Shown: one piece after another, positions 1-64,000 of the stretch
How the letters are laid out: each line of letters begins with the position of its first letter
Position numbering within the stretch: the stretch's first letter is position 1
Virus record (IMG/VR): IMGVR_UViG_3300046513_000343
Location: 1-64,000 of that record
Length of the DNA: 64,000 nt
Strand: one strand, 5' to 3'
Origin: a virus
The notes under the pieces: model-generated
Databases searched by the model: none
What the model was told of the DNA's origin: nothing
Seen by the model: only the letters and a program-made list of their open reading frames with translations
Program-made: the position numbers and the translations under genes

Positions 1-3000
1 CGAGGTGTCCAGCACCCGGTTCATTTCATACTGGCCAGGGAAGTTAATACTTTCGCTGGTGCCGGTTGACGGGTTCTTGAAACTGTCGGGGATTTTCACC
101 GTGACGGTGGTGCCGCTCGGCGCGTCGGTCTTGCTGGTGACGATGTCGGGCGCCAGCGTTGGGTCGTTGAACGACTTCATCAGCTGCGCGCCGGTCGTTT
201 CCAGCGTCGCCTCGACGCCATCGCGCACCGTTACCAGTTTCAGGTTGTCGTTGCCGAACAAGAACAGCATCTTGGCGATGCCGAAGCCGCCGCTGCTGCG
301 CTCGGTCTCCTTGTTGGTGCCGGCGATGGTCAGGAAAGCCTTGTTGATGATCGCCGGCGTCATGCCGGTGCCGTTGTCGGAGATCGTGATGGTGCGCGCG
401 TCGGGGTCGGTGGTGATGTTGATCTCGCCGCTGGCCAGCTGGCCGGATTCAAGCGCGCCCTTCAAGGCGTCAAAGGAATTCTGGAACAGCTCCTTGACCG
501 TGACCGGCCCCATCTGCTTCATGTCGCCGTACAGCTGCGGCCCGAGCAGGCCGGCCAGGCGCTCGACGTTGGCGCCCGGCGTGGCGCGTTCGCGCTGCTC
601 GTCGCGCGAGAACAGCGGCAAGCCACCCAGCGCCTTCTCGCGCAGGGCGTCACTGATGGCGAAGCCGAGCTGGCCGGGATACATTTTGCGCAGCTGCGCG
701 TCAATCAGGGCCTTGCGCTGCTGCACCGGCATAGCATCCAGTTCGGCCTGCGACTTGCCAGTAGCCTTTCCGGCCGCGACCAGCCGGTCATAGCTGAACT
801 GGCCATCAATCGTTACTGGTCCGACCTTGCCACCGCCGAGTTTTTTGAGCACGTCATTGACCACGTTCGGCACGATCTTGTCGTAGAACGTCTTCATGCC
901 TTCGCCACCGACGCGCAGATCGGCGCCGCTGTAGGTCTGGTCCACCGGCTCATCGAGAACCGCATTGCTTAATGGCTTGCCGTCCGGCACCACCTGCATG
1001 CCGTACGCGCGGGCCAGCTGCTGCGCCATTTGAAGTTGGTACTTTTTGCCGTCAAGCGGCATGCCATCGGCGGACTGCACGCGGTACATTTGCACGCCAG
1101 CCCGCTTGGCCGCATCCTTGGCCGCCAGGTCGGCGACGGCGCGCTGCCCCAGCTCCTGGCCAATGAAGTCGGCCAGTCCGGCAGCATCGACACCGGCGCG
1201 CTCGGTCAGACGCTGCGGGGATTCGTCGTCAACCGTGCCGAACACGCTGTAGCGGCCATCAGGGCGCAGCAGCACGCGGATTTCTTTCACGTGCTTTTCA
1301 AGACTGTAGCGCTCCACCGACTGCTTGCCATTGACGAACGCCACCTTGTCGTAGCCGTTCTGCGCCGCGTAGGCGATCATGCGCTTGACCGCCAGCGACA
1401 GCCAGGCTTCGGTCTTGCCGACAAACGGAGCGGGTGCAATGCCGTTGCCCTTGGTCGCCAGGGCGTTTTGCGCACGGGTCGCCTCAATCAGGGCGTCACT
1501 GGCGGCCTCGGCCACTTTTACCTGGGCGCTTTTCTGTTCAAGCGCCTCGTTGAGCGCTTTGTGTGCACTGGCCAGCGCCTGCTGTTCCGCACGCGGGTCG
1601 CGTTCCAGCTGGGTCAGTTTCTCGTTCCAGTATCGCACGTCGCCGGCGTATTTGGCGTGCAATGACCGCGCCGCGTCCAACGCCAGATCGGCCTCGTTGG
1701 CGGCGTCGGCCGCCGCACGCAATTCCTGCGCCGTCGCCGGTGGGCCGGCGAAACCCTTGCGCTTGCCAGACTGGCCCCAATCGGATTGCAGCTCCTCGAT
1801 GAACAACACCTTTGCCCCATCGGCGTCGGTGCGGTCGTTGAAGCGCACATGGGCGAGGACGTTGCCTACCCCCGTCCAGTGCGCCGACTGGAACTTGACC
1901 GCCTCCCGCGAAATGGACGCGCCAGCCTCGTAGGTGCCGCCAATGGTACGGGCCGCGTTGCGCGCCTCCGCCTCGGTTGCGTGCACGCCAAACGGCTCAC
2001 CATTGGCGTCCAGGGTCACGAAGTCGGCGGTGCTGATCGCCTTTTGCGGCAGCGTCAGCAGCAGCTCGCGGTAGTTTTCCCCGCCTGGCAGCTGGTATTG
2101 ACCGTACTGGCCAGGCGAAGTGGCGTCGGCCGGCAAGGTGTAGGCGTCGTTCGCGGCGCGGTCGCGCTCGGTCATCAATTCCTCCAGCGTGTCGCGGGCC
2201 TCGTCGTTTTCACGGCTGGACAGCGTATGGTCCCAGGCGCGCTGATTCGCCGCGTCGATCTGCGGCTGGTACTGGTCAAACACGCTCTTGCGCTGGGCTA
2301 TACCTGCATCGCTGGCCGGTTCCGGTTCGCCCTGCATGGTTTCGCTCACGCGCACGCCGTTCTCGGCCAGGTAGTCGAGCAGCTGCGCCTTGTCCACCTT
2401 TTTCACGCCGGCCTGCTGCTGCAGGTTCAGCCAGTCCAGCACGCCGGACCAGTGGATTTCATCCTGCTTGACGCCCTGCTGTCCAAACGAGGTGCCCATG
2501 ATCGTCTCGGCCCAATGCAGCGGCGAGGCCGATTTCGTCACCGTCTTGTCGATCTGGCGCGCCAGCGTCGAATAGAACACCGGCGCATGGTCAGGGTCGC
2601 GGGCGAACACCGGCATCGCCGGGCCTGCACGGCCGGTGGCTTTCGCGGCCAGGCTCTTGCGCGCGTCCGCCAGCAGGTGCGCCAGGTCGGTATTGCCGTA
2701 TTTGGCCAGCTTGGCGAAACCGTGCGCGCGCAGCCAGGCGCGCACCGCGCCGATGAACTCGTTGATCTTCTGGCGCAGCACGGTCTTCTTCTCGGCCAGG
2801 TGCGCCAGCAGCTCGTCCATCATGATGGCGCGGCGCTGCTCGTCGGTCAGGCTGGTGTCGGCTTGCAGGCCGGCGGCGTAGTCGTGCAGGTCGATCTGGT
2901 TGGCCGCGGCCAGCCGGTACAGGCCCGCGCCGCCGCCGATGGCTTTCAGCAGCGCATTCTGCTTGGCCAGCCACTCGCCGCCAAACAGGCTGGCGGTGGC

Positions 3001-6000
3001 GGCGTGGCCGTATAATTCGTGGAAGATCGTCCTTTCCACTTCCTCCGCCGTGCCATGGGCCTGCTGCACCACATATACGGTGTTCTCAAAAAACACGCCC
3101 TTGCCAAGGTTGAGCTGCTGACGGCGCGCCGCCGCTTGCAACACCGGCGGCAAGTCGGCCATCCCCCGCACTGGCTTGATGGTGACCGGCAGCGCGGCGC
3201 CCACGCGCCGGGCGAAAGCGGCCTGGATGCGCTCGATGACGGTGTCCAGGGCGCGGTCGCTGATCGGGTGCGGGTGTTGCGCGACGGCCCCCGCCTGGCC
3301 ATTCTTGGCACGCGCAAATAGCGGGTCCTCGGTGCGGCGCTTGCGGTCCTCGGCACGCCGTTGCAGGCGTGGTGCGGGTTCCGGTCCCGGCTCCCGGTCG
3401 CCGGTCAAGGTCAATTCCGGGGCGGCCGGGGCGCTATTGGCCGCGGCGGCCTGCGGCTTTGCCGACAGCTGGCGGATCACGTCTTCCAGGCGCGCCATCT
3501 TCTCGTCCAGCTCGGCCTGATGCGCGAACGGGACATCGCGCTTGGGCAGCAATTCAGGCAACGCTTTTTCGGCGTCGGCGATGCGCTCCTTGGCGGAACG
3601 AATGCCGCGCGTGAAGTAATCCGGGTCGGCCGTCCTTTCCAGCTCGATCAATGGCGCGGCCAGCAGCGCGGTGCTGAATTGGCCGTCCTTGCCGTCCGAC
3701 GAATTCCCAGCGGCCAGCGTGCTGCCGTCGGCGCGCTGCAAGGCCAAGGTGGCGCCGTAGAAGCTAAAGTATTGGCTGCGCCCGACCGTCAATTCGAGCG
3801 GCATGCCCAGCATGGTGCCGAGGATGACGCTCTTTTGCTCGCCCTTGGTCAGGCTGTTGGCCAGCTCGGTGGCGCGTTCGGCGGCGATGCGCTGCAGGGC
3901 GACCCGCTGCACCAGCGTCTGGCCGTCAACGCTGGCCTCGAATCTGTCGCCCAGCGCCGCGTTGACGGCGTCATGCGCGCCGTTCATCGAAGTGGCGCGC
4001 TTGGCGCCTACTTTGATGGTGAACTTGGCATCCTCGTTGCCGGCCTGCTGCGCCAACACCGAAGCGCGCACGGCGTCCATCGCCCCCTTGTAGGTTGAAT
4101 AGGCTTTGCCTTCCACCTCGACCGTGCGCTGCGCCACCGCCGCTTGCACGTCGGCCCAGGCCTTGTCCAGCGTGTCGACGTCGCGCTGGTAGCCGGCGAT
4201 GGCCGCCGGCATGGTCTTGAGGTCCCTTTCGGCGTCCTCGATCTGGCTGACCACGCCCCACATTTTGCGCGTGTATTGGCGCCGCAGCAGTTCCAGGCGG
4301 TCGATGTCGGCCATCAGCTTGACCCGCTCCAGCAGCAGCGGGTCGCCCGAGGCCAGCGCGGCCAGCTCGGCCATGGATACCGAATCGGCGTCCTCGAACT
4401 CCATCGAGAACGCGCCGTCGTAGTTGCGGATACCGTTAATGGTGCGCAACTTGGTCGCGTTCAGGTTCCACATTTTCGCGTCGATGGTGCGCTCGGTGGC
4501 ATAGGCGAGGATTTCGACTTCGAACTTGTCCATGCCGTACTTTTCCAGCAACGCATTGCCCTGCCGGATGATGCGCCCTTCGCGCTGCTCGATGTCGGAC
4601 GGCTTCCACGTCACGTCGGCATGGTGCAGCCCCACCAGCCGCTCCTGCACGTTGGTGCCGGCGCCCATGCGCTGGGTTGAGCCGATCAGCACCCGCACGC
4701 GGCCGTCGTTGACGGCATCGAACAGGGCCTGCTTCTGCTCGTCGTTGTTGGCTTCCTGCACGAAGCGGATTTCATTGGCCGGGATGCCGCGCGCGATCAG
4801 GTTGTCCTTGATCTGCTGGTAAGCGTTCCAGCCGCCGGCCAGCGCTTGACGCAGCGCGTCCATTTCATCCGGGTCGAATGCTTCCAGCTTCTCGCCGATG
4901 CGGCGCTGGGCGTCCTCGTCGTCGTCCAGCAGCGCCTGCTCCTGGGCGGCCAGCAGCGTGTCGTACTCCTTGACCCGCTTGTCGTCGCCCTTCGACTTCG
5001 GCACCGAACGGTCGAGGAACACCAGCTGCGTGCCAAGGTCCGCGTGCCACTTCTGATACAGGCGTGTCACCTCGTCGGCGATCTTTTCCAGCTTGCCGCC
5101 TGCCTCCTTGCTCGGGTTGTGCGGGTCGATCGCGCGCACATCGAGCGAGACCTTGCGCGCCCGGTCCATCAGGCGCAGGCGTTCCTTGTTGCGTTCATAC
5201 GGGTCGGTGATGCCCGGCAGGTGGTCGAAGGCGGCCATGATGTGGTCCAGCATGGCCTGCTGCGCCGCGGTCGGCTGGATCACCACCGACTGGCGGTCGC
5301 CGCCCCGCACCCGCGGGATGGGGAATTCGGCGCCCTCGTTGTCCTCGCGGTAGGCTTTCTTGATGTCGTCGTTGCTGACCGCGTCGGTGAAGCCGTAGTA
5401 CAGGTCCATCAGCGAGCGCATATTCGACCAGGTGCGCCCGAGCCGGTTGACCTCTTTCAGGCGGCCGGTCTCGTTCGGCTCCCAGGCGGCGTCGTTCGAG
5501 ACGTACTGCGCGCGCCACGCATCGAAGTGTTCCAGCCCCAGGTCGCGCAGCTCGTCGGCGGCCAGGTAGCGCATCATGGTGTACATTTCCACCGCGCTGT
5601 TGGAGATCGGCGTGCCGGTCATGAACGTGACGGCGCCCTTGGGCGACTCGCGCAGCACGCGCACCTTGTTGTACAGGTCGAAGGCCTTTTGCGAACCGGC
5701 CTTGTTGCCCATTCCCTTAACATTTGTTAAACGTGATGAATAAAACAAGTTTTTGAACTCGTGAGACTCATCTATTGTCAGATCGTCAACACCCATCTGC
5801 TCGAAGGTGAGCAACTTGTCCTTGTTTTGGCTGCCCCTGATCTTGTCCATGCGCGCGGTGATCTTGTCGCGCAGGCGTTCGGCCTCCTTGACGCCGAACG
5901 GCTTGCGCGTGCTGCCTTGCTGGCTGGGGTCTTCGTCGGCCGCCTGTTGCGCCTCGATGATGGCCGCCTCGGCTGTTTGCAGCTCCTGCTCCAGGTAGCG

Positions 6001-9000
6001 CAGCTCCGTGTCGGGGGCGATGCCGATGAAGCCGAACGACGAATGCGGCACGATGACGATGTCATAGTCGCCGGTGGCAATCTTGGCGAACAGCTTGCGG
6101 CGGCGGGACTTCTCAAAATCCTTGTTGCCGGCCGCCAGCACCTTGGCGCCGGGGTAGAGGCGGTAGGTGTCGGCGGTGAACTGTCGGACCATGTGGTTCG
6201 GCACCACGATCATCGGCTTTTTCGCCAGCCCCATGCGGCGCCGCTCCATCGCGCGCGCAATCGCCGAGTAGGTCTTGCCGGCGCCGACCGCGTGGTCGAT
6301 CAGCATGAAGCGCTCGACAATGCCGCGCCAGACGACGTTCTTCTGGTGGCGCCGCATGCTGATCACCGCATCGGGCACCTTGCCCGGCAGGATCAGGTGG
6401 GAGCCGTCATGCTGGCGCCCGACGCGGGTGTTGAATTTCTCGTTGAAGGTCTCGACCAGCAACTTGCGCCGTTCGCCGTCGGCGAACATCCAGTCGCCGA
6501 ACTCATTGTTGATGGCGCGCGCCTTGAGCAGGGCCAGCTTGGTGCGTTCCTCGTCCACCACCGTCTTGTTGTCGAAGGTGCGCATCATAATCTTGATGGC
6601 GCGGCTATTGAGTATGTCGCTGATGATGCCGGCGGCGCTGATGCCGTCCGAGCCCCATTCTTCCTCCTTGGCGTGCACTTCCGGTCCCGCCGACACGGTG
6701 AAGCTGTTGGTGGCGCGATTGAACGAGACGCGCGCGGCGCTGCCGGTGATGTGCTGCAGGAAGTCCTGATAGACCGCGGTTGGCACCCAGGTCGAGCCGA
6801 GCAGCGCGGTGACGTTTTCGGCGCCCCATTGTTCGGGCAGCACGCTTTCCAGCTCGCTGGCGTTCTTGCCCAGGCCGGCCGCGCGCGCGGCGGCCAGCTT
6901 GCGCTTGACCGCCCCGGTCAGGTAGTCGTTGCGCGTGACCCAGCCCTGCGTTTCCGGGTCGATGAACAGCAGCGGGTGCTCCGCTTGCTCGATTTCGGCG
7001 ACCGCCTCGTCCTCGCTCTTGCCCAGCAACGAGGCGATGCGCACGATATCGACGTTGCCAGATTCGGCGGTCTGGATCGCAATGGCGTCGGCCAGCGAAT
7101 CGGCCGAGGTGGGCGGCACGTACTTGACGATGACGCGCTCGGACAGGATCGCCGCTGGTTTGGCCGAAGCGGCGCGCACCGGCTCGCCGGTGGCGGCGGC
7201 CTTCTTGGCGTCGATCGCCTTGCGGTAGCCCGATTCGAGCGCCTGCACCAGCGCGCCGTCCGGCATGTTCGCTACCAGCGATGAATTGGCCGGTTCGCTA
7301 ATCAGGCCGTGCGCGGCGACGAAGGTGTGGTAGGCCTCGGCCAGCTCCTTGCGGTTGCCCTCGATCTGCTGCTCGGGCGCGTCTTCCGCTTCCAGGTTCA
7401 GCTGGTCCACCAGCGCGTCGCGCAGCGCGACCAGCTGGCGCAGGCGGGCGTATTTGGCGGCACCGAGGCGTAGCGTGGACGGCACATGCGACTCGTCGGC
7501 ATACACATGCCGCTCGTACACGTTGCGATTGGTGGGCTGGTCGCCGTTCATGATCTTGAGCGACTTGCCATCCTCTCCTTTGACCGCCTCGACTTTGTAC
7601 CATTGGCCACGGTCGTTCATCTGCAACTGCTCGGACCACGGCGAATCCGGCGTCAGGGTGCGCCGCGTCAGCTCGAACTGGCCGTTCGGCGTTTCACGCT
7701 CGGTCACCTGCTGCAAGCTGCCGTCGTTGTGCAGACGGATTGACCCCGCCTCATGCCCGGCCAGGGCGATTTGCAGCGCGTCGGCCAGGTTCGCATAGCG
7801 TTCCAGCGCGACGTCGACGGCGCTGGGCTCCTGCAGCATGACGTTTTGCGGCAGGCTGGCAATGGCGTCAGTCAGCTGCGCGGCCAGCGGGCGCGACTCG
7901 TCCGGGCGCACCGTGATGTCGTTCTTGAACTGCATCTTGCCCGAGCGTTCCAGCGTGCCCAGCACCATCTTCGGATTGGCGGCGAAATACTGGCCGGTCG
8001 GCATGGCGTCGCCGCCCAGCGGGTCCTTGACGCGCGCCACCTCGATCCATGCCGGCACCTGCGCGGCCAATTCCTGGCGCTGGCGTTCGGCCTCGGCGGT
8101 CTTGCCCTGTTTGGCCTGGTGCGCCGCAAAGGCGGCCTCCATGGCCGCTTCCTCGCTGTCGGTGTGGCGCTGCAGGAACACGATGTCGGTGACCACGCTG
8201 GTGCGGGCGTTTTCCTTGAAGGCGGTATCCGGCAGGCGGATGGCGCCCAGCAGCTTGGCGCGCTTGGCCAGCTCGATGCGGGCCGACGAGTCTTGCGCAT
8301 CCATCAGGTAGCGCGAGACCACCTGGATTTGCAGCCCGCCAGGTTTGACCGCGTCCAGCGAGGCGAGGAAGAACTGGTTGTGGATGGAAAAGCGGTTCAG
8401 TTCGGGCTTGAACTGGAAGCGCAGGTGCTGGTCGCCGAATGGCGGGTTGCCGATGGCCAGGTCGAACTGGCCATCGGGCAGCGGCACGTTCTGGAAGCCG
8501 CTGTGCAGGATCGTTTCCTGCGGGTACAGCAGGCCGGCGATGCGCGCCGTCAGGCTGTCGTACTCGACGCCGATGAAGCGCGTGCGCGCGCCCAGCGTGG
8601 CCGGCATCAGGCCGAGGAAGTTGCCGGCGCCGACCGACGATTCGAGCGCCAGACCGCCCTGGTAGCCAAGATGCGCGGCCGCCTGCCACATGCCGGCCAC
8701 CACCGTTTCGGAGGTGTAATGCGAGTCCAGCACCGAGCGCCGCGCGAGGGTGTATTCTTTTTTCGACAACAATGCTTCGAGGTCGGCGCCGCGCTGTGCC
8801 CAGCCGTCGCGGAATTTGCCCGTTTCCGGGTTGGGGAAGGAGGCGGCCAGGCCGCCCCAGCCGACATAGCGCGCCAGCAGCGCCTGTTCGGCGGGCGTGG
8901 CGCGGCGGTTATCCGCCTCGATGGCCTTGAGGGTGCGGATCGCCGCCAGGTTGTCGTTGAATTTTTCGGTCTCGCCGCCCTGGCCAAGGCGCAGGGCGGC

Positions 9001-12000
9001 GGTGATGCGGAAGTTGAGCGCCGGGATGGTCGGCGCCGGCGGGGTCAGTTCTCCGGGTTCGCCACGAACGGCCGCATCATTTTTTGATACTCCCGTTCCC
9101 TTTTCGCCAGTTCCCTTGACTCCCAATCGTCCTTTGGCTCCGGCTTGAGCAGGATGAACTTCGGCAGCACCACTTCCTCCGCCTCGTGTTCCTGATACCC
9201 CTGCATCATCAGGTCGGCGATTTCCCGCTGCGCTTTCAGCGCCGCCATCTGGATGGCCTGATTGAATTCCCCCGCCTCCTTCAGGTCCCGCGTTTTCTTC
9301 GGCAGCCATTCCTCCCAATGCTTGCGCGCCTTGATCGCCAGTGAAGTCCTGTCCATGGTCTGCCTCCTTGTTGGATGATGCTTTATTATCACCCTTTTCG
9401 GCGGCGGCGGTCATGGCGCTGACGCTGTCGTTGCTAAAATCGTTGACCGTGGCCTCACTGTCGGTGCCGCCGTGGAATTCGGCCACCGCGTTGTAGGCCG
9501 CCTTCCACTGGCGCGGGCTGATCTGGTCCACGAACGGCGCGGTCTTGTCGTTGCCGCGCATGGCGCGCGCGGCCGTGCCGATGGCCTGCTGGAACGAGCG
9601 CAAGCCTTTGCGAATCAGTAGCTCGACCACCTTCGACAGGGCCGGCAGCAAGTCGCCGGCGCTGCGCTGCGGCCCGCTCATCTTCTTGACGCCGCCGAAC
9701 ACGTCGCCCAGCACGTCGCCCAGGTCCGACAGCGCCGCTTTCAGCTCGTCATCGAGCAGCGCATCCAGGTCGACGGCCGCGGCCGGTTGGTCCTTGCCGA
9801 ACAGGTGCGCCAAATCATCGTCGCTGGCCATGGTCTGGCCCTTGGCCTTGGCGTCGGCCAGCTCGCGCTCATGCTCGGCCTGGTCGGCGGCGGCTTGCTC
9901 CACGCTGACCAGCGATTCGCCATCGGTATCCTGCGCCAGTTCCGACTTGCCGAGGCGGCGCAGCGCCACCTCGGCGTACTTGCGGCCGATCTTGTCGAGC
10001 GGGTAGAAGCGGCCCAGCTCCTTGTTGACCAGCACATAGCGCGGGATCGGCGTCTTGGAGATATTTTCGATGGCGTTGTAGCCGTCGGCGATGCGCTCGT
10101 CGATGACCTGCTTGCCGCTGATTTTGGTGGTGTCGGTGGCGCTGACCTGGAAGCGCTGCAGCTCGGCGTCGTTCTCGGCGGCGTCGTCGTCCTTTTGCTG
10201 CTGCTTTTCAGCGCGCTCGGCGTCTTCCTTGGCCTGCACGGCCCGCTCCTGCTCCGGCGTTACGCCGGCCCACGCTTTGAGCGCTTCCCAGGCGGCGCCC
10301 TGCGCGCGCGGCAGCTTCACGCCGGTCACTTCGGCGAACACCTTCTTGCTCTTGTCGTTCAGGCCGTTGGTGATCCATTTCAGGCCGAACGCATCCTTGG
10401 CCAGCAAATCGTCGGCAAAGCGCAGGTGGAAGTCCTTGACCTCGTCGGTCACGCCGTCGCGCATCAATTCGGTGGCGTAGCGCTGGGCGATGGTGGCGCG
10501 GTCAGCTGGGGCCGCCACCGCCGGCGCCTTCGCGGCCTTGGCCGGGCCGTCCTTCTTCCCTGCCGCATAGGCGGCGCGCGCATCGTCGGGATGCACGTCA
10601 ACCTTGGGCATGGCGGCGCCAGTGCGGCCGGCGTTATAGTATTTCTCGAAGTAGCTGACCAGATCGGCCGAGTCCTTGCCGTCGGCCGGGTCGATGGACA
10701 AGTGGGCACGCGCGGCCATCTTCGCCAGCGCTGCGCGCCCGCTGGCGCCATATTTTTCTTTTGCGGCCTTGGCGTCCTGCATCTTTTTCAGGCCAGGCTT
10801 GTCGTCCTTCGGTGCGTTGACATCGTCCGCGCCCTGTGACGGTTCGGCCTTGTTCGCATCCTGCGTGTCGGTGGTGGTCTTGTTGAGCTTGGCCACTTCC
10901 TTGATCAGGGCGTTGCGGGCCGCCTCGGTGTCGTAGTTTTCGTAAGTCTGCTCCATCAGCTTGCGCACGCGCTTTTCTGGCACGCCGGCTTTCAGGGCGG
11001 TGGCAATCGCGCCCGAGGCTTCCGGGTAGTCGCCGGTCAGGCGTTGCTCGGGCGTCAGGTCGGCGTAGTTGTTGGCCATGAAGAAGGCCGCGGCGAAGCC
11101 ACGCGGGGTTTCCGAACGGGCGTTCTTGGTCTCCTGGCTGCTGCCGCCGAATTTCTGGTGCATCTTGCTGCCCAGGACCGGATCGACCGGCGAGAGCGGC
11201 AGGTCGGTCTGGAAATTCCCCCACAGCATGGTCTTCTTGGTGTACGCATGGCCGAAGTTGTTCGGATTAAAACTCATGCGCGCCGGCGGCAGGCCGGTCA
11301 GGCTTTCGATGCGGCTGACCGGGTTTTCCAGCGCCCAAAATTTGGGGCGCAATTCCTCAACCAGCGACAGGGACGCCTTGACCAGTTCCTTGCTCGACTC
11401 GGTGCGCCCGTCGGCATCCTTGGCGGCGAAATGTTTAGCGCCGGCCACGGCAAAGTCGGTGCAGGGGACGGCAATGAGCATGCCGTGGATATCGCCCTCG
11501 ACGCCCATGTTCTCGGACAGGTACTCGGCGTTCAGGTCGAGTACGTCGATGCCGTTCTGAATGTCGATGGGGATCACGTTGTAGCCGGCGTCAGCCCACG
11601 GCTGACCCCACTCGCCGGTGTAATCGAACAGCGAGAGAATGATCTTCTCGCTGTTTTGCTGGCGCAGTTTGCTGTTTTCGGCCTGCTCGGTGGCGTGGTC
11701 GATCCACTTGTCCTGGTCAAGGATGGCCGATTCCAGCTCCAGCCACATCGCCTTCATTTCAGCCACCCCGCCCGCCAGCCCCTGCTTGGTGCCGACCCGG
11801 CCCGAGTCGCGCGAGACATTGTCTTCCATCTGTTCGCCGGTCATCAGGGCGCCATAGGTGAGCGGCGCGGCGTCGTAGCGGTTGGTGTAGTTGGCGGTGA
11901 TGCGGAAGTGGCGCTTGCCCTCCTTCTTGCTGCGCGCATCGCTGTCCTCCACCATGGTGATGAGCGGCTGTGCCGGGGCGTTCTCGATATCCTTGAGCGC

Positions 12001-15000
12001 GGCCAGGGTCGCCGGCGACGGCGTCATGGTCCATTTGCCGATGCCGGCGGGCGTCGGCTCGGGGGCGTGCCGCACGGTGGCGGGATCGACCCGCTTCTCG
12101 GTTTGCACATAGGTGTCCGGCGCGGCGAACAGCGCGGCGAACTCGTTGGTGATCGAGGCAAACTCGTCCACGCTCATGTCAAGCGGCACCAGGCCTGCAT
12201 CGACCGGCGCCAGCTCGTTGACCGGGCCGTTGTCAAACGGTCTGAACTTGTTGTTCGGGTCAAGCGGCTTACCCTCGTTGCGGGCGTGTTCCGGGGCGGT
12301 GCCGTTGTCGCGTTTGCCGGTAGCGGCGTTGGCGCGCGCCTCGATCAGGTCCTGCAGCTCGCCGTCCTCGCCGTCGTTCAGGCGCTCATCGACGGCGATC
12401 TGCTCGGCCATGCCTTCGCTGGCCTGGCCCGCCTCGATGGCCTTGCGGTAGCGCTCGTACTGCTCGCTGTGGGCGCCCTGCTGCGGCACATCGACCAGCC
12501 CGCCATCCTTGTACCATTGCTGGAACGCCATTTCTTTCGCCAGCGCGTTGCCCTTGACAATGCCGATGCGGCGATACAGTTCCGCGCGCAGCGCGTCCAC
12601 GCTGGCGTCTTTCTTGTCAACCGGCTGGCCCAGCAGCGTGCTCATAACGTCCTGGCGTGCCTTGGTATGCTGCACGCCGTCCATCTTGAACAGGTCGCCG
12701 GCGGCGCCCAGGTGCGTGTGCAGCTCGGTGCGCGCCTGCTCCAGTCGCGCCGTGGCACCGGGGGAGAGGTCGCCGCCGAAGTCGGCATAGCCGTCAGGCT
12801 GATCCTTGCGGTCGTTGCGCACGCGGAATGTCCCGCGCTCGTTCTCGAACAGCGCCTCGCCGGCGTCATTGGTGCCGACTGCCGTCGATTGTGCGATCAG
12901 GTCCGGCAGGTCGATCTGTTCTTTTGTGGCCGTAGTCGCCCCGGCCGGCGCCTTGACGCCCTGGCCGAGGGTGATCTGTTTGGTCGCATCGACGCCTGGG
13001 TGGGCGCGCGTATCGATGCCGAGGACGGTGGTGGCGAAGTCTTCCTCGCGCTCGATGGCATCCGGGTTGATGTTCTTGTGTTCGCGCTCGACCTGATAGC
13101 GGCGCGGCGCCAGGCCGTTCAGGGCGCTGCTGATGTCCTTGAGCTGCTTTTGCAGCTCGCGTGCCTCGGGCGCGTGGCGCGCATCGACCTCGCCATCCTT
13201 GAAGCCGAGCGCGGCCAGCTTGGGCGCGATCTCGTTCCAGCGCGCGACCGCGGCCTCGCCGATGGCGCGTGGCAAGGCGGGAATCGTGTTGATCTTCCCG
13301 GCCAGGCTGTCGTAGGTTTCCGGCGCGATGGCGACCGGCACCGGCGGCTTGCCCTCGCCGGCCTTGGTGTTGACGGCGATGCGCGCCTTTTCCTCGCGGT
13401 AGGCGATGTTCTGTTCGTTCAGCCGGCCCTGCTTGGCGTCCTGTTCGACACCCGTCTCGATGGCGTTGTGCATGCCTTCATCGCCTGCCTGTTGCAAGTT
13501 GATGAGCATGTTGCGAATGCGCGGGGCGAACGGCGAATCGTGCCAGGCGCGCGGCACGATTGCGGTGCCGGCCGGGGTATCAGGGGTTGCCGGGGTATCG
13601 GCAGCGGCTTCCGCGGGCGTAGTGGTGCCTGTCGGTTGTTCTGTTTGATCAATGGCAGCGCTGGCCGGCGCCTGCGGCTTGGCGTACCACTCGGCCACAT
13701 TCGGGCCATTCGCGGTCGAGCCGTCGCCGCGCATCATCGCGGTCGCCTTGAGGCGGCCGTCGAAGTTGTCCGGGTTGAACGGCGCTTTGGTGTCGCCGTT
13801 CTTCAGCCAGTCCTTCAGCTGCTCCGGCGTGGTCTCGGTGACGGCCTCGGCGCCCTGCCAGCCGGCGGCGTAGTTGTCCTGGTACAGCTCGCGCGCCGCT
13901 TCCGCGCTGTCCACGCCGGCGATGACCTTGTGTTCATCGAACTTGCCGGTCTTCGGGTCGATCTGGTCAACGACAAACACCTTCTGGCTGTCCGGGTTGT
14001 CGCCGACAAACACGTCCACCGGCGCGCCATCGGCGCCTACGGTGCCGGTGAAGCGGCCGTAGTGCGCCGTCATCAGCGACTCCCATGGGTTGTCGCTGTC
14101 CTTGCTGCGGCGGGTCGATCCCTTCGGATTCTCGATGCCGACCGGCAGGCCGAACAGCGTCGGGTGGCCCAGCTTGGCGTTGTCGGCGTCGATCTGCGCC
14201 AGGCTGGCCGGCGGGCGGTCGTTGAGCGGCGACGTGCTGGCCTCGTGCGCCGCCTCGTCAAAGGCGTTCTTGGGCACGATCGCCTCGGGCGTCACCTTGG
14301 CCGCGCCGACGTTGGTCGGCCCGGCCGGGAAGTCGGGCACGTCCGGGAACAGGTCGTCCTGCTGCTGTGCCGCCTGCTGTTTAGTCTGCTGGCCGCGCGC
14401 CTTGTACTCTGCGCGCCAGGCGTCAAACGCACCTTTGCCCTCGGGCGAGATCGGCGCCGGGATGCCGAGTGTGGCGCGCACGCCGTTGACCATGTTCGGC
14501 AGGTCGGCCGGCACCACGCCGGGCGCCTTGTCCTGAATCTGGCCGACCACCTGATTGACCGTCAGGCCGTCGCCAAACAAGCGCTCGATGGTGTCGGTCA
14601 GTCCCAGCGCGTCGGCGGTGTCGCGGTGGCGCTGGGCGTTGGCGTTCTGGTAGCCGTCGGCGGCCGGGCCGACCTGCACGCGCGGCGCGACTGCAGCGGC
14701 GCCATCTGCTCCAGCTGCAGCCGCGCCAGGGGCGGCCGGGGTCGCATCTGCGACCGTGCCGGCGCCAGCGGCAGGCGCCTCGCTGTCCAGGTGCGCATTG
14801 CCGCGCCCCTTCAAGGTGGCCAGCGTGGCGTCGGCCTGCTGCGTGAAGAAATCAATGGCCGGGCCGACCGGCATGCCGGCCACGCCCAGCTTGGCGGCCA
14901 CGGCCGGATCGGGGATGAACGCTGCCACCGGCGTCAGGTCGCGCTCGGAGGCCGGTACGTTCAGCAGTTCGGCGGCCGGGCCGGCGCCCAGCAGGCGCCC

Positions 15001-16497
15001 GATGTAGGTCTCGGCCGGCGTCGGCGCGCGCCCCAGCGCCTCGCCCAGCGTGTCGATGTCTTGTTTGAGGTAGGCTGCGGCCAGCTGGGCGCGCGTGGCC
15101 GGATCGCTCCACTGCTGCGCCGTCAGGTCCGGGTGCTGGGCCAGCAGCTCGGTCATCAGCTGGGCGCCGCCGTCGCCATGCGTGGCCAGCTGCGCGGCGG
15201 CCGGATCGACCCCCTGCCGCTCGGCTTCCTTGACGAACAAGTCGTCGGCGCCGTCAATGGTCACCGGCACGGCGGCGAACCTGCCCGCCACGTTCGGGTG
15301 CGGCACCGCCTGGTGCGGGATGCCGGAATCGCTGGTAAAGCTGTCGGCCTGCTTCTGCGCGAGGTCGAGGCTGCCGAACGGGAACAGCTGGCGCGCGCCG
15401 GGGACCAGGCTGGCCGCTTGCGTGAGCGGGCCGGGCGGCGCGGCGGGTGGCGGTGCTGGCGGTGGGGGGCTCTGGTCGCCAGCGGCATCCTGGCCACCGG
15501 CGCCTTGACCATCGGGATTGTGCGGTGCATCATGGCCGTGCAGGGGTCCCGCCACGGCGCCCATCAAGCCGCCGGCCAGCATGCCCTGTGCGCCCGCTTC
15601 GGCGGCGCCCTCGTCCCACGGTTTGCCCTGCGCCAGGTTTTGCGCCACCTGCTCCTGATACGACTGCCCCAGTTCCTGGCCGACGCCTTCGACCAGCGCG
15701 CCCTCGCCGATCTTGCGCAGGATGCCCTTATTCGCGCCGGTGGCGATCGCTGCCTCGCCGACCGGGCCAAGGTGCCCGGAAGCGGCCATGGTGGCGGCGT
15801 CGCCGATGCCCAGCCGGTTGGCCAGCTTGCCGGCGCCGAAGCCGATGAGGCCGGTCAGCGCGCCGGACGCGGCCAGGATCGCCGATTGGCCGGGCGTGAG
15901 GGTGCCGTTCGGGTCTTCCTGGCGCACCTGCTCGGCGTTCTGGCCGGCGGCGGTGGCGCCCTCGCCGATGGCGCCGGCGGCAATCGCGCCTTCCTTGGTG
16001 GCCAGGCTCGGCAGCGCTTTTATCGCGCCGCGCGAGATCACGCCGCCCGACAGAATGGTCGGCGCCGATTCGATTGCCTGATTGGCCACCGCCGACGGGT
16101 TCTGCAAGCCGGCGATGATCGTTGGCACTAAGCCCTTGGCCTCGGCCAGGTTGCGAATGGCAGACTGGCCTTCGGGCGAATAATGCTTGTCGAGCGCCGC
16201 TTTCCATTCCTTGGCGTGGAAGCCGGCCTGCTCGGCCAGCTTGCCGATCGCGCCCTCGGAGACCATGTCACCCAGGCCGAGGAAGGTTTCCGGCACGCCG
16301 ATCAGGCCCTTGGCCAGCGACAGGCCCATGTCGCCCGCGCGTGGCAGGACCTGCTGCATGGCGCTGCGCGGCGCCTGATAGTCGGGCGTGGTGTACTTGG
16401 CGAACGGGTCGGCGTCGGTCGCCGGCGCGGCCTGATCGGCAGCCGGCACGGCCGGCTTGACGTACTTGGCGAACGGGTCGAGGTCTTGATCAGCCAT
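1..16497 (-). CDS. Giant DarB-like polyvalent internal virion protein (>=5,499 aa, 3' end beyond window): SLT-like, inorganic-pyrophosphatase-like, C5-cytosine MTase-like, N6-adenine MTase, SNF2/SF2 helicase, HExxxH metallopeptidase-like, EELQSD domain, GHKL ATPase
   Basis: ATG at 16497 (MADQDLDPFAKY...), 2 nt after the upstream TAA. Absent from the ORF track, consistent with no stop before base 1; spot-checked stretches are open and in one frame. Motifs: IENPKGSTR/HYG/DEHKV (~13790-14260); LSLFDYTG...PCTDF...ENP (~11070-11660); RYVGWGG, LESSVGAGNF, IGNPPF (~8150-9000); DHAVGAGKT, DESH (~4250-6450); IFHELYGH (~3010); ELFQNSFDA, DNGTGM, GGFGIAK, GTTVTV (1-600). Confidence 0.9.
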   Translation of the reverse strand, partial: MADQDLDPFAKYVKPAVPAADQAAPATDADPFAKYTTPDYQAPRSAMQQVLPRAGDMGLSLAKGLIGVPETFLGLGDMVSEGAIGKLAEQAGFHAKEWKAALDKHYSPEGQSAIRNLAEAKGLVPTIIAGLQNPSAVANQAIESAPTILSGGVISRGAIKALPSLATKEGAIAAGAIGEGATAAGQNAEQVRQEDPNGTLTPGQSAILAASGALTGLIGFGAGKLANRLGIGDAATMAASGHLGPVGEAAIATGANKGILRKIGEGALVEGVGQELGQSYQEQVAQNLAQGKPWDEGAAEAGAQGMLAGGLMGAVAGPLHGHDAPHNPDGQGAGGQDAAGDQSPPPPAPPPAAPPGPLTQAASLVPGARQLFPFGSLDLAQKQADSFTSDSGIPHQAVPHPNVAGRFAAVPVTIDGADDLFVKEAERQGVDPAAAQLATHGDGGAQLMTELLAQHPDLTAQQWSDPATRAQLAAAYLKQDIDTLGEALGRAPTPAETYIGRLLGAGPAAELLNVPASERDLTPVAAFIPDPAVAAKLGVAGMPVGPAIDFFTQQADATLATLKGRGNAHLDSEAPAAGAGTVADATPAAPGAAAAGADGAAAVAPRVQVGPAADGYQNANAQRHRDTADALGLTDTIERLFGDGLTVNQVVGQIQDKAPGVVPADLPNMVNGVRATLGIPAPISPEGKGAFDAWRAEYKARGQQTKQQAAQQQDDLFPDVPDFPAGPTNVGAAKVTPEAIVPKNAFDEAAHEASTSPLNDRPPASLAQIDADNAKLGHPTLFGLPVGIENPKGSTRRSKDSDNPWESLMTAHYGRFTGTVGADGAPVDVFVGDNPDSQKVFVVDQIDPKTGKFDEHKVIAGVDSAEAARELYQDNYAAGWQGAEAVTETTPEQLKDWLKNGDTKAPFNPDNFDGRLKATAMMRGDGSTANGPNVAEWYAKPQAPASAAIDQTEQPTGTTTPAEAAADTPATPDTPAGTAIVPRAWHDSPFAPRIRNMLINLQQAGDEGMHNAIETGVEQDAKQGRLNEQNIAYREEKARIAVNTKAGEGKPPVPVAIAPETYDSLAGKINTIPALPRAIGEAAVARWNEIAPKLAALGFKDGEVDARHAPEARELQKQLKDISSALNGLAPRRYQVEREHKNINPDAIEREEDFATTVLGIDTRAHPGVDATKQITLGQGVKAPAGATTATKEQIDLPDLIAQSTAVGTNDAGEALFENERGTFRVRNDRKDQPDGYADFGGDLSPGATARLEQARTELHTHLGAAGDLFKMDGVQHTKARQDVMSTLLGQPVDKKDASVDALRAELYRRIGIVKGNALAKEMAFQQWYKDGGLVDVPQQGAHSEQYERYRKAIEAGQASEGMAEQIAVDERLNDGEDGELQDLIEARANAATGKRDNGTAPEHARNEGKPLDPNNKFRPFDNGPVNELAPVDAGLVPLDMSVDEFASITNEFAALFAAPDTYVQTEKRVDPATVRHAPEPTPAGIGKWTMTPSPATLAALKDIENAPAQPLITMVEDSDARSKKEGKRHFRITANYTNRYDAAPLTYGALMTGEQMEDNVSRDSGRVGTKQGLAGGVAEMKAMWLELESAILDQDKWIDHATEQAENSKLRQQNSEKIILSLFDYTGEWGQPWADAGYNVIPIDIQNGIDVLDLNAEYLSENMGVEGDIHGMLIAVPCTDFAVAGAKHFAAKDADGRTESSKELVKASLSLVEELRPKFWALENPVSRIESLTGLPPARMSFNPNNFGHAYTKKTMLWGNFQTDLPLSPVDPVLGSKMHQKFGGSSQETKNARSETPRGFAAAFFMANNYADLTPEQRLTGDYPEASGAIATALKAGVPEKRVRKLMEQTYENYDTEAARNALIKEVAKLNKTTTDTQDANKAEPSQGADDVNAPKDDKPGLKKMQDAKAAKEKYGASGRAALAKMAARAHLSIDPADGKDSADLVSYFEKYYNAGRTGAAMPKVDVHPDDARAAYAAGKKDGPAKAAKAPAVAAPADRATIAQRYATELMRDGVTDEVKDFHLRFADDLLAKDAFGLKWITNGLNDKSKKVFAEVTGVKLPRAQGAAWEALKAWAGVTPEQERAVQAKEDAERAEKQQQKDDDAAENDAELQRFQVSATDTTKISGKQVIDERIADGYNAIENISKTPIPRYVLVNKELGRFYPLDKIGRKYAEVALRRLGKSELAQDTDGESLVSVEQAAADQAEHERELADAKAKGQTMASDDDLAHLFGKDQPAAAVDLDALLDDELKAALSDLGDVLGDVFGGVKKMSGPQRSAGDLLPALSKVVELLIRKGLRSFQQAIGTAARAMRGNDKTAPFVDQISPRQWKAAYNAVAEFHGGTDSEATVNDFSNDSVSAMTAAAEKGDNKASSNKEADHGQDFTGDQGAQALGGMAAEENAGPEGGGGIQSGHPDGGAESAAGNRRPDDAGVSGTRGGGSGAAEVHPAQAGAKGRLGVKGTGEKGTGVSKNDAAVRGEPGELTPPAPTIPALNFRITAALRLGQGGETEKFNDNLAAIRTLKAIEADNRRATPAEQALLARYVGWGGLAASFPNPETGKFRDGWAQRGADLEALLSKKEYTLARRSVLDSHYTSETVVAGMWQAAAHLGYQGGLALESSVGAGNFLGLMPATLGARTRFIGVEYDSLTARIAGLLYPQETILHSGFQNVPLPDGQFDLAIGNPPFGDQHLRFQFKPELNRFSIHNQFFLASLDAVKPGGLQIQVVSRYLMDAQDSSARIELAKRAKLLGAIRLPDTAFKENARTSVVTDIVFLQRHTDSEEAAMEAAFAAHQAKQGKTAEAERQRQELAAQVPAWIEVARVKDPLGGDAMPTGQYFAANPKMVLGTLERSGKMQFKNDITVRPDESRPLAAQLTDAIASLPQNVMLQEPSAVDVALERYANLADALQIALAGHEAGSIRLHNDGSLQQVTERETPNGQFELTRRTLTPDSPWSEQLQMNDRGQWYKVEAVKGEDGKSLKIMNGDQPTNRNVYERHVYADESHVPSTLRLGAAKYARLRQLVALRDALVDQLNLEAEDAPEQQIEGNRKELAEAYHTFVAAHGLISEPANSSLVANMPDGALVQALESGYRKAIDAKKAAATGEPVRAASAKPAAILSERVIVKYVPPTSADSLADAIAIQTAESGNVDIVRIASLLGKSEDEAVAEIEQAEHPLLFIDPETQGWVTRNDYLTGAVKRKLAAARAAGLGKNASELESVLPEQWGAENVTALLGSTWVPTAVYQDFLQHITGSAARVSFNRATNSFTVSAGPEVHAKEEEWGSDGISAAGIISDILNSRAIKIMMRTFDNKTVVDEERTKLALLKARAINNEFGDWMFADGERRKLLVETFNEKFNTRVGRQHDGSHLILPGKVPDAVISMRRHQKNVVWRGIVERFMLIDHAVGAGKTYSAIARAMERRRMGLAKKPMIVVPNHMVRQFTADTYRLYPGAKVLAAGNKDFEKSRRRKLFAKIATGDYDIVIVPHSSFGFIGIAPDTELRYLEQELQTAEAAIIEAQQAADEDPSQQGSTRKPFGVKEAERLRDKITARMDKIRGSQNKDKLLTFEQMGVDDLTIDESHEFKNLFYSSRLTNVKGMGNKAGSQKAFDLYNKVRVLRESPKGAVTFMTGTPISNSAVEMYTMMRYLAADELRDLGLEHFDAWRAQYVSNDAAWEPNETGRLKEVNRLGRTWSNMRSLMDLYYGFTDAVSNDDIKKAYREDNEGAEFPIPRVRGGDRQSVVIQPTAAQQAMLDHIMAAFDHLPGITDPYERNKERLRLMDRARKVSLDVRAIDPHNPSKEAGGKLEKIADEVTRLYQKWHADLGTQLVFLDRSVPKSKGDDKRVKEYDTLLAAQEQALLDDDEDAQRRIGEKLEAFDPDEMDALRQALAGGWNAYQQIKDNLIARGIPANEIRFVQEANNDEQKQALFDAVNDGRVRVLIGSTQRMGAGTNVQERLVGLHHADVTWKPSDIEQREGRIIRQGNALLEKYGMDKFEVEILAYATERTIDAKMWNLNATKLRTINGIRNYDGAFSMEFEDADSVSMAELAALASGDPLLLERVKLMADIDRLELLRRQYTRKMWGVVSQIEDAERDLKTMPAAIAGYQRDVDTLDKAWADVQAAVAQRTVEVEGKAYSTYKGAMDAVRASVLAQQAGNEDAKFTIKVGAKRATSMNGAHDAVNAALGDRFEASVDGQTLVQRVALQRIAAERATELANSLTKGEQKSVILGTMLGMPLELTVGRSQYFSFYGATLALQRADGSTLAAGNSSDGKDGQFSTALLAAPLIELERTADPDYFTRGIRSAKERIADAEKALPELLPKRDVPFAHQAELDEKMARLEDVIRQLSAKPQAAAANSAPAAPELTLTGDREPGPEPAPRLQRRAEDRKRRTEDPLFARAKNGQAGAVAQHPHPISDRALDTVIERIQAAFARRVGAALPVTIKPVRGMADLPPVLQAAARRQQLNLGKGVFFENTVYVVQQAHGTAEEVERTIFHELYGHAATASLFGGEWLAKQNALLKAIGGGAGLYRLAAANQIDLHDYAAGLQADTSLTDEQRRAIMMDELLAHLAEKKTVLRQKINEFIGAVRAWLRAHGFAKLAKYGNTDLAHLLADARKSLAAKATGRAGPAMPVFARDPDHAPVFYSTLARQIDKTVTKSASPLHWAETIMGTSFGQQGVKQDEIHWSGVLDWLNLQQQAGVKKVDKAQLLDYLAENGVRVSETMQGEPEPASDAGIAQRKSVFDQYQPQIDAANQRAWDHTLSSRENDEARDTLEELMTERDRAANDAYTLPADATSPGQYGQYQLPGGENYRELLLTLPQKAISTADFVTLDANGEPFGVHATEAEARNAARTIGGTYEAGASISREAVKFQSAHWTGVGNVLAHVRFNDRTDADGAKVLFIEELQSDWGQSGKRKGFAGPPATAQELRAAADAANEADLALDAARSLHAKYAGDVRYWNEKLTQLERDPRAEQQALASAHKALNEALEQKSAQVKVAEAASDALIEATRAQNALATKGNGIAPAPFVGKTEAWLSLAVKRMIAYAAQNGYDKVAFVNGKQSVERYSLEKHVKEIRVLLRPDGRYSVFGTVDDESPQRLTERAGVDAAGLADFIGQELGQRAVADLAAKDAAKRAGVQMYRVQSADGMPLDGKKYQLQMAQQLARAYGMQVVPDGKPLSNAVLDEPVDQTYSGADLRVGGEGMKTFYDKIVPNVVNDVLKKLGGGKVGPVTIDGQFSYDRLVAAGKATGKSQAELDAMPVQQRKALIDAQLRKMYPGQLGFAISDALREKALGGLPLFSRDEQRERATPGANVERLAGLLGPQLYGDMKQMGPVTVKELFQNSFDALKGALESGQLASGEINITTDPDARTITISDNGTGMTPAIINKAFLTIAGTNKETERSSGGFGIAKMLFLFGNDNLKLVTVRDGVEATLETTGAQLMKSFNDPTLAPDIVTSKTDAPSGTTVTVKIPDSFKNPSTGTSESINFPGQYEMNRVLDTS
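9045..9356 (-). CDS. Nested out-of-frame 103-aa protein (TnpV/DUF1896-like) inside the giant protein gene
   Basis: AAGGAGG-6nt-ATG at 9356. Protein MDRTSLAIKARKHWEEWLPKKTRDLKEAGEF...GYQEHEAEEVVLPKFILLKPE looks helical and globular, while the host frame here is an open Gly-rich linker. Confidence 0.8.
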   Translation of the reverse strand: MDRTSLAIKARKHWEEWLPKKTRDLKEAGEFNQAIQMAALKAQREIADLMMQGYQEHEAEEVVLPKFILLKPEPKDDWESRELAKREREYQKMMRPFVANPEN

Positions 16498-16499
16498 GG

Positions 16500-19325
16500 T
16501 TATTTGCCGTCCTTGTACTTGTTGTACTGCTCGACGCCGAAGTTTTTGATGAAGGAATTCATCGCCACCACGTCACCCTTACGCTTGCGCAATTCCTGTA
16601 TCGCCTCGTCCGGCGCGGCTGGGTAGGCTTGCTTGCCGGCCGGGTTCGGCCCGCCGAGCATCTGGCCGGTGCTGGTATCGACCGCGCCCTTCTTGTAGAT
16701 CGGCTGGTTCATGTTGTCGCGCTCGCCGGTGTCGACATCGACGATGGCGTGGCGGTTGCCTTTGGTGTTGATCTCGGCCACCTCCTTGGCGCCCTGCGCG
16801 GCAACCTGGTGCTGCTGCACGCCGAACTGGCCGGTGGTGGCGGCCACATTGCCGGTGCCCTGGTTTTGCAGCGCCTGCTCGTCCAGCTTCGCCTGGGACG
16901 GGTTGACGCCATAGATTTGCCCCTGCACCAGCGCATTGCGGTAGCGGGTTAGTGGGCTGTTCGGACCATTCACGTCACCGCTGGCCAGGGCCGCGTTGTA
17001 GATGGAGGCGGGCACCACGATGCCACTCGGCATCTGTACGGTGCTGTGCATGCCCCGCATTTCCCAGACGGGTTGCTCGCGCAGGTCTTCGGGGACGTCG
17101 TCGCGCGTGTCGCCTGGCGTGGCCGGCCCGGCCTGTGCCACCGCACCGGGCCGCTGCGCCGCCGACATGTGCGAGGCCGCCAGTCCAGTCCACTTGCCGA
17201 TGGCCTGGCCGGCGGTCATGCCGCGCATGCCGTTGTCATTGACGATGTTCTCGGCGTTCTTGGGATCGTAGCTGGCCACCACCTGCTTGATGGAGGCGTT
17301 CGGGTCGGCGCTCAGCAGCGTGCTGGCGCCTGTCACGCCCAGCAGGTGGCCCATGTAGGACTCGGCCGGGGTCGGCGCGCGCCCGAGCTTGGCGGTCAGT
17401 TCGGCGTCGGTCTTTTTCAAGAAGTCAATGCCGGCGCGCGCCTGGATCGTCGGGTCTTTCCATTGCTCAGGCGTCAGTGAATAGGCGGCGCGGGTTTTCT
17501 TGAGCATCTGGAACAGGCCGAAGGCGCTGCTGTTCGGGTTCTGCGCGTCGTGGTTGAACTTGCCGCCCGTTTCAATCGAGCTGACCATCAAGGCGCGCGC
17601 CGGGTCGTAGCCCATTTCCTGCGCCTGCGACAAGATGCGGCGCTGGTTCTCGCTCATGTTCGGGTTGGCCAGCGCCGGCGCGCTGCCGCTGCCCGGTGCC
17701 GCTGCGGGCGCTTGCCAGTTGCCATTCATCAGGTCGGCCACTTCGGCGCTGCGGTCGAGGTATCGCTGCACTGAGGACGGCAGCGGCTGACCATGCGGGA
17801 TGACGGCCTCGCCGCCATCCTTGTAGGAAATGTGCGTGCCGTTGTGCGCACCGCCAATGCCGATGGACGAGATCGGGCTTTCCTGCGACTCCTTGTACAA
17901 GGCGTTGTAGCGCGCCAGCATGGCCTGTTGCCGCTGGTCGCCTTGCGAGGGGCCGCTCGGGGCGGCAGCGGGCGCGGGCGCGCCAGGCTTGGTCGCCTGG
18001 CGGGCCTGCTGTTGCAGGCTGTACTGGTCGGCCTGGTCCTCGGTCATCACCGGGCCGGCAGGCTGCACCTGTGCTGGAGTTGGCTTTGCCTTCTCGGCGG
18101 CTGCCGCGGCGGCGATGCTGGCCTTGCGCGCATCGACGCGCTCCACCGGACTGGCCTCGTCGAGGCCAAAGAAGCCGCGCAACGCCTTGATCGCCTTGTC
18201 GCCACCGAAGTAGCCAGCCCCCCCGCCGATGATGCTGCCGACGATCGGCGCGGCCGGCGCGGCCGGGCCGAGGAAGGGCGCGGCCAGCAAGCCCACCTGG
18301 CCACCGATGCCGGCACCAGCGATGGTGGCAGCGCCGCGGCCGACGCCCTCGGCCGCTTGGGTGGCCACGTCGGCCTTGCTGGTTTCCGGGTCGGCCGCCA
18401 CTTTGGCCACGCGGCCCGCCTCGATCACCGGCTCAACCCATGGCGTCGCCTTGCGTGCCAGTGCCAACGTGCCACTGCCAGCCGCCACGGCGGCCTTGCC
18501 GATCAGGCCGCTGCCGGGCGGCACCAGCGGTTTCGCCTGGGCGCTGGCGCCTTCCATGAAGCGGGCATAGGCGGATGGACCGGAAGGGCCGGATGGTGCG
18601 GCGCCGGGAGCCGCGCCTGGCGGGATGCCGCCCGGTGGCGGTGGCGCACTGCCACCACCGGCGCGCGCGCGCACCGCGTCCGCATAGCCGGTGTCGGGTT
18701 CGGCGTAGCGCATGGTGGCCGCGCCCAGTTTCTGGTCCATGCTCAAAGGCCCGGTCGGTTCTGGCGGCGCCAGGGCGGCGGCGCGCACGCCGTTCGGGTT
18801 GGGCGCGTTGTTGAGGTTGCGCGCGGTGCGCACCTGTTCCTGCGCCTGGCCCAGCGCCTCGCCCGGCTGGCTGTTGAAGGCAGCACGCGGGTCAACCGCC
18901 GCGGCGGGCACGGCTGGGGCTGCCGGCGCAGCAGCGGGCAATGCTGGGCGCGGGCCGGCCATGGCGCGGTCGTACTGGGCATTGGCCACGCCGGCGCCGG
19001 GCTGCGGCAAGCCGGCGCGCAGGTCGGGGCGGGGCTGCGCCGCGTGTGGCGTGTCAAACTGCTCGCTGGCCATGGCGCGGTCGTACTGCGTATTGGCCAG
19101 GCCAGCGGCTGGCTGGGGCAGGCTGGCGCGCAGGCGCTGGCCGGCGGTGGGCGTGTTCAACAGCGCGGCGCCACGCGGGGCGGCCGGCTCGACCGGCACC
19201 GGCTCGGCCGGCGGCGGCAGCGGCGCTGGGCCGCCTCCCTCCGGCGGCTGCAGCAGCGCGGCGCGGCCCTGCTCAGGCATGAGCGATGCGGCAGCCCGGC
19301 GATACTGGTCTTCGAGGATGCCCAT
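16500..19325 (-). CDS. Internal virion (ejection) protein with lytic transglycosylase (SLT) domain
   Basis: 941 aa; IETGGKFNHDAQNPNSSAFGLFQM SLT motif; Pro/Ala-rich linkers and a hydrophobic Gly-rich segment; directly upstream of the giant protein. Confidence 0.8.
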   Translation of the reverse strand: MGILEDQYRRAAASLMPEQGRAALLQPPEGGGPAPLPPPAEPVPVEPAAPRGAALLNTPTAGQRLRASLPQPAAGLANTQYDRAMASEQFDTPHAAQPRPDLRAGLPQPGAGVANAQYDRAMAGPRPALPAAAPAAPAVPAAAVDPRAAFNSQPGEALGQAQEQVRTARNLNNAPNPNGVRAAALAPPEPTGPLSMDQKLGAATMRYAEPDTGYADAVRARAGGGSAPPPPGGIPPGAAPGAAPSGPSGPSAYARFMEGASAQAKPLVPPGSGLIGKAAVAAGSGTLALARKATPWVEPVIEAGRVAKVAADPETSKADVATQAAEGVGRGAATIAGAGIGGQVGLLAAPFLGPAAPAAPIVGSIIGGGAGYFGGDKAIKALRGFFGLDEASPVERVDARKASIAAAAAAEKAKPTPAQVQPAGPVMTEDQADQYSLQQQARQATKPGAPAPAAAPSGPSQGDQRQQAMLARYNALYKESQESPISSIGIGGAHNGTHISYKDGGEAVIPHGQPLPSSVQRYLDRSAEVADLMNGNWQAPAAAPGSGSAPALANPNMSENQRRILSQAQEMGYDPARALMVSSIETGGKFNHDAQNPNSSAFGLFQMLKKTRAAYSLTPEQWKDPTIQARAGIDFLKKTDAELTAKLGRAPTPAESYMGHLLGVTGASTLLSADPNASIKQVVASYDPKNAENIVNDNGMRGMTAGQAIGKWTGLAASHMSAAQRPGAVAQAGPATPGDTRDDVPEDLREQPVWEMRGMHSTVQMPSGIVVPASIYNAALASGDVNGPNSPLTRYRNALVQGQIYGVNPSQAKLDEQALQNQGTGNVAATTGQFGVQQHQVAAQGAKEVAEINTKGNRHAIVDVDTGERDNMNQPIYKKGAVDTSTGQMLGGPNPAGKQAYPAAPDEAIQELRKRKGDVVAMNSFIKNFGVEQYNKYKDGK

Positions 19326-19328
19326 GAC

Positions 19329-22300
19329 TTACTCCTTGTGCGTGGTGATGTCGGAATAGTTGACGCCAAAGCTGTTGCTGCTGCTGTTGCTGGCACTGTT
19401 GTTGGCACTGTTGTTGGCATTGTTGCTGGCACTGTTGCTGCTGCTGTTGCCGCTGCTGTTACTGCTGCTGTTGTTGCTGCTGTTGCTGCTGCTGTTGTTG
19501 CTGCTGTTGGCCGACGCATTCGAGGAGCTGTTAGCCGACGAGTTGGACGACGAGTTCGAGGCGCTGTTGCTGCTGCTGTTCGAGTCGGACGACGAGATCG
19601 ACGCATGCACGCTGCGCGCCGACAGGGCGGCGGCGGCCAGCTGGCCCGACAGCTGGCCGGCCGCGCGCAGCGACGCCTGCGCCGTTTCGGCCGCCGACAA
19701 CGCCAGCTTCAAGTTCGCTTCGCCGGCCTGCAAAGCCAGTTGCGCCTGCGAGGTGTACACGGCGGTGGTCGCCTTGACCACTTCGACCTCGGCGCGCGCG
19801 TGTTCGTTGTGGGTGTTCTCGACGGCGGCAAAGGCCTTCACGCGCGTGTCGAACACGGTGGCCAGCGCACGCAGGCGTTCGGCTTCGGCCGACACCCCGG
19901 CCTGGTAGCTTTGCACCTCGCTCTTGAACACGTCGAGCGGGAATTCGGCGCTCTGCTTGAAGTTCAGGTTGGCCTCGCCCAGCTTGGCGTTGACCAGCGT
20001 GCCGTAGGCGTCGATGCGGCTCTTGTAGGCGCCCACCTGCTGGCCGTACATTTCCGCCTTCAGCGACTGGCCCTTGATGGCACTGGTGTAGCCCTCGTAT
20101 TCCAGTCCCTTGGCGCGCACGCTCGACTCGAAGCCGGCAATGGCGTCGCGGTACAGCGCCGACTTGATTTCCTCACCCTTCCAGGAGGCCTCGAAGCTGC
20201 GGATCTCCGAATCCTTGGCCTTGATCTGTTCGTCGATCGCCAGCAACTGGCTCTTATATAGCTCGACCTTGTTCAATTCCGCCCTGACCAGCGTTTCGTA
20301 GCCCTGGTACTCGGCCGCCTTGGCGCGCACGGCCGAATCGAAACCGGCCAGTTCCGCCTTGTAGATTTCCGGCTTGAGCGATTCGATCCTGGCCTGCGCA
20401 TCCAGGCCGGCGTACTCGACCTGTTTGGCCTTGATCAGCGAATCGAAGCCGAGCAGCTGGGCCTTGAACAGTTCCACCTTGGACAGTTCGGCGCGGATAC
20501 GGCTGTCGTAGGCCTGGTACTCGGACGCCTTGGCGCGCACCAGCGATTCATAGCCGGCCAGCGAGTCCTTGAAGATGGCCGACTTCAGTTCCTCGTTCTT
20601 GAACGAGGCCTCGAAGGTCCTGATTTCGCTTTCCTTGGCGTGGATCGACGCCTCGAAGCCGGATAGGGCCGCCTTGAACAGCTCGATTTTCGCCAATTCG
20701 GTCTTGGTCACCGTCTCATAATTGGTGTACTCGGCCGTTTTGGCCTTGACCAGCGAATCGAAGCCGAGCAATTCCGCCTTATAGATATCGGCCTTGACCG
20801 ATTGCGCCTCGGTCTGGAATTTATAACCCTCGTACTCGGACGATTTGGCCTTGACCTGGCTGTCGTAGCCGGCCAGCTGGGCGGAAAACAATTGCACCCT
20901 TGACAATTCAGCCTTGACGCGCTCGCTGTAGCCGGTGTATTCCAGCCCTTTGGCGCGCACCTGGCTTTCAAAGCCGGACAATTGCGCCTTGAACATTTCC
21001 ACCTTCGAGGCATCGGCTTCGATGCGCAGTTTGGCGGCGGAAACGCGGGTGGCATACACCTCGGCCATGGTTTTGACCGCAGAAATTTGCGCGGTATAGG
21101 TGGCCACGGCCTGGGCATTGATGTCGCCGATCAGTTTTTGCCCTTCCAGCTGGGCCTTGTAGATATCGAGCTGGGCCAGCGCGGCCGACAGGCGCGTCTT
21201 GAACACCTCGGCCTTGGCCGAAAACGCCTGCACGTCGGCCTGGAACAGCGACACGCGGGCGTTGAAAATCTGGATCACCGATGTCAGCGTGAACTTGGCC
21301 GCGTCCAGTGCGCGGTTCTGGACGCTGTTGAAGTGCTCGATCAGGCGCGTTTCGAGCTGCATCGCCTGATTGAAGGCGAACTGGAAATTGCTTTGCTCCA
21401 GTTCGGCCTGTTTGATCATCACCTCGCGGTTCAGGTCGCCATCGGCGTTCATGCCCTCCTGCAGGGCTTGCTGAATCACGCGCAACAAGGTGCCGCCGGG
21501 GATGGTGAAGCCGCGCGCGGCAAACAGGCGCTGCGCTTCCTCGACGCCGCGCTGGGTGATCAAGGCTTGCCGGTCACGGCCGCGGTTCCAGATCGCCGCC
21601 TCGACCACCGGGTCCAGCCCGGTGTGGGCGCCGTTGACCAGTTCGATCAGGCGCGCATTCATGCTGCCCAGCAGCGTCGTGTTGTATGCGACCTCGCTCC
21701 AGGCGAAGGTCGCATCCGGTGCGTTCGGCAGCTCGCCAACGCTGGCGTCGAACAGCGGAATGTCGATCACCGGCACGCCCGGCAGGTTCAGCCCGGCCAG
21801 GGTCGGCACGGGCGGGAAAATAAAATCCGGCTCGCTGGGGGTGGCGATCTCGGCCAGCGTCGGCGCGGCCGGCAGCGGCGCATCGAAGGCGCTGGGCACC
21901 GGCACCTCGCTCAGCACTGGCGCGCTGGGCATGATGCCGGCAAAGGCGCTCGGCACCGGCACCACGTCCAGCACCGGGGCGAGCGGCACGCCGGTGGTCA
22001 AGGGGTCGGGCGCGGCGAAGTTGGTCAGCACCGGCAGCGCCGGCAGCGGCTCGGCAAACGCGGCCGGGGCGACCAGCTCGTTGATGGTCGGGGCCACCGG
22101 CAGCGTGGCCGCCAGCGCGTCCGGCGCGGCGATATTGTCCAGGGTCGGGGTGGCCGGCAGTGTGCCGGCAAAGGCGGCCGGCAGCGTGATCGGCGTGATC
22201 GCGGGCGCGAGCGGGACCGGCGTGGTGAACACGGCCGGCACGAGCGCCACGTCCAGCGTGGGCGCGGCCGGCACGGCCAGGTCGAGCGTGGCCGGCGCGC

Positions 22301-22844
22301 TGAACTGGTTGATGACGGGCGCGCTGGGGGCCAGCGCGCTCAAGGGGTCGGGCAAGGCGATGTCGACCAGCAGCGGCGTGGCGATGTCGAACAGCGGTTC
22401 CGTGTCCAGCGTGATCGGGATCAAAGCCGGCACGCTCGGCGCGGTCGGCGCCAGCGGGAACACGGCGCCCAGGTCGGCCGGCTCGGCCGGAGCGATGCCG
22501 GCCGGGTCCAGCGTCACGCTCGGGATCGGGATCGACGGCATCGTCAGCAACGGCAGATGCAGCGAAAAACTGCCCAATTGCGCAATCGCCGCCATGGCGC
22601 TCGATTGCGAGGCCTGCGCCAGCGATTCGGAGCTGGACATGTATTGCGACACCACATTGTTGGCGCGGCCTTCGATCCACTTCGCCGGTTCGGCCGGCGC
22701 GGCCGGGGCCGCTGGCGCGGCAGCGGCGGCGGCCGGGGCGGCAGCGGCAGCTGGCGCCGCCCCGGCGGCGGCGGCCGGGGCGGCGGCAGCGGCGGCGGCC
22801 GGTCCTACGGATGGGGAGCCGGTGCTAAAGAATCCGAAGCTCAT
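19329..22844 (-). CDS. Virion structural protein with Pro-rich repeats, ~35-aa coiled-coil repeats and Ser/Asn-rich tail
   Basis: 1171-aa ORF with GGAG SD, in tail/ejection region; repeats such as KAELSRVQLFSAQLAGYDSQVKAK. Confidence 0.7.
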   Translation of the reverse strand: MSFGFFSTGSPSVGPAAAAAAAPAAAAGAAPAAAAAPAAAAAAPAAPAAPAEPAKWIEGRANNVVSQYMSSSESLAQASQSSAMAAIAQLGSFSLHLPLLTMPSIPIPSVTLDPAGIAPAEPADLGAVFPLAPTAPSVPALIPITLDTEPLFDIATPLLVDIALPDPLSALAPSAPVINQFSAPATLDLAVPAAPTLDVALVPAVFTTPVPLAPAITPITLPAAFAGTLPATPTLDNIAAPDALAATLPVAPTINELVAPAAFAEPLPALPVLTNFAAPDPLTTGVPLAPVLDVVPVPSAFAGIMPSAPVLSEVPVPSAFDAPLPAAPTLAEIATPSEPDFIFPPVPTLAGLNLPGVPVIDIPLFDASVGELPNAPDATFAWSEVAYNTTLLGSMNARLIELVNGAHTGLDPVVEAAIWNRGRDRQALITQRGVEEAQRLFAARGFTIPGGTLLRVIQQALQEGMNADGDLNREVMIKQAELEQSNFQFAFNQAMQLETRLIEHFNSVQNRALDAAKFTLTSVIQIFNARVSLFQADVQAFSAKAEVFKTRLSAALAQLDIYKAQLEGQKLIGDINAQAVATYTAQISAVKTMAEVYATRVSAAKLRIEADASKVEMFKAQLSGFESQVRAKGLEYTGYSERVKAELSRVQLFSAQLAGYDSQVKAKSSEYEGYKFQTEAQSVKADIYKAELLGFDSLVKAKTAEYTNYETVTKTELAKIELFKAALSGFEASIHAKESEIRTFEASFKNEELKSAIFKDSLAGYESLVRAKASEYQAYDSRIRAELSKVELFKAQLLGFDSLIKAKQVEYAGLDAQARIESLKPEIYKAELAGFDSAVRAKAAEYQGYETLVRAELNKVELYKSQLLAIDEQIKAKDSEIRSFEASWKGEEIKSALYRDAIAGFESSVRAKGLEYEGYTSAIKGQSLKAEMYGQQVGAYKSRIDAYGTLVNAKLGEANLNFKQSAEFPLDVFKSEVQSYQAGVSAEAERLRALATVFDTRVKAFAAVENTHNEHARAEVEVVKATTAVYTSQAQLALQAGEANLKLALSAAETAQASLRAAGQLSGQLAAAALSARSVHASISSSDSNSSSNSASNSSSNSSANSSSNASANSSNNSSSNSSNNSSSNSSGNSSSNSASNNANNSANNSASNSSSNSFGVNYSDITTHKE
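19372..19580. repeat. Degenerate 12-nt coding tandem repeat (SSSN/SANN)
   Basis: gctgttgctgct/ggcactgttgtt units encoding the Ser/Asn tail of 19329-22844. Confidence 0.85.
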
Positions 22845-22892
22845 ACTGTTCTCCTGGGGTGATGGGGGCGCCGCTACGAGGGCAAGGCAGGG

Positions 22893-24653
22893 TTAAGGGT
22901 CCACCTCCACCTCCAGATCGGGCAGTTCCAGCTCGTAAGTGAGGCTGGCCACGCCACTGGCCCAGCCGGTAGTGGTGCCGTCGATCAGGTCCAGCAGTGT
23001 CGGTGGCGACACGGTGGCGCCCACGGCCCACAGCGCCGGCAGGCCGAAGCTGCTATCGGCGTCGGTTTGTGCCGCGCCGACAACGATTTCGCCGTCGTCG
23101 GACATGGCGTAGGTGCTGGTAAACGGGCCGAGCGACTGCACCGGCTTGTCTTTGATCAGATACCAGCCGGCCGGTTCGGGCGCGTTGAAGGCCTGCGACG
23201 TGGTGGTGACGGTGGTGTCCGGGATACCGAATTCGGGCGGGTGCTGGAACACGTCAACGGTGATGACGGTGTTGAGCGGCGACGCAATGCTGTTGCCGGC
23301 CAGGGTCACGCCGTCGCCGTCGATGGCGACCAGGTCGCCGTCGTTGTAGAAGGCGTATTTGCCGGGGTTGTCCACCTCGGGTAGCGGCATTTGCCACAGG
23401 AAGGCGGTGTTGGGCGAGAGCGGGTCGGCCACCAGCGGGTACTGGTCGGGCGGGCTGACGCCGTCGCTGTTGTCGATGTGGTAGACGGTGCTGACCATGC
23501 TCAGGTGCATCGAGTAGCCGGCCACCAGGCCGGCGTCGTTGATATCGACCGGCAGGCTCTGGTCGCCGTCTTCCCCCGGCCCATACAGGCCATCCTGCGC
23601 TGGATGCACCGTGCCCCCCGAGGTCACGCCATACGGCTCGGTGGTGGTGCCCGGCACCGGGATGCGCTGCAGGGCACCGTCGGCATCCCATGCCACGCCC
23701 ACGTAGGACGGCATCGGGGTCAATTCGCGCATCACCCCGCACATCAGGCGCCCGTCGGGCGAAATGCTGGGGGCGCAGTCGAAGCGCAGTTTGTTGGCGC
23801 GTGACGGCCGCGGCGGGATGCCGATGCCCATCGCGCCCAGGCCCAGGTCTGACATGAGCGTAACGTCCCCCGGACCGTCGTCCGGCGCGGCGTCCCAGCG
23901 CCAGACGGCGTAGCTGTCGTCGTCGTTGCGGCAGATGCCGCAGATGGCGGCGCCGTCGGCTGACACGTCGGTGGCGATCGCGTAGTGGCCGCTGCCGATC
24001 GTGCCCAGCGCTTGCATGCCGTCATCCTCGGTCCAGCGGAAGGCGAAGGTGCCGCTCGGCCCCTGCGAATAGCCAACGATGGTCGTGCCGTCGATGGAAA
24101 TGGCCAGCGCCTCGCCGGTGACGCAGTCGGGCAGGAAGCCCAGTTCGAGCGGCTGGTTGTCATGGATGAAACCCCAGGCAACCGGGTGCAAATGGTCGGC
24201 GCCATTGGCGCACACGCCGCAAACGAGGGTATCCGGGTAGTCGAGTTTTTGCTTGATCAGGGCGCGCTTGCGGCGCGGCTCCAGCACCGGCTCACTCGGG
24301 GTGTCACTTGGCTGCTCCGGCGTCTCGGGCGATTCCAGCGCCTCGCTGGGCTGCGGCGCCGTCGTCACCGACTCGGCTGTCGGCGGCACGCTGATGCGCA
24401 GCGTGTCGTGGCCGTCATTGGTGATGACCTCGATGCGGGTGCCGTCGGCCAGCACGCGGCGCTCCATGTAGAAGCCGCCCGCTTCGCCGTTGGCGGTACG
24501 CTCGTTGACGCCGTAGTGCGTCTTCATGCGCCCGAGCATGGCGCGTGCGGTGCCGATATAGCCCTTGGCCGCCTCCAGGTCGCCAAACAGCGTGGTGCGC
24601 AGCCAGCCGGTGGCGATCGGCTCGTCCAGCACCAGGTCCGGCTTGTTCTGCAT
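22893..24653 (-). CDS. Tail-associated protein with HAF-like extracellular beta repeats
   Basis: Start MQNKPDL at 24653 overlaps upstream TGA (TGATG); AISIDGTTIVG..AFRWT..GMQALG and ATDVSADG repeats. Confidence 0.65.
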   Translation of the reverse strand: MQNKPDLVLDEPIATGWLRTTLFGDLEAAKGYIGTARAMLGRMKTHYGVNERTANGEAGGFYMERRVLADGTRIEVITNDGHDTLRISVPPTAESVTTAPQPSEALESPETPEQPSDTPSEPVLEPRRKRALIKQKLDYPDTLVCGVCANGADHLHPVAWGFIHDNQPLELGFLPDCVTGEALAISIDGTTIVGYSQGPSGTFAFRWTEDDGMQALGTIGSGHYAIATDVSADGAAICGICRNDDDSYAVWRWDAAPDDGPGDVTLMSDLGLGAMGIGIPPRPSRANKLRFDCAPSISPDGRLMCGVMRELTPMPSYVGVAWDADGALQRIPVPGTTTEPYGVTSGGTVHPAQDGLYGPGEDGDQSLPVDINDAGLVAGYSMHLSMVSTVYHIDNSDGVSPPDQYPLVADPLSPNTAFLWQMPLPEVDNPGKYAFYNDGDLVAIDGDGVTLAGNSIASPLNTVITVDVFQHPPEFGIPDTTVTTTSQAFNAPEPAGWYLIKDKPVQSLGPFTSTYAMSDDGEIVVGAAQTDADSSFGLPALWAVGATVSPPTLLDLIDGTTTGWASGVASLTYELELPDLEVEVDP

Positions 24654-27493
24654 CAGATGCGCCGCGTCAGCATGGTCGCGTCGAGCGTCAGGGCATCGAG
24701 CGCGAAGTCGGCCCCAAGCCGGTTGGCCAGCCGCCATTGCCAGTAGCGCCCATCGACGCCGCGGCCGAACTTGACGCGGGCGGCATGCTCCTGGGCGAGC
24801 TGGTTCGGTTGCAGCGCATACACGTATTCGTGGTGGCTGTCGGTGATCATGGTCAGTTCCAGGTCGCCGCCGGCGGCATAGCCGACATAGCCGGCCAGCA
24901 CGCGCTTGAACTGTTCCGCTTTCAGGTCCGACACGCCGGACGCCAGCATGGCGGCGATCGGGCTGCCGTCGTCGTCCTCACCAATCAGGGCGACGATGCC
25001 GCCGCTGGTGGCCGCCAGCAGCAGGCCGTTGAACTGCGCCAGGCTGTTGAAGGCCAGCCCGGCATAATTACTCACCGCCTTGGTGTGGGTATTGAGGACA
25101 ATGCCGGTAAACACCGGCGCCGGCACGCTGGCCATGCCGGCCACGCCGGCCGCCGCCAGCGTGAACAGCGGCAGCGTGACGCTGGCCACGCCCACCGTGT
25201 CGGCATAGCCGTCGGCCGACAGGCTCACCAACGGCAGGGTCAAGGTGCCGCTGCTGATGGTTCCCGCGTCCAGCGTGCCGCGCAGGGTCCAGGTGGCGAG
25301 TTGCACGGCGCCGGCGCCGACGCCGCTGACCTCGCCGCTGGCGGCCACGCGCCACTCGGCCAGTGTGATATCGCCGGCGCCGGCGCCGCTGGCGAAGGCG
25401 GTAGCGGAAAGCGTCAACGCCTGCAGCAGCGCGCCGCCATCGGCGAACATATCGCCGCTGGCATCCGCGTCCAGCGTGGCGCGCCCCAGCACGGCGTCGC
25501 CTGCGCTCATCGTCCCGGTCAGCAGCGCGGCGTCGGCCGCGGCCAGCGGCAGCGTGACAGTGCCGTCCGCCAGGCCTTGCGCCGGGCCGAAGTCGGCCGC
25601 CAGCGTGAATTTATCCAGCAGCACGCCCGCCGTGCCGAGATTGCCCGCCAGCGCGCTGCCGGCCGCATCCAGCAGCGGCAGGAACAAGGCGCCTTCCGGT
25701 CCGCCTTCGGCCGTCAGCAAGGGCAGCGTCAGCGCGCCGGCGCCGACGGAGCCCTGCAGCACCGCGCCGGCCACGCTCAGCAGGGGCAATGGCAGGTCGT
25801 TGTCGGGCCGGGTGTCGGCCAGCAAGGTCAGCCCCGGCCAGTCGATCGCGCCCACCGCCGCGCTGCCGGCCAGTCCGGCCCCGCTCGCATCCAGCAACGG
25901 CAGCGTGACCGCTCCCTCGGGGCCGCCTTCGGCATGCAGCAGCGGCAGCGCGACGGCGCCGTCGGCGACATTGCCGAGGATGGCGTCAGCGTCGGCGGTC
26001 AAGGTCAGCAGCGGGTTGTCGCCAGCGGCCACGCTGCCGCCGAGCAGGCTCGCGTCCAGCGTCAGTTCCTCGGTGGCCAGCGGCGCGTCCATCGCGCCCA
26101 CCACCATGATCATGCTGCGCAGCGTCAGGCTGCCGGTGGCGACTGTGCCGCCCTCGCCGCTCGCATCGAGCGTCAGCCAAGGCAGCGGCAGGGCTGGTTC
26201 GAGCGCGCCGGCGCTGTCCATGGGCAGCAGCGCCAAGTTGCCGCCGGCGGCCATGTGGTGCGGGAAGCCGGTGGCGGCCAGGCTCAAAGGCAACAGAGTC
26301 GCCTCGCCGTCGGGCGTGCGCAGGCCGGTCGCGGCCAGCGTCAGCGCTTCCATCGTCAAGCTGCCGCCCACATAGGTGTCGGTCGGCACGTTGAGCAGGC
26401 CGTTGGCGCTCAGCTCCAAGAGCGTGAGGTCGCCGTCGTTGGACGGCGGCGCGCTCAAGGTATAGGTGCGCGCCTCGCCGTAGGTGTTCCACGGCGTTTG
26501 TCCGGTTTGCGTGTCGGCCACCTGCCAGCTGGCGCCGTCGTAATACTCCAGCGTCCACGCCGACGGCTGCTGGTTGGTGGAATTGGCCGTTTTATGGCTG
26601 GGCGCGCTGACTACGTATTCAACGACGGCATACGGCGCATTGAATTCGTATTCCAGCCAGGGCGTGCTGGCCCCGCTGGCGTACCAGTAGGTGTCGATGG
26701 TGTTGTCGAACGCCTGGACGGCGCCGTAGGAGTAGCCATACGCGCCGCCGGTGGGCGCGTCGGCCGCCGAGGCGGTGGCGGTGCCGTCGGCGCTGGTGAG
26801 CGTGAAGGCGACATCGTAGCCCTGGTTGACCACGCCGGCGCCAAAGGTGGCCGCCAGCGCGTAGTAGTAGCCGTCGCTGATGCCGGCGATCAGGCCCTCG
26901 GCCGCGCCGGCATAGCCGCTGGTGCCGAAGTCGATGCGCAGCGTGTTCGGCGCGGCGGAGGCGAAGGTGACTTCCCATACCGTGTCGGCCGAGCCGGGGT
27001 CGGTGTCCTGCGAACACATTTCAAGGCGGATGCGGAACGTCGTGCCGCTGTTCTCGGCGCCCGCGTACAGCCGGCGCGTGCCGCTGAAGCCGGAATCGTT
27101 GCCGGGACTGTGGAAGATGCTGGGGAAGCCCTTGGGGGTGTTCTCGACCTGGAAGTAGTCCCAGCCGTAGGTGGCGCCGTCGGTGCTAAATTCGATCTGC
27201 CCGTCATCGGTGATGAAGCAGCTCGAATACGACACGCCGCCCAGGATGACGGCGAACGGGAAGGTGACGGTATGCCAGTTATACGACGAGAACGCGCCGA
27301 CGATGGTCGACAGCGACGCGGTGCCCAGCAGGCTGGCGGCGCCGGTGTTGGTGGCGCTGACGGTGAAGAAATCGCGCACGTACTGGTGCGCGACCCCGAC
27401 GCTGGAACGCAGTTCCAGGCCGCCAACGCCGTAGCCGAAAGAGCTGCCGGCGTTGGCGGTCATGTTGAGCCGCCACTTGGTCGGGGCCGTCAT
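24653..27493 (-). CDS. Putative tail fibre/appendage protein (carbohydrate-binding-like N-terminal domains, TLPLL repeats)
   Basis: 946 aa; AFDN...W...WLEYEF...PSAWTLEY discoidin/F5-8-like segment; repeated TLPLL(D/T)A units. Confidence 0.6.
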   Translation of the reverse strand: MTAPTKWRLNMTANAGSSFGYGVGGLELRSSVGVAHQYVRDFFTVSATNTGAASLLGTASLSTIVGAFSSYNWHTVTFPFAVILGGVSYSSCFITDDGQIEFSTDGATYGWDYFQVENTPKGFPSIFHSPGNDSGFSGTRRLYAGAENSGTTFRIRLEMCSQDTDPGSADTVWEVTFASAAPNTLRIDFGTSGYAGAAEGLIAGISDGYYYALAATFGAGVVNQGYDVAFTLTSADGTATASAADAPTGGAYGYSYGAVQAFDNTIDTYWYASGASTPWLEYEFNAPYAVVEYVVSAPSHKTANSTNQQPSAWTLEYYDGASWQVADTQTGQTPWNTYGEARTYTLSAPPSNDGDLTLLELSANGLLNVPTDTYVGGSLTMEALTLAATGLRTPDGEATLLPLSLAATGFPHHMAAGGNLALLPMDSAGALEPALPLPWLTLDASGEGGTVATGSLTLRSMIMVVGAMDAPLATEELTLDASLLGGSVAAGDNPLLTLTADADAILGNVADGAVALPLLHAEGGPEGAVTLPLLDASGAGLAGSAAVGAIDWPGLTLLADTRPDNDLPLPLLSVAGAVLQGSVGAGALTLPLLTAEGGPEGALFLPLLDAAGSALAGNLGTAGVLLDKFTLAADFGPAQGLADGTVTLPLAAADAALLTGTMSAGDAVLGRATLDADASGDMFADGGALLQALTLSATAFASGAGAGDITLAEWRVAASGEVSGVGAGAVQLATWTLRGTLDAGTISSGTLTLPLVSLSADGYADTVGVASVTLPLFTLAAAGVAGMASVPAPVFTGIVLNTHTKAVSNYAGLAFNSLAQFNGLLLAATSGGIVALIGEDDDGSPIAAMLASGVSDLKAEQFKRVLAGYVGYAAGGDLELTMITDSHHEYVYALQPNQLAQEHAARVKFGRGVDGRYWQWRLANRLGADFALDALTLDATMLTRRI

Positions 27494-27509
27494 CGCGCGC
27501 TCCCGCCGC

Positions 27510-28280
27510 TTACGAGGTTGGCAGGGTGATCGGGAACGAGCTGATGGTCTGCGTCGCGCCGGAGGTGATGCTGGTGGAAGACATGTTCAGCTGCGCACCG
27601 CTGGTGGAGATCGCGCCGTCCAGGCGGATCTCGGTCTCGGCCGAATCGAGCGCGCCCGAGTCGGCCACCGCGCCGACGAAGCGGAACCAGCCGGCGGTGC
27701 CGGTGGCGCCGGCGATGCCGGACCAGGTCTGCGCGGCCAGTTTCGGCAGCACGCCAGCGGCGGCGACGCCGAAATTGAGGCCGTTGACGGCGGTCACGCC
27801 GCTGGCCATGTTGACATCGGTGCTGGTCATGGTGGTGCAGGTGGCATCGACCACGAAGCCGTTCGGGCCGGCGCCCGAGCCGCGCTTGGCACGGATGGTC
27901 ACCACCGCGCCGGACGAGGTGGCGCTGTATTCCGGGTCGGAGGCGGCATTGTTGACCGCCAGCGCCAGGTCCACGGCGGTCTGCGTGAGCGAGGAATTGA
28001 ACGGCACGGCGGCGTCAATGATGGCGATGCCGTCCACCGTCAGCGCGGTCACCGAGCCGGCCGAGCCGGCCAGGGTGACGGTGCCGCTGGCCAGCACTTC
28101 GGCGGTGTGCGAGCCCGAGGCGTCGGTGATGGTGGCCAAGAGCGTGCCGGTCGGGGCGGCGTCGGCGGTGGCCGGCTGGGCGCCGCTGTAGACAAGGATT
28201 TTGCCGCCTTGCAGGGTGTCCTTGAGCGAGCCGCCCGAGAGAACGTGATTGCGCAGCGCAGAGCTGAGACGAAGGGTCAT
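27510..28280 (-). CDS. Virion structural protein, paralog of 59363-59782
   Basis: GGAG SD; MTLRLSSALRN...YSGAQPATADAAPTGTLLA...GTAGWFRF...LDG. Confidence 0.7.
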   Translation of the reverse strand: MTLRLSSALRNHVLSGGSLKDTLQGGKILVYSGAQPATADAAPTGTLLATITDASGSHTAEVLASGTVTLAGSAGSVTALTVDGIAIIDAAVPFNSSLTQTAVDLALAVNNAASDPEYSATSSGAVVTIRAKRGSGAGPNGFVVDATCTTMTSTDVNMASGVTAVNGLNFGVAAAGVLPKLAAQTWSGIAGATGTAGWFRFVGAVADSGALDSAETEIRLDGAISTSGAQLNMSSTSITSGATQTISSFPITLPTS

Positions 28281-28317
28281 GGTAATTCTCCAAAGGAAGC
28301 CCCGCAAACGCCGGGCG

Positions 28318-28341
28318 AAAAAAAACCCGCGGCTGCGGGTT
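28318..28341 (-). terminator. Rho-independent terminator
   Basis: AACCCGC-AGCC-GCGGGTT running into a T tract on the minus strand. Confidence 0.7.
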
Positions 28342-28364
28342 CGAGGGGTGATGCAGGAAAAGGG

Positions 28365-29546
28365 TCAGCTCAGGAACAGCAGGTACTGGTTCAGCAGGGC
28401 CGAACGGCGGAAATGCGCCGCCCCGGTGGCGCTGGCGGCGTAGCGGTAACGCTCATGGGTCAGGTTCTGCACCGAGCCGTCCGGGGTGCCCAGGCAGATG
28501 CCCAGGCCGGTGGCGAACAGCACGCATTGCTGGCCGGCCAGGCCGGCGTTGCCGCTGACGGCGTAACCGTCGGCGGCGACGGCGCTGCGCGCGATGCCGG
28601 CGCTGTCGACCACCACCTTGCGCGTCAGGTCTTCGAGCCGGTCACCGGCCAGGAAATACACTTGCTGCTCGGTGCCGACGAACAGGCCATGCTCGACGGC
28701 GGCCACAAAAACGATGGTGCTGCCGTCCAGCGGAACATAGTCGCGCCGGTCGCAGTATTCGTAGCCCAGCGCGGCGCTGGCGAACAGCACATTGCCGGCG
28801 GCGATGATGATGCGGCCGCGGTGCACGGCCAGGCACTGCCCGGCCGGCGGCTGATCGAGCCATTGCGTGGCCAGCGGCAGCGTCGCTCGGCCGCTGGTGA
28901 TGTCCACGCCGCCGTCGCTGGCGGCGACGATGGCGGCCTGATACAGCGTCTTGCCGTCCGGTTCGGACAGGTAGACGGCAACCTCGACCAGTGCCGGATC
29001 GGCCGGCACCGGCCAGGTCACGCGCACGCCGCCGTTGTCGGGCAGCGTGATCAGCGAGGTGATGCCGGCGCCGGACTCCTGGCCGTCGGCGCGCAAGGTG
29101 GTGAGTACCGCCTGATAGGCGCCGGCAGTCAAGGCGCCGGGGATGGCCGCCAGGCCGGGCGGCTCCGGCAGCGGCATGCCCCAGCTGCGCGAACGGCCGC
29201 CCGCCAGCGCGCCGCTCTGCTGGCCGTTGCTCCAGTAGATATTGCCGTTGACGGCGACGTAATTGTTGGGCACATCGGCCAGCAGGCCGGTGGCCAGCGT
29301 GGTGCTGCTGAAGTCGGCGTTGAGCCGCTTGAGGGCGGGGCCGGCCACATACAGGCAGGTGTCGCCTTCGGCCCACAGCGAGTGGGCGGCGCCGGCCACC
29401 TGCAAGGTGGTGCCGGCGCGGCGCGCCACGCGCCCGCTGTCGTCGATGTCGACGTTGACCGCCTCGCTCAGGTCTTCCGGCGCCAGCCGTTCGGCCGGCA
29501 GCGTGTTGCGGATGCCGGCGAAGGCTTTGTAAGTAGCTTCGGCCAT
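28365..29546 (-). CDS. Putative tail nozzle/stabilisation protein (beta-rich)
   Basis: 393 aa; FAGIRN...AVNVDIDDSGRVARRAG N-terminus typical of podovirus tail proteins; follows the adaptor gene. Confidence 0.6.
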   Translation of the reverse strand: MAEATYKAFAGIRNTLPAERLAPEDLSEAVNVDIDDSGRVARRAGTTLQVAGAAHSLWAEGDTCLYVAGPALKRLNADFSSTTLATGLLADVPNNYVAVNGNIYWSNGQQSGALAGGRSRSWGMPLPEPPGLAAIPGALTAGAYQAVLTTLRADGQESGAGITSLITLPDNGGVRVTWPVPADPALVEVAVYLSEPDGKTLYQAAIVAASDGGVDITSGRATLPLATQWLDQPPAGQCLAVHRGRIIIAAGNVLFASAALGYEYCDRRDYVPLDGSTIVFVAAVEHGLFVGTEQQVYFLAGDRLEDLTRKVVVDSAGIARSAVAADGYAVSGNAGLAGQQCVLFATGLGICLGTPDGSVQNLTHERYRYAASATGAAHFRRSALLNQYLLFLS

Positions 29547-29588
29547 GATGTAGAATCCTTTCCCTTTGTAAATCTTTCAGGAGGGCCA

Positions 29589-29819
29589 ATGGCCGAAAAT
29601 ATGGAAGTGATGGCATTGGCGCACAAGGTCCATGTGGACCTGGGCGCGTTGGCCACCATCTTGCTGGTGGTAGAAAACGACGACGACGCCTCGGTTGGCA
29701 TCGTCCTTCCTATCCATTTCAAACACCGCGAGGACTTGGCGCTGGCACTGGAAGCGCTGGCCGAGAAGGTGCGCTCGGCAAGCTACCCCGACGCAGGCAG
29801 CCGGGTCTACAGCAACTAA
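29589..29819 (+). CDS. Small antisense (moron-like) hypothetical protein
   Basis: AGGAGG SD, 76 aa MAENMEVMALAHK..., fills the gap between two minus-strand structural genes. Confidence 0.6.
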   Translation: MAENMEVMALAHKVHVDLGALATILLVVENDDDASVGIVLPIHFKHREDLALALEALAEKVRSASYPDAGSRVYSN

Positions 29820-30475
29820 AAGGTCCCGTCCATATAGCTCTGTTCACGCTCGATCCAGGTCTCGTCGATCGCCGACGACTTCTTGCCGAACTCCTGTTCG
29901 AACAGGGCCAGCGCATCGGCCGACTTTTTCGGGTCGTTGGCCTGGCTATCCTGTTTGCTGTAGGCGCGGAACATCATCCAGTAGCGCAGACTGCGGTGAA
30001 AGCGCGGCGCGATCTCGGGGCTGTCCTCGTCGTCGTTCATGTCCTCCAGCGGCGTGCGCACCACCGTCAACAGCAGCACGTCGTCCTCGTCCGGGGCGGG
30101 CCATAGCAGCAGCTTGCCGGTCTGGTAGTCGGTGATGAACATGCGCGGCGTGCCGGCCGGGGCGTTTTGCCAGTAGGGATTGTCCGTTTCCATGTCCTGC
30201 ATGTTCATGCGCGCCAGCGGGCGGGCGCCCTCGATGCGGGCGCGGCGCACGAACATGATGCGCGGGTCGAGCGTAACCAGGCCGCCACCGGCCGCCAGCA
30301 CCTCCACCACGCAGATTTCGGCGGTGCTGGAATCGACCAGCAGGCGCGCGCGCCGGCACGCCTCGCCCTCGGCGTCGTTGGCGAAGTCGATGGCTTCCTC
30401 GTCGCTCCACAGGAAGGGCTCGGTGGCATCGTCCACCTCGTTGCGGAACAACGCCGTCAGGTCGCGCAGGTTCAT
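29816..30475 (-). CDS. Head-tail adaptor-like protein
   Basis: 219 aa; LFRNEVDD..EPFLWSDEE..FANDA..EACRR pattern typical of podovirus adaptors. Confidence 0.7.
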   Translation of the reverse strand: MNLRDLTALFRNEVDDATEPFLWSDEEAIDFANDAEGEACRRARLLVDSSTAEICVVEVLAAGGGLVTLDPRIMFVRRARIEGARPLARMNMQDMETDNPYWQNAPAGTPRMFITDYQTGKLLLWPAPDEDDVLLLTVVRTPLEDMNDDEDSPEIAPRFHRSLRYWMMFRAYSKQDSQANDPKKSADALALFEQEFGKKSSAIDETWIEREQSYMDGTF

Positions 30476-30933
30476 GGAAGCTCCAGGGAGGGGAACGTCA
30501 GGGTATCGACGCCATTGCCGCAGCCGGCGCACACCAGCGAGGTGATTTCAACGGCGCGGCGGGCGTCGTGCCCGGCCAGCATGACGGCCATGGCCGCCTC
30601 CTTGCCGGCGCCGATGGCGTAGCGGTTGCCGAATTCGCCTTCGGCGTAGATGACCGGATACGGCGTGTTCTGGTACACCTTGACGGTGCCGTCCGGCGCG
30701 ATCGCCAGCATGGTCAAATTGTCGAGCTTGCGCAGCGACTCGTGGAAGGCGGCCGGATCGGCGCCCGCGGCGAACCACGCCTGCATTTCCCGCGCAGCAG
30801 AAGCCGGGCCGGCGCAGCCGACCAGGTGGCCGGCAAGGCACGCGATCTTGATCACGCTGTTGCACTTGATCCAGCTGTCGCCGGCCTCGCGGTCGGCGGC
30901 CAGGGTCCGGCCATCCCATGCAATGACGGTCAA
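30472..30933 (-). CDS. Ntn-hydrolase (HslV/proteasome-beta-like) phage protease
   Basis: TTG start overlapping upstream TGA; (M)TVIAWDGRTLAADR...KI...GCAG...AIGAG...ARRAVEI with N-terminal Thr. Confidence 0.7.
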   Translation of the reverse strand: MTVIAWDGRTLAADREAGDSWIKCNSVIKIACLAGHLVGCAGPASAAREMQAWFAAGADPAAFHESLRKLDNLTMLAIAPDGTVKVYQNTPYPVIYAEGEFGNRYAIGAGKEAAMAVMLAGHDARRAVEITSLVCAGCGNGVDTLTFPSLELP

Positions 30934-32564
30934 TTTGCGTCCTTCCACGCCGCGTAGGCGGCCTTGATGGCGTCGAACACGCGGCTTGGGGCGATGTGGC
31001 TCTGACAGCTGGACGCGCCGGTGGCCTCGTCCTCGACACAGTAGATTTTCCCGTAATGCAGGCGGTGACAGGCTTGGTCGTTGCAAACCGGGTTGGCCGG
31101 GTTGAACGGCGCCGCCAGGCTCTCCGTGTTGAGCCAGTGCTTGGTCAGGTTCTCGACCGATGAATGCGACAGCAGCGCCACCTTGGCCACCTTGGCCTCG
31201 AAAGCGACCGCGTTCAGCACGCCCGTTTCCGGCCCCACCACGCAGTCGGCCATGGTGGCCAGGGTCAGGGTTTCACGTATGCTCTGTTTGCCCGACGCGC
31301 GGTACACGCGCGGCTCGATCTCCCAGCCCGCTTCCAGAATCTGGCAGGCCATGTCGCCGGTGAGGATGACAACGGCCTCGGGCAGCTCCAGCAGCAGCTT
31401 GGCGATCACCGCGTCCATGTGCGGGTAGAACTTGTGCATGCTCGACCCGGCCAGCGCCCACACGATGAAAAAACAGTCCGGGGTTGGCACGCCGATCATC
31501 AGGTCTTTCGGCGCACGCGACAGGCGGATGCCGGTCAGGTAGCCGGCCGCGATGCCCTGCTCGTACAGGCTGGGGTAGAACTTGGCGTCGGAGCGGTACG
31601 GCAGCTCGGCCAGTTCGGCGCACCATTCCAGGTAGTTGCGGTTCAGCTCCATGTGGCGCACCGCATGCGGCCAAGCGTGGTTGGCGCGGCCCGGCATGGC
31701 CAGCAAGGTGCCCTCGATCGACTCGGACAGCTGGATGAACTTGGTGTAGCGGCGCGCGATGGCTTCCCAAAACAGCGGCAGCTGGTGGTTCGGCACCTGG
31801 TCCGGGTCGACGATCAGCCAGTCGTCGATGTGCGGGTCGTGCAGCAGGATATCCTGCCCGCTGGGGGTGGTGTTGAGGGTGATGTGATAGCCCTGCCGTT
31901 TCAGTTCCGGCAGCAGGGCGGAAGCCATGAGCATGTCGCCGAAGCCGCCGAAGCGGGAAATACACGCTGTCTTGGTGGGGCGCGGCGCCAGGTAGCTGTG
32001 CAGGCTGGCGTCGTTCTCGTCGCGCTCGATCTTGCGCAGCACCAGCAGGAACGAGTATTCCATGCGCTGGGCGCGCGTCTCGCAGAGCAGCACATCGCAG
32101 GCGTTGCCGACCTCGCGCGTGATCTCCGTCATGGTGTCGATGATGTCCTGCGGCTTGAAGTCGTGCTTGTGGTCCGGGTTCGCGCCCGGCTGGCCGATGC
32201 GCGGGTACAGGTCGCGGTGCGGCAGGTACAGGACCATGTGCCCGCCCACCTTGATGATGCGCCACCACTCGCGCAGTGCGCCCTGGTAGTCCTCGATGTG
32301 TTCCAGCAGGTGCGAGGAAAAGACGAAATCGAGTTTGCCGGTCGGGACCTGCGGCAGGCTGGCCGCGTCCTCAACCACGTTGTCCGGCTCCATTTCAATG
32401 CCGAACAGCGCGGTGTCCTTCTTGGAATCGACGCCGATGAAATGCGGGAAGGCCTTGTGCGGGCCGCAGCCGATGTCCAGCCCGAGGCCGCGCGTGTACT
32501 GCGCGATCTCGAACTTGACCTTGGATGCCTCATCGCCCTCGGGGTCAGAAATGCGCCAGATCAC
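30930..32564 (-). CDS. SAM-dependent methyltransferase fused to GT9-like glycosyltransferase
   Basis: GLDIGCG and DFVFSSHLLEH in the N-terminal part; RFGGFGDMLM and VVGPETGVLNAVA (GT-B/GT9-like) in the C-terminal part. Confidence 0.8.
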   Translation of the reverse strand: MIWRISDPEGDEASKVKFEIAQYTRGLGLDIGCGPHKAFPHFIGVDSKKDTALFGIEMEPDNVVEDAASLPQVPTGKLDFVFSSHLLEHIEDYQGALREWWRIIKVGGHMVLYLPHRDLYPRIGQPGANPDHKHDFKPQDIIDTMTEITREVGNACDVLLCETRAQRMEYSFLLVLRKIERDENDASLHSYLAPRPTKTACISRFGGFGDMLMASALLPELKRQGYHITLNTTPSGQDILLHDPHIDDWLIVDPDQVPNHQLPLFWEAIARRYTKFIQLSESIEGTLLAMPGRANHAWPHAVRHMELNRNYLEWCAELAELPYRSDAKFYPSLYEQGIAAGYLTGIRLSRAPKDLMIGVPTPDCFFIVWALAGSSMHKFYPHMDAVIAKLLLELPEAVVILTGDMACQILEAGWEIEPRVYRASGKQSIRETLTLATMADCVVGPETGVLNAVAFEAKVAKVALLSHSSVENLTKHWLNTESLAAPFNPANPVCNDQACHRLHYGKIYCVEDEATGASSCQSHIAPSRVFDAIKAAYAAWKDAN

Positions 32565-32800
32565 GCTTCACCCAGCTGGGCGTCGAGCTGGGCGTCCTGT
32601 GCCAGCGGTTCGGCGGCAGCCCTGGCCTTCTTCGGCGCAGGCTTGTCCGGCGCCACATCAGGCAGCGGGTCGGGCTCCGGCGCGACCCACACGTTGCCGT
32701 CGGCCATGAAGAACTGGTGGTCCTGTTCGTACATGCGGCCGAACTCGTCGCCAGATATCGTGCCGAACTGGCGCTTGCGGTCGAGGGTCGGGGCGGCCAT
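32561..32800 (-). CDS. Hypothetical phage protein
   Basis: 79 aa, overlaps both neighbours. Confidence 0.65.
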   Translation of the reverse strand: MAAPTLDRKRQFGTISGDEFGRMYEQDHQFFMADGNVWVAPEPDPLPDVAPDKPAPKKARAAAEPLAQDAQLDAQLGEA

Positions 32801-33072
32801 CAGTAGGCTACCTTGTCTTCGGCGGCGTCTTCCTCGGCGTCGCCCTTGGCCGGGCCGAAGGTCGGATCGTCAACGTAGCACTCGTCCATCGGGTCGCTCT
32901 TGGTCGCGCCGGTGATCTTGCCGATGGTGTTGGTGGCCTCCAGGTCCAGGCTCATGCCCTCGTCGTGGGTGTTGTAGCCGGTCATGCCGGTGCTGGTGCC
33001 TTTGTCTGGCATGGGTTTGCGGTCGCCCATCACGACGCCGGTGCCGTCTGGTTTGTAGTTTGATTCGGACAT
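32800..33072 (-). CDS. Hypothetical acidic protein
   Basis: AAGGAG SD, MSESNYKPDG..., 90 aa. Confidence 0.6.
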   Translation of the reverse strand: MSESNYKPDGTGVVMGDRKPMPDKGTSTGMTGYNTHDEGMSLDLEATNTIGKITGATKSDPMDECYVDDPTFGPAKGDAEEDAAEDKVAY

Positions 33073-33119
33073 GTCAATCTCCTTCGTTGGTGGTGGTCTG
33101 CGGTGGTAAGTGGCGGGGC

Positions 33120-33368
33120 TTAACGCTCCCAACCCTCGGGGCGGTTTAGGAAGCCACCACGTTCGAGCGGGTTGCCGACATAGTTCTCGCCGTCGTCGGT
33201 GTTCTGCGGCAGGTAGTGCGGCACCTTCGCGGGGTCGGCCACCTTGGCGTAGCCCGCTTTCAAAGCCGTCAGCGACGGGTCGTTGCCGTCACCGGAACCG
33301 CCGCTGTAGCTGGTGTCGGACTCTTTGAGTGCAGCGCTGGTGTTCAGTTCGGCGTTCTCGATGGTCAT
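33120..33368 (-). CDS. Hypothetical phage protein
   Basis: AAGGAGGT SD, 82 aa. Confidence 0.65.
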   Translation of the reverse strand: MTIENAELNTSAALKESDTSYSGGSGDGNDPSLTALKAGYAKVADPAKVPHYLPQNTDDGENYVGNPLERGGFLNRPEGWER

Positions 33369-33425
33369 GGTGACCTCCTTGGGGGTGGGTTAGAATCGCG
33401 GCTCCCCCAACCACAGGAGAGCTGT

Positions 33426-33782
33426 ATGTCCTACTGCCGCTGGAGCAGCGACGACTGGCAATGCGATGTGTACGTGTACGAGGGCTGCGGCTTTGTGACG
33501 CACGTCGCGCGCAGCCGGGTCCTCGGCGCGATCCCGCCGACCCCGCCTATGCGCAACGATCCGGCGTGGCCGCGTGAATTCCTGCTGGCGCACCAGGCGC
33601 AGATGGCGTTTCTTGCGACCTGCGAGCGCACAATCATCACGCTGCCGCACGCCGGTGAGTCGTTTCACGATGACACACCGGGCGCATGCGCCGACCGGCT
33701 GGAAATGCTGCGCGCGCTGGGCTACAACGTGCCGCAGTACGCGATTGACGAACTGCGCGCGGAAGCGCTAGACGATGATTAG
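33426..33782 (+). CDS. Antisense hypothetical protein (moron-like)
   Basis: AGGAG SD; MSYCRWSSDDWQCDVYVYE...GYNVPQYAIDEL, 118 aa. Confidence 0.7.
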   Translation: MSYCRWSSDDWQCDVYVYEGCGFVTHVARSRVLGAIPPTPPMRNDPAWPREFLLAHQAQMAFLATCERTIITLPHAGESFHDDTPGACADRLEMLRALGYNVPQYAIDELRAEALDDD

Positions 33783-34286
33783 CGCCTTGCCCGTTTCGCC
33801 CAGGATCAGCACCGGAAACGCGCTTTCATAGACCGCCTGGGTGCAGCCCTCGCAGTCATCGACGGCGAAGTCATCGAACAGGATGAAGCCACCCTTGACC
33901 ATCAGCGGCGGCAGGCGTTCAAGGATCGCCTTGGTGCTCTCGTACTGGTCGGCGTCGGCATGGACGAAGCCGATTGGCGGCATCGGCACCAGCGTATCGG
34001 GGAACAGCCCCTGGATGACGGTCGCGGCCGGGATCAAGGCCTGCACCGCCTCGGCGCTGGTGTCGCCGAACTTGCCGACCGGGTTGCCGGTGTCGAGCTG
34101 GCCCTGATACGGGATGCCGGTGAAGGTGTCGTACAGGTACAAAGGGCGCCCCAGCTTGGCCAGGTGCCACGCCGAGCCGCCGCGATACACGCCCACTTCG
34201 ACAATGGCTGCGGCCGGCGCGCGGCTGGCGTAGTACATCAAGCTGTTGATGGCCAGCTGCGACAGAGCGGTATAGGGAGCGTCCAT
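33768..34286 (-). CDS. TylF/MycF/NovP-family sugar O-methyltransferase
   Basis: VEVGVYRGGS, YDTFTGIP, FVHADADQYES, GGFILFDDF. Confidence 0.85.
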   Translation of the reverse strand: MDAPYTALSQLAINSLMYYASRAPAAAIVEVGVYRGGSAWHLAKLGRPLYLYDTFTGIPYQGQLDTGNPVGKFGDTSAEAVQALIPAATVIQGLFPDTLVPMPPIGFVHADADQYESTKAILERLPPLMVKGGFILFDDFAVDDCEGCTQAVYESAFPVLILGETGKALIIV

Positions 34287-34376
34287 AGGGTCCGTTTGAT
34301 TTCACTGGAAATGCTTGTTTCAGCAAACGCTGAAACCCCTGCTTTTGGTGAAACTGGCAAGGGTTGAAATTGGGGT

Positions 34377-34404
34377 AAGAAAAAAGACCCGCCGAAGCGG
34401 GCCT
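34377..34404 (-). terminator. Rho-independent terminator after capsid gene
   Basis: GGCCCGC-TTCG-GCGGGTC-TTTTTTCTT. Confidence 0.8.
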
Positions 34405-34458
34405 TTCGGGGTAGTCCGAACCCTGGTACGGATTATAGGATGGTTGTCAAAAAGACAA

Positions 34459-35902
34459 CTATGCGGCAGAATCCCAGCGAATGATGCGCGATTGCGCAGC
34501 GGCGGTCTGAACCAGGCCGAAACCGCCCATGTAGTACCAGGCCACACCACGCTGGCGACCGTAATCGCCAGGGATCATGCCGCGCATTTCCTCGGGGATC
34601 ACGATGCCCTCGGCGACGGTGTCGTTGCCGAAGAAGTAGGCCCAGTTCGACAGGCCGTTGGTGAACGCGGCCTTGGCGATGTTGGTCTGCTCGACGAAGC
34701 GCACCGACTCGTAGCGGCCGATCTCGCCGTTCAAGATCATCTGGAAACCGGCGTCCACGTACTGGTGGACAGCTTCCAGGTCGTTCTTCAACTGGCGGAA
34801 CGTGGTCGGGTGGGCCAGGCTGATGTAGTCATCCTGGATATAGGGCGGGACGTTGCGCTCTTTCATCACGTCCACGATGGCCTTCACGTGATTTTTGCCC
34901 AAACTCACATTATTCGTCGCCGTCGCAGTGCCGTTGGTGGTCAACGTCACGGCGGAAGTCGAGGTGCCGCCGGTCGGCACCACGCGCAGCGGGGTCAGGC
35001 GGAACTGCGCCTCGGCCATGATGTCGAAGGCCTTCTTGGCGTCGTTCTTCAAGACCTTGCTGATGATCTCCTTGACCGGCTGTTCCGAGAGGTCGTCCAG
35101 CTTGGAGCTGTACGGCACGCTGTTGCCGGCCTCGGTGATGGTCATGGTGCCCTGGGTAATTACGAAGTTCGTGGTTGGCATCGCGGTGCCTTCCGTGAGC
35201 GTCGTTCCTTGGGTCGCTACATCGCTGTAAACGTTCCACACACTGTTACTTGATAACCTGTCGCTGCATTGACAGGCGGGTGGTCATTTCTGCCACCTCA
35301 CGGCGTTCATTGGGTTATATGCCGTGGTCGGACTATCGCATCCCCGTTGCCGGGGCCAACTCGCTTAGTCTCTCAGGCTGCACAGCCTTGCGGCTTGCTT
35401 GCCCCTTCTTTCCCGCTGCCGGGGGTTGAAGTCAATCAGAGTCGGTTTTAATTCCACCAGGTCGTTAATGGAATGCGTCACCCATGCCTTTACCCTGGAC
35501 AGCTGCGTCCTTGATATCAGCAAATTGACGGAATTTTGTGAGTGGCTGGACGGCCATACGCAAAACTTTTGAGAGGTTGGGGGACCACATGTATCCCATT
35601 TTGTTCAGCAGAGATCGCTACACGCTGCTCGCCGGTTCCCACTCCGGCTGCTTGCCATTTCTGGCAAGATCAGACTATTTCATCGTCCCTTGGGACGTTG
35701 CGCACTTCGGGGCGCTTGCCCCTACTCCCACCTACGGGATAGTCGTTGAACCTTCCGGCTTGCGCCGGCTTGGCTGCAGATTGTCTGCGCCTTAACGCGG
35801 TCAGAGTTCCCTGCAATTCACGCAATTATCAGTCGCCGATTACTCGGTGACGGGGCAGTGTTATTTACCCAGGCTGTTGGTGAGCCAGACTTGACCTGCC
35901 AT
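34459..35902 (-). CDS. Major capsid protein (N4-gp56-like), spliced: join(35867..35902, 35468..35596, 34459..35238), 314 aa
   Basis: AGGAG SD then MAGQVWLTNSLG | GYMWSPNLSKVLRMAVQPLTKFRQFADIKDAAVQGKGMGDAFH | WNVYSDVATQG...GEIGRYESVRFVEQ...GDYGRQRGVAWY. Exons are 36, 129 and 780 nt, all multiples of 3. Directly follows the scaffold gene. Confidence 0.9.
35239..35467 (-). ncRNA. Group I intron 2 in the capsid gene (229 nt, no ORF)
   Basis: P1 UUCCAU/GUGGAA with U.G at the splice site; terminal G (AACAGUGUG); P3 CCGACUC/GAGUUGG; P7 GAGACUA/UAGUC; P8 CCCCG-GCAA-CGGGG; several P9 hairpins. Confidence 0.9.
35597..35866 (-). ncRNA. Group I intron 1 in the capsid gene (270 nt, no ORF, with P7.1/P7.2, IA-like)
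   Basis: 5' splice after U (GGGU/GCCC P1 with U.G pair); terminal G (AACAAAAUG); P AAUUGCAGGGAA, Q AAUCUGCAGC, R GUUCAACGACUA, S UGAAAUAGUC; P3 UUGCGU/GCGCAA; P8 CGUCCC/GGGACG; P9 CUUGCCA/UGGCAAG. Confidence 0.9.
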
Positions 35903-35937
35903 GATATGTACTCCTAAAAGAGAAAGATGGACTCCAC

Positions 35938-36999
35938 CTATCCCCCGGCGCGCGCCGCCTTCATCGCCGCGATCACATCGCTGGGATTTTCGGGCTGCTG
36001 CTCGGTGGTGGTGGTTTTGGTGTTGACCGAGGCGACGTTGTCGATCGATCGTTTTTGCTCCAGCTTTGCCGTTCGTGCGGAGGACGTGGTTGGGGCAGGT
36101 TCGGCGGGACGGCCCGCTGCGGTACTCGCGGCCCAGCCGAATTTGTTGGCCATGTCCTTGCTGACGGTATCCAGTGCAGTGAAGAAGTCACTGCCGTTCT
36201 GCTCGCGCAGGCGGTGGATTTTGGTCAGGGCCAGGGCCTCCATATCGGGGTCGCTGTACAGCTCGGGATAGTCGCGCTGGTTCTGCGCTAATGCACTCTC
36301 GACTGCGAACTTCTGCTGCACTTGCTGCGTGACGGCGTTGGCGATCTGGTCAATGTCGAGGGTGGGCGCAGCCGCCGTGGCGGGTTGCTGCCGTCCTCCA
36401 ATGACCTTCTGCAGCGCGGTCAGCGCGTTTTCCTCGTCGCCCTCAAACAGGGCCTTGAGAAATTCCTTGCCTGACTCGTCCACCGGCGGGGTGTCGGTCG
36501 TGGCGGGGTTCGGGGTGGCGGTGGTTGCCGCCTGCTGGGCGCGCAGCTGGGCTTCCTGCTGTTCCAGCAACAGGCGCTGGGCCTGCGCTTCCTGGGCTTC
36601 GCGCAACAGGCGCGTGGCCTCGTTCAGGCGCTTGTCGGCGCTGCTGTTCTTCTGGTACTGGCGCACCACTTCATCGAGCGGCACATCGGTCTCGACGCCG
36701 TCGACCTTGACGCGCACCGTGGCCGGCGCCTCGGTCACGGCGGCGGGCGGGTCTGCCAGCTGCGCGGCCAGTTGCTCGGCCGGCGCCGGTGCTGGTTCAG
36801 GCTCGGCGGGTTCATCGACCGGCAGTTCGTAGCCGTTCGATTCGGCCATCTGCTGCTGGTGGCGGGTTTCCAGCGCTTCCATGGCCAGCTCGCGGGGCGA
36901 CTTCGGGACTTCTGCTGCTTCGGTGGTGGTGGGCGTTGCCGGGGTGGCTGGGGTAGCGGGTGCGGCGGTGTCTTGCACGTCCGTTGGGATAGCGCTCAT
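35938..36999 (-). CDS. Capsid scaffolding protein
   Basis: AGGAG SD; VRVKVDGVETDVPLDEVVRQYQK..SADKRL motif, coiled coil, basic C-terminal helix; lies directly before the capsid gene. Confidence 0.8.
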   Translation of the reverse strand: MSAIPTDVQDTAAPATPATPATPTTTEAAEVPKSPRELAMEALETRHQQQMAESNGYELPVDEPAEPEPAPAPAEQLAAQLADPPAAVTEAPATVRVKVDGVETDVPLDEVVRQYQKNSSADKRLNEATRLLREAQEAQAQRLLLEQQEAQLRAQQAATTATPNPATTDTPPVDESGKEFLKALFEGDEENALTALQKVIGGRQQPATAAAPTLDIDQIANAVTQQVQQKFAVESALAQNQRDYPELYSDPDMEALALTKIHRLREQNGSDFFTALDTVSKDMANKFGWAASTAAGRPAEPAPTTSSARTAKLEQKRSIDNVASVNTKTTTTEQQPENPSDVIAAMKAARAGG

Positions 37000-37090
37000 G
37001 TACGGCTCCTGAAATGCAAAAGCCCGCATGGCCAGAGCGGCGTGCGGGCAAATGTTGAAAAGCAGCGCCGCGTATGGCAGCGCTGCGGTT

Positions 37091-37573
37091 TTACTGCGGC
37101 GTGACTGGCTCGTCCAGGCAGGGCGCGCCGACCTTGCGGTAGGCGGCGCGCACGGCCTTGTTCTCGCACAGCACCTGCTTGGCCGCCGCCGTGTCGCCCA
37201 GCGAGCGCAGTTCGCGCGCGTTGAGGCGGTTGACGCATTCGACATCGTTCCAGGTGCCGCCCAGCGAGACGCCGAAGGCGATGCCCGACAGGCCGGCGCT
37301 GGTCGAGCCCATGCAGGTTTCCGACAGCGTGGTGGTCAGGGAGGGCGGCGCGATGCCCGGCGCCGAGCGCACCGTCAGCTTGTCTGGCGTGGGCGCGGCG
37401 TTGTAAATCGAGGTTTGCGCGTTACCGGCGTTGGTGGCGGTGCCGGACACCGAGCCGTTGCTGCTGGCGGTGCTGCCGGACGCACTCGTGTTGCCCGACG
37501 ACTGCGCACTGGCGCTGCCGCACAGCAGCAGGCCCGCCAGACCAAGGTACAACCAGGACAGCGGGCGCGTCAT
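37091..37573 (-). CDS. Secreted/membrane-anchored protein with Cys residues
   Basis: Signal peptide ending ASA-Q; Ser/Gly-rich segment; CMGS...EC...LC..C. Confidence 0.7.
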   Translation of the reverse strand: MTRPLSWLYLGLAGLLLCGSASAQSSGNTSASGSTASSNGSVSGTATNAGNAQTSIYNAAPTPDKLTVRSAPGIAPPSLTTTLSETCMGSTSAGLSGIAFGVSLGGTWNDVECVNRLNARELRSLGDTAAAKQVLCENKAVRAAYRKVGAPCLDEPVTPQ

Positions 37574-38016
37574 TACGGGTGCCCTGCGTGACCGGCGGTG
37601 CCGGCGAACACGCCGCCCGCCTGCGCCCCGGCGCCACCGGCAGCCGCGCCTTGCGCCGAATTCGAGAACGAGGCGCCCGCCTGGCCGCTCAGGGCGACGT
37701 TGCCGGCCGCGCCCGAGCTGCCGGTGGAGGTGGTGCCGGCGCTGGCGTGGGTGACGGTGCCGCCGCCGGTGGGGCCGCTGCCCGCGACCGCGCCAGCCGA
37801 GGCGCCCGAGGTGTTGCCGGCGATGACGCCGTTCGACTGCGTGGTGCTGGCCGCGCCGTTGCCGTACACGCTGGTGCCGACCGCGATGCTGGAGGTGCCG
37901 CTGGCCGCCGAATGGGCGTTGCCGCTGACCGACGACGCGCTCGACTGGTTCGGGTGGCCGGCAAAGGCGGCGCCGCAGCAGGCGCTCAGGAGGGTGATCA
38001 GGCAGAAGTTTTTCAT
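37573..38016 (-). CDS. Secreted Gly/Ser/Ala-rich low-complexity protein
   Basis: AAGGA SD; MKNFCLITLLSACCGAAFA signal peptide; TAATG coupling to the next gene. Confidence 0.7.
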   Translation of the reverse strand: MKNFCLITLLSACCGAAFAGHPNQSSASSVSGNAHSAASGTSSIAVGTSVYGNGAASTTQSNGVIAGNTSGASAGAVAGSGPTGGGTVTHASAGTTSTGSSGAAGNVALSGQAGASFSNSAQGAAAGGAGAQAGGVFAGTAGHAGHP

Positions 38017-38107
38017 GGTGTCCTTTAAGGATGGGAAGGTGGTGTTACGGGTGACAAGCACAACGGCACAACAGGGGCTGGCGCCCCGACAAACATAATC
38101 AGGATGG

Positions 38108-38329
38108 CTAGTCGCCGTGGGTGGCTTGGCCTTTGACCAGGTAGCGCTGGCCGCAGTGCAGGCATTGTTCGCGGCGCTGGCTGTCGGCGTGGCGTTCCAT
38201 CGGCCAGGTGCGGCTCTGGCAATGCAGGCAGTTTTTCAGTTTGCGCCAGCTGACCTTTTGCTCTGGTTCGCCGACGCGGGCATCGCGTGCCTGTTGCAGC
38301 AGGTCCAGCGGCAGGTCGTCGGTCAGCAT
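38108..38329 (-). CDS. Small zinc-ribbon protein
   Basis: CLHC...CLHC, GAGGA SD, 73 aa. Confidence 0.6.
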   Translation of the reverse strand: MLTDDLPLDLLQQARDARVGEPEQKVSWRKLKNCLHCQSRTWPMERHADSQRREQCLHCGQRYLVKGQATHGD

Positions 38330-39612
38330 GGCGTGTCCTCGAACAGGTCGGGCTGCAAGCTCGCGCCTTGCGGGGAAGACGCGCAATCCGCCGCGGCCGT
38401 GCGCTGCGCGTGCAGGATGCGCGCCTCGGCAATCGGCAGGTACTCCGGGGTCAGTTCGATGCCGATGAAGTCGAAGCCTTCCAGCATGCAGGCCTTGCCG
38501 GTGGAGCCGCTGCCCATGAACGGGTCCAGCACCACGCCGCCCGGTGGCGTCACCAGCCGCACCAGGTAACGCATCAGCTCGGTGGGCTTGACGGTCGGGT
38601 GAAAGTTGCCGCGTGCGCTGTTGGTGCGTGTTCCCTGGCTGCGCCCTGCGCGCTGGTCCACCGAGGTCTTGATGCCATTGAGCGGTTCGACGGTGTGCAG
38701 TGCGAAGCCCTCCAGCCCCTCGTTGCGGTCGCGCTGGGACACCTTGGCGCTGTAGAAGAAGCGCGCCGCGCTGCCGGTGTCAAAGTGACGTTCAGGAACG
38801 TCCTGCTGGCCGATATGGCCACTGGTGCTGATGCCACCGGCACCGCGCGCGGCCGGGGTATGGCCGACCGAGCTGGTGGTCGGGAAAGCGGCGATCACCT
38901 CGTCGCTGCCGTCGTGGATCAGGTTGGCGGGCCAGCGGCCAGGTGCGCCGCTCGGTGTCGTTTCGCCCATCTGGTACGTGCCGGGGCGGTATCCCGCTTC
39001 GGCCAGTGCGGCGTTGCGGCGGTCAACACCGCTTGGCGTCGTGTTCACGAAATCGCCAACCCGGCAACCGTCGATATTCAGTGCCCCGGTGCCGAACTGC
39101 AGCACGTTGGAGGCCACGGTGCCGATTAGGGGCTTGCGCGCCACGCAGATAGGCTCGTGCGCAGGTTTCAGCGCGGTGCCCCAGCCGGCGTGATCGCCGT
39201 CCAGGTTGAGCGATTTCGGGAATCCGCTGCCATACACCCACATGATCTGGTCGCGTATTTCAGCCCCGGCGTCCTCAATGGCGCACGCCATGCGGTGATA
39301 GGTGCGGCTGCCCGAGAACGCCAGCAGATGCCCGCCAGGTTTAAGCACGCGCATCGCTTCGGTCCACAGCTCCACGCTTTGCGCGATGTCGCCGCCGTCC
39401 CATTTCATGCCCATGAACCCTGCCGAATTTAAGTGGCTGACCTTGCTGTATGGACTGGTAGTGCTTTTGCTCTCGCTCGCCTTGCCGCTGCCGCCCTTCT
39501 TGCCGGTCGTCAGGTGGTACGGCGGGTCGGTGACGATGGCGTCCACCGAGTTGTCGGGCATGCCGCGCATCACGGCGAGGCAGTCGCCCAGGTGCAGGGT
39601 AAAGTCGCTCAT
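38323..39612 (-). CDS. DNA N6-adenine/N4-cytosine methyltransferase (beta class)
   Basis: LGDCL, VTDPPY, HPTVKP, LDPFMGSGSTG. Confidence 0.9.
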   Translation of the reverse strand: MSDFTLHLGDCLAVMRGMPDNSVDAIVTDPPYHLTTGKKGGSGKASESKSTTSPYSKVSHLNSAGFMGMKWDGGDIAQSVELWTEAMRVLKPGGHLLAFSGSRTYHRMACAIEDAGAEIRDQIMWVYGSGFPKSLNLDGDHAGWGTALKPAHEPICVARKPLIGTVASNVLQFGTGALNIDGCRVGDFVNTTPSGVDRRNAALAEAGYRPGTYQMGETTPSGAPGRWPANLIHDGSDEVIAAFPTTSSVGHTPAARGAGGISTSGHIGQQDVPERHFDTGSAARFFYSAKVSQRDRNEGLEGFALHTVEPLNGIKTSVDQRAGRSQGTRTNSARGNFHPTVKPTELMRYLVRLVTPPGGVVLDPFMGSGSTGKACMLEGFDFIGIELTPEYLPIAEARILHAQRTAAADCASSPQGASLQPDLFEDTPC

Positions 39613-39983
39613 GTCGAGAATCCGAACATGTCGCGTTGCGGCGGCTCCGGGGGCTGCGTGCCGACGGCTGCGAGGAATTCCTTCCAGTCGTCGCGGCGGT
39701 ATTCCCACAGCAGCGCGTGTTGAGGGTGCAGGATTGCAAAGACGCGGGCCAAATCGGGCGCACGATGGTCGTTGATTTTCAAGGTGCCGTCGCTATCGCG
39801 CAAGCGGGAGAAGTGGCGCATGTCCTCAACAATGGTACGTGCCGAGAAGTGCTGTCTGCCGCGTTCAAGCATGACCAGCGCATGGCGCTCAAAGTCGTCG
39901 TAGATCGTCGGGTTATCGGCCAGCCACGCCAAGAATCCTGGCGCGAAGAATTGCCTGTAGCTTGCCAAGCGTCGCACATTCAT
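39609..39983 (-). CDS. Hypothetical phage protein (possibly winged-helix-like)
   Basis: ATGA overlaps on both sides; NPTIYDDFE...HFSARTIVE..R...KINDH...AR pattern. Confidence 0.65.
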   Translation of the reverse strand: MNVRRLASYRQFFAPGFLAWLADNPTIYDDFERHALVMLERGRQHFSARTIVEDMRHFSRLRDSDGTLKINDHRAPDLARVFAILHPQHALLWEYRRDDWKEFLAAVGTQPPEPPQRDMFGFST

Positions 39984-40258
39984 TCGTCGCGCACCAGCAC
40001 GTTGACGAACAGCGGCGTCTTCTCGCCCACATACGCGCCCGAGGTGTTGAACTCGAACCATTCGACTGCCTCGTCGTGATCCCACTCGTTGTCCTCGGCC
40101 AGCGCAGCGATGCACTTGGCCGAGTCGTACACCGCCACCCCGGCGTGATGGCAGCCCTCGCTGATGCCAATCAAGGCGCGGTCGTAGGTCGCGCGCGGCT
40201 CCAGCAGCAGTGCTTCGGCATCCTCCAGCAGCTCCATCAGCACGTCGAGGTCAATCAT
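39980..40258 (-). CDS. Hypothetical phage protein
   Basis: YDRALIG...AVYD..KCI...EAVEWFEFNTSGAYVGEKTP. Confidence 0.7.
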   Translation of the reverse strand: MIDLDVLMELLEDAEALLLEPRATYDRALIGISEGCHHAGVAVYDSAKCIAALAEDNEWDHDEAVEWFEFNTSGAYVGEKTPLFVNVLVRDE

Positions 40259-40553
40259 TCGCGTTCTCCCTTGGGTCGAGTTGAGCCTGGGTGTTGATCC
40301 CGGCCTGGATCGCGTCGTGCAGCCAGAACAGCAGCGAGTCGGCGCGTTTGATGGTCGATTGCAGCGCGCGGATGGCCTCCGGGTCGGCCGGTGAGGCGTC
40401 CACCAGATCGGCCAGCGCATCGGTGCGTTCTTCCTCGGCCTTGCGCAGCAGGTATTGCCCCACCGGCGACTTGAGGAACAGTTCCGCGTCCAGGCCCAGC
40501 TCGACGGTGGCGTACATGTCGCGCAGCTCGCTTTGCTCGAACTGGCCGCTCAC
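40251..40553 (-). CDS. Small post-portal protein (Bbp19-like)
   Basis: 100 aa, overlaps portal stop; helical, AELFLKSPVGQYL. Confidence 0.65.
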   Translation of the reverse strand: MSGQFEQSELRDMYATVELGLDAELFLKSPVGQYLLRKAEEERTDALADLVDASPADPEAIRALQSTIKRADSLLFWLHDAIQAGINTQAQLDPRENAND

Positions 40554-43399
40554 TGCGCACCGCCGTACAGCTGCACCAGCCGGTCGAAGAAGTCAGCCCC
40601 CAGCGCGGCGACGACATCGGCGGGCACGATGAAGTCACCCTGCGCCATGCCGAGTGGTTGAGCGCTGCTTGGCAGCGGCCCCTGCGCGCCGCCGCTCGGC
40701 TGGTGGAACTGCGCCACCAGCTTGTCGAAGAAGTCGCGCCCCAGCGCCGCCACGACAGCGGCCGGAATGTGGTACTCGCCGTTCGACACCGCCAGCGGCT
40801 GGCCATTGGCCTGCGCCGCAATCGAGTCGGAGGTGCCGCTGCCGGGTCCGGCGATCAGGCCGCCGTTGGCCAGCCGCCCGTTGTTGAAGGCCGACCCGGA
40901 CAGCAGGTCGCGCGTCTGCGAATACGCCATCGCATCGTGCAGCGGGCTGTTGTTGAGCGCGTTCGGGGCCAGCCCCAGCGGAGCCAGGTTGTAGCTGGCC
41001 AGGTTGTCCGGCTCGCCCTCGGCGTTGGTGAACTCGCCGCCGCGTTGCAAGGTGTTGATGTAGTCGCCCTGGCTGTTGAACTGGGTCGGGTGGATCACCT
41101 GTTGCGCCGGGCGGGCCGCCCGCTGTTCGCTGGCCATGGCGGCATATTGCAAGTGTTGCCGCTGCTGGTCGGTCAGGCCGTCGTAGCCCACCATCTGCTC
41201 GATCAGGCCGCCGTCGGCGTAGGCTGCCTGCGCAATCGAGTCGGGGCGGGTGGTCTCGATGCCGTGCCGCTCGCCGATGCCCGGCGTGGCCGGTCCGGCC
41301 GGGCGCAGGGTGGTCGATGGCGGCGGCAGCGGTGGTGCGCTGCCATCGCCCGGCGTGAACACCATGCCGGTACGCTTGTTGGTGACCTCCTTGATGCCGA
41401 GATTGGCGTCCGGTAGGCCCGGTTGCGGGAAATTCGGGTCCACACCCGGCGGTGTCGGTGGCGTGTAGCCCGCCGCCTTCATCAACACGTCGGCAATCGG
41501 CGCCACCGCAGGCACGGCGGCGATCACTTCCGCCGTCTGCATGGCCGAGAACTGCGCCTCGGTGCCCTGCTTGACTGCGTTGGCGTTCTGCACCTTGTCC
41601 TTGACGCCCATGGACGCGATCTCGGCGTCGATCTTGCGCACCGTGGCGTCGATGATCTTCGGGTCCATCTTGGCGTCCAGCGCCTGCTGCAGCTGGTCGA
41701 TGGTGGCCTGCATCTGTTTCAGCTGCGGGTCCTCGTTCTGCATGTCGAAGAAGCGCGAACCGTCTTTGTAGCCGAGCTTGCCGAACAATTCCTTAATGAC
41801 TTCCTCGACCTTCAGGCCGAGGCGCATCAGGGAACCGTCGGAGAGCATGTCGCGCAGCGCGGTCATGCCGCTAATGAACTGTTTCACCTGGTCGGTCGGG
41901 TTGGTCGCGCCCATGCCGACATTCACATTCAGGGTGAACTCCTGCATCAGCATGTCGTCGGTGACTTGATCGACGCCGAACTTCTGCGCCAGCTGCGCCG
42001 CTTCGCCGCACAGGCCGACCAGCGTTTCGTCGGTCTCGTAGAACTGTTCCAGCAAGACGATCTGGCGCAGCACCGGCTCGACCCAGGTTTCCACGAACGT
42101 GCGCAGCTGGTAGCTGGACACCTGATTGGCGTTGGTGTCGAGCAGCTTCATGCCGCCCACGGTCTCGTTCAACTTCCTGTTCGACTGCACCGACGCCCCG
42201 CTGAACGCACCGGCCATGTCGTCGAAGTCCAGGTTCAGCACTTCCTGCTCCTTGTAGCTGGAGCCGGTGACGTCGTTGAACTCGACCACCTTGACGTCGT
42301 CTACGTCCTGCATCAGCGTCACCGAGCCCGGCACGTTGCGCGTGACGCTGCGGATATCCACTTGCTTGTTGCGCCGCGCGAAGTACCTTTTGTTCATCGC
42401 CAGCTTGACGTTGTCGATGCGCTGGTTGGCCACCTCGTTGATCTCGGCCTGCACGTCGCGCGTCAGGCGCGGCACCGAACTCGGGTAGGTCTTGTGCGTC
42501 TCGATGACGCACGAGCCGATCACGTAGGGCCGCTTGCCATGGAAGTAGCGCTGTTCCAGCGGCAGCGGCTCCGACAGCAGGTGTTCGCAGCCCAGCGTGT
42601 AGTACACGTAATCCGCGTCGTCCATGCTGACGATGTTCTTATGCACCCACACGATGTTGAAGGCGTTGTTGGCCTGCTGCTGGCTTTTGCTGTCCATGCG
42701 CTGGCCTTCGCGCTGCATGCGGATGGTGTCGCCGTAGCCCTTGGTGGCCGACAGGATGACCGCGTCCGGCAGCGTCTTCCACTTCGCCTCGCCGGTCTTC
42801 GGGTCCGGCGTGTTCATGCGCGCCTTGACTTCGCCCAGGTACATCGGGATCAGCTCGATCAGGTAGGGGCTGGTGCCGACCGGATCGGTCCAGCTCGCGC
42901 CTGGATCGAAGCGCAGGTTCTCGATGGGGATCAGGCGCACCTGCGGGCGGTCCAGCTTCTTCTTCTCGTTGTATTCCCAATACTGGTAGCTGGCCACCAC
43001 GCCCACCGTCTGCGCGTCCTGATAGGCACCGACCAGCGTCAGGAACCACGGTATCGACTTGGTCAGGCGGTACTGCAGCAGCTCGGCCATGACGGCGGCA
43101 CTGGCCTGCTGCAGCGGGTCGTTGTCGTTCTCGGCGGCGATCTGCACCACGTCCTGGGTGGCGAAGAAGGCCTCGGCGGCCACCGCCTCGTTCTTCCTGA
43201 TGGTGGCGCGCGTCTTGGGGCGGAACAAACGACTACGGCTCTTGTCGGCCAGATACTTGGAGCCGACCGGGTGCTGCCCCTGCGACTGGCGCAAGTCGGC
43301 CTCGATCTGCTGACGGATCGAGGCGTCGAAGTAGCTGGTGGACGCGGTGTAGGCGTCGCGCGCCAGCGTCAGCCAGTCGGGAGCGGTGTTGGTCATCAT
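40550..43399 (-). CDS. Portal protein with long C-terminal extension
   Basis: ATGA start at 43399, 949 aa; LFRPKTR, FDPGA.W.DP, QAEINEVANQRIDNV, NETVGGM; between terL and scaffold. Confidence 0.85.
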   Translation of the reverse strand: MMTNTAPDWLTLARDAYTASTSYFDASIRQQIEADLRQSQGQHPVGSKYLADKSRSRLFRPKTRATIRKNEAVAAEAFFATQDVVQIAAENDNDPLQQASAAVMAELLQYRLTKSIPWFLTLVGAYQDAQTVGVVASYQYWEYNEKKKLDRPQVRLIPIENLRFDPGASWTDPVGTSPYLIELIPMYLGEVKARMNTPDPKTGEAKWKTLPDAVILSATKGYGDTIRMQREGQRMDSKSQQQANNAFNIVWVHKNIVSMDDADYVYYTLGCEHLLSEPLPLEQRYFHGKRPYVIGSCVIETHKTYPSSVPRLTRDVQAEINEVANQRIDNVKLAMNKRYFARRNKQVDIRSVTRNVPGSVTLMQDVDDVKVVEFNDVTGSSYKEQEVLNLDFDDMAGAFSGASVQSNRKLNETVGGMKLLDTNANQVSSYQLRTFVETWVEPVLRQIVLLEQFYETDETLVGLCGEAAQLAQKFGVDQVTDDMLMQEFTLNVNVGMGATNPTDQVKQFISGMTALRDMLSDGSLMRLGLKVEEVIKELFGKLGYKDGSRFFDMQNEDPQLKQMQATIDQLQQALDAKMDPKIIDATVRKIDAEIASMGVKDKVQNANAVKQGTEAQFSAMQTAEVIAAVPAVAPIADVLMKAAGYTPPTPPGVDPNFPQPGLPDANLGIKEVTNKRTGMVFTPGDGSAPPLPPPSTTLRPAGPATPGIGERHGIETTRPDSIAQAAYADGGLIEQMVGYDGLTDQQRQHLQYAAMASEQRAARPAQQVIHPTQFNSQGDYINTLQRGGEFTNAEGEPDNLASYNLAPLGLAPNALNNSPLHDAMAYSQTRDLLSGSAFNNGRLANGGLIAGPGSGTSDSIAAQANGQPLAVSNGEYHIPAAVVAALGRDFFDKLVAQFHQPSGGAQGPLPSSAQPLGMAQGDFIVPADVVAALGADFFDRLVQLYGGAQ

Positions 43400-43752
43400 G
43401 TGTCGAATGTGAATTCGCCCTTGAAATCGGTTTTCAGGTCGGCGTACTGCTGTTCGTTGAAGCGGCCAGCCTGCAGGCGGTAGCGCTCCAGCAGCTCGCC
43501 CCCGGCGCGGATCACGTCGGCCTTGAAGGCACTGGCGCTGTAGATATCGGGAATCTTGATGACAAAGCCCATGTTCCCCGACAGCAGCAGGTTGCGGATG
43601 ATGCACAGCCCCGTCTTCGAGTCCGCCGACACCGCCCACAAGTGCGGCGCGGGGTAGTGCGCCACCAGCGCATCGGCCATGGTCTTGGCCATCAGGTGGT
43701 CATTTGCCGTGGTGACGGCGGTCTCGTCCAGGCCGTTGAGCAGTCGTGTCAT
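43396..43752 (-). CDS. Hypothetical phage protein
   Basis: 118 aa; HYP..HLWAV...VIRAGGELLERY. Confidence 0.7.
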   Translation of the reverse strand: MTRLLNGLDETAVTTANDHLMAKTMADALVAHYPAPHLWAVSADSKTGLCIIRNLLLSGNMGFVIKIPDIYSASAFKADVIRAGGELLERYRLQAGRFNEQQYADLKTDFKGEFTFDT

Positions 43753-43758
43753 AGGTTC

Positions 43759-43944
43759 TCAGTCGTCGTACTGGTCTGGTTCGGTCTCGGATTGGATCAA
43801 GCGCGCTTTCTCGCTCTCCGACAGCCACTGGTATTGCACCCAGCTGTAGTAGTGGCGGATCGCTTCCGGCAGCGCGTCGTACTCGGCGCGTGCCTGATCG
43901 CGCTGTTCGTCCATGGCCTCCTGGCGGGTGCGCGGGAAACTCAT
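43759..43944 (-). CDS. Hypothetical protein
   Basis: 61 aa, ATGA-coupled. Confidence 0.55.
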   Translation of the reverse strand: MSFPRTRQEAMDEQRDQARAEYDALPEAIRHYYSWVQYQWLSESEKARLIQSETEPDQYDD

Positions 43945-44162
43945 GGCGTGCCTGCGTCGGCGGCTACGTCGCCGATGAAGCGGAACGACTCGATGGTCCC
44001 GATCTCGCCGCGCAGCGGTTCCAGGCTGGGCAGATTGGCATCGGCGCGCTGGGCGTAGCGCTGGCGGCTGCGTAGCATCAGGTACTGGCCGCGCGGCGTC
44101 ATGTCGAACAGGTCGGCACCGCGCCAGCAGCGGCGCGATATCTGCCAAGTCAGGTAGGGCAT
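43941..44162 (-). CDS. Hypothetical protein
   Basis: AAGGAG SD, 73 aa. Confidence 0.55.
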   Translation of the reverse strand: MPYLTWQISRRCWRGADLFDMTPRGQYLMLRSRQRYAQRADANLPSLEPLRGEIGTIESFRFIGDVAADAGTP

Positions 44163-44173
44163 GGGCGGCTCCT

Positions 44174-44356
44174 TCAAGGTGGCGGTGGGTCGTCGTCCAG
44201 CGGGCGCGGGTCGTACAGCGAGTTGTCGGTGCGCGTGCGTCCGTTGCTGAAGGTGTAGGTGCCGCCCGGCGAGGGCGTGTTCGCTTCCGGGTCGGCCAGT
44301 CCGACTTCGTTGCTCCAGAGCTGGGTGGTGAAGCTGGGGATGGTCGGATCAGGCAT
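44174..44356 (-). CDS. Hypothetical protein
   Basis: AGGAGG SD, 60 aa. Confidence 0.55.
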   Translation of the reverse strand: MPDPTIPSFTTQLWSNEVGLADPEANTPSPGGTYTFSNGRTRTDNSLYDPRPLDDDPPPP

Positions 44357-44357
44357 G

Positions 44358-44627
44358 TCAGCCTCCTTTAAAGCCGCGCCCCTGGTGCTTGCTCGACGCG
44401 GGCACATGGTTGTTGGCGGCGTTGTGGGTATCGGTGCGCACCACCCCGCGCGGCGTGGCCACGCTGGGCACCAGACGCTGGCTGGCGGCCACCGGCGGGC
44501 GCGCCATCGGCGAGGGCGCGGGCATGGGCGCTGGCGGTGGCGGTGCGGACTGGACCGGCAGCGGTGGCGGCGGGCCTTGAACTGGCATGGGCGGCAGGGG
44601 CGCTTTCAACTTGGACATGGCGGGCAT
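44358..44627 (-). CDS. Pro-rich hypothetical protein
   Basis: 89 aa, in tightly packed operon. Confidence 0.5.
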   Translation of the reverse strand: MPAMSKLKAPLPPMPVQGPPPPLPVQSAPPPPAPMPAPSPMARPPVAASQRLVPSVATPRGVVRTDTHNAANNHVPASSKHQGRGFKGG

Positions 44628-44633
44628 CCTCGG

Positions 44634-44900
44634 TTATAGGTACTGCACTTCATTGCGGCAGGTAATGAGCCGGGGCGCGCTGGCCTGCACGGTGAACACC
44701 AGCTCGATGCCGTGGAACTGTCCGTGCAGGCCGTGCGCGATCTGGTCCTGATAGAAACGTGGTTCGCTGTACAGGTCCGGCTTGAGCGCCGGGTGCAGCT
44801 CGAAGCGGCGCGGCTTGCGGCCCTGGTAGGTCTTGATGTGCTGGTGCAGTGCGTGTTCGAGCATGTGCGTCAGACCGCACGCCAGTTCTGGTAGTTCCAT
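44634..44900 (-). CDS. Hypothetical protein
   Basis: GGAG SD, MELPELACGL..., 88 aa. Confidence 0.55.
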   Translation of the reverse strand: MELPELACGLTHMLEHALHQHIKTYQGRKPRRFELHPALKPDLYSEPRFYQDQIAHGLHGQFHGIELVFTVQASAPRLITCRNEVQYL

Positions 44901-44980
44901 GCGGGGTTTCTCCGACAAAGCCCCGATCCGGCTTGCATAGCGGGCCGTGGTGGCGTTTAAACGGGGACGCCGGTAGGTTG

Positions 44981-45130
44981 CTACCAGCAGAAACAGGGGT
45001 TGAAGGAGCGCACCAGCCAGACCACCGTGGCCAGCATTGCGCCGACGATCAAGAGCCACAGCAGCGTGGCGACGACGTAGACCATGGGGCTGGGCCGGGA
45101 CGAGTGCGGGCGGTAGTGGGGCAGCGGCAT
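44981..45130 (-). CDS. 49-aa single-pass membrane protein (below ORF-track cutoff)
   Basis: AGGAGG SD; MPLPHYRPHSSRPSPMVYVVATLLWLLIVGAMLATVVWLVRSFNPCFCW. Confidence 0.6.
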   Translation of the reverse strand: MPLPHYRPHSSRPSPMVYVVATLLWLLIVGAMLATVVWLVRSFNPCFCW

Positions 45131-45156
45131 ACGGTCCTCCTGTCGGTTGGCTGTGC

Positions 45157-46773
45157 TCACATGCCGTCGGCGTAGGTTTCCGGCTCCAGCATGCGTTCGT
45201 CGATGATCTGCGGCGGCACCGGCTCCATGTCGTACAGGCGGCTGGCGGCGTCGATCAGGTCCTTCTTGGCGCTGAACGGGTAGGTCAGGAATTCTTCGAG
45301 AAAACCCTTGTTCAGGCTGTACACATTGCCCTCGTGGTCGCGGCGCTGCACCGGCTTGAAGATGCGGAACGGCTGGCCCTGCTCGCGGATGCGGCGCTGG
45401 TTGGCGGTCTCGGTGGGCGTCACGGTGGCCAGGAAGAACTTGTGCCCCATGAAGTCGGGCTGCAACCTCTGCACGCGGTCGTCCTTGGCCTGCGCGCCGT
45501 CGGAAGTCCAGTTCAGTTCCTCGATGGCAAACGCATCCTTGTCGCGCACCATTTGTTCCTCGAAATACTCAAGGTCGGCCTGCATGCCATAGCGCTCGTA
45601 GCCGACCTTGACCATTTGCACGCCCGGTTGTGCCAGCCACACGCGGCGCAGGCCGCGCAGGGCCTCCCAGCGCTCGCGCAGGCCCATCTTGTGGCGGTAG
45701 CCGTCCAACAGATATTTGTTGTTGCCCGCGTCGACGCCGATCACCGCCATGGCCGTGTTGTCCGACCCCTTCTTTTTGCTGTGGGCCGGGTCAACCATGA
45801 TGTACACGTTGAGCGTGGCGGGCCGCACATCGATGAACGACAGCCACTCCTTGCGGAACATCGCCTCGTTGCCCGCCGCCGGGTTCTGCAATTGCTGGCA
45901 GGCGATGGTGGCCGGACCCTGCACCAGCTTCTTGGCAGCCCACGCCTCGGCGGTCAGGAACACCGGCACGCCGTCCGGCATGCCGTTGGCGGTGGCCGGG
46001 AAGATGCGCGCCTTCAATGCGCCGCGCTCCAGGATGGCGTTGTAGCTGTCGGCAAAGCTGTAGCGGGTCCCAAAATGCCATGCGCGCGTGTTGCCGTTCT
46101 CACCGCGCGCGCCCAGGTTGTCGGACAGCTCCCATGCGCTGGTGGTCTTGCTGACCTGATCCGGCGTGCTGACCGACTCGCGCGTGACGACGTCGTCATA
46201 CACGCGCAGCATGAAGTGCGCGCCGGTCGGCTGACCATCGACTAGGCCGTGCGCCTCGACTGACGCCTCTTTGGGGTTGGACTTGCGGCGCACCACAATG
46301 CCCTTTTCCTCGCTCCACTTGCTGCTCTCGTTGCGCGGGTCGGCGTACAGCACGTCCGGGTAGGTCTGCTGCAGCTCGCGGTTCGCTTCCAACTCCTGTT
46401 TGATCTGCAGCAGGAATTTACGGGCAACGGGCTTGGTATGGCTGAAAATGCCGATGGTGCACTCGGGGTCGATCAGCAGTTCCTGGATGATCCCGGCGAA
46501 ACTGCCCAGGGTGCTCTTGTAATGCTCGCGCGCCCATAGGTCCAGGTGCCCATCCGGGGCCGCCTCCAGTTCGCGGCAGCGCGCGTACAGCCACGGATGC
46601 ACCGCATCGAGCCGGTGCAGCAGGCGCACCAGCAGATAGAAACGGTCATTGCGGCCCAGCCAGGCCTTGCCCGGCAGGCCGTATTGGCGTTCGATGACCT
46701 GCCATAGGTCGGCAATGCAGTCAAACGGCGCACTCTGCAGCGCCACCCTTACATCACTCGGTAGCGTCAGCAT
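45157..46773 (-). CDS. terL: Terminase large subunit
   Basis: WAREHYKST Walker A variant, YDDVV Walker B, GTRY, VDPA...SDNTAM nuclease motif, KDLIDA. Confidence 0.9.
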   Translation of the reverse strand: MLTLPSDVRVALQSAPFDCIADLWQVIERQYGLPGKAWLGRNDRFYLLVRLLHRLDAVHPWLYARCRELEAAPDGHLDLWAREHYKSTLGSFAGIIQELLIDPECTIGIFSHTKPVARKFLLQIKQELEANRELQQTYPDVLYADPRNESSKWSEEKGIVVRRKSNPKEASVEAHGLVDGQPTGAHFMLRVYDDVVTRESVSTPDQVSKTTSAWELSDNLGARGENGNTRAWHFGTRYSFADSYNAILERGALKARIFPATANGMPDGVPVFLTAEAWAAKKLVQGPATIACQQLQNPAAGNEAMFRKEWLSFIDVRPATLNVYIMVDPAHSKKKGSDNTAMAVIGVDAGNNKYLLDGYRHKMGLRERWEALRGLRRVWLAQPGVQMVKVGYERYGMQADLEYFEEQMVRDKDAFAIEELNWTSDGAQAKDDRVQRLQPDFMGHKFFLATVTPTETANQRRIREQGQPFRIFKPVQRRDHEGNVYSLNKGFLEEFLTYPFSAKKDLIDAASRLYDMEPVPPQIIDERMLEPETYADGM

Positions 46774-47317
46774 CGCCGCCAGCGGGCTGTTCTAGGCGGC
46801 GCTTGAAGGCGGCGCGCAGCTCGGCGAAGCCGTCGCCGATATCCACCGACACGGACGCCTCGGGCGGCTCGTCGGCGTCCAGCGAACGTACTTTACGGAT
46901 GGTCTCGACGGCGATCTTGTTCGATTCGACAATCAGCTTGACGTCCTTGGGGTGGTCCACCTGTGAGCACATGGCCAGCAGGGTGGCCATGCAGCGGCGT
47001 GCCACGGTCAGGCCCATGTTCATGTCGGCTACGTCCTGGCTGGCCGCGTCCAGGCGTAGCTGACGAACTGCGTCATCAGTGAAGGCGTTCGTCATGTCCT
47101 CGCCAAGTGGGACGCCTGCCATGGCCTCACGCACCATGCCGCGCTTGACCTCGGCGTTGCCCTTGACCCAGCCGTGCCGCTTGGCGTGACGGCGCAATGT
47201 CGCTTCCGGGATGCCGTACTTGTTGGCCAGGGCATTCACGCTCCAGCCGCCCGCCATGAAATCCAGCTCGGCGGCGGCGAAGTCGTACTGCGCTGGCGGC
47301 GTGCTGTTCGCTGCCAT
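46754..47317 (-). CDS. terS: Terminase small subunit
   Basis: N-terminal HTH (SVNALANKYGIPEATLRRHAKRHGW), overlaps terL start. Confidence 0.8.
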   Translation of the reverse strand: MAANSTPPAQYDFAAAELDFMAGGWSVNALANKYGIPEATLRRHAKRHGWVKGNAEVKRGMVREAMAGVPLGEDMTNAFTDDAVRQLRLDAASQDVADMNMGLTVARRCMATLLAMCSQVDHPKDVKLIVESNKIAVETIRKVRSLDADEPPEASVSVDIGDGFAELRAAFKRRLEQPAGGDADATE

Positions 47318-47327
47318 GATTTGGTCC

Positions 47328-47356
47328 TTGAATATGTAGCACTATGCTATATAGTG
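47328..47356 (+). promoter_or_regulatory. Sigma70-like promoter with overlapping palindromes for the accessory cluster
   Basis: TTGAAT-N16-TATAGT; inverted repeats TAGCA-cta-TGCTA and CACTAT-n5-ATAGTG. Confidence 0.55.
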
Positions 47357-47402
47357 AATGAACGGGCAATTGCGCCCGCGCCCCGCTATGCCACTGGAGA
47401 CT

Positions 47403-48257
47403 ATGATGACTACCACCGCTCTGAGCAACGACCAGCTGATGAAGTACGCCCCTTCCATCTTCGCCACGTCGGCGTGGAACGGCGTGTCGGACCGCTACGC
47501 TTTCATCCCCACCATCGAGGTTGTCGAAGGCCTGCGCCGCGAGGGATTCATGCCGGTGCGCGCCCAGCAAAGCGCCTGCCGCGTCGAGGGCAAGGAGGCC
47601 TACACCAAGCACATGATCCGCTTCCAGCGCGCGCAGGACATGGTCGACCGGCAGGCCGTCAACCCCGGCCACCACTTCTATGCGCAGCATGGCGAGCTGG
47701 AACCGGAAATCCCCGAGATCGTGCTGGTCAACTCGCACGACCGCTCCAGCGGCTACCAGCTTGAAGCGGGCCTGTTCCGCCTGAAATGCTCCAACGGCCT
47801 GACGGTCAAGTCGTCCGACCTGGGTTCGATCAGCGTGCGCCATTCCGGCAACGTATCGGACATGGTCATCGATGGCTGCTGCCGCATCATCGAGAGCATG
47901 CCCAAGGTGCTGGAGCATGTGGACACCATGAAGCGCATCCAGCTCGACCCGCGCGAGCAGGCCATCTTCGCCGCTGCCGCCGTGCAGCTGCGCTACCCCA
48001 ATGACGAGGACGGCAAGTACACCGCCCCCTTCCAGCCCGCCGACTTGCTGGTCCCGCGCCGCCGCGACGACGCCCTGCCCGACCTGTGGACCACCTTCAA
48101 CACCGTGCAAGAGAACTTCATGAAGGGCGGTCTGCGCGGGCGCGGCACCACCGGCAAGCGCATGCACACCCGCGCGGTGAACTCGGTCAATGAGGATTTG
48201 CGCCTGAATAAAGCGTTGTGGGTGCTGGCCGAACAGATGGCAGTCTTGAAGGCCTGA
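47403..48257 (+). CDS. DUF932-family protein
   Basis: APSIFA...SDRYAFIPT...YTKHMIRF...EIVLVNSHD.SS.YQL.AGLFRL.CSNGL...RR.DD...LWTTFN.VQEN. Confidence 0.85.
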   Translation: MMTTTALSNDQLMKYAPSIFATSAWNGVSDRYAFIPTIEVVEGLRREGFMPVRAQQSACRVEGKEAYTKHMIRFQRAQDMVDRQAVNPGHHFYAQHGELEPEIPEIVLVNSHDRSSGYQLEAGLFRLKCSNGLTVKSSDLGSISVRHSGNVSDMVIDGCCRIIESMPKVLEHVDTMKRIQLDPREQAIFAAAAVQLRYPNDEDGKYTAPFQPADLLVPRRRDDALPDLWTTFNTVQENFMKGGLRGRGTTGKRMHTRAVNSVNEDLRLNKALWVLAEQMAVLKA

Positions 48258-48334
48258 GCCAGCACGGACCGGGGCATGCCGCCCCGGTTCGTCACCTCGT
48301 CACCCATTCTCGTCACTTACACAAGGAGTTCGTC

Positions 48335-48697
48335 ATGACACATCAAGTTAGGCTGGAAAAGAGCAAGCATCGCGGCTGGCAGGCCACCACCGATGTAGCG
48401 CTGGAGGGCACTCGCGTGCTGCAGATTCAAACCAGCAAGCGCGAATCGAATGGCCGTGCTGCTGGCGTCAGCGCCTTTGCGTCCGTCCACAAGGTCGAAC
48501 GCGGCTTCCTGACGTTTGAGCTGTTCGGCGACTACAGCAAGACCGTGGCACTGGACGCCAACGCGCGCAGCACTGAGAAAACGGTAGCACTGGTGCACGC
48601 GCAGGCGCTGGGCCAGCTCGATGCCATCCTGGCTGAGGTCAAGGCATACTACGCGGCCAAGGACGCCAAGGAGGCCCAGCGGGCGCATGCGGCCTAA
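48335..48697 (+). CDS. Hypothetical protein
   Basis: AAGGAG SD, 120 aa. Confidence 0.7.
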   Translation: MTHQVRLEKSKHRGWQATTDVALEGTRVLQIQTSKRESNGRAAGVSAFASVHKVERGFLTFELFGDYSKTVALDANARSTEKTVALVHAQALGQLDAILAEVKAYYAAKDAKEAQRAHAA

Positions 48698-48698
48698 T

Positions 48699-48768
48699 GC
48701 CAGTGTCAGCGCCTCTCGCGGGGCGCTCACGCGGGCACTATCCCGATCCACCAACCACCCACCAAGGA
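48699..48768 (+). repeat. Intergenic hairpin+RBS repeat, copy A
   Basis: GCCAGTGTCAGCGCCTC...GGGGCGCTSACGCGGG...TCCCGAT...CACCCACCAAGGA shared with 49550-49618. Confidence 0.8.
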
Positions 48769-48775
48769 GAACACC

Positions 48776-49549
48776 ATGACTGCCCCACTGACCACCATCG
48801 ATGGCTACAACGTCATCGCGCTGGGCGAGCCGCCCGAATTCTATGTCGAGACCACCATCGACGGATGGCGCTACATCGCCTCACTGGCTTCCCTGAACAC
48901 CACCTGTGAGCTGGTATGCGCCTCCAGCGGGCTGGACCCTGACCGCATCCATCAAGTTCCCCTCTCCGCCATTGAACACATTGACGCCTGGGTCAATGAG
49001 AACGGCGAGGACCCGGACGACGACGACGACGCCTGCGACAACCAGTTCGGCCTGTTCTGCCCGCAGTGCGGGGCCAGCGACCAGCTTGACATCACCGCCA
49101 CCGTCAAGGTGCGCCTGACTGCGGACGGCACCGACGAGGACCAAGCGCACAACGGCGGCACCGGCCACGAATGGCACGACGAATCGCCCTGCACCTGCCT
49201 CGCTTGCGACTATGACGGCACCGTGGCCGAGTTTGAACCGGCCTATCAGGCGGAAAAGAAGGCGATTCAGGACCGTCTGCTCCACCCCGCCAACCTCGCC
49301 AAGCTGCCACCGCAGGCGTTCGTTGAGAACACCGGATTGTGCACTGGCCCGCATGGCATCCCGCCTGTCATCAGCGTGACACGCGGCGAAACGGGCTACA
49401 ACCCGATCTACACCAATATGACCGCCGCTGCGTTGAACGAGGCCAGCGGCGTCACCCCAGCACAAGCCAGAGCCATGTTCAACGGCTCGCTGTTCGGCTG
49501 GGGCACGCCCGGTGCCGATCCTGACAACCCGATCAACCAGAAGGACTGA
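48776..49549 (+). CDS. Composite hypothetical protein with zinc ribbon
   Basis: 257 aa; CPQC...CLAC; C-terminal RGETGY...N...GVTPAQARAMFNGSLFGWGTPGADP module. Confidence 0.75.
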   Translation: MTAPLTTIDGYNVIALGEPPEFYVETTIDGWRYIASLASLNTTCELVCASSGLDPDRIHQVPLSAIEHIDAWVNENGEDPDDDDDACDNQFGLFCPQCGASDQLDITATVKVRLTADGTDEDQAHNGGTGHEWHDESPCTCLACDYDGTVAEFEPAYQAEKKAIQDRLLHPANLAKLPPQAFVENTGLCTGPHGIPPVISVTRGETGYNPIYTNMTAAALNEASGVTPAQARAMFNGSLFGWGTPGADPDNPINQKD

Positions 49550-49618
49550 GCCAGTGTCAGCGCCTCCTGACGGGGCGCTGACGCGGGAGCTGTCCCGATG
49601 CCACTCACCCACCAAGGA
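49550..49618 (+). repeat. Intergenic hairpin+RBS repeat, copy B
   Basis: See copy A. Confidence 0.8.
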
Positions 49619-49625
49619 ACCGCAC

Positions 49626-50066
49626 ATGAACCAGACTGACGACAAACCGGCGCTGTACGCGCTCACCCCGCAGCAGCACGCCACCGTGCTGATCGCGCTC
49701 GGCCACTATCAAGGCATGGTCGCCTCCATGGCACTGGCCAATACGCCCGACAAGCGCCCGGTCAACACCGCCCATGGCAGCGTGGTGCCGTTGTTCGCCC
49801 CGACCAGCGTCAACGACTTGTATGCTTCGCTGAACCATACCGGCCTCGATTTCAGCGCCGTGGTGCCGCTGTTCGGCGAGGACGAGAGCGACCCCTACGT
49901 CGCCGCCGCGCTCGGCCATGCGAGCGAAGGTGAACTGGAGGTCGATGTCCCCGCCGTGGTCTCGCGTGGCGACGATCCGGGGGCCTATGTCATGGCCTGG
50001 ATTTGGATCACTGACGAGGAAGCCGGGGTATCACCCGCCGATGTCACCAATGACCAAGGAGCTTGA
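49626..50066 (+). CDS. Hypothetical protein
   Basis: 146 aa; GELEVD..AVVS.G.D.GAYVMAWIW. Confidence 0.7.
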   Translation: MNQTDDKPALYALTPQQHATVLIALGHYQGMVASMALANTPDKRPVNTAHGSVVPLFAPTSVNDLYASLNHTGLDFSAVVPLFGEDESDPYVAAALGHASEGELEVDVPAVVSRGDDPGAYVMAWIWITDEEAGVSPADVTNDQGA

Positions 50067-50068
50067 CC

Positions 50069-50581
50069 ATGAACCTGATCCTATCGAACGGCTACCCGTT
50101 CCCCTACCCTGACGGCCTGAGCGAGGCGCAGCAGCAAGAAATCTCGCAGGCCGCGCCGTCGTACCGGCTGGTCGTTGCTGGCGTGACGCACTTTGAACAG
50201 AAGTACACCACCACCGTGCAATTCCGTGACACCGACACCTACCACACCGCGCTGGCCGTCACTGGCTGGGAACCATGGTCCCCGCTGGTCTTGGAAGCGC
50301 CCACCAGTGCCGCCGATGGCTACGACTACCCGGCCATCATCGTTGGCAACGTCGCCTACTGCGGCTACCAACTGGTAGAACACAAGGAGCCGGTGCTGCC
50401 AGCGGCCAACCCGCTCGACACGCCAGAGACGCGCAAGGTCATCGCCGACGCCCTGCGCGATGGTGTCGCCGCCGATATCTGGTACGACGCCGGCCACTAC
50501 GGCGACAACGCAAAGGCCACGCAGATCGAGGAAACACAGAACGCAATGGATAACGCCGCGCAACTGCTGGACCCAAGCTGA
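50069..50581 (+). CDS. Hypothetical protein
   Basis: AAGGAG SD, 170 aa. Confidence 0.65.
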   Translation: MNLILSNGYPFPYPDGLSEAQQQEISQAAPSYRLVVAGVTHFEQKYTTTVQFRDTDTYHTALAVTGWEPWSPLVLEAPTSAADGYDYPAIIVGNVAYCGYQLVEHKEPVLPAANPLDTPETRKVIADALRDGVAADIWYDAGHYGDNAKATQIEETQNAMDNAAQLLDPS

Positions 50582-50606
50582 CCCAACCACCACAAGGAGC
50601 AACACC

Positions 50607-51371
50607 ATGGAACAGAAACCCACCACGCTGCTGGAAGGACTCAGGCGCGACAACATGTACCAACTTGGGGAACCCGCCGCCGCGCCAGCCACTCAGCAAA
50701 ACGAATACGCTTTCGATGTCGTCCTGGCCGCTGCGCTGCGCGTCAAGGCCAGCGACGAGGCTGACGCACGCCTCCAGCTGAAAGGGGCACTGCACTGCGC
50801 AGATACCAACTTCGGCGCATGGCGCAGCGGCGATCCGATCATAGGCGAAGTTAGCCTGCGCGGCACGCCGAGCCTGTACGAGGTCAATGGCGAGACGATC
50901 GAACACCCTGCCCCGGCCCCGTCAGCCACCGTGTATGAATGCCCCGACTGCGACTGGACCGGCACCCGCGACGAAATGAATGGCCTGTGCCACCTGCACC
51001 ACATCGACGAGCATATCAGTGTCGGGGAGCTGGTCCCGGCTGGAGTCTGCCCCGATCCCGACTGCCGCGCCATGATCGAGGCCAACAACGCCGACGTGGC
51101 CGACTATGTGGTCGAGAACGTCGCCACCATCATGCGTGCGCGCGGCTGGACCGTGATCGAGCCTCCCGCCCCACACGCCGATGTCGAGAAGGCCGACGGC
51201 GTGCTGGTCGCCATCGCTGACCTTCCCCGCGACACGGTAATCGACCTGCTCGACGAGATCGACGGTGTTGGCTGCCGCGACGAAGACGACGAAGACGACC
51301 TGAAAGCGGAGCTTAAAGCGCACTACCTCGCCAACCGCATCGACGGTCAGGAGATTATCGACCGCTCGTAG
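50607..51371 (+). CDS. Hypothetical protein with zinc ribbon
   Basis: 254 aa; CPDCDW...GVCPDPDC. Confidence 0.7.
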   Translation: MEQKPTTLLEGLRRDNMYQLGEPAAAPATQQNEYAFDVVLAAALRVKASDEADARLQLKGALHCADTNFGAWRSGDPIIGEVSLRGTPSLYEVNGETIEHPAPAPSATVYECPDCDWTGTRDEMNGLCHLHHIDEHISVGELVPAGVCPDPDCRAMIEANNADVADYVVENVATIMRARGWTVIEPPAPHADVEKADGVLVAIADLPRDTVIDLLDEIDGVGCRDEDDEDDLKAELKAHYLANRIDGQEIIDRS

Positions 51372-51478
51372 CGCCTACTGACGACAAGCCGACAGGACCC
51401 CGGCGCAACGGCGGCGCATGCCGGGGATGGCTTACAATCCCGCGCTTGCACAGAGCGCAACAGAATCAAGGAACCACC

Positions 51479-51667
51479 ATGAGCGGACGCACATCAGCAG
51501 AAACGGTGCAGGCGATGCAACTCGTGCGCACCGGGATGACCGGCTACGCGGCGGCCAAGCGGGTCGGCATCGCCTTATCCACCCTTTACCGTTCGGCCTT
51601 GTGGAAACAGTACCAGGCCGAACTCGCAGCCCAACCAAAACAGGAGAACCAGCATGCAAATTCATAA
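51479..51667 (+). CDS. Small helix-turn-helix protein
   Basis: GMTGYAAAKRVGIALSTLYR HTH, 62 aa. Confidence 0.7.
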   Translation: MSGRTSAETVQAMQLVRTGMTGYAAAKRVGIALSTLYRSALWKQYQAELAAQPKQENQHANS

Positions 51668-51875
51668 CCCGCCCGGCGACCCGGCCAAACGCTGGGTGTA
51701 TTACGTCGTCGTCAAGAACCACCCGCAAAACATCTATGCGCGCTTCTTGCTGACCGCAACCGCTCTCGCGCACGCGGAAGCGGCGGTGCTGGAAAGTGTG
51801 GGGCCAGCATGGACCGCGTGCCACGCTCGAATGGTGTGCAGCACGACCGATAGCCCTTTTTTCAATGAGCTTTAG
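51654..51875 (+). CDS. Hypothetical protein
   Basis: AGGAG SD, 73 aa. Confidence 0.55.
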   Translation: MQIHNPPGDPAKRWVYYVVVKNHPQNIYARFLLTATALAHAEAAVLESVGPAWTACHARMVCSTTDSPFFNEL

Positions 51876-51885
51876 GAGAACCAGC

Positions 51886-52635
51886 ATGACCAAGCGTAAG
51901 ACCCCGCAGGAAAACATCTGTCCTGGCCTGAGCGCCGAGGATGCCGCCACCATCCGCAACGCGCCCGAAGGCACCACCTACATTACCCTGTGGCGCAACA
52001 AGTACCTCGCCATCGACGCGGCCAGCTTCGACGAGTTCCGCACGGCGCTGGCCGATGCCGTTGCCCTGCTCGACCGCTGGAAGGCGCTTGGCATCGAGCT
52101 GCAAGACGACGGCGTGCCAGATGACTACGCCACGTTCTACACTACATCGAAGCAGATCGCGCTGGCCGAGGGCTTCATGCCCGAACCGGAGTGCGAGGAC
52201 GATGACGAAGAAGGCCCGGCCAATGCCTCCGATATTGCCGAGATCGGCCCGCTGGCACTTGGCGCGGGCTGCACCTGGACCATGACACGCGATAACCTGC
52301 CCGCCTCGCCCGCCGCGCTGATCACCGAGCTGGCGAAACGGGAAGCCGAACTGGTCGCCGACGATCCGAGCTACGAGCCGTTCGACGCCCAGCGACTGGC
52401 GGCGTCGTCCGGCCTGTGCGGCCTGTACGTGCGCTTCGACCAGTGGTTCAAGGGCAAGGAACCTGTCAAGAAGATCGGCGACTTCGCGCACGACCTGACG
52501 TTCGCCGAAATCCTGTTTGAACTGCACAAGTCGGTCCTCAAGGACAAGCTGGGCGATCATATCTACTTCGAGGGCCTGATCCGCGTCCATGGCCAGTCCG
52601 AAATACCGCTGTTCGACGTGTTCATGGGGAGCTGA
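51886..52635 (+). CDS. Hypothetical two-domain protein
   Basis: AGGAG SD, 249 aa; C-terminal GDHIYFEGL...FMGS. Confidence 0.7.
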   Translation: MTKRKTPQENICPGLSAEDAATIRNAPEGTTYITLWRNKYLAIDAASFDEFRTALADAVALLDRWKALGIELQDDGVPDDYATFYTTSKQIALAEGFMPEPECEDDDEEGPANASDIAEIGPLALGAGCTWTMTRDNLPASPAALITELAKREAELVADDPSYEPFDAQRLAASSGLCGLYVRFDQWFKGKEPVKKIGDFAHDLTFAEILFELHKSVLKDKLGDHIYFEGLIRVHGQSEIPLFDVFMGS

Positions 52636-52637
52636 CC

Positions 52638-53078
52638 ATGCGCAAACTTGAAACCCCCGAACAGATCATCGCCCGCGTCGGCTGGATGGTGCAGCTGGTC
52701 GGTGCCAGTGATCACGCGCCCAGCTTCGCCTACACCATCGGCCTGACCGACCGGCACCTGCCCGAACTGATCACCTTTTCCCTGCCCTTCGAGGTCGCAG
52801 GCTTCGCGCTGAACACGCTGGCCCAGCGCATGAGCGACGGCGAAGTCCTGCCCGGCCATACCCGCCTGCAGGACGTGCTGGCCGCCGACGTGCAGCTGGT
52901 GCAGGCCGAGCGCAGCTTGGCCGACCAGTTCATGTTCCAGGCGCTGTACCGCAACCCCAACTACCGCGCGCTGCAGGTGGTCTGGCCCGACCCGCAGAGC
53001 GGGGCCTTCCCTTGGGAGGACGGCTACCAGGAGCGCTATCGGAGCGCGCAGCCGCTGCTGCTGCCGACGTTGCAGTAA
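52638..53078 (+). CDS. DUF4262-family protein
   Basis: GWMVQ.V...FAYTIGL...PELI...ALQVVWPD...FPWE..Y...QPLL. Confidence 0.8.
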   Translation: MRKLETPEQIIARVGWMVQLVGASDHAPSFAYTIGLTDRHLPELITFSLPFEVAGFALNTLAQRMSDGEVLPGHTRLQDVLAADVQLVQAERSLADQFMFQALYRNPNYRALQVVWPDPQSGAFPWEDGYQERYRSAQPLLLPTLQ

Positions 53079-53101
53079 CCAACCACCACCAGGAGACCAC
53101 C

Positions 53102-53617
53102 ATGCAGCAATTCCAGCGGCACATCATCTACGCCGAGGCCGAGGCCGCGTGCGCCCGCGCTGGCCACCAATTCGACGCCAGCAAATACAACGAGAGCAAC
53201 GGTGTCGACCACCTGTGCATCATCGGCACATTCGGCGACAAGCACGCCAGCATCCTGTATGCCCCTTGGAACGGCAAATTCTTCGGTGACACCACCGACG
53301 GCATCCACTTCAATTCGGACAACACCGAACATGACGGCCAGCCATGGTTTGACGCCATGCTGAACTTCTTCTACGTCCCGCACACGCAGGACCAGCAGCT
53401 CGCCAGCGCCGCGCCCGCCCCAAGACCGCTGGACGAGGCCGAACAGGAAGTGGTGCGCAAGGGCCTCGTCGCCGCGGTCGAGGCGGTGCAAGTGCTGCAT
53501 CCCGACTTCGACGCCGACACGCAGCCTGGGGTAGAGCTGCTGGACGCGCTGATTCGTTTCACCGTTGCTTGCCGCGATCCGGCTGCAAACGGACCGGCAA
53601 AGCCTAACAGAGCATAG
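53102..53617 (+). CDS. Hypothetical protein
   Basis: AGGAG SD, 171 aa. Confidence 0.65.
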   Translation: MQQFQRHIIYAEAEAACARAGHQFDASKYNESNGVDHLCIIGTFGDKHASILYAPWNGKFFGDTTDGIHFNSDNTEHDGQPWFDAMLNFFYVPHTQDQQLASAAPAPRPLDEAEQEVVRKGLVAAVEAVQVLHPDFDADTQPGVELLDALIRFTVACRDPAANGPAKPNRA

Positions 53618-53653
53618 GCTTTGCCGGTCCCGCACCGCCCTCCGGGGCGGTGC
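53591..53653. repeat. Perfect 16-bp inverted repeat plus second hairpin at the convergent junction
   Basis: GGACCGGCAAAGCCTA-n8-TAGGCTTTGCCGGTCC, then GCACCGCCC-TCCG-GGGCGGTGC. Confidence 0.8.
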
Positions 53654-53661
53654 AATGAATG

Positions 53662-53988
53662 TCAACTTCCACGCACGCGCGCGACACAATCGACGGTCCA
53701 CTTGCCCAACAAGCCCGTCCCCGCATCCACCACGATTTCTGCTGAATAGCGCCCATTGGGCTGCAGGTCCAGGCTGGCCAGCAGCAGCGTGCGGTACACG
53801 CCCTTGCTGTTGGCCACGTAGGGCATCGGCTTAGGCCAGGTGTCGCCTGTGGTCTCCGCGCCATCTGAATTGAACAGCGTCACCTGCACCGTGGCCGAAT
53901 TAAGGAAGTCGCCCGTCAGTTCCTCCCGGACATGGCACACTTCCAAAACGTTGTCGTTGTCGATATACAGTACGGTGATTGTGCTCAT
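53662..53988 (-). CDS. Small Ig-like (BppU-like) virion adaptor
   Basis: 108 aa beta-rich; ATVQVTL...GVYR...GRYSAEIVV; ATGA-coupled to the repeat protein. Confidence 0.6.
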   Translation of the reverse strand: MSTITVLYIDNDNVLEVCHVREELTGDFLNSATVQVTLFNSDGAETTGDTWPKPMPYVANSKGVYRTLLLASLDLQPNGRYSAEIVVDAGTGLLGKWTVDCVARVRGS

Positions 53989-56150
53989 TGTGCGGGCCTC
54001 AAGATGGTGTAAGCAGCCAGTGCTGGAGCGAAGCGACTATGGGCCTGCACCGATGCCGCCACCCCGACATAGCCATTGACTGCCTGGCGCACCCTGATCC
54101 GGCCCACGTCGATGACACCATCCGGCTGCACATATTCGGCGAGGTCGCCACTGACCGACTGCCCGGCCTGGCCGGTGCCGACCACGGCATCCACGCCGAC
54201 GACGATATAGCCTTGCGTGCGCTGCGCCTGTGCCGTGGCCGCGATGCTATCGACCGCCACGGCGGCGCTGACGATCACCGTCTGGCCCTGCCAAGTGGCC
54301 AGCGTGCACACCGCCGACAGCTCGCCGCTGGCCTGCACGCTTTGGCGCGCCTGGAAGGTCTGCACGCCCTCACTGTCGCTGATCGCAAACAGGTCGCCGC
54401 GTGTGGTTTGCCCCTGACTGGTGCTGGCCTGGCTGTCACTACCGAGCTGGGCGCTGGCCGCCACCTGCTGGGCCTGCGCGGTGCCGCCACTGGCATCCAC
54501 CGACAACGCAGCATCCGCGCTGACCGATTGAGCCTGACTGGTATTCACCTGGGCGCTAAATTCCTCCTGGCCCTGCGCCTGCACGCTCTGTCCTTGCGCG
54601 GTGTCGACCAGCGCCGCCGCGGCCACCTCGCCGCTGGCCAATACGGTTTGGCCTTGGCTGGTGGCCGCGCTGCTGTCGAGCACCTGCGCCGAGCTGGCCA
54701 GCGTAGTCTGCGCCTGACTGGTTCCTGCTATCGCGTCCACCGCAACCTGACCATCCGTGCTGACACTCTGCGCCTGGGCCGTGGCGCTCACGGCATCCAC
54801 GCCGACCGCGCCGCTGGCGGCCGCGCTTTGCGCCTGCGCCGTGGCCGCGCCGACCGCAATTTCGTCTGCCAGCGTACCGGCGATGGTCTGGCCCTGGCTG
54901 GTGGCGCAGGCGGCGTCCGTGCTAAGTGCAAGCGTGACGACCACCGACTGCGCCTGGCTGCTATTGGCGCTGGCATCAACGGCGCTGGCCGCTGTGGCGA
55001 GGCTCGACTGCGCCTGACTGGTGGCCGCGATAACGTCCAGCGACAGCGCCACGTTGGCCGACACCGATTGCGCCTGGCTGGTGGCGACCACGGCGTCGTT
55101 CGCCGAGGCCATGCTGACCGTCGTGCTTTGCGCCTGACTGCTGCTGCTGCTGACGTCCACGCCCACAGTGCCGCTCGCCGATACCGTTTGCGCTTGCGCC
55201 GTGGCGCTCGCGGTCAACGCTGTTTCCACCAGCACGGCAACGCTCTGCCCCTGGCTGGTGGCGATGCTGGCCAGCGCCTCCAGTTCGGCACTGGCCGCCG
55301 TCGTTTGCGCCTGGCTGCTGCTGCTGGTCGCATCGACACCGACCGCGCCGCTGGCCGACACCGCTTGCGCCTGCGCCGTGGCGGACACCAGATCGCTGAG
55401 CAAGTCCAGCGTCCCCACCACCGACTGCCCTTGACTGGTGGCGCTCGTGGCGTCCACGCCCAGCGCCGCGCTGGCGGCAACCGTCTGCGCCTGGCTGGTA
55501 TTGCCGCTGGCATCGACTCCCAGCGCCGCCGAAACGACAACTGACTGCGCCTGGCTGGTGGCGATGCTGGCGTCCACGGCCAGCGCCGCGTTCGCTGCAA
55601 CACTTTGCGCCTGGCTGGTGGCCACCGTGGCAGTGGCGGACAGCGCCGCCGTGCCCGTCACACTTTGCGCCTGGGCGGTAGCGGCAAGCGCATCGACGCT
55701 GACCAAAGCCGTGCCGCTCGTGGTCTGCGCCTGACTGGTTGCGCTGCTGACGCTCACGCTTAGCGATCCTGTCGCGGCCACCGACTGCGCTTGATAGGTC
55801 GCCACGCTGGCGTCTGCCGCCAGTGTGCCGCTGGCCGTGACGCTCTGTCCCTGGCTGGTCGCCACCGTGCCATCCGTCACAATAGGGACTGCAACGGCAA
55901 GGAACGGCTGGCCTTTGAAACTGATGTCGAGCGTGGTCGTTGTGATGCCACCCTTGGCCGCCACCTGCGCAAAAGGCTCGCCGCCAAACGCCAGGTCAAG
56001 ACCAGCCAGTTCCGCCACGCTCTTGAGCGTGCGCGTGCATGCGACAACGGATTGCGACGCCTGGCCGGTGGCCACGGTGCAGTCGATACCGCTTACACCG
56101 ACTTGGCCGCCAAGTGGCGCAGAGGATATGGGTGCAAGACCGAGCGCCAT
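53985..56150 (-). CDS. Fibre-like protein with ~29 tandem 20-aa repeats (ATSQAQSV...)
   Basis: 721 aa; 60-nt periodicity visible in the DNA. Confidence 0.75.
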   Translation of the reverse strand: MALGLAPISSAPLGGQVGVSGIDCTVATGQASQSVVACTRTLKSVAELAGLDLAFGGEPFAQVAAKGGITTTTLDISFKGQPFLAVAVPIVTDGTVATSQGQSVTASGTLAADASVATYQAQSVAATGSLSVSVSSATSQAQTTSGTALVSVDALAATAQAQSVTGTAALSATATVATSQAQSVAANAALAVDASIATSQAQSVVVSAALGVDASGNTSQAQTVAASAALGVDATSATSQGQSVVGTLDLLSDLVSATAQAQAVSASGAVGVDATSSSSQAQTTAASAELEALASIATSQGQSVAVLVETALTASATAQAQTVSASGTVGVDVSSSSSQAQSTTVSMASANDAVVATSQAQSVSANVALSLDVIAATSQAQSSLATAASAVDASANSSQAQSVVVTLALSTDAACATSQGQTIAGTLADEIAVGAATAQAQSAAASGAVGVDAVSATAQAQSVSTDGQVAVDAIAGTSQAQTTLASSAQVLDSSAATSQGQTVLASGEVAAAALVDTAQGQSVQAQGQEEFSAQVNTSQAQSVSADAALSVDASGGTAQAQQVAASAQLGSDSQASTSQGQTTRGDLFAISDSEGVQTFQARQSVQASGELSAVCTLATWQGQTVIVSAAVAVDSIAATAQAQRTQGYIVVGVDAVVGTGQAGQSVSGDLAEYVQPDGVIDVGRIRVRQAVNGYVGVAASVQAHSRFAPALAAYTILRPAQ

Positions 56151-56159
56151 ACGCTACCG

Positions 56160-57140
56160 CTATGCCCCCCAAGCGCTGTAGCCGCTTGGTACGGATTGCG
56201 CGAAATCGGCGGCCAACAAACGCATCACCTGCGCGCCGGTTACACCAGCATTCATCCCTGGCCAGAGTAGACGGTTTGACGCGCCACCGAGCGCCCATGA
56301 CAGGTCGATACCACCTACCCCGGTTGCTGGGTCATTGGAGCCGCTGTTATTCCAATTGCCGCCGTTGGTGCGGAACCATATTAGTAGGGCATCCAGGTCT
56401 GCGGCGATGCACAGGTTATTGGTAGCGGCCCAGGTCTGGATGGTGGCGACGGTAAGGATATTTGGCGTACTGGTAAATTTGTTTACTGCCTTGACAGCAC
56501 CTGAGCTATCCCATCCGATCTGTCCGATGTACCAAGCTCCGAAATTACCACCGTCACCCTGCTTCTGGTGCCCGGCCCCGCCTGCCAGCCCGACAGCGGT
56601 GAAACTGGTCGAACTGGGTACGATTTCAAAATACCGCTTGCCGGTGTAGCGGGCTGGGCAGCCGAACATATGGTTGTAGGGACTGCTGGACGCAGGGGTT
56701 GCCGTTTTGTTGCTGTTCGATAACGTGACCGCCGAAGTGAGGCCGACGAACGCGGGATCAAAGCCGGGGTTAGCCGGTACTGTCAAAAAAGCCCCACCTG
56801 CCGCCAGGTTCATCGCTGCGATCTGCGACGCCGCCAGGTCGAGCCATACCTGTTTGGTGCCTGCCGCAAAGCTGACCGCCGCGCCGGCATTGCTGGACGA
56901 CAGCACCGTGCTGCGCGTCAGGGTGTTGGAGGCTGAATATGTACCCATCCCCACTTCCCAATCGCCGCTCGGCACACCGGCGCTGTCCACCGCCTGAATC
57001 GTGTAATAGCAGGTATCGCTGGGACTGGTGCAGACCGCCGAGAAGGCGCGAAAGCCGGTATAGGCGCCCGCCAGCGTGATGGCGCCGGTGCCAGTGGTCG
57101 TAGTACTCTCCTTGACGCGATCTGCAATGATAAGACCCAT
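56160..57140 (-). CDS. Virion appendage protein with SPRY/ConA-like domain
   Basis: ADRVKESTTTTGTGAITL...WEVG.G N-terminus; LSNSNKTA...GKRYFEI...ADLDALLIWFRTNG SPRY-like. Confidence 0.7.
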   Translation of the reverse strand: MGLIIADRVKESTTTTGTGAITLAGAYTGFRAFSAVCTSPSDTCYYTIQAVDSAGVPSGDWEVGMGTYSASNTLTRSTVLSSSNAGAAVSFAAGTKQVWLDLAASQIAAMNLAAGGAFLTVPANPGFDPAFVGLTSAVTLSNSNKTATPASSSPYNHMFGCPARYTGKRYFEIVPSSTSFTAVGLAGGAGHQKQGDGGNFGAWYIGQIGWDSSGAVKAVNKFTSTPNILTVATIQTWAATNNLCIAADLDALLIWFRTNGGNWNNSGSNDPATGVGGIDLSWALGGASNRLLWPGMNAGVTGAQVMRLLAADFAQSVPSGYSAWGA

Positions 57141-57161
57141 GTCCGCTCCCTATGCGACCGT

Positions 57162-59336
57162 CTAGGACTGGCTGATCGAAATGTCGTCAATCCAGAAATT
57201 GTTCGTCGTGCCGACCCCATCCCACACCAGGAACAGCGCCTCCACCACACCGGCCTCGGTGGGGGTGAAGGTCAGGCTCGATTGCACCCAGGTGTTGACC
57301 GACGGCGTGCAACTCACCGACACGTCATTGCCGACCCCGGCCAACTGGCCGCCAAGGACAATCAATTGCCCGGCGATGTTGGTGTTGTCGCGCCGCGTCC
57401 AGATGGAGAGCGTGACCATCGCGTTCGCGCTCACCGCGATCTTGGCCACCGACAGGCGCAGCGGATACTGACTGCTGCGGTTGGTTGAGGTGGGCCGAAA
57501 CTTCCAGCTGATGCCCGACGCCGTGTGGCGTTGGTCGGTGGCCGAGGTGATACTGCCGCCATCGGTCCAGATCAAATGGTTGTCGGCGGTCTGGTTGTGC
57601 TTGTGCGAGTAAATGTAGGTGCCATGCAAGGCGGTCGGATCACTAAACGCGGTGGTGCTGAACAGGCCGTTGATCACGTTTACGTGCGCGCTGTTGGGCG
57701 CCGCCAGTCCGGCCGTGCCGCTGCCGCTGCACACAAAGCCGCTCAGCGACAATTCGCGCACGGACAGGTGGTTGAAGCCGATGGTTTTATTGCCCTTGGC
57801 CCAAATGTCACGCAGCGGCGGGCCGGTCAGCAGGCCGGTGCCGGTGGCGAAGCCGACCGAATTGCCGCCGCTGCTTTGCAGTGCCACCGCGTCGATGATC
57901 ACGTTGGCCACCGAGAAATCCATGCCGGCGCCGCTGCACATATTGGTCACGACATTGCGCAGGGTGATGCTGGCGTCGGTCGCCCCGGCGAAGCTGAAAC
58001 CGCTGACCGCGTTGTTGTGGTGGCAGTTCGCGTAACGCCACCCCTTATTGGTGTAGTAGACCCCGTAACTGCACCGCACCGAATTCAAATTTTCCTGGGT
58101 GACGTAATCCATGCCGGCCGTGGGGTTGTAGGCGATGCCCATGCCGTTGCCGCCGTCCACCCACGTCTCGCCGGTTTGCGTACTCATGTCGGTCCGGTTC
58201 CAGCCGCCCTTGTAGACGATGGGCTGCGCGGCCGTCCCGCTTTCCTGCACCGCGTTATTGCCGCCAAGGGCGATGGTCCCCAGCGGCAGTGGCAGCGGCT
58301 CGCGCCTGTAGGTTGCTATTGTCTCGCTGGTGTGCGGATAGCCGTAGGACGTGCTGTTACTGTTGGCCTGCACGGGACCGTCAAGCCGCACGGTGGTGCC
58401 GTTGATTGAGGCAATGCCATACCACGTATCTTCCAGTCCCTCGCACTGCCAGGTCACACCGCCGTCTGTGACGCTGACGCCGATCTCCTGCGGCCAGGTC
58501 GGCTCGCTGCTGCCGGTGGCGCCGGTCTGCGCCGTCACCTTGTACTTGTAGCCGTTGCGGTTCGGCTGCGTGGGGCGGCGGATATCGTTCACCGCGTAGC
58601 TGGTGGAGGCGATCCAGCTCAGGTTGTGCACTTTGCCGATCAGCGAATTAAACGTCAGCGCGTCGGCACTGGAGGCCGCCTTGCAGGCGATGATATTGTC
58701 CAGGCGGATAACGACGGCGCCATTATCCACTTCACAATACAAGGCGATGGAAGCGATGGACGAATTCAGGTTCGTCCCGAAGTCCACCGTGACCGGCATC
58801 CAGTTCGTAAAACTAGACGCGGGTATGGCTGGGATGGGAACGGTATGCACGGTCGTCGCCCCGGCCGTGTCCGAACACAGACGCAGCGTGAGTGACGACA
58901 CAGGGATGGTGGCCGTGGTCGATATCCAAAACGACACTTGCTGATACGCGGACAAGTCCAGCGTGCCGGTGGCGAAATAGGCGGCCAGGCCGGTGCTGAA
59001 GGCATCCTGAATAGTAATAACAGCAAGCTTGGTGCCTTCTTTTTGAATAGAGGGGCTGCCCGTGCCAATCGACACGTTGGCCGAGCCTGTCCAAGCCGTC
59101 TCGCAGTCGCAAATGTTGGTCGTCACCGCGCTGGCCAGCGTGATAGTGCGGCTGGCGTTGGTCCAGGTGGCACTGCCCACCAGCGTGGGGTCGGGCGAGG
59201 CCATGAGGCGGATGGTGTCGCCGGGCGCGGTGCGCGCAGCGGTGGCACCGCTGCCGAAGGTCAGCCAGCGATTGGCGAAGCTGGTCCCGTCGTTGGCGTC
59301 GTTGCCGCCCACCAGATCGAGGTAAAAAGTCGCCAT
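57162..59336 (-). CDS. Receptor-binding/appendage protein (beta-helix and carbohydrate-binding-like)
   Basis: 724 aa; FYLDLVGGNDANDGTS..N.W.T N-terminus; TGSSEPTWP...VTDGGVTW CBM-like; Asn-rich beta-helix-like region. Confidence 0.65.
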   Translation of the reverse strand: MATFYLDLVGGNDANDGTSFANRWLTFGSGATAARTAPGDTIRLMASPDPTLVGSATWTNASRTITLASAVTTNICDCETAWTGSANVSIGTGSPSIQKEGTKLAVITIQDAFSTGLAAYFATGTLDLSAYQQVSFWISTTATIPVSSLTLRLCSDTAGATTVHTVPIPAIPASSFTNWMPVTVDFGTNLNSSIASIALYCEVDNGAVVIRLDNIIACKAASSADALTFNSLIGKVHNLSWIASTSYAVNDIRRPTQPNRNGYKYKVTAQTGATGSSEPTWPQEIGVSVTDGGVTWQCEGLEDTWYGIASINGTTVRLDGPVQANSNSTSYGYPHTSETIATYRREPLPLPLGTIALGGNNAVQESGTAAQPIVYKGGWNRTDMSTQTGETWVDGGNGMGIAYNPTAGMDYVTQENLNSVRCSYGVYYTNKGWRYANCHHNNAVSGFSFAGATDASITLRNVVTNMCSGAGMDFSVANVIIDAVALQSSGGNSVGFATGTGLLTGPPLRDIWAKGNKTIGFNHLSVRELSLSGFVCSGSGTAGLAAPNSAHVNVINGLFSTTAFSDPTALHGTYIYSHKHNQTADNHLIWTDGGSITSATDQRHTASGISWKFRPTSTNRSSQYPLRLSVAKIAVSANAMVTLSIWTRRDNTNIAGQLIVLGGQLAGVGNDVSVSCTPSVNTWVQSSLTFTPTEAGVVEALFLVWDGVGTTNNFWIDDISISQS

Positions 59337-59362
59337 CCCGCGCTCCTAGCGCCCGCGCCCGC

Positions 59363-59782
59363 TTACAGGCCGGACGTGGCTTTGTTGAGCGTGTGCACGA
59401 AGGCCGAGCAGGACACCGTTTGCGCCGCCGTGATGGTGGTGGTGGCGATGTTCAGGTTGGCGCCCGAGGTGCCCACCGTGCCGTCCAGGATGGCCGTGGT
59501 GCCGTCCGATTTCAGGGCGCGGAACCAGGACGCCGTGCCGGAGGCGTCGGCCGACGAGTCGGCCGTGATGGCGTTGGCGGTCATCACCCCGGCCGAGGTG
59601 GCGCCAAAGGCGGTGGCGCCAAAGCGCAGCTCGGCCAGCAGCGTGTTGCCCGACAGCGCCGTGTCGGCGGTGGCCGGCTGGGTGCCGCTGTAGATTCTCA
59701 AATATCCAGACGAAAACAGGGTTGCCAGAGCGTCCCCCTCTTGATTTACTGCAACATTCGACAGCTGCGTATTCAGGGCCAT
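59363..59782 (-). CDS. Small virion structural protein
   Basis: 139 aa; LRIYSGTQPATADTALSGNTLLAEL...ADASGTASWFR...LDGTVG. Confidence 0.75.
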   Translation of the reverse strand: MALNTQLSNVAVNQEGDALATLFSSGYLRIYSGTQPATADTALSGNTLLAELRFGATAFGATSAGVMTANAITADSSADASGTASWFRALKSDGTTAILDGTVGTSGANLNIATTTITAAQTVSCSAFVHTLNKATSGL

Positions 59783-59796
59783 GATGTTTCCCCCAC

Positions 59797-59866
59797 AAGA
59801 AAAAGCCCGCGTAATGCGGGCTTGATAGAAATGTCCAGATGAAAAAAAACCCGCTGATTAGCGGGC
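59797..59866 (-). terminator. Two tandem rho-independent terminators
   Basis: CCCGCT-AATC-AGCGGG-T8 (59842-59866) and AAGCCCGC-ATTAC-GCGGGCTT-TTTCTT (59797-59823). Confidence 0.65.
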
Positions 59867-59895
59867 CATATGAAATGCCAGGTGTTATTCAATGA

Positions 59896-60900
59896 CTACT
59901 CTACTGGAGCGCCCTCGCTGGTGCGTTTTTTTGCCTTGCCCGCCAGCCGCGCCGCCACCCACTCAGCGCTCTGTTTTTTGCCGAGCTTGGCTGCCGACAG
60001 TTTGGCGCGGTGTTCTGGCGTAAGTACCTTACCCTTGTTTGCCTTGCCCAAGTTGGCCAGGTGCTCTGCGGTTTTAACCCTGCCCTTGAGCTTCGCCGAT
60101 ATTTGCGCTCGCGTTGCCACCGAAATGACCTGCCCCTTGTGCGCTTCGGATAACTTGGCGCAGAACTCGGCGCTCATTATCATATTCTTGTTCCATGGGG
60201 TCGCCGGTGGGCTTGGCAGCTTCGGCGGTGGGGGTGGCAACATCGCCAGCTTGCGCGCACGGTTCGCCGCTTGCGTTGCGAGCCTTTTGGTGACCTGCTC
60301 TGGCGGCTGCTTCTTGCCAATTTTTGCCGCCGCAAGACGAAATCTGGTTTCAGGCGACACCGTGCGGCCTTTGGCGTTTGAATTGCCCATGCCAGCTTCG
60401 CTCAACCGCTTTTTCGTTTCATCCGAGTGGTGGGACAGTTGCTCTTTTTTTGCCTTGGAGATTGCCGCCCCACGCTCTGGCGGATAGGGGCCACGCTTCT
60501 TGCCTTTTTGCCCGGCACCGATATTTGCCCGCCACTCTGCTGACATCACGCGGCCCGTTAAGGACTTGCTGATATTGGCACGATGTTCTGGTGAATTTGT
60601 CATGCCTAACCGGCTACCGGCCGTCGCCGTCATGTTGTACCCCGATGCCCAGGCATCGAAACCGTCAATCGCGCGCTGCTCGTAGAACAGCAAGTCCTTC
60701 TTCTCGCAGCAGAACAAGATCACAAACACGAATGTATCCTTGCCGTACTTGATCCACGCTCGTTGCAGCTTGCTGCTGTGGTGGCAATTAGTATTGAGTT
60801 CGTGCCTATGCTTTATGAACCGCTTAGAGAAATGCACAGCGCTACCGACATACCGCTTGCCGTTGCTGGTATTAATGATTGCGTACACACCGGATTTCAT
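59896..60900 (-). CDS. Free-standing GIY-YIG homing endonuclease with NUMOD3 repeats
   Basis: GAGGTG SD; MKSGVYAIINTSNGKRYVGS...R...H...LQRAW.KYG...E...GYN, then many (H/M)S.E.RAK(L/I)S..KG repeats; lower GC than neighbours. Confidence 0.9.
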   Translation of the reverse strand: MKSGVYAIINTSNGKRYVGSAVHFSKRFIKHRHELNTNCHHSSKLQRAWIKYGKDTFVFVILFCCEKKDLLFYEQRAIDGFDAWASGYNMTATAGSRLGMTNSPEHRANISKSLTGRVMSAEWRANIGAGQKGKKRGPYPPERGAAISKAKKEQLSHHSDETKKRLSEAGMGNSNAKGRTVSPETRFRLAAAKIGKKQPPEQVTKRLATQAANRARKLAMLPPPPPKLPSPPATPWNKNMIMSAEFCAKLSEAHKGQVISVATRAQISAKLKGRVKTAEHLANLGKANKGKVLTPEHRAKLSAAKLGKKQSAEWVAARLAGKAKKRTSEGAPVE

Positions 60901-60943
60901 TTTCACCTCGCGGTCGATGTGTACATTGTATTGCCTGGATTCC

Positions 60944-60970
60944 AAAAAAAAAGCCCGCGCGAGGCGGGCT
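60944..60970 (-). terminator. Rho-independent terminator
   Basis: AGCCCGC-CTCGC-GCGGGCT followed by a long T tract. Confidence 0.75.
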
Positions 60971-60995
60971 GAACGTGGTGAACGTGGTGTCAGTC

Positions 60996-61148
60996 TCAGC
61001 GCGAGCCTGGCGGGGAATTGTTGGGCAGCAGCCACCAGCCGAGCTGGCGGCGAATTTCCACCGGCGTGCCCGGTGGCGTGGGCGCTTTAGCGCGCTCCTG
61101 CAGGTAGTGGCGGACAGCTTCTTTCGTCGGCGGGATCACGGTCGGCAT
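60996..61148 (-). CDS. 50-aa small protein (below ORF-track cutoff)
   Basis: AGGAGG SD; MPTVIPPTKEAVRHYLQERAKAPTPPGTPVEIRRQLGWWLLPNNSPPGSR. Confidence 0.65.
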   Translation of the reverse strand: MPTVIPPTKEAVRHYLQERAKAPTPPGTPVEIRRQLGWWLLPNNSPPGSR

Positions 61149-61167
61149 GGCAACCTCCTGCGGGGTG

Positions 61168-61223
61168 GTTTAGCTGAAACGGCCTGATTAGCTGCACAGC
61201 TAATCAGGCCAGATCAGCTAAAC
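61168..61223. repeat. 56-bp near-perfect palindrome
   Basis: GTTTAGCTGA-aac-GGCCTGATTAGCTG-ca-CAGCTAATCAGGCC-aga-TCAGCTAAAC. Confidence 0.85.
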
Positions 61224-61231
61224 AAGCGGGC

Positions 61232-61477
61232 TTAGTCGGGCGCTGCGGTGAAGGTGACGTAGTATTTTTTGCCTGGCTCGAAGAACATCGCGGCAGCCGC
61301 TTCGGCGTCGATCCCCATCTGGCAGCTGCCCCATGGGGTGTACTTGGTGAAGTCGGCGTTCTCGCTTTTGTCGTTGGAGTAGACGCAGCCCAGGTCCACC
61401 CGCGTGACCGCGCCGCTGGGAGTGGGCTGGGAGGTGCTGTTGCAAACCATCTTGGCGCGCACGGAAGTAATCGTCAT
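61232..61477 (-). CDS. Hypothetical phage protein, first late gene
   Basis: AGGAG SD; VRAKMVC...EN..F.KYTP.GS..M.ID...F.PGKKYYV.F, 81 aa. Confidence 0.75.
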   Translation of the reverse strand: MTITSVRAKMVCNSTSQPTPSGAVTRVDLGCVYSNDKSENADFTKYTPWGSCQMGIDAEAAAAMFFEPGKKYYVTFTAAPD

Positions 61478-61558
61478 GGTGATGCTCCTATAGAGGCCCG
61501 GTAGGGCGGGTATAGGGCTGTGGTCTTGCGTCTTGCGCCCCGAAAGCTGAAAACCAAT

Positions 61559-61597
61559 GCAACAAGCCCGCGCCTGGTAAGGGGGCGGGCTTGTTGC
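61559..61597. terminator. tR'-like terminator hairpin
   Basis: GCAACAAGCCCGC...GCGGGCTTGTTGC, 160-200 nt downstream of the PR'-like promoter. Confidence 0.6.
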
Positions 61598-61763
61598 GAA
61601 AAGGGAAGTGCGAGGGTACGGGCGAACAAGGGCAGCAAGGGTCGCCTTCCGATGTAGACAGGTTCTTTGCTGCACCCGCCAATGGGGGTGTTCGCCCGAA
61701 TTATGCCGACTCGAAAGGGCCAGAAACTTCCCACGGCAACCCAATACGTCCGGCAGTGCGCAC

Positions 61764-61792
61764 AGCTTAAATGTTTCGATTTTCAAATTCAA
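61764..61792 (-). promoter_or_regulatory. PR'-like sigma70 late promoter
   Basis: TTGAAT-N17-TAAGCT immediately after the Q-like gene. Confidence 0.7.
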
Positions 61793-61798
61793 GCCTTT

Positions 61799-62299
61799 TC
61801 AAGCGACTTCCCGGCGCAGCTTCTTTTTAGCCCGCGCCCCCGCCTTGTACTCGAAGATGAACAGTTCCTCGATCATGTCCAGCACGTAGTCACGGATCGC
61901 CGGGTTGCAGCGCAGCTCGGCCTGGCCGCTGCCGTCGCACAGCGCGCAGTTCTTGGCTGACAGGGTCGGCGTGTTGAAGATGGTCTCCTGGCAGCGCCCG
62001 GTGCAGGCCGGGCACACCGACGAAATCCAGCGTGTCAGCGAGAGATAGGCGACCTTGTCGATCGGGACATGCACCGGCCAGTTGCGGCGGCCGGCCTTCT
62101 GCGACACGATCCACGTCCACTGGTCGCGCAGGCGCGGGTAGCTCGAAACGTCGTTGAAATACTTGACGCGGAAGTACAGCCCGCCAAAAGCCGACGACAG
62201 CGCCATCGCCGCCAGCACATCGGTGTCGAAGTGAAATTCGTCCGATCGGAGGTTGCCCGAGCCGACCGCGCGCACGTAGCGCTGTGCCAGTTGTGCCAT
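61799..62299 (-). CDS. Lambda-Q-like late antiterminator
   Basis: CPACTG...CALCDGSG zinc finger; last gene before the late promoter and terminator. Confidence 0.7.
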   Translation of the reverse strand: MAQLAQRYVRAVGSGNLRSDEFHFDTDVLAAMALSSAFGGLYFRVKYFNDVSSYPRLRDQWTWIVSQKAGRRNWPVHVPIDKVAYLSLTRWISSVCPACTGRCQETIFNTPTLSAKNCALCDGSGQAELRCNPAIRDYVLDMIEELFIFEYKAGARAKKKLRREVA

Positions 62300-62311
62300 A
62301 TCGTCCTCCGC

Positions 62312-62509
62312 TTACAACTTGGCCACGTAGGCCGCCAGCAGGTCCAGCGCCGCATCGAGCAGCGCCGGCGTCGGTGTCTGCCCATTGTCCAGCAGCGGGT
62401 CCAGCCACTGCTGCGCCTGTTCCTGCTGTTGCTTGCTGGCGCACATCACCCAGCGCAAAGCGCGGTAGCGCTGCGCGTCGAGGTGGTCCTTGCTCGCTTG
62501 CTCGTCCAT
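62312..62509 (-). CDS. Hypothetical protein
   Basis: 65 aa, DAQRYRALR...LDAALD. Confidence 0.65.
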   Translation of the reverse strand: MDEQASKDHLDAQRYRALRWVMCASKQQQEQAQQWLDPLLDNGQTPTPALLDAALDLLAAYVAKL

Positions 62510-62517
62510 GGCCGCTC

Positions 62518-62880
62518 CTACGTTTCCAGAATGTCGATGTTGTATAGCGCCTTCATGATGTGGCGCTTGATCTTGTAGACGCGCGTGAGCACGCCCTTGG
62601 TGTCCTCGATGACCGTCTTGCCGCTGGCGGTCAGCGTGTAGCCGAAATCGGCGACGTAGCGCAGCGCCGGCGTGGCCCGCTTTGATCCAAACAGACGCAC
62701 CGACGGCACCAGCTCGAACGACACCTGGCGGCGCAGGTCGCTGATCTTGCCGCGCTGTTGCAGGCGGGTCAGCTCAATCCAGCGCGCCGCCTCGGCCTGC
62801 GAATCGAAGTGCTGGCCGTTGATCTCGACGTGCCTGTTGCCATACTTCGGGCGCTTGGGCAGGGAGCCGGGGCGCTTCAA
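62518..62880 (-). CDS. DUF1064-family endonuclease-like protein
   Basis: KYGNR...FDSQAEAARW.EL...G.ISDL.RQV.F...YVADF.Y...IEDTKG. Confidence 0.85.
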   Translation of the reverse strand: MKRPGSLPKRPKYGNRHVEINGQHFDSQAEAARWIELTRLQQRGKISDLRRQVSFELVPSVRLFGSKRATPALRYVADFGYTLTASGKTVIEDTKGVLTRVYKIKRHIMKALYNIDILET

Positions 62881-63368
62881 TTGCTGTCTCCGCCGCCACC
62901 TCCGCAGCCGTCGCTGCCGCCGCTATCGCTGCTGGCCGCGTTGGCGGCATCGCTGCCGGACGGGACGCACCAGTCGCTGTTCGACGGCAGATGGTGGATC
63001 GGCACCAGATGCACCTGCATGCCCATATCGAGCGGCATGCTGTCCGGTGCCGGGCTTGATACGCTGTCACGCTGCGCTTGCGCAGCTGGCCGCGGCGCCA
63101 GCTTGCCCTCGCGCTCGCGTTGCATGTCGCGTATCACATTGCGCTCGAATGTTGCGCGCTCGTTGCGCTGCGCCAGCGCCGCTTCCCGGCTGCGGGTCCA
63201 CGCCGCGTCGCGTGCCTGGCGCGCCGCATCCTGCGCCGCCTTCTCGCGGGCGCGCCGTGCCCCGATCGCCTGCGCCATCGCCGCCGTGCGCTCGATCGCT
63301 GCCTCGATTTCCCGCTCGGCGCGCGCATGGCGTGCCGCCGGTCCCCATTTTTTCAGCCATCCAAACAT
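62877..63368 (-). CDS. Hypothetical protein with Gly/Ser-rich tail
   Basis: 163 aa, GGAG SD. Confidence 0.6.
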   Translation of the reverse strand: MFGWLKKWGPAARHARAEREIEAAIERTAAMAQAIGARRAREKAAQDAARQARDAAWTRSREAALAQRNERATFERNVIRDMQREREGKLAPRPAAQAQRDSVSSPAPDSMPLDMGMQVHLVPIHHLPSNSDWCVPSGSDAANAASSDSGGSDGCGGGGGDSN

Positions 63369-63396
63369 GCTTTGCTCCCGGTGAAGTGACTCGGAC

Positions 63397-63783
63397 TTAC
63401 GCTTTTTCCAGCGCGGCGTACCCGCTTGGCACGGCGCGCAGGTCGTTGCTGCCCTCGCGTATGCCGCGCGTGGACAGGAAGTAGCGGCGGTCCAGCGGCG
63501 GCGTGAAACGGTTCACCACGCGCGGCGGCACCAGCGGCGTGGCCACCTTCGGCTGCGGCGGTTCGTAGTAAAACAGCACCGCCTCGCTGACGCAGTAACG
63601 CGCCCCAACCCGGTCCAGGCAGCCGAGCGTCACCAGTTCCTCGTACAGCTTGTCCATGTCGGCCAGCGTCATCTTGTTGAACGAGCCGTGCAGCTCGATC
63701 CCCTCCTTGAGCGTGACCGGCCCGCACTGGCGCAGCGCCTGCACGATGGCCATGGTGCGGGAGTTCTTCGGCGGCAGTTTCAT
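63397..63783 (-). CDS. Hypothetical (winged-helix-like) protein
   Basis: AAGGAG SD, MKLPPKNSRT..., 128 aa. Confidence 0.6.
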   Translation of the reverse strand: MKLPPKNSRTMAIVQALRQCGPVTLKEGIELHGSFNKMTLADMDKLYEELVTLGCLDRVGARYCVSEAVLFYYEPPQPKVATPLVPPRVVNRFTPPLDRRYFLSTRGIREGSNDLRAVPSGYAALEKA

Positions 63784-64000
63784 GGCGCTTCTCCTTGGCT
63801 GTATTTGGTGATCGGTTGGCGCCAGGTATCGAGCAACCACGTATTGAGGCGCACATAGTTGTTCTCGGCGGTTTGGGTGTAGCCATTGCGCAGTGCCATC
63901 GCCAGCGTGGCGATGTAATCCATCATCGGGCCGGGGCTGGCGCGCACCAGCTGGCGCCATTCCTCGGCCTCGTCCTCCGTCATGTCGTAAAACCACACGA
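63780..64000 (-). CDS. Hypothetical protein, C-terminal part
   Basis: Open frame entering from the right edge, ATGA overlap with the next gene. Confidence 0.5.
   Translation of the reverse strand, partial: VWFYDMTEDEAEEWRQLVRASPGPMMDYIATLAMALRNGYTQTAENNYVRLNTWLLDTWRQPITKYSQGEAP

Follow-up and report, generated by a model that had tools for sequence, protein, structure and literature searches.

The major capsid gene of an uncultured soil phage was found to be of the N4-gp56 type (TIGR04387) and, as confirmed by analysis of its sequence, to be cut in three by two group I introns. Both inserts are predicted to be removed by splicing (probability about 0.88). The gene is carried by IMGVR_UViG_3300046513_000343, a linear viral contig of 77,777 bp with an estimated completeness of 79%; the first 64 kb of this contig (64,000 nucleotides) were analyzed and are referred to as the window. 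The sequence of the phage is present in rhizosphere and soil metagenomes. An earlier note on the window had proposed that the capsid gene is interrupted by two group I introns lacking ORFs, and this proposal was upheld, by the Rfam model RF00028 for intron 1 and by the model R1 together with the fold for intron 2.

The interrupted capsid gene and its boundaries

The capsid gene is located in a head module on the minus strand, which also contains a DNA methyltransferase gene and, further along, a head-closure protein gene. The surroundings of the gene include the following features.

45157-46773, minus strand: terminase large subunit (head module)
40550-43639, minus strand: portal (head module)
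35938-37245, minus strand: ORF of 435 amino acid residues, just upstream of the capsid gene (head module)
34379-34409, minus strand: terminator-like hairpin and T run after the capsid stop codon (consensus scan, pattern match only)
33768-34286, minus strand: TylF-like O-methyltransferase (Pfam PF05711, E = 2.3e-13)
59896-61035, minus strand: free-standing GIY-YIG and NUMOD3 gene of 379 amino acid residues, Seg/I-TevI-like homing endonuclease

The 435-aa ORF stands in the scaffold position; it matched no entry of Pfam or PHROG, and its product has a high content of Ala, Pro, Thr, Glu and Gln. The capsid gene and the terminator-like hairpin are followed immediately downstream by the TylF-like gene.

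In the ORF track of the window, only a truncated capsid ORF of 260 amino acid residues is given (34459-35241, minus strand), as the earlier note had observed, and its GTG "start" is formed by the last three bases of intron 2. Exon 3 matched phrog_1357 (major head protein) with E = 1.1e-17, and the match of the 260-aa ORF begins at profile position 72, so that ~70 N-terminal residues are missing. The elements of the complete gene are as follows; the Shine-Dalgarno sequence and the ATG had been recognized earlier and were found again (AGGAG, 35915-35911).

35911-35915, minus strand: Shine-Dalgarno AGGAG, 8 nt 5' of the capsid ATG at 35902 (read from the sequence)
35867-35902, minus strand: capsid exon 1, 36 nt, aa 1-12, MAGQVWLTNSLG, 3' end ...CUGGGU
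35597-35866, minus strand: intron 1, 270 nt, ORF-less group I intron
35468-35596, minus strand: capsid exon 2, 129 nt, aa 13-55, 3' end ...AUUCCAU
35239-35467, minus strand: intron 2, 229 nt, ORF-less group I-type intron
34459-35238, minus strand: capsid exon 3, aa 56-314 and stop

When the frame is read from the ATG at 35902 without joining, 12 residues (MAGQVWLTNSLG) are followed by AAA TAA, and the unspliced mRNA would give only a 13-aa peptide, as had been claimed. When 35902-35867, 35596-35468 and 35238-34459 are joined, with the 43-codon island noticed earlier as the middle piece, a continuous open frame of 314 amino acid residues is obtained; most close homologs are equally long, and several of them are named "N4-gp56 family major capsid protein" in their source. 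An alignment to intron-free capsids had been proposed as a check, and the joined N-terminus aligns with uninterrupted 314-aa homologs across both joins. The uninterrupted homolog P0004 shows 100% identity to exon 1 over aa 1-12 (tblastn) and to exon 2 over aa 13-55 (amino acids), and it is identical over the 67 N-terminal residues compared. The spliced protein was scored on TIGR04387 through an identical proxy, the capsid protein of locus L014 (0 differences in 314 residues from the joined product). It reached 66.4 bits, above the curated NCBI cut-off of 60 bits, and exon 3 alone reached 54.3 bits, under this cut-off; the expectation that automated annotation would miss the gene was therefore correct. 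The split gene is the only capsid gene that was found on the contig.

Locus L014 represents an intron-less sibling phage in which the same capsid gene is uninterrupted and nearly identical, and the boundaries of both inserts were thereby fixed exactly. The DNA of the window is 99.1% identical to that of L014 in the 2.4 kb upstream and 97.5% identical in the 1.3 kb downstream, exon 3 is 98% identical at the DNA level, and the segments that are exactly absent from L014 are 35866-35597 (270 nt) and 35467-35239 (229 nt). With these boundaries, each insert begins after a U that is paired as U.G in P1 and ends in G, in agreement with the earlier description. At both sites the splice-site U of the window is a C in L014; this third codon position is C in 62 of the 82 uninterrupted alleles at the first site and in 52 of the 82 at the second, and it is T in the intron-bearing junctions examined. 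Moreover, the exon-intron arrangement recurs with point differences in L015, L016 and L035, which are separate metagenome contigs from other samples, and this argues against an assembly artefact.

Inteins were ruled out by the in-frame stop codons in both inserts, group II introns by the small size of the inserts and their wrong core, and a frameshift or translational bypass by the sibling DNA, which shows exact ribozyme-bounded deletions.

Two different ribozymes

From its sequence, intron 1 is assigned as a conventional Rfam-type group I intron. It matched RF00028 (Intron_gpI) over the full model length at 35876-35651 with 75.9 bits (E = 1.7e-17), above the gathering threshold of 50 bits, and P1 (with its U.G pair), the core from P3 to P8 and P9 are all contained in the alignment. 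About 54 more bases lie between the end of the match and the 3' splice site, and the 3' terminal base is G. The guide GCCC (~35856-35853) pairs with the exon sequence GGGU, with the U.G pair at the splice site. In cultured phages, blastn revealed sequence related to intron 1 at genes for DNA polymerase and terminase.

For intron 2, no RF00028 match was obtained even at E <= 10, and the permissive Rfam search gave chance sRNA matches only. The earlier note had looked to RF00028 for both inserts; intron 1 was matched but intron 2 was not, and since the model is blind to intron 2, the absence of a CM hit would wrongly count against it. Its position below the RF00028 threshold reflects the reach of a single model and does not define its biology. 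On the basis of the sequence fold and of its relatives, intron 2 was confirmed as a group I-type ribozyme with the following elements.

35457-35451, minus strand: guide GUGGAAU, pairs with exon AUUCCAU, U.G at the splice site
35445-35439 with 35362-35356, minus strand: P3
35431-35428, minus strand: P4, 4 bp only
35370-35366 with 35335-35331, minus strand: P7, forming the P3/P7 pseudoknot
35355-35342, minus strand: P8
35326-35299, minus strand: P9
35297-35279, minus strand: P9a
35276-35257, minus strand: P9b
35239, minus strand: terminal G

The P2 hairpin is missing, and P1 leads straight to P3. Both inserts contain GACUA...UAGUC, with the same letters as the Rfam consensus (letter-level comparison); the earlier note had read these letters correctly, but the motif it called "P3/P7" is P7.

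The conserved 3' hairpin motif of intron 2 recovered 29 stretches in viral contigs. Three relatives that share the 3' domain of intron 2 (P7'-P9-P9a-P9b) are Rfam-positive group I introns (L097, L108 and L121), and in these the Rfam match stops just 5' of the shared hairpin, which identifies the hairpin as a P9 extension. The model R1 was derived from intron copies in unrelated genes, three of them in an HK97-type capsid gene and the others in a tail-tube-like gene and a P22-type coat gene, and its training set contains no sequence of the capsid family of the window. R1 matched the window once, at 35449-35239 (138 bits, E = 1.4e-31), with the match ending exactly at the predicted 3' splice site, and it also matched L097, L108 and L121.

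The fold consisting of P3, P4, P5, P6/P6a, the P7 pseudoknot, P8, P9, P9a and P9b was found in all nine copies (9/9). Compensating changes were observed in P3, P4, P5, P6, P7, P8 and P9b of the family, with the variants CUUC/GAAG and CUUG/CAAG in P4, GGC/GCC, CGG/CCG and CGC/GCG in P6, and GACUA/UAGUC and GACUG/CAGUC in P7. In a ten-sequence alignment, pairing was retained in 98.5% of cells versus 80.7% in shuffles and 33-48% in slid controls, 20 of the 34 pairs were changed on both sides, and none of the 500 shuffles reached any observed measure; because the alignment was model-fitted and the sequences are related, these figures are somewhat inflated in favour of structure. P9 and P9a rest on per-sequence folds, and MAFFT put the variable hairpins in inconsistent columns. 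As judged from these sequences, the intron 2 family is compact and P2-less, combines a short P4-P6 domain with a P9a hairpin that is conserved, and is widespread in phage structural genes.

The P10 pairings look weak in both introns. We infer self-splicing, and the efficiency with which it would proceed, from the folds; autonomous catalysis would be less certain for intron 2 than for intron 1, given the lack of an RF00028 match, the missing P2 and the 4-bp P4.

Probable transfer of the introns and distribution of their relatives

The capsid coding sequences of the window and L014 differ at 37 positions, all of them synonymous, and 27 of these differences lie between spliced positions 21 and 174, a stretch that encloses both insertion sites. 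When informative sites were compared among the window, the intron-less L014 and the intron-bearing L015, the window agreed with L014 upstream (24/25 sites), with L015 from +21 to +255 (30/34 sites) and again with L014 beyond +276. Since L015 is elsewhere only ~88% identical to the window, this pattern shows that one tract carries both introns; it comprises ~235-305 nt of exon and 499 nt of intron, and exon 2 lies inside the patch. The sequence comparison thus points to a joint arrival of both introns in a single recombination tract, and the tract fits what would be expected from co-conversion during homing or from recombination between co-infecting phages. The event may have been an intron gain in the window lineage or an intron loss in L014.

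Both states coexist in soil DNA. In the soil DNA run X7, a contig without both introns was present at ~254x and contigs with introns at 7-12x. Intron 1 is exactly missing from the high-depth soil DNA contig, as it is from L014. Such a polymorphism in intron presence, together with the recombination tract, is consistent with selfish mobile elements.

Among 93 related loci, inserts were found after aa 12, 35, 55, 184 and 293 of the capsid, and occupancy varies freely between the sites; of the 90-odd related alleles examined, 82 full-length alleles are uninterrupted. Introns of the intron 1 type follow CCUGGGU/GG at aa 12 and at aa 293. The introns at aa 55 (exon UUCCAU, guide GUGGAA) and aa 35 (exon UUCCGU, guide GCGGAA) belong to the same family, in which the seventh guide-exon pair co-varies (A-U, G-C, C-G). 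The CUGGGU sites (aa 12 and 293) thus form one look-alike pair and the UUCC(A/G)U sites (aa 35 and 55) the other.

Long introns at aa 35 and aa 55 in relatives carry ORFs with a LAGIIDGEG motif. A LAGLIDADG type is tentatively suggested by this visible motif, with weak Pfam support from LAGLIDADG_3 (E = 0.0019 for the ORF of L038, no match for that of L037). No endonuclease ORF was found in the window introns: neither the 51-aa ORF in intron 1 nor the 52-aa ORF across the exon 2/intron 2 junction had a Pfam match, and a search of the contig gave no LAGLIDADG or HNH gene. The GIY-YIG/NUMOD3 gene, ~24 kb away from the capsid gene, is a candidate trans-acting nuclease, and nothing ties it to the capsid sites. 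When the aa-55 intron of L038 (618-1371) was compared with that of the window (35239-35467), P1 and the 3' domain were the same and the P3-P6 region differed (UAUGCUGGAA type). The different P3-P6 region means that the ORF-less intron is not a simple deletion derivative, and the introns at the aa-55 site may themselves be mosaic in sequence.

It is possible, and proposed here only tentatively from the sequences, that the two ribozyme families choose their sites mainly by the guide, each occupying two look-alike sites in the capsid gene with its guide retuned. In nuclear rDNA, group I introns have been described to reach look-alike sites through reverse splicing (Bhattacharya et al. 2005, PMC1299323; review PMC3984707). 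As in that system, one family occupies two sites that share a guide-complementary hexamer; unlike in nuclear rDNA, the sites lie in a phage protein gene. Endonuclease-bearing copies stand at the same sites, and given these, DNA-level homing to similar sites may also be considered. If choice by the guide were true, spread would occur by reverse splicing or by endonuclease-free recombination, including the movement of an intron pair as one cassette, and a compact ribozyme lineage would have specialised on phage virion genes (P22-type and HK97-type capsids, tail-tube-like genes).

Further copies were observed at other loci. L102 (minus strand, ~7800-9540) contains a capsid homolog that is ~61-73% identical over the aligned exon pieces, with an endonuclease-bearing intron at the aa-55 site and a second insert after "...TQFTI" (~aa 82) that carries a double-motif LAGLIDADG ORF and represents a sixth family site. 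In L114 (2012-3301; IMGVR_UViG_3300020042_009242), an HK97-type capsid gene with the C-terminus ...DPLNQRQTMGWKG... contains, in a stretch of 1.3 kb, three members of the intron 2 family, each with a guide matched to its own exon. The intron 2 family was also found in a tail-tube-like ORF (...VTAFGDTNKS... / ...VQGLPDISGSLGGFWD...) in L095 (~1100-1600) and L105 (~400-900), where an extra hairpin lies between the P1 region and P3 and the 5' splice site could not be fixed. L124 (GenBank MW202674.1, locus 1185-2700) has a family copy inside a "P22 coat protein" gene (R1, 163.9 bits), the exact 3' splice site of which was placed from the reading frame only.

Rival readings and relation to known systems

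In the preferred reading, the capsid pre-mRNA would carry two different group I ribozymes, both of which must self-excise. In each intron, guanosine would attack at the U.G pair of P1 and the exons would be ligated after the terminal G, giving the mRNA for the 314-aa N4-gp56-type major capsid protein. Both introns would be selfish mobile elements without an endonuclease gene of their own, and they would have come jointly, with ~235-305 nt of flanking exon, through recombination with an intron-bearing relative, a route deduced from the tract.

It is unlikely that intron 1 self-splices and intron 2 is degenerate or non-autonomous, so that a host or phage helper would be required or splicing would be poor, with capsid output limited or the gene decaying. 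The failure of Rfam to match intron 2 at E <= 10, its missing P2, its short P4 and its weak P10 speak for such a state, but compensating changes keep all core helices in ten copies from four different host genes, intron 2 is found in several independent contigs, and the gene it interrupts is the only capsid gene found on the contig. In exons 1 and 2, moreover, only synonymous change separates the window from L014, and the whole protein shows no amino-acid difference in 314. Another proposal is that the inserts are non-splicing or an assembly chimera, leaving a capsid pseudogene of a defective phage, or that the protein starts at the GTG at 35241. ORF callers do give only the 260-aa ORF, and the contig is linear with 79% estimated completeness; however, L015, L016 and L035, which come from other samples, repeat the same arrangement with point differences, thousands of homologs share the conserved 55 N-terminal residues, the differences in the exon patch are all synonymous, and the GTG consists of the last three bases of the ribozyme and has no ribosome-binding site. 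This proposal is considered extremely improbable.

The earlier note had left the choice between pure parasitism and a guanosine/Mg2+-sensitive check on head assembly. The polymorphism and the tract fit the former, whereas the checkpoint was unsupported, and splicing as a regulatory gate on capsid synthesis (guanosine/Mg2+ sensing or timing), beyond tolerated parasitism, is regarded as very improbable. The points in its favour are circumstantial: both introns fall in the initial 165 nt of the late gene with the highest expression, and translation of unspliced RNA ends after 13 codons. Nevertheless, the sibling with an identical capsid protein and ~99% identical flanks has no introns, 82 of the 90-odd related alleles lack interruptions, the intron-less form is dominant in one soil sample, and intron occupancy varies freely between sites.

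That group I introns can interrupt capsid genes had been established before, and the rarity suggested by the earlier note was overstated. Such introns were published for the capsid genes of Tuc2009 and mycobacteriophage LittleE (Pope et al. 2013, PMC3706429); the single intron of LittleE is 819 bp long and contains an endonuclease ORF, and its splicing was demonstrated by RT-PCR and N-terminal protein sequencing (PMC3706429). As in LittleE and lactococcal Tuc2009, the interrupted gene is a major capsid gene of a tailed phage, an intron-less relative defines the intron, and a U stands before the 5' site and a G at the end. Unlike LittleE, the gene of the window has two ORF-less introns of different families, 129 nt apart, whose splicing is predicted from the DNA. 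Intron-dense phage genomes are also known (PMC12880540), and in crAss-like phages of the Delta and Zeta groups the MCP genes contain several group I introns that divide them (Yutin et al. 2021, PMC7886860). The likeness to the crAss-like phages lies in several group I introns within major capsid genes of uncultured phages and in the confounded annotation. The crAss-like introns, from phages of gut Bacteroidota, were recognised mainly by encoded endonuclease domains, whereas those of the window are ORF-less, one of them escapes Rfam, and the source of the phage is soil or rhizosphere. What is added here is an Rfam-invisible intron family, a near-isogenic intron-less sibling and a sharply bounded tract.

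Three small ORF-less group I introns in one late gene, orf142 of Staphylococcus phage Twort, were reportedly described by Landthaler and Shub in 1999; these are said to be closely related IA2 ribozymes whose splicing was demonstrated experimentally. As in Twort, the introns of the window are small, ORF-less and close together in one late gene; unlike in Twort, they belong to two different families. Where several introns lie close together in one late gene, exon skipping is possible, and in the window it may likewise occur. A direct join of exon 1 to exon 3 would keep the frame, since exon 2 measures 129 nt, and the product would have 271 aa.

The arrangement has consequences for annotation, as gene callers yield a 260-aa fragment under the NCBI naming cut-off. 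Public databases contain shortened calls of the same capsid of 253-300 aa (for example 300, 280, 265 and 255 aa), and in MW202674.1 the annotation divides the P22-type coat gene into two CDSs and places a spurious 40-aa "hypothetical protein" at the position of the intron. Since one of the two introns is invisible to RF00028, intron counts in phage metagenomes that are based on this model are underestimates. Finally, because the near-isogenic pair is accompanied by a sharply bounded, synonymous recombination tract, the intron-plus and intron-less phages provide a clean natural system for the movement of ORF-less introns between phages.

Follow-up and report, generated by a model that had tools for sequence, protein, structure and literature searches.

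A phage capsid gene with two ORF-less group I introns, probably from different families and received as one block

The major capsid gene of a phage from soil or rhizosphere is interrupted by two group I introns that lie only 129 nt apart and carry no open reading frame (ORF) of their own. Very probably, the two belong to different families, were inserted separately in some ancestor, and were received by the present lineage as a single block. The window analysed is the first 64,000 nucleotides of IMG/VR record IMGVR_UViG_3300046513_000343, and the capsid gene is present as a single copy in this 77.8-kb record, which lacks ~20% of the genome.

Capsid gene structure and splice junctions

The gene is located on the minus strand and consists of three exons (Table 1). 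Its product is an HK97-like major capsid protein whose closest relatives from isolates are capsid proteins of Vibrio and E. coli phages (50-54% identity). An AGGAG ribosome-binding site is found 8 nt upstream of the ATG start codon at 35902. Removal of both introns leaves a frame of 12, 43 and 259 codons that encodes a protein of 314 residues. Both insertions are in phase 0, after codons 12 (site 1) and 55 (site 2), and both follow a U and end in G.

Table 1. Coordinates of the capsid exons, introns and associated features in the window.
Feature	Position	Strand	Description
Capsid exon 1	35867..35902	-	12 codons, MAGQVWLTNSLG; colinear with intron-free homologues
Intron 1	35597..35866	-	270 nt, ORF-less group I, IA2-type build
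P7.1 hairpin, intron 1	35726..35739	-	UCCC-GUAGGU-GGGA; 4 pairs, 100% paired in 10 introns, 2 compensatory
P7.2 hairpin, intron 1	35709..35722	-	GGGGC-AAGC-GCCCC; 5 pairs, 100% paired in 10 introns, 2 compensatory
Capsid exon 2	35468..35596	-	43 codons, GC3 0.53
Intron 2	35239..35467	-	229 nt, compact ORF-less group I; exact excision relative to L005
Capsid exon 3	34459..35238	-	259 codons and stop
Candidate co-conversion tract	35149..35882	-	32 substitutions relative to L005, spliced CDS +20 to +254

Junctions were mapped by tblastn searches with the three exon pieces against 52 viral-contig and 39 metagenome loci that contain homologues. In approximately 80 intron-free homologues, the three pieces adjoin without a gap. 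The contig L005 encodes an identical capsid protein and has neither intron, and therefore both junctions are known to the base. A preliminary description of this DNA, made from the sequence alone, had placed introns of 270 and 229 nt at a spacing of 129 nt, and these lengths and coordinates are exact when compared with L005 and the intron-free homologues.

The sequences flanking each junction are those expected for group I splicing. At the end of exon 1, CCUGGGU pairs with GCCCC, the guide of intron 1, to form P1 (GGGU with GCCC), and the UUCCAU that ends exon 2 forms P1 with GUGGAA, the guide of intron 2. Immediately 3ˊ of the 5ˊ splice site of intron 1 there is an in-frame stop (AAA UAA), and intron 2 begins with an in-frame UAA and ends in G. 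Presumably, both introns self-splice from the capsid transcript, given that the gene is essential and single copy and is exactly colinear with intron-free alleles. A check for RNA sequencing runs that contain this region listed none.

Group I introns splice by a guanosine-initiated two-step reaction. According to the model we propose, the late transcript would be made whole, and each ribozyme would fold on its own and use its own guide (GCCCC for CCUGGGU/ and GUGGAA for UUCCAU/, where the slash marks the splice site). Both introns would then be removed by the two-step reaction to yield the mRNA for the 314-residue capsid protein. Ribosomes would be kept off the unspliced RNA by the stop codon near the 5ˊ end of each intron, and the different guides would favour retention of exon 2 over its skipping.

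Architecture of the two ribozymes

Intron 1 is readily recognized by the group I covariance model RF00028, which matches the region 35876-35651 over the full model with 75.9 bits (E 1.7e-17), above the gathering threshold of 50 bits. Its helices comprise P1, P2, the P3-P8 core, P7.1, P7.2, P9, P9.1 and P9.2, followed by the terminal G. AGUAAU forms the loop of the P2 hairpin, the P4/P6 sequence elements are of the usual kind, and the P2 and P9.2 stems vary compensatorily among the window and contigs L008 and L023. Between P7 and P3ˊ, the RF00028 alignment places a 33-nt insert that contains both of the hairpins quoted in the preliminary description.

Support for this region comes from a P7-to-P7ˊ alignment that takes in the L008 intron, a paralogue in L023, the middle intron of phage Twort, the T4 nrdD intron, and introns from phages of Xanthomonas, Ralstonia, E. 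coli, Pectobacterium and Pseudomonas. Over 10 related introns, 100% of cells are paired in P7, P7.1, P7.2 and P8, with compensatory changes in each helix. In total, 10 of 18 pairs exhibit a compensatory change, and slid controls are only 29-54% paired. Relatives detectable by blastn reside in DNA polymerase genes of Ralstonia, Xanthomonas and Pectobacterium phages, in a terminase gene of an E. coli phage, and beside a tape-measure gene of a Pseudomonas phage. Thus, the earlier reading of an intron with P2, P/Q elements and two extra hairpins between P7 and P3ˊ is upheld by both the RF00028 alignment and covariation. The P7.1/P7.2 pair is the distinguishing characteristic of subgroup IA, and its presence suggests that intron 1 is of the IA2 (phage) type, as judged by architecture rather than by subgroup models. 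The label 'IA-like' given previously is retained for the P7.1/P7.2 layout, which is that of the Twort and T4 nrdD introns, and the contrast between an IA and a non-IA intron is to be read as one of architecture only.

Intron 2 has a very different build. RF00028 yields no match to it even at E≤10 in a search of a 1.2-kb stretch. There is no P2, and only the six unpaired bases UUAAAA lie between P1 and P3, which is formed by CCGACUC with GAGUUGG. By eye, the core continues with a 4-bp P4, a short P5, P6 and P8 stems that are both capped by a GCAA loop, and a P7 composed of GAGACU with AGUCC. Only AAGC separates P7 from P3ˊ. The 3ˊ part includes P9, P9.1 and P9.2, followed by the conserved tail AAGUAACAG and the terminal G; P9.1 and P9.2 were assigned by eye only and are outside the formal pair counts given below, and MAFFT misaligns such length-variable hairpins.

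This intron is a member of a large family, with more than 119 viral contigs carrying an exact 17-nt J8/7-P7ˊ pattern. From these we assembled an alignment (A1) of 43 non-redundant ORF-less members. RNAalifold recovers P3, P4, P5, P6, P8 and P9 from A1 unaided, with compensatory changes at 21 of 29 pairs. When the P7 pseudoknot is added, 98.8% of cells are paired across the 43 members and 22 of 34 pairs are compensatory, compared to approximately 45% paired cells for slid controls. The outer P7 pair is A-U in 38 sequences and G-C in five, the window being among the five. P8 is invariant; because the search pattern fixed the 3ˊ columns of P8 and P7, invariance at these positions carries no weight. 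Covariation supports the predicted full group I core of intron 2, including the P3/P7 pseudoknot. None of the 43 members has P2, P7.1 or P7.2, and 3-4 nt separate P7 from P3ˊ in the family; intron 2 thus lacks the P7.1/P7.2 hairpins of subgroup IA. The preliminary description of intron 2 as a compact ribozyme with no P2, ~3 nt between P7 and P3ˊ, and a minimal P4-P6 domain agrees with the AAGC spacer, the 4-bp P4 and the 43-member alignment.

The covariance model R1, which was built on A1, scores intron 2 of the window at 134.9 bits, although the window sequence is part of the training set. RF00028 does not match any of approximately 10 other copies from the family at E≤0.01. Annotation that relies on RF00028 would miss intron 2 and its large family, and would then call the capsid genes as fragments. 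Among 10 sampled copies, the downstream exon encodes a major head protein in seven cases (from three PHROG families) and a ribonucleotide reductase in one, and one blastn match of intron 2 in isolate-type records lies inside a split P22-like coat gene. The family may therefore live mainly in major capsid genes of unrelated folds. Within P22-like coat genes, members are found at at least five different sites. Members also often occur twice per gene at a distance of 350-530 nt among the >119 contigs (L055-L173), for example at L058:1933/2356, L059:3223/3752, and L172:191-407 and 902-1109.

The two introns of the capsid gene were also compared directly. Differing architectures had been proposed for them, with high mutual identity named as a finding that would speak against the proposal. 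Intron 1 has P2 and P7.1/P7.2 and intron 2 has neither, and a global alignment of the two gives 52% identity, which is no more than chance. Each intron also fails the covariance model of the other, in that RF00028 does not find intron 2 and R1 gives intron 1 only 14 bits, restricted to J8/7-P9.

It is conceivable, though we consider it rather doubtful, that both introns descend from one broad phage IA2-like lineage, with intron 2 being a stripped derivative that lost P2 and P7.1/P7.2. For two Twort introns, R1 gives end-to-end alignments (22.8 and 18.1 bits, E 2e-4 to 2e-3), and it barely aligns with the T4 intron; this weak match to IA2 introns means that the two could have a distant common phage-intron ancestry. 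The introns also have in common AACGACUA, AUAGUCUGA, a P9-P9.1-P9.2 3ˊ domain and a GUAACA tail, and a 2025 survey describes phage 'IA2' introns as heterogeneous (PMC11878797). Nevertheless, overall identity does not exceed the chance level noted above, and the P4-P6 region and J3/4 are unlike. RF00028 finds intron 1 and three tandem Twort introns (63.6-100.9 bits) but none of the approximately 10 intron-2-family copies, and the IA hallmark P7.1/P7.2 is missing from the entire 43-member alignment. Membership in different families is the reading we favour.

Intron occupancy among relatives and the synonymous tract

Both introns are found at the same sites in the window, in contigs L003 and L004, and in intron-spanning contigs from metagenome runs X2 and X3. 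In L003 and L004, the two introns are 97.8% and 98.7% identical to their counterparts in the window, compared to 95% for exon 2 and approximately 91% for the flanks. This high intron identity could partly stem from purifying selection on the ribozymes rather than from recent transfer. In two soil runs of another study, intron-bearing and intron-free alleles are present together, with joints exactly at the intron limits.

Other relatives show different arrangements. L008 carries intron 1 at site 1 (84% identical), and its intron-2-type intron (78% identical) is located after codon 35, at AAGUUCCGU/, which is 60 nt upstream of site 2. The guide of this intron is changed to GCGGAA, matching UUCCGU/. 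In L023, site 1 is empty and site 2 is occupied by a 754-nt intron (L023:618-1371) with a 195-codon LAGLIDADG ORF that runs through P7, P3ˊ and P8 and stops in J8/7. This intron could be an ORF-bearing version of intron 2, although only its 3ˊ two-thirds resemble intron 2 (20.9 bits with R1) and its P4-P6 region differs. A third intron (L023:2086-2355), 73% identical to intron 1, is located near codon 293 after YYLG/GFG. It has the guide of intron 1 and follows UACCUGGGU/GG, the same 9-mer as at site 1 (CCTGGGT/GG). Finally, L052, whose capsid protein is 37% identical, has a LAGLIDADG intron homologous to that of L023 at ~2194-2946, after QFVR codons and with the guide GCGCAC.

In all, five insertion sites are used in this capsid gene family, and the first 56 codons contain four of these. 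Strict co-occurrence of the two introns, which had been named as a reason to doubt independent invasions, is contradicted by L023, where site 2 is filled without site 1, and by L008, where the second intron is at another site. All alleles with intron 1 at site 1 also have a downstream intron-2-type intron, and intron 1 alone at site 1 was not found among ~85 loci or in the metagenome runs examined. An exact-pattern search of viral contigs for close relatives of intron 1 returned only the four known capsid contigs, and a metagenome scan for capsid relatives added only further intron-free alleles and one copy of L052.

Separate origins of the two introns are supported by these observations, since the ribozymes appear unrelated and their occupancy in relatives is unlinked. 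A further reading, which we offer tentatively and hold to be less probable than not, is that intron 2 represents an undescribed subgroup-level family of very small ribozymes, marked by the lack of P2 and P7.1/P7.2, by the 4-bp P4 and by a conserved AGUAACA tail, and that both intron lineages have hopped between look-alike sites within this one capsid gene. Each lineage is found at two sites with a common P1 target. Specifically, the intron-1 type follows CCUGGGU/GG both after codon 12 in the window and near codon 293 in L023, and the intron-2 type follows UUCCAU/ in the window and UUCCGU/ in L008 with a compensating change in the guide. Such hopping may have been guided by the introns' own guide sequences, as in reverse splicing. 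The target common to the alternative sites spans no more than 6-9 nt, the combined length of P1 and P10. A typical nuclease site measures 14-40 bp, and thus guide-directed integration appears to fit the short target better. The pattern could have been produced by reverse splicing, by nuclease-driven ectopic homing, or by recombination. If reverse splicing were responsible, the capsid introns would be evidence from nature that RNA can guide ectopic spread within a protein-coding gene. The relatives described here also allow this route to new sites to be tested for group I introns that lack an ORF. Direct evidence for this mode of spread was described as lacking in a 2014 review (PMC3984707).

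Homing endonucleases were also considered. As stated in the preliminary description, no endonuclease is encoded by either intron; neither contains an ORF above 51 codons when read from stop to stop, this being the longest such frame. The single-motif LAGLIDADG proteins of L023 and L052 are 36% identical to each other and are associated with different capsid sites and different guides. Their Pfam scores fall below the cut-off, and a LAGIIDGEG motif is present. Searches of the phage's own record for HNH, HNH_3 and relatives of the L023 LAGLIDADG protein gave no match. The sole homing-type nuclease found there is a free-standing, I-TevI/Seg-like ORF of 379 codons with GIY-YIG and NUMOD3 domains (59896-61035, minus strand), and nothing ties this ORF to the capsid gene.

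The composition of exon 2 bears on how the introns arrived. The preliminary description had noted that this exon is rich in A/T at third codon positions, and indeed its third-position G+C content (GC3) of 0.53 falls in the lowest 1.5% of 43-codon windows, for which the mean is 0.82. This background was taken from ORFs of the window that were selected by GC3 and are likely genuine. Exon 3 has a GC3 of 0.78 over its first 40 codons and 0.87 over the remainder, and the exon corresponding to exon 2 in intron-free relatives ranges from 0.67 to 0.98.

A comparison of the spliced window with intron-free L005 is more revealing. Their alignment extends over 4673 nt, is free of gaps and contains 92 mismatches; 32 of these are clustered within 235 nt of the capsid gene, while the rest of the ~4.7 kb is approximately 98.6% identical. 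This tract covers both intron sites (+36 and +165) and all 129 nt of exon 2 without a break, and it extends ~90 nt into exon 3, where it ends sharply. Third codon positions account for 31 of the 32 changes, and none alters the protein. Regarding direction, 19 changes are strong-to-weak and seven are weak-to-strong. Outside the tract, the 850 nt on its upstream side contain three mismatches and the 218 nt that follow it contain none; the three upstream changes, at -87 to -48, may belong to the tract as well. The 32 clustered synonymous changes are of the kind expected from co-conversion at a mobile group I intron. One continuous co-conversion tract from a donor with lower GC3, spanning both intron sites, is strongly supported by the pattern of substitutions, and the L005 comparison likewise argues strongly for the co-conversion origin of exon 2 that had been proposed earlier. 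The donor was not found among the intron-free exon 2 sequences, which are all ≤85% identical.

Alternatively, the A/T-rich third positions of exon 2 might be maintained by selection rather than imported, either to prevent pairing of a short exon with the flanking ribozymes or to provide a translation ramp. We regard this explanation as improbable. Exon 2 is indeed a short exon between two structured RNAs, and its counterparts in L003 and L004 have a similarly low GC3 of 0.56. However, the short exon between the two introns of L008 has a GC3 of ~0.87 (counted by eye), and exons located between ribozymes therefore do not generally require a low GC3. Moreover, the changes continue past exon 2 to a sharp end in exon 3, and intron-free orthologues have the higher GC3 values given above at the same N-terminal position.

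With import as the preferred reading, the remaining question is whether the introns came singly or together. Two local independent invasions of this lineage, leaving two short tracts that happen to abut, would accommodate introns from different families, as well as an L023 allele with site 2 filled and site 1 empty and an L008 allele with its intron-2-type intron elsewhere. Nonetheless, such a history seems unlikely. The substitutions continue unbroken from one end of the 129-nt exon 2 to the other, the window and L003 resemble each other more closely across the whole block than in the flanks, and the ~85 loci and the runs examined contained no allele in which intron 1 occupies site 1 by itself. 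Rather, the pair probably arrived in this lineage together as one cassette, as suggested by the one continuous synonymous tract over both sites and by introns that are ~98% identical to those of L003 between flanks that are ~91% identical. In this scenario, the two insertions would have been separate events in some ancestor. A single gene conversion would later have brought in the block, which extends from within exon 1 through intron 1, exon 2 and intron 2 to ~90 nt into exon 3. The donor, present through co-infection, would have had a lower GC3, and the conversion would have left the synonymous tract. The independent invasions proposed in the preliminary description are thus upheld as separate ancestral origins, on the evidence of unrelated introns and of the L023 and L008 alleles, while the data for this lineage point to joint arrival.

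Precedents and the capsid neighbourhood

Several known systems resemble parts of this arrangement. The Twort orf142 gene is a late structural gene with three group I introns and exon skipping (Landthaler & Shub 1999, as cited in PMC10136302), and its introns 2 and 3 have been assigned to IA2 (PMC10136302). We take three tandem RF00028 matches in Twort at 16.6-17.5 kb to be orf142, with the middle match (97 bits) being orf142-I2. As in the capsid gene, several ORF-less group I introns are close together in a late virion gene with short exons between them, and the middle Twort intron matches intron 1 in having P7.1, an AGUAG linker, P7.2 and the P7/P8 core. In contrast, introns 2 and 3 of Twort are close copies of a single IA2 ribozyme, whereas the two capsid introns appear unrelated and differ in their guides. 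In Twort the middle exon measures 23 nt, compared to 129 nt in the capsid gene, for which splicing is deduced from sequence.

A pair of architecturally different introns is present in the 23S rRNA of Coxiella burnetii, where IB2 and IA3 introns flank a 34-nt exon (Hicks et al. 2011, as cited in PMC10136302). This pair likewise places different group I introns next to each other with a short exon between, although in a bacterial rRNA gene for which exon skipping has been demonstrated, rather than in a protein-coding gene of a phage. We know of no record of co-conversion for the Coxiella introns. The T4 nrdD (sunY) intron, annotated in its record as a 'group 1A intron', and other phage IA2 introns have the same P7-P7.1-P7.2-P3ˊ-P8-P7ˊ layout as intron 1. 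The T4 intron carries the I-TevII gene, whereas intron 1 is ORF-less and resides in a capsid gene.

Capsid genes themselves are established targets, with introns reported for mycobacteriophage LittleE (PMC3706429) and lactococcal phage Tuc2009 (as cited in PMC3706429), and for crAss-like phages, in which a single capsid gene can be interrupted as many as four times (PMC7886860). These cases match ours in their capsid target, in variable presence among close relatives, and in the LAGLIDADG genes of some copies. They differ in that they were found mostly via endonuclease ORFs or as a single case, whereas both introns here are ORF-less and one is from a large family invisible to RF00028. Co-conversion at homing is likewise already known (PMC3984707). 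Multi-intron late genes, paired introns of different subgroups, capsid introns and co-conversion all have precedents. What is new is a clean example of a known habit of phage introns and a pointer to a large family outside the reach of Rfam. In addition, the comparison of the window with L005 presents a homing or gene-conversion event at single-base resolution, in which the tract limits, the direction of base changes and the probable joint transfer of two unrelated introns are visible.

Three further observations concern the surroundings of the capsid gene. Directly downstream is a gene for a TylF-family O-methyltransferase (33768-34301, minus strand; PF05711, E 2.5e-13). Upstream, in the position of a scaffold gene, is a 465-codon frame (35938-37335, minus strand) that is rich in Ala, Pro, Thr and Glu and for which no Pfam match was found. 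In each of the four metagenome runs examined, summed contig depth exhibits a ~10- to 50-fold spike in the 54-nt bin 35942-35995, which lies a short distance upstream of the capsid start. Short 31-nt high-depth contigs map to this bin, and the spike likely reflects a repeat or a widely shared short sequence.
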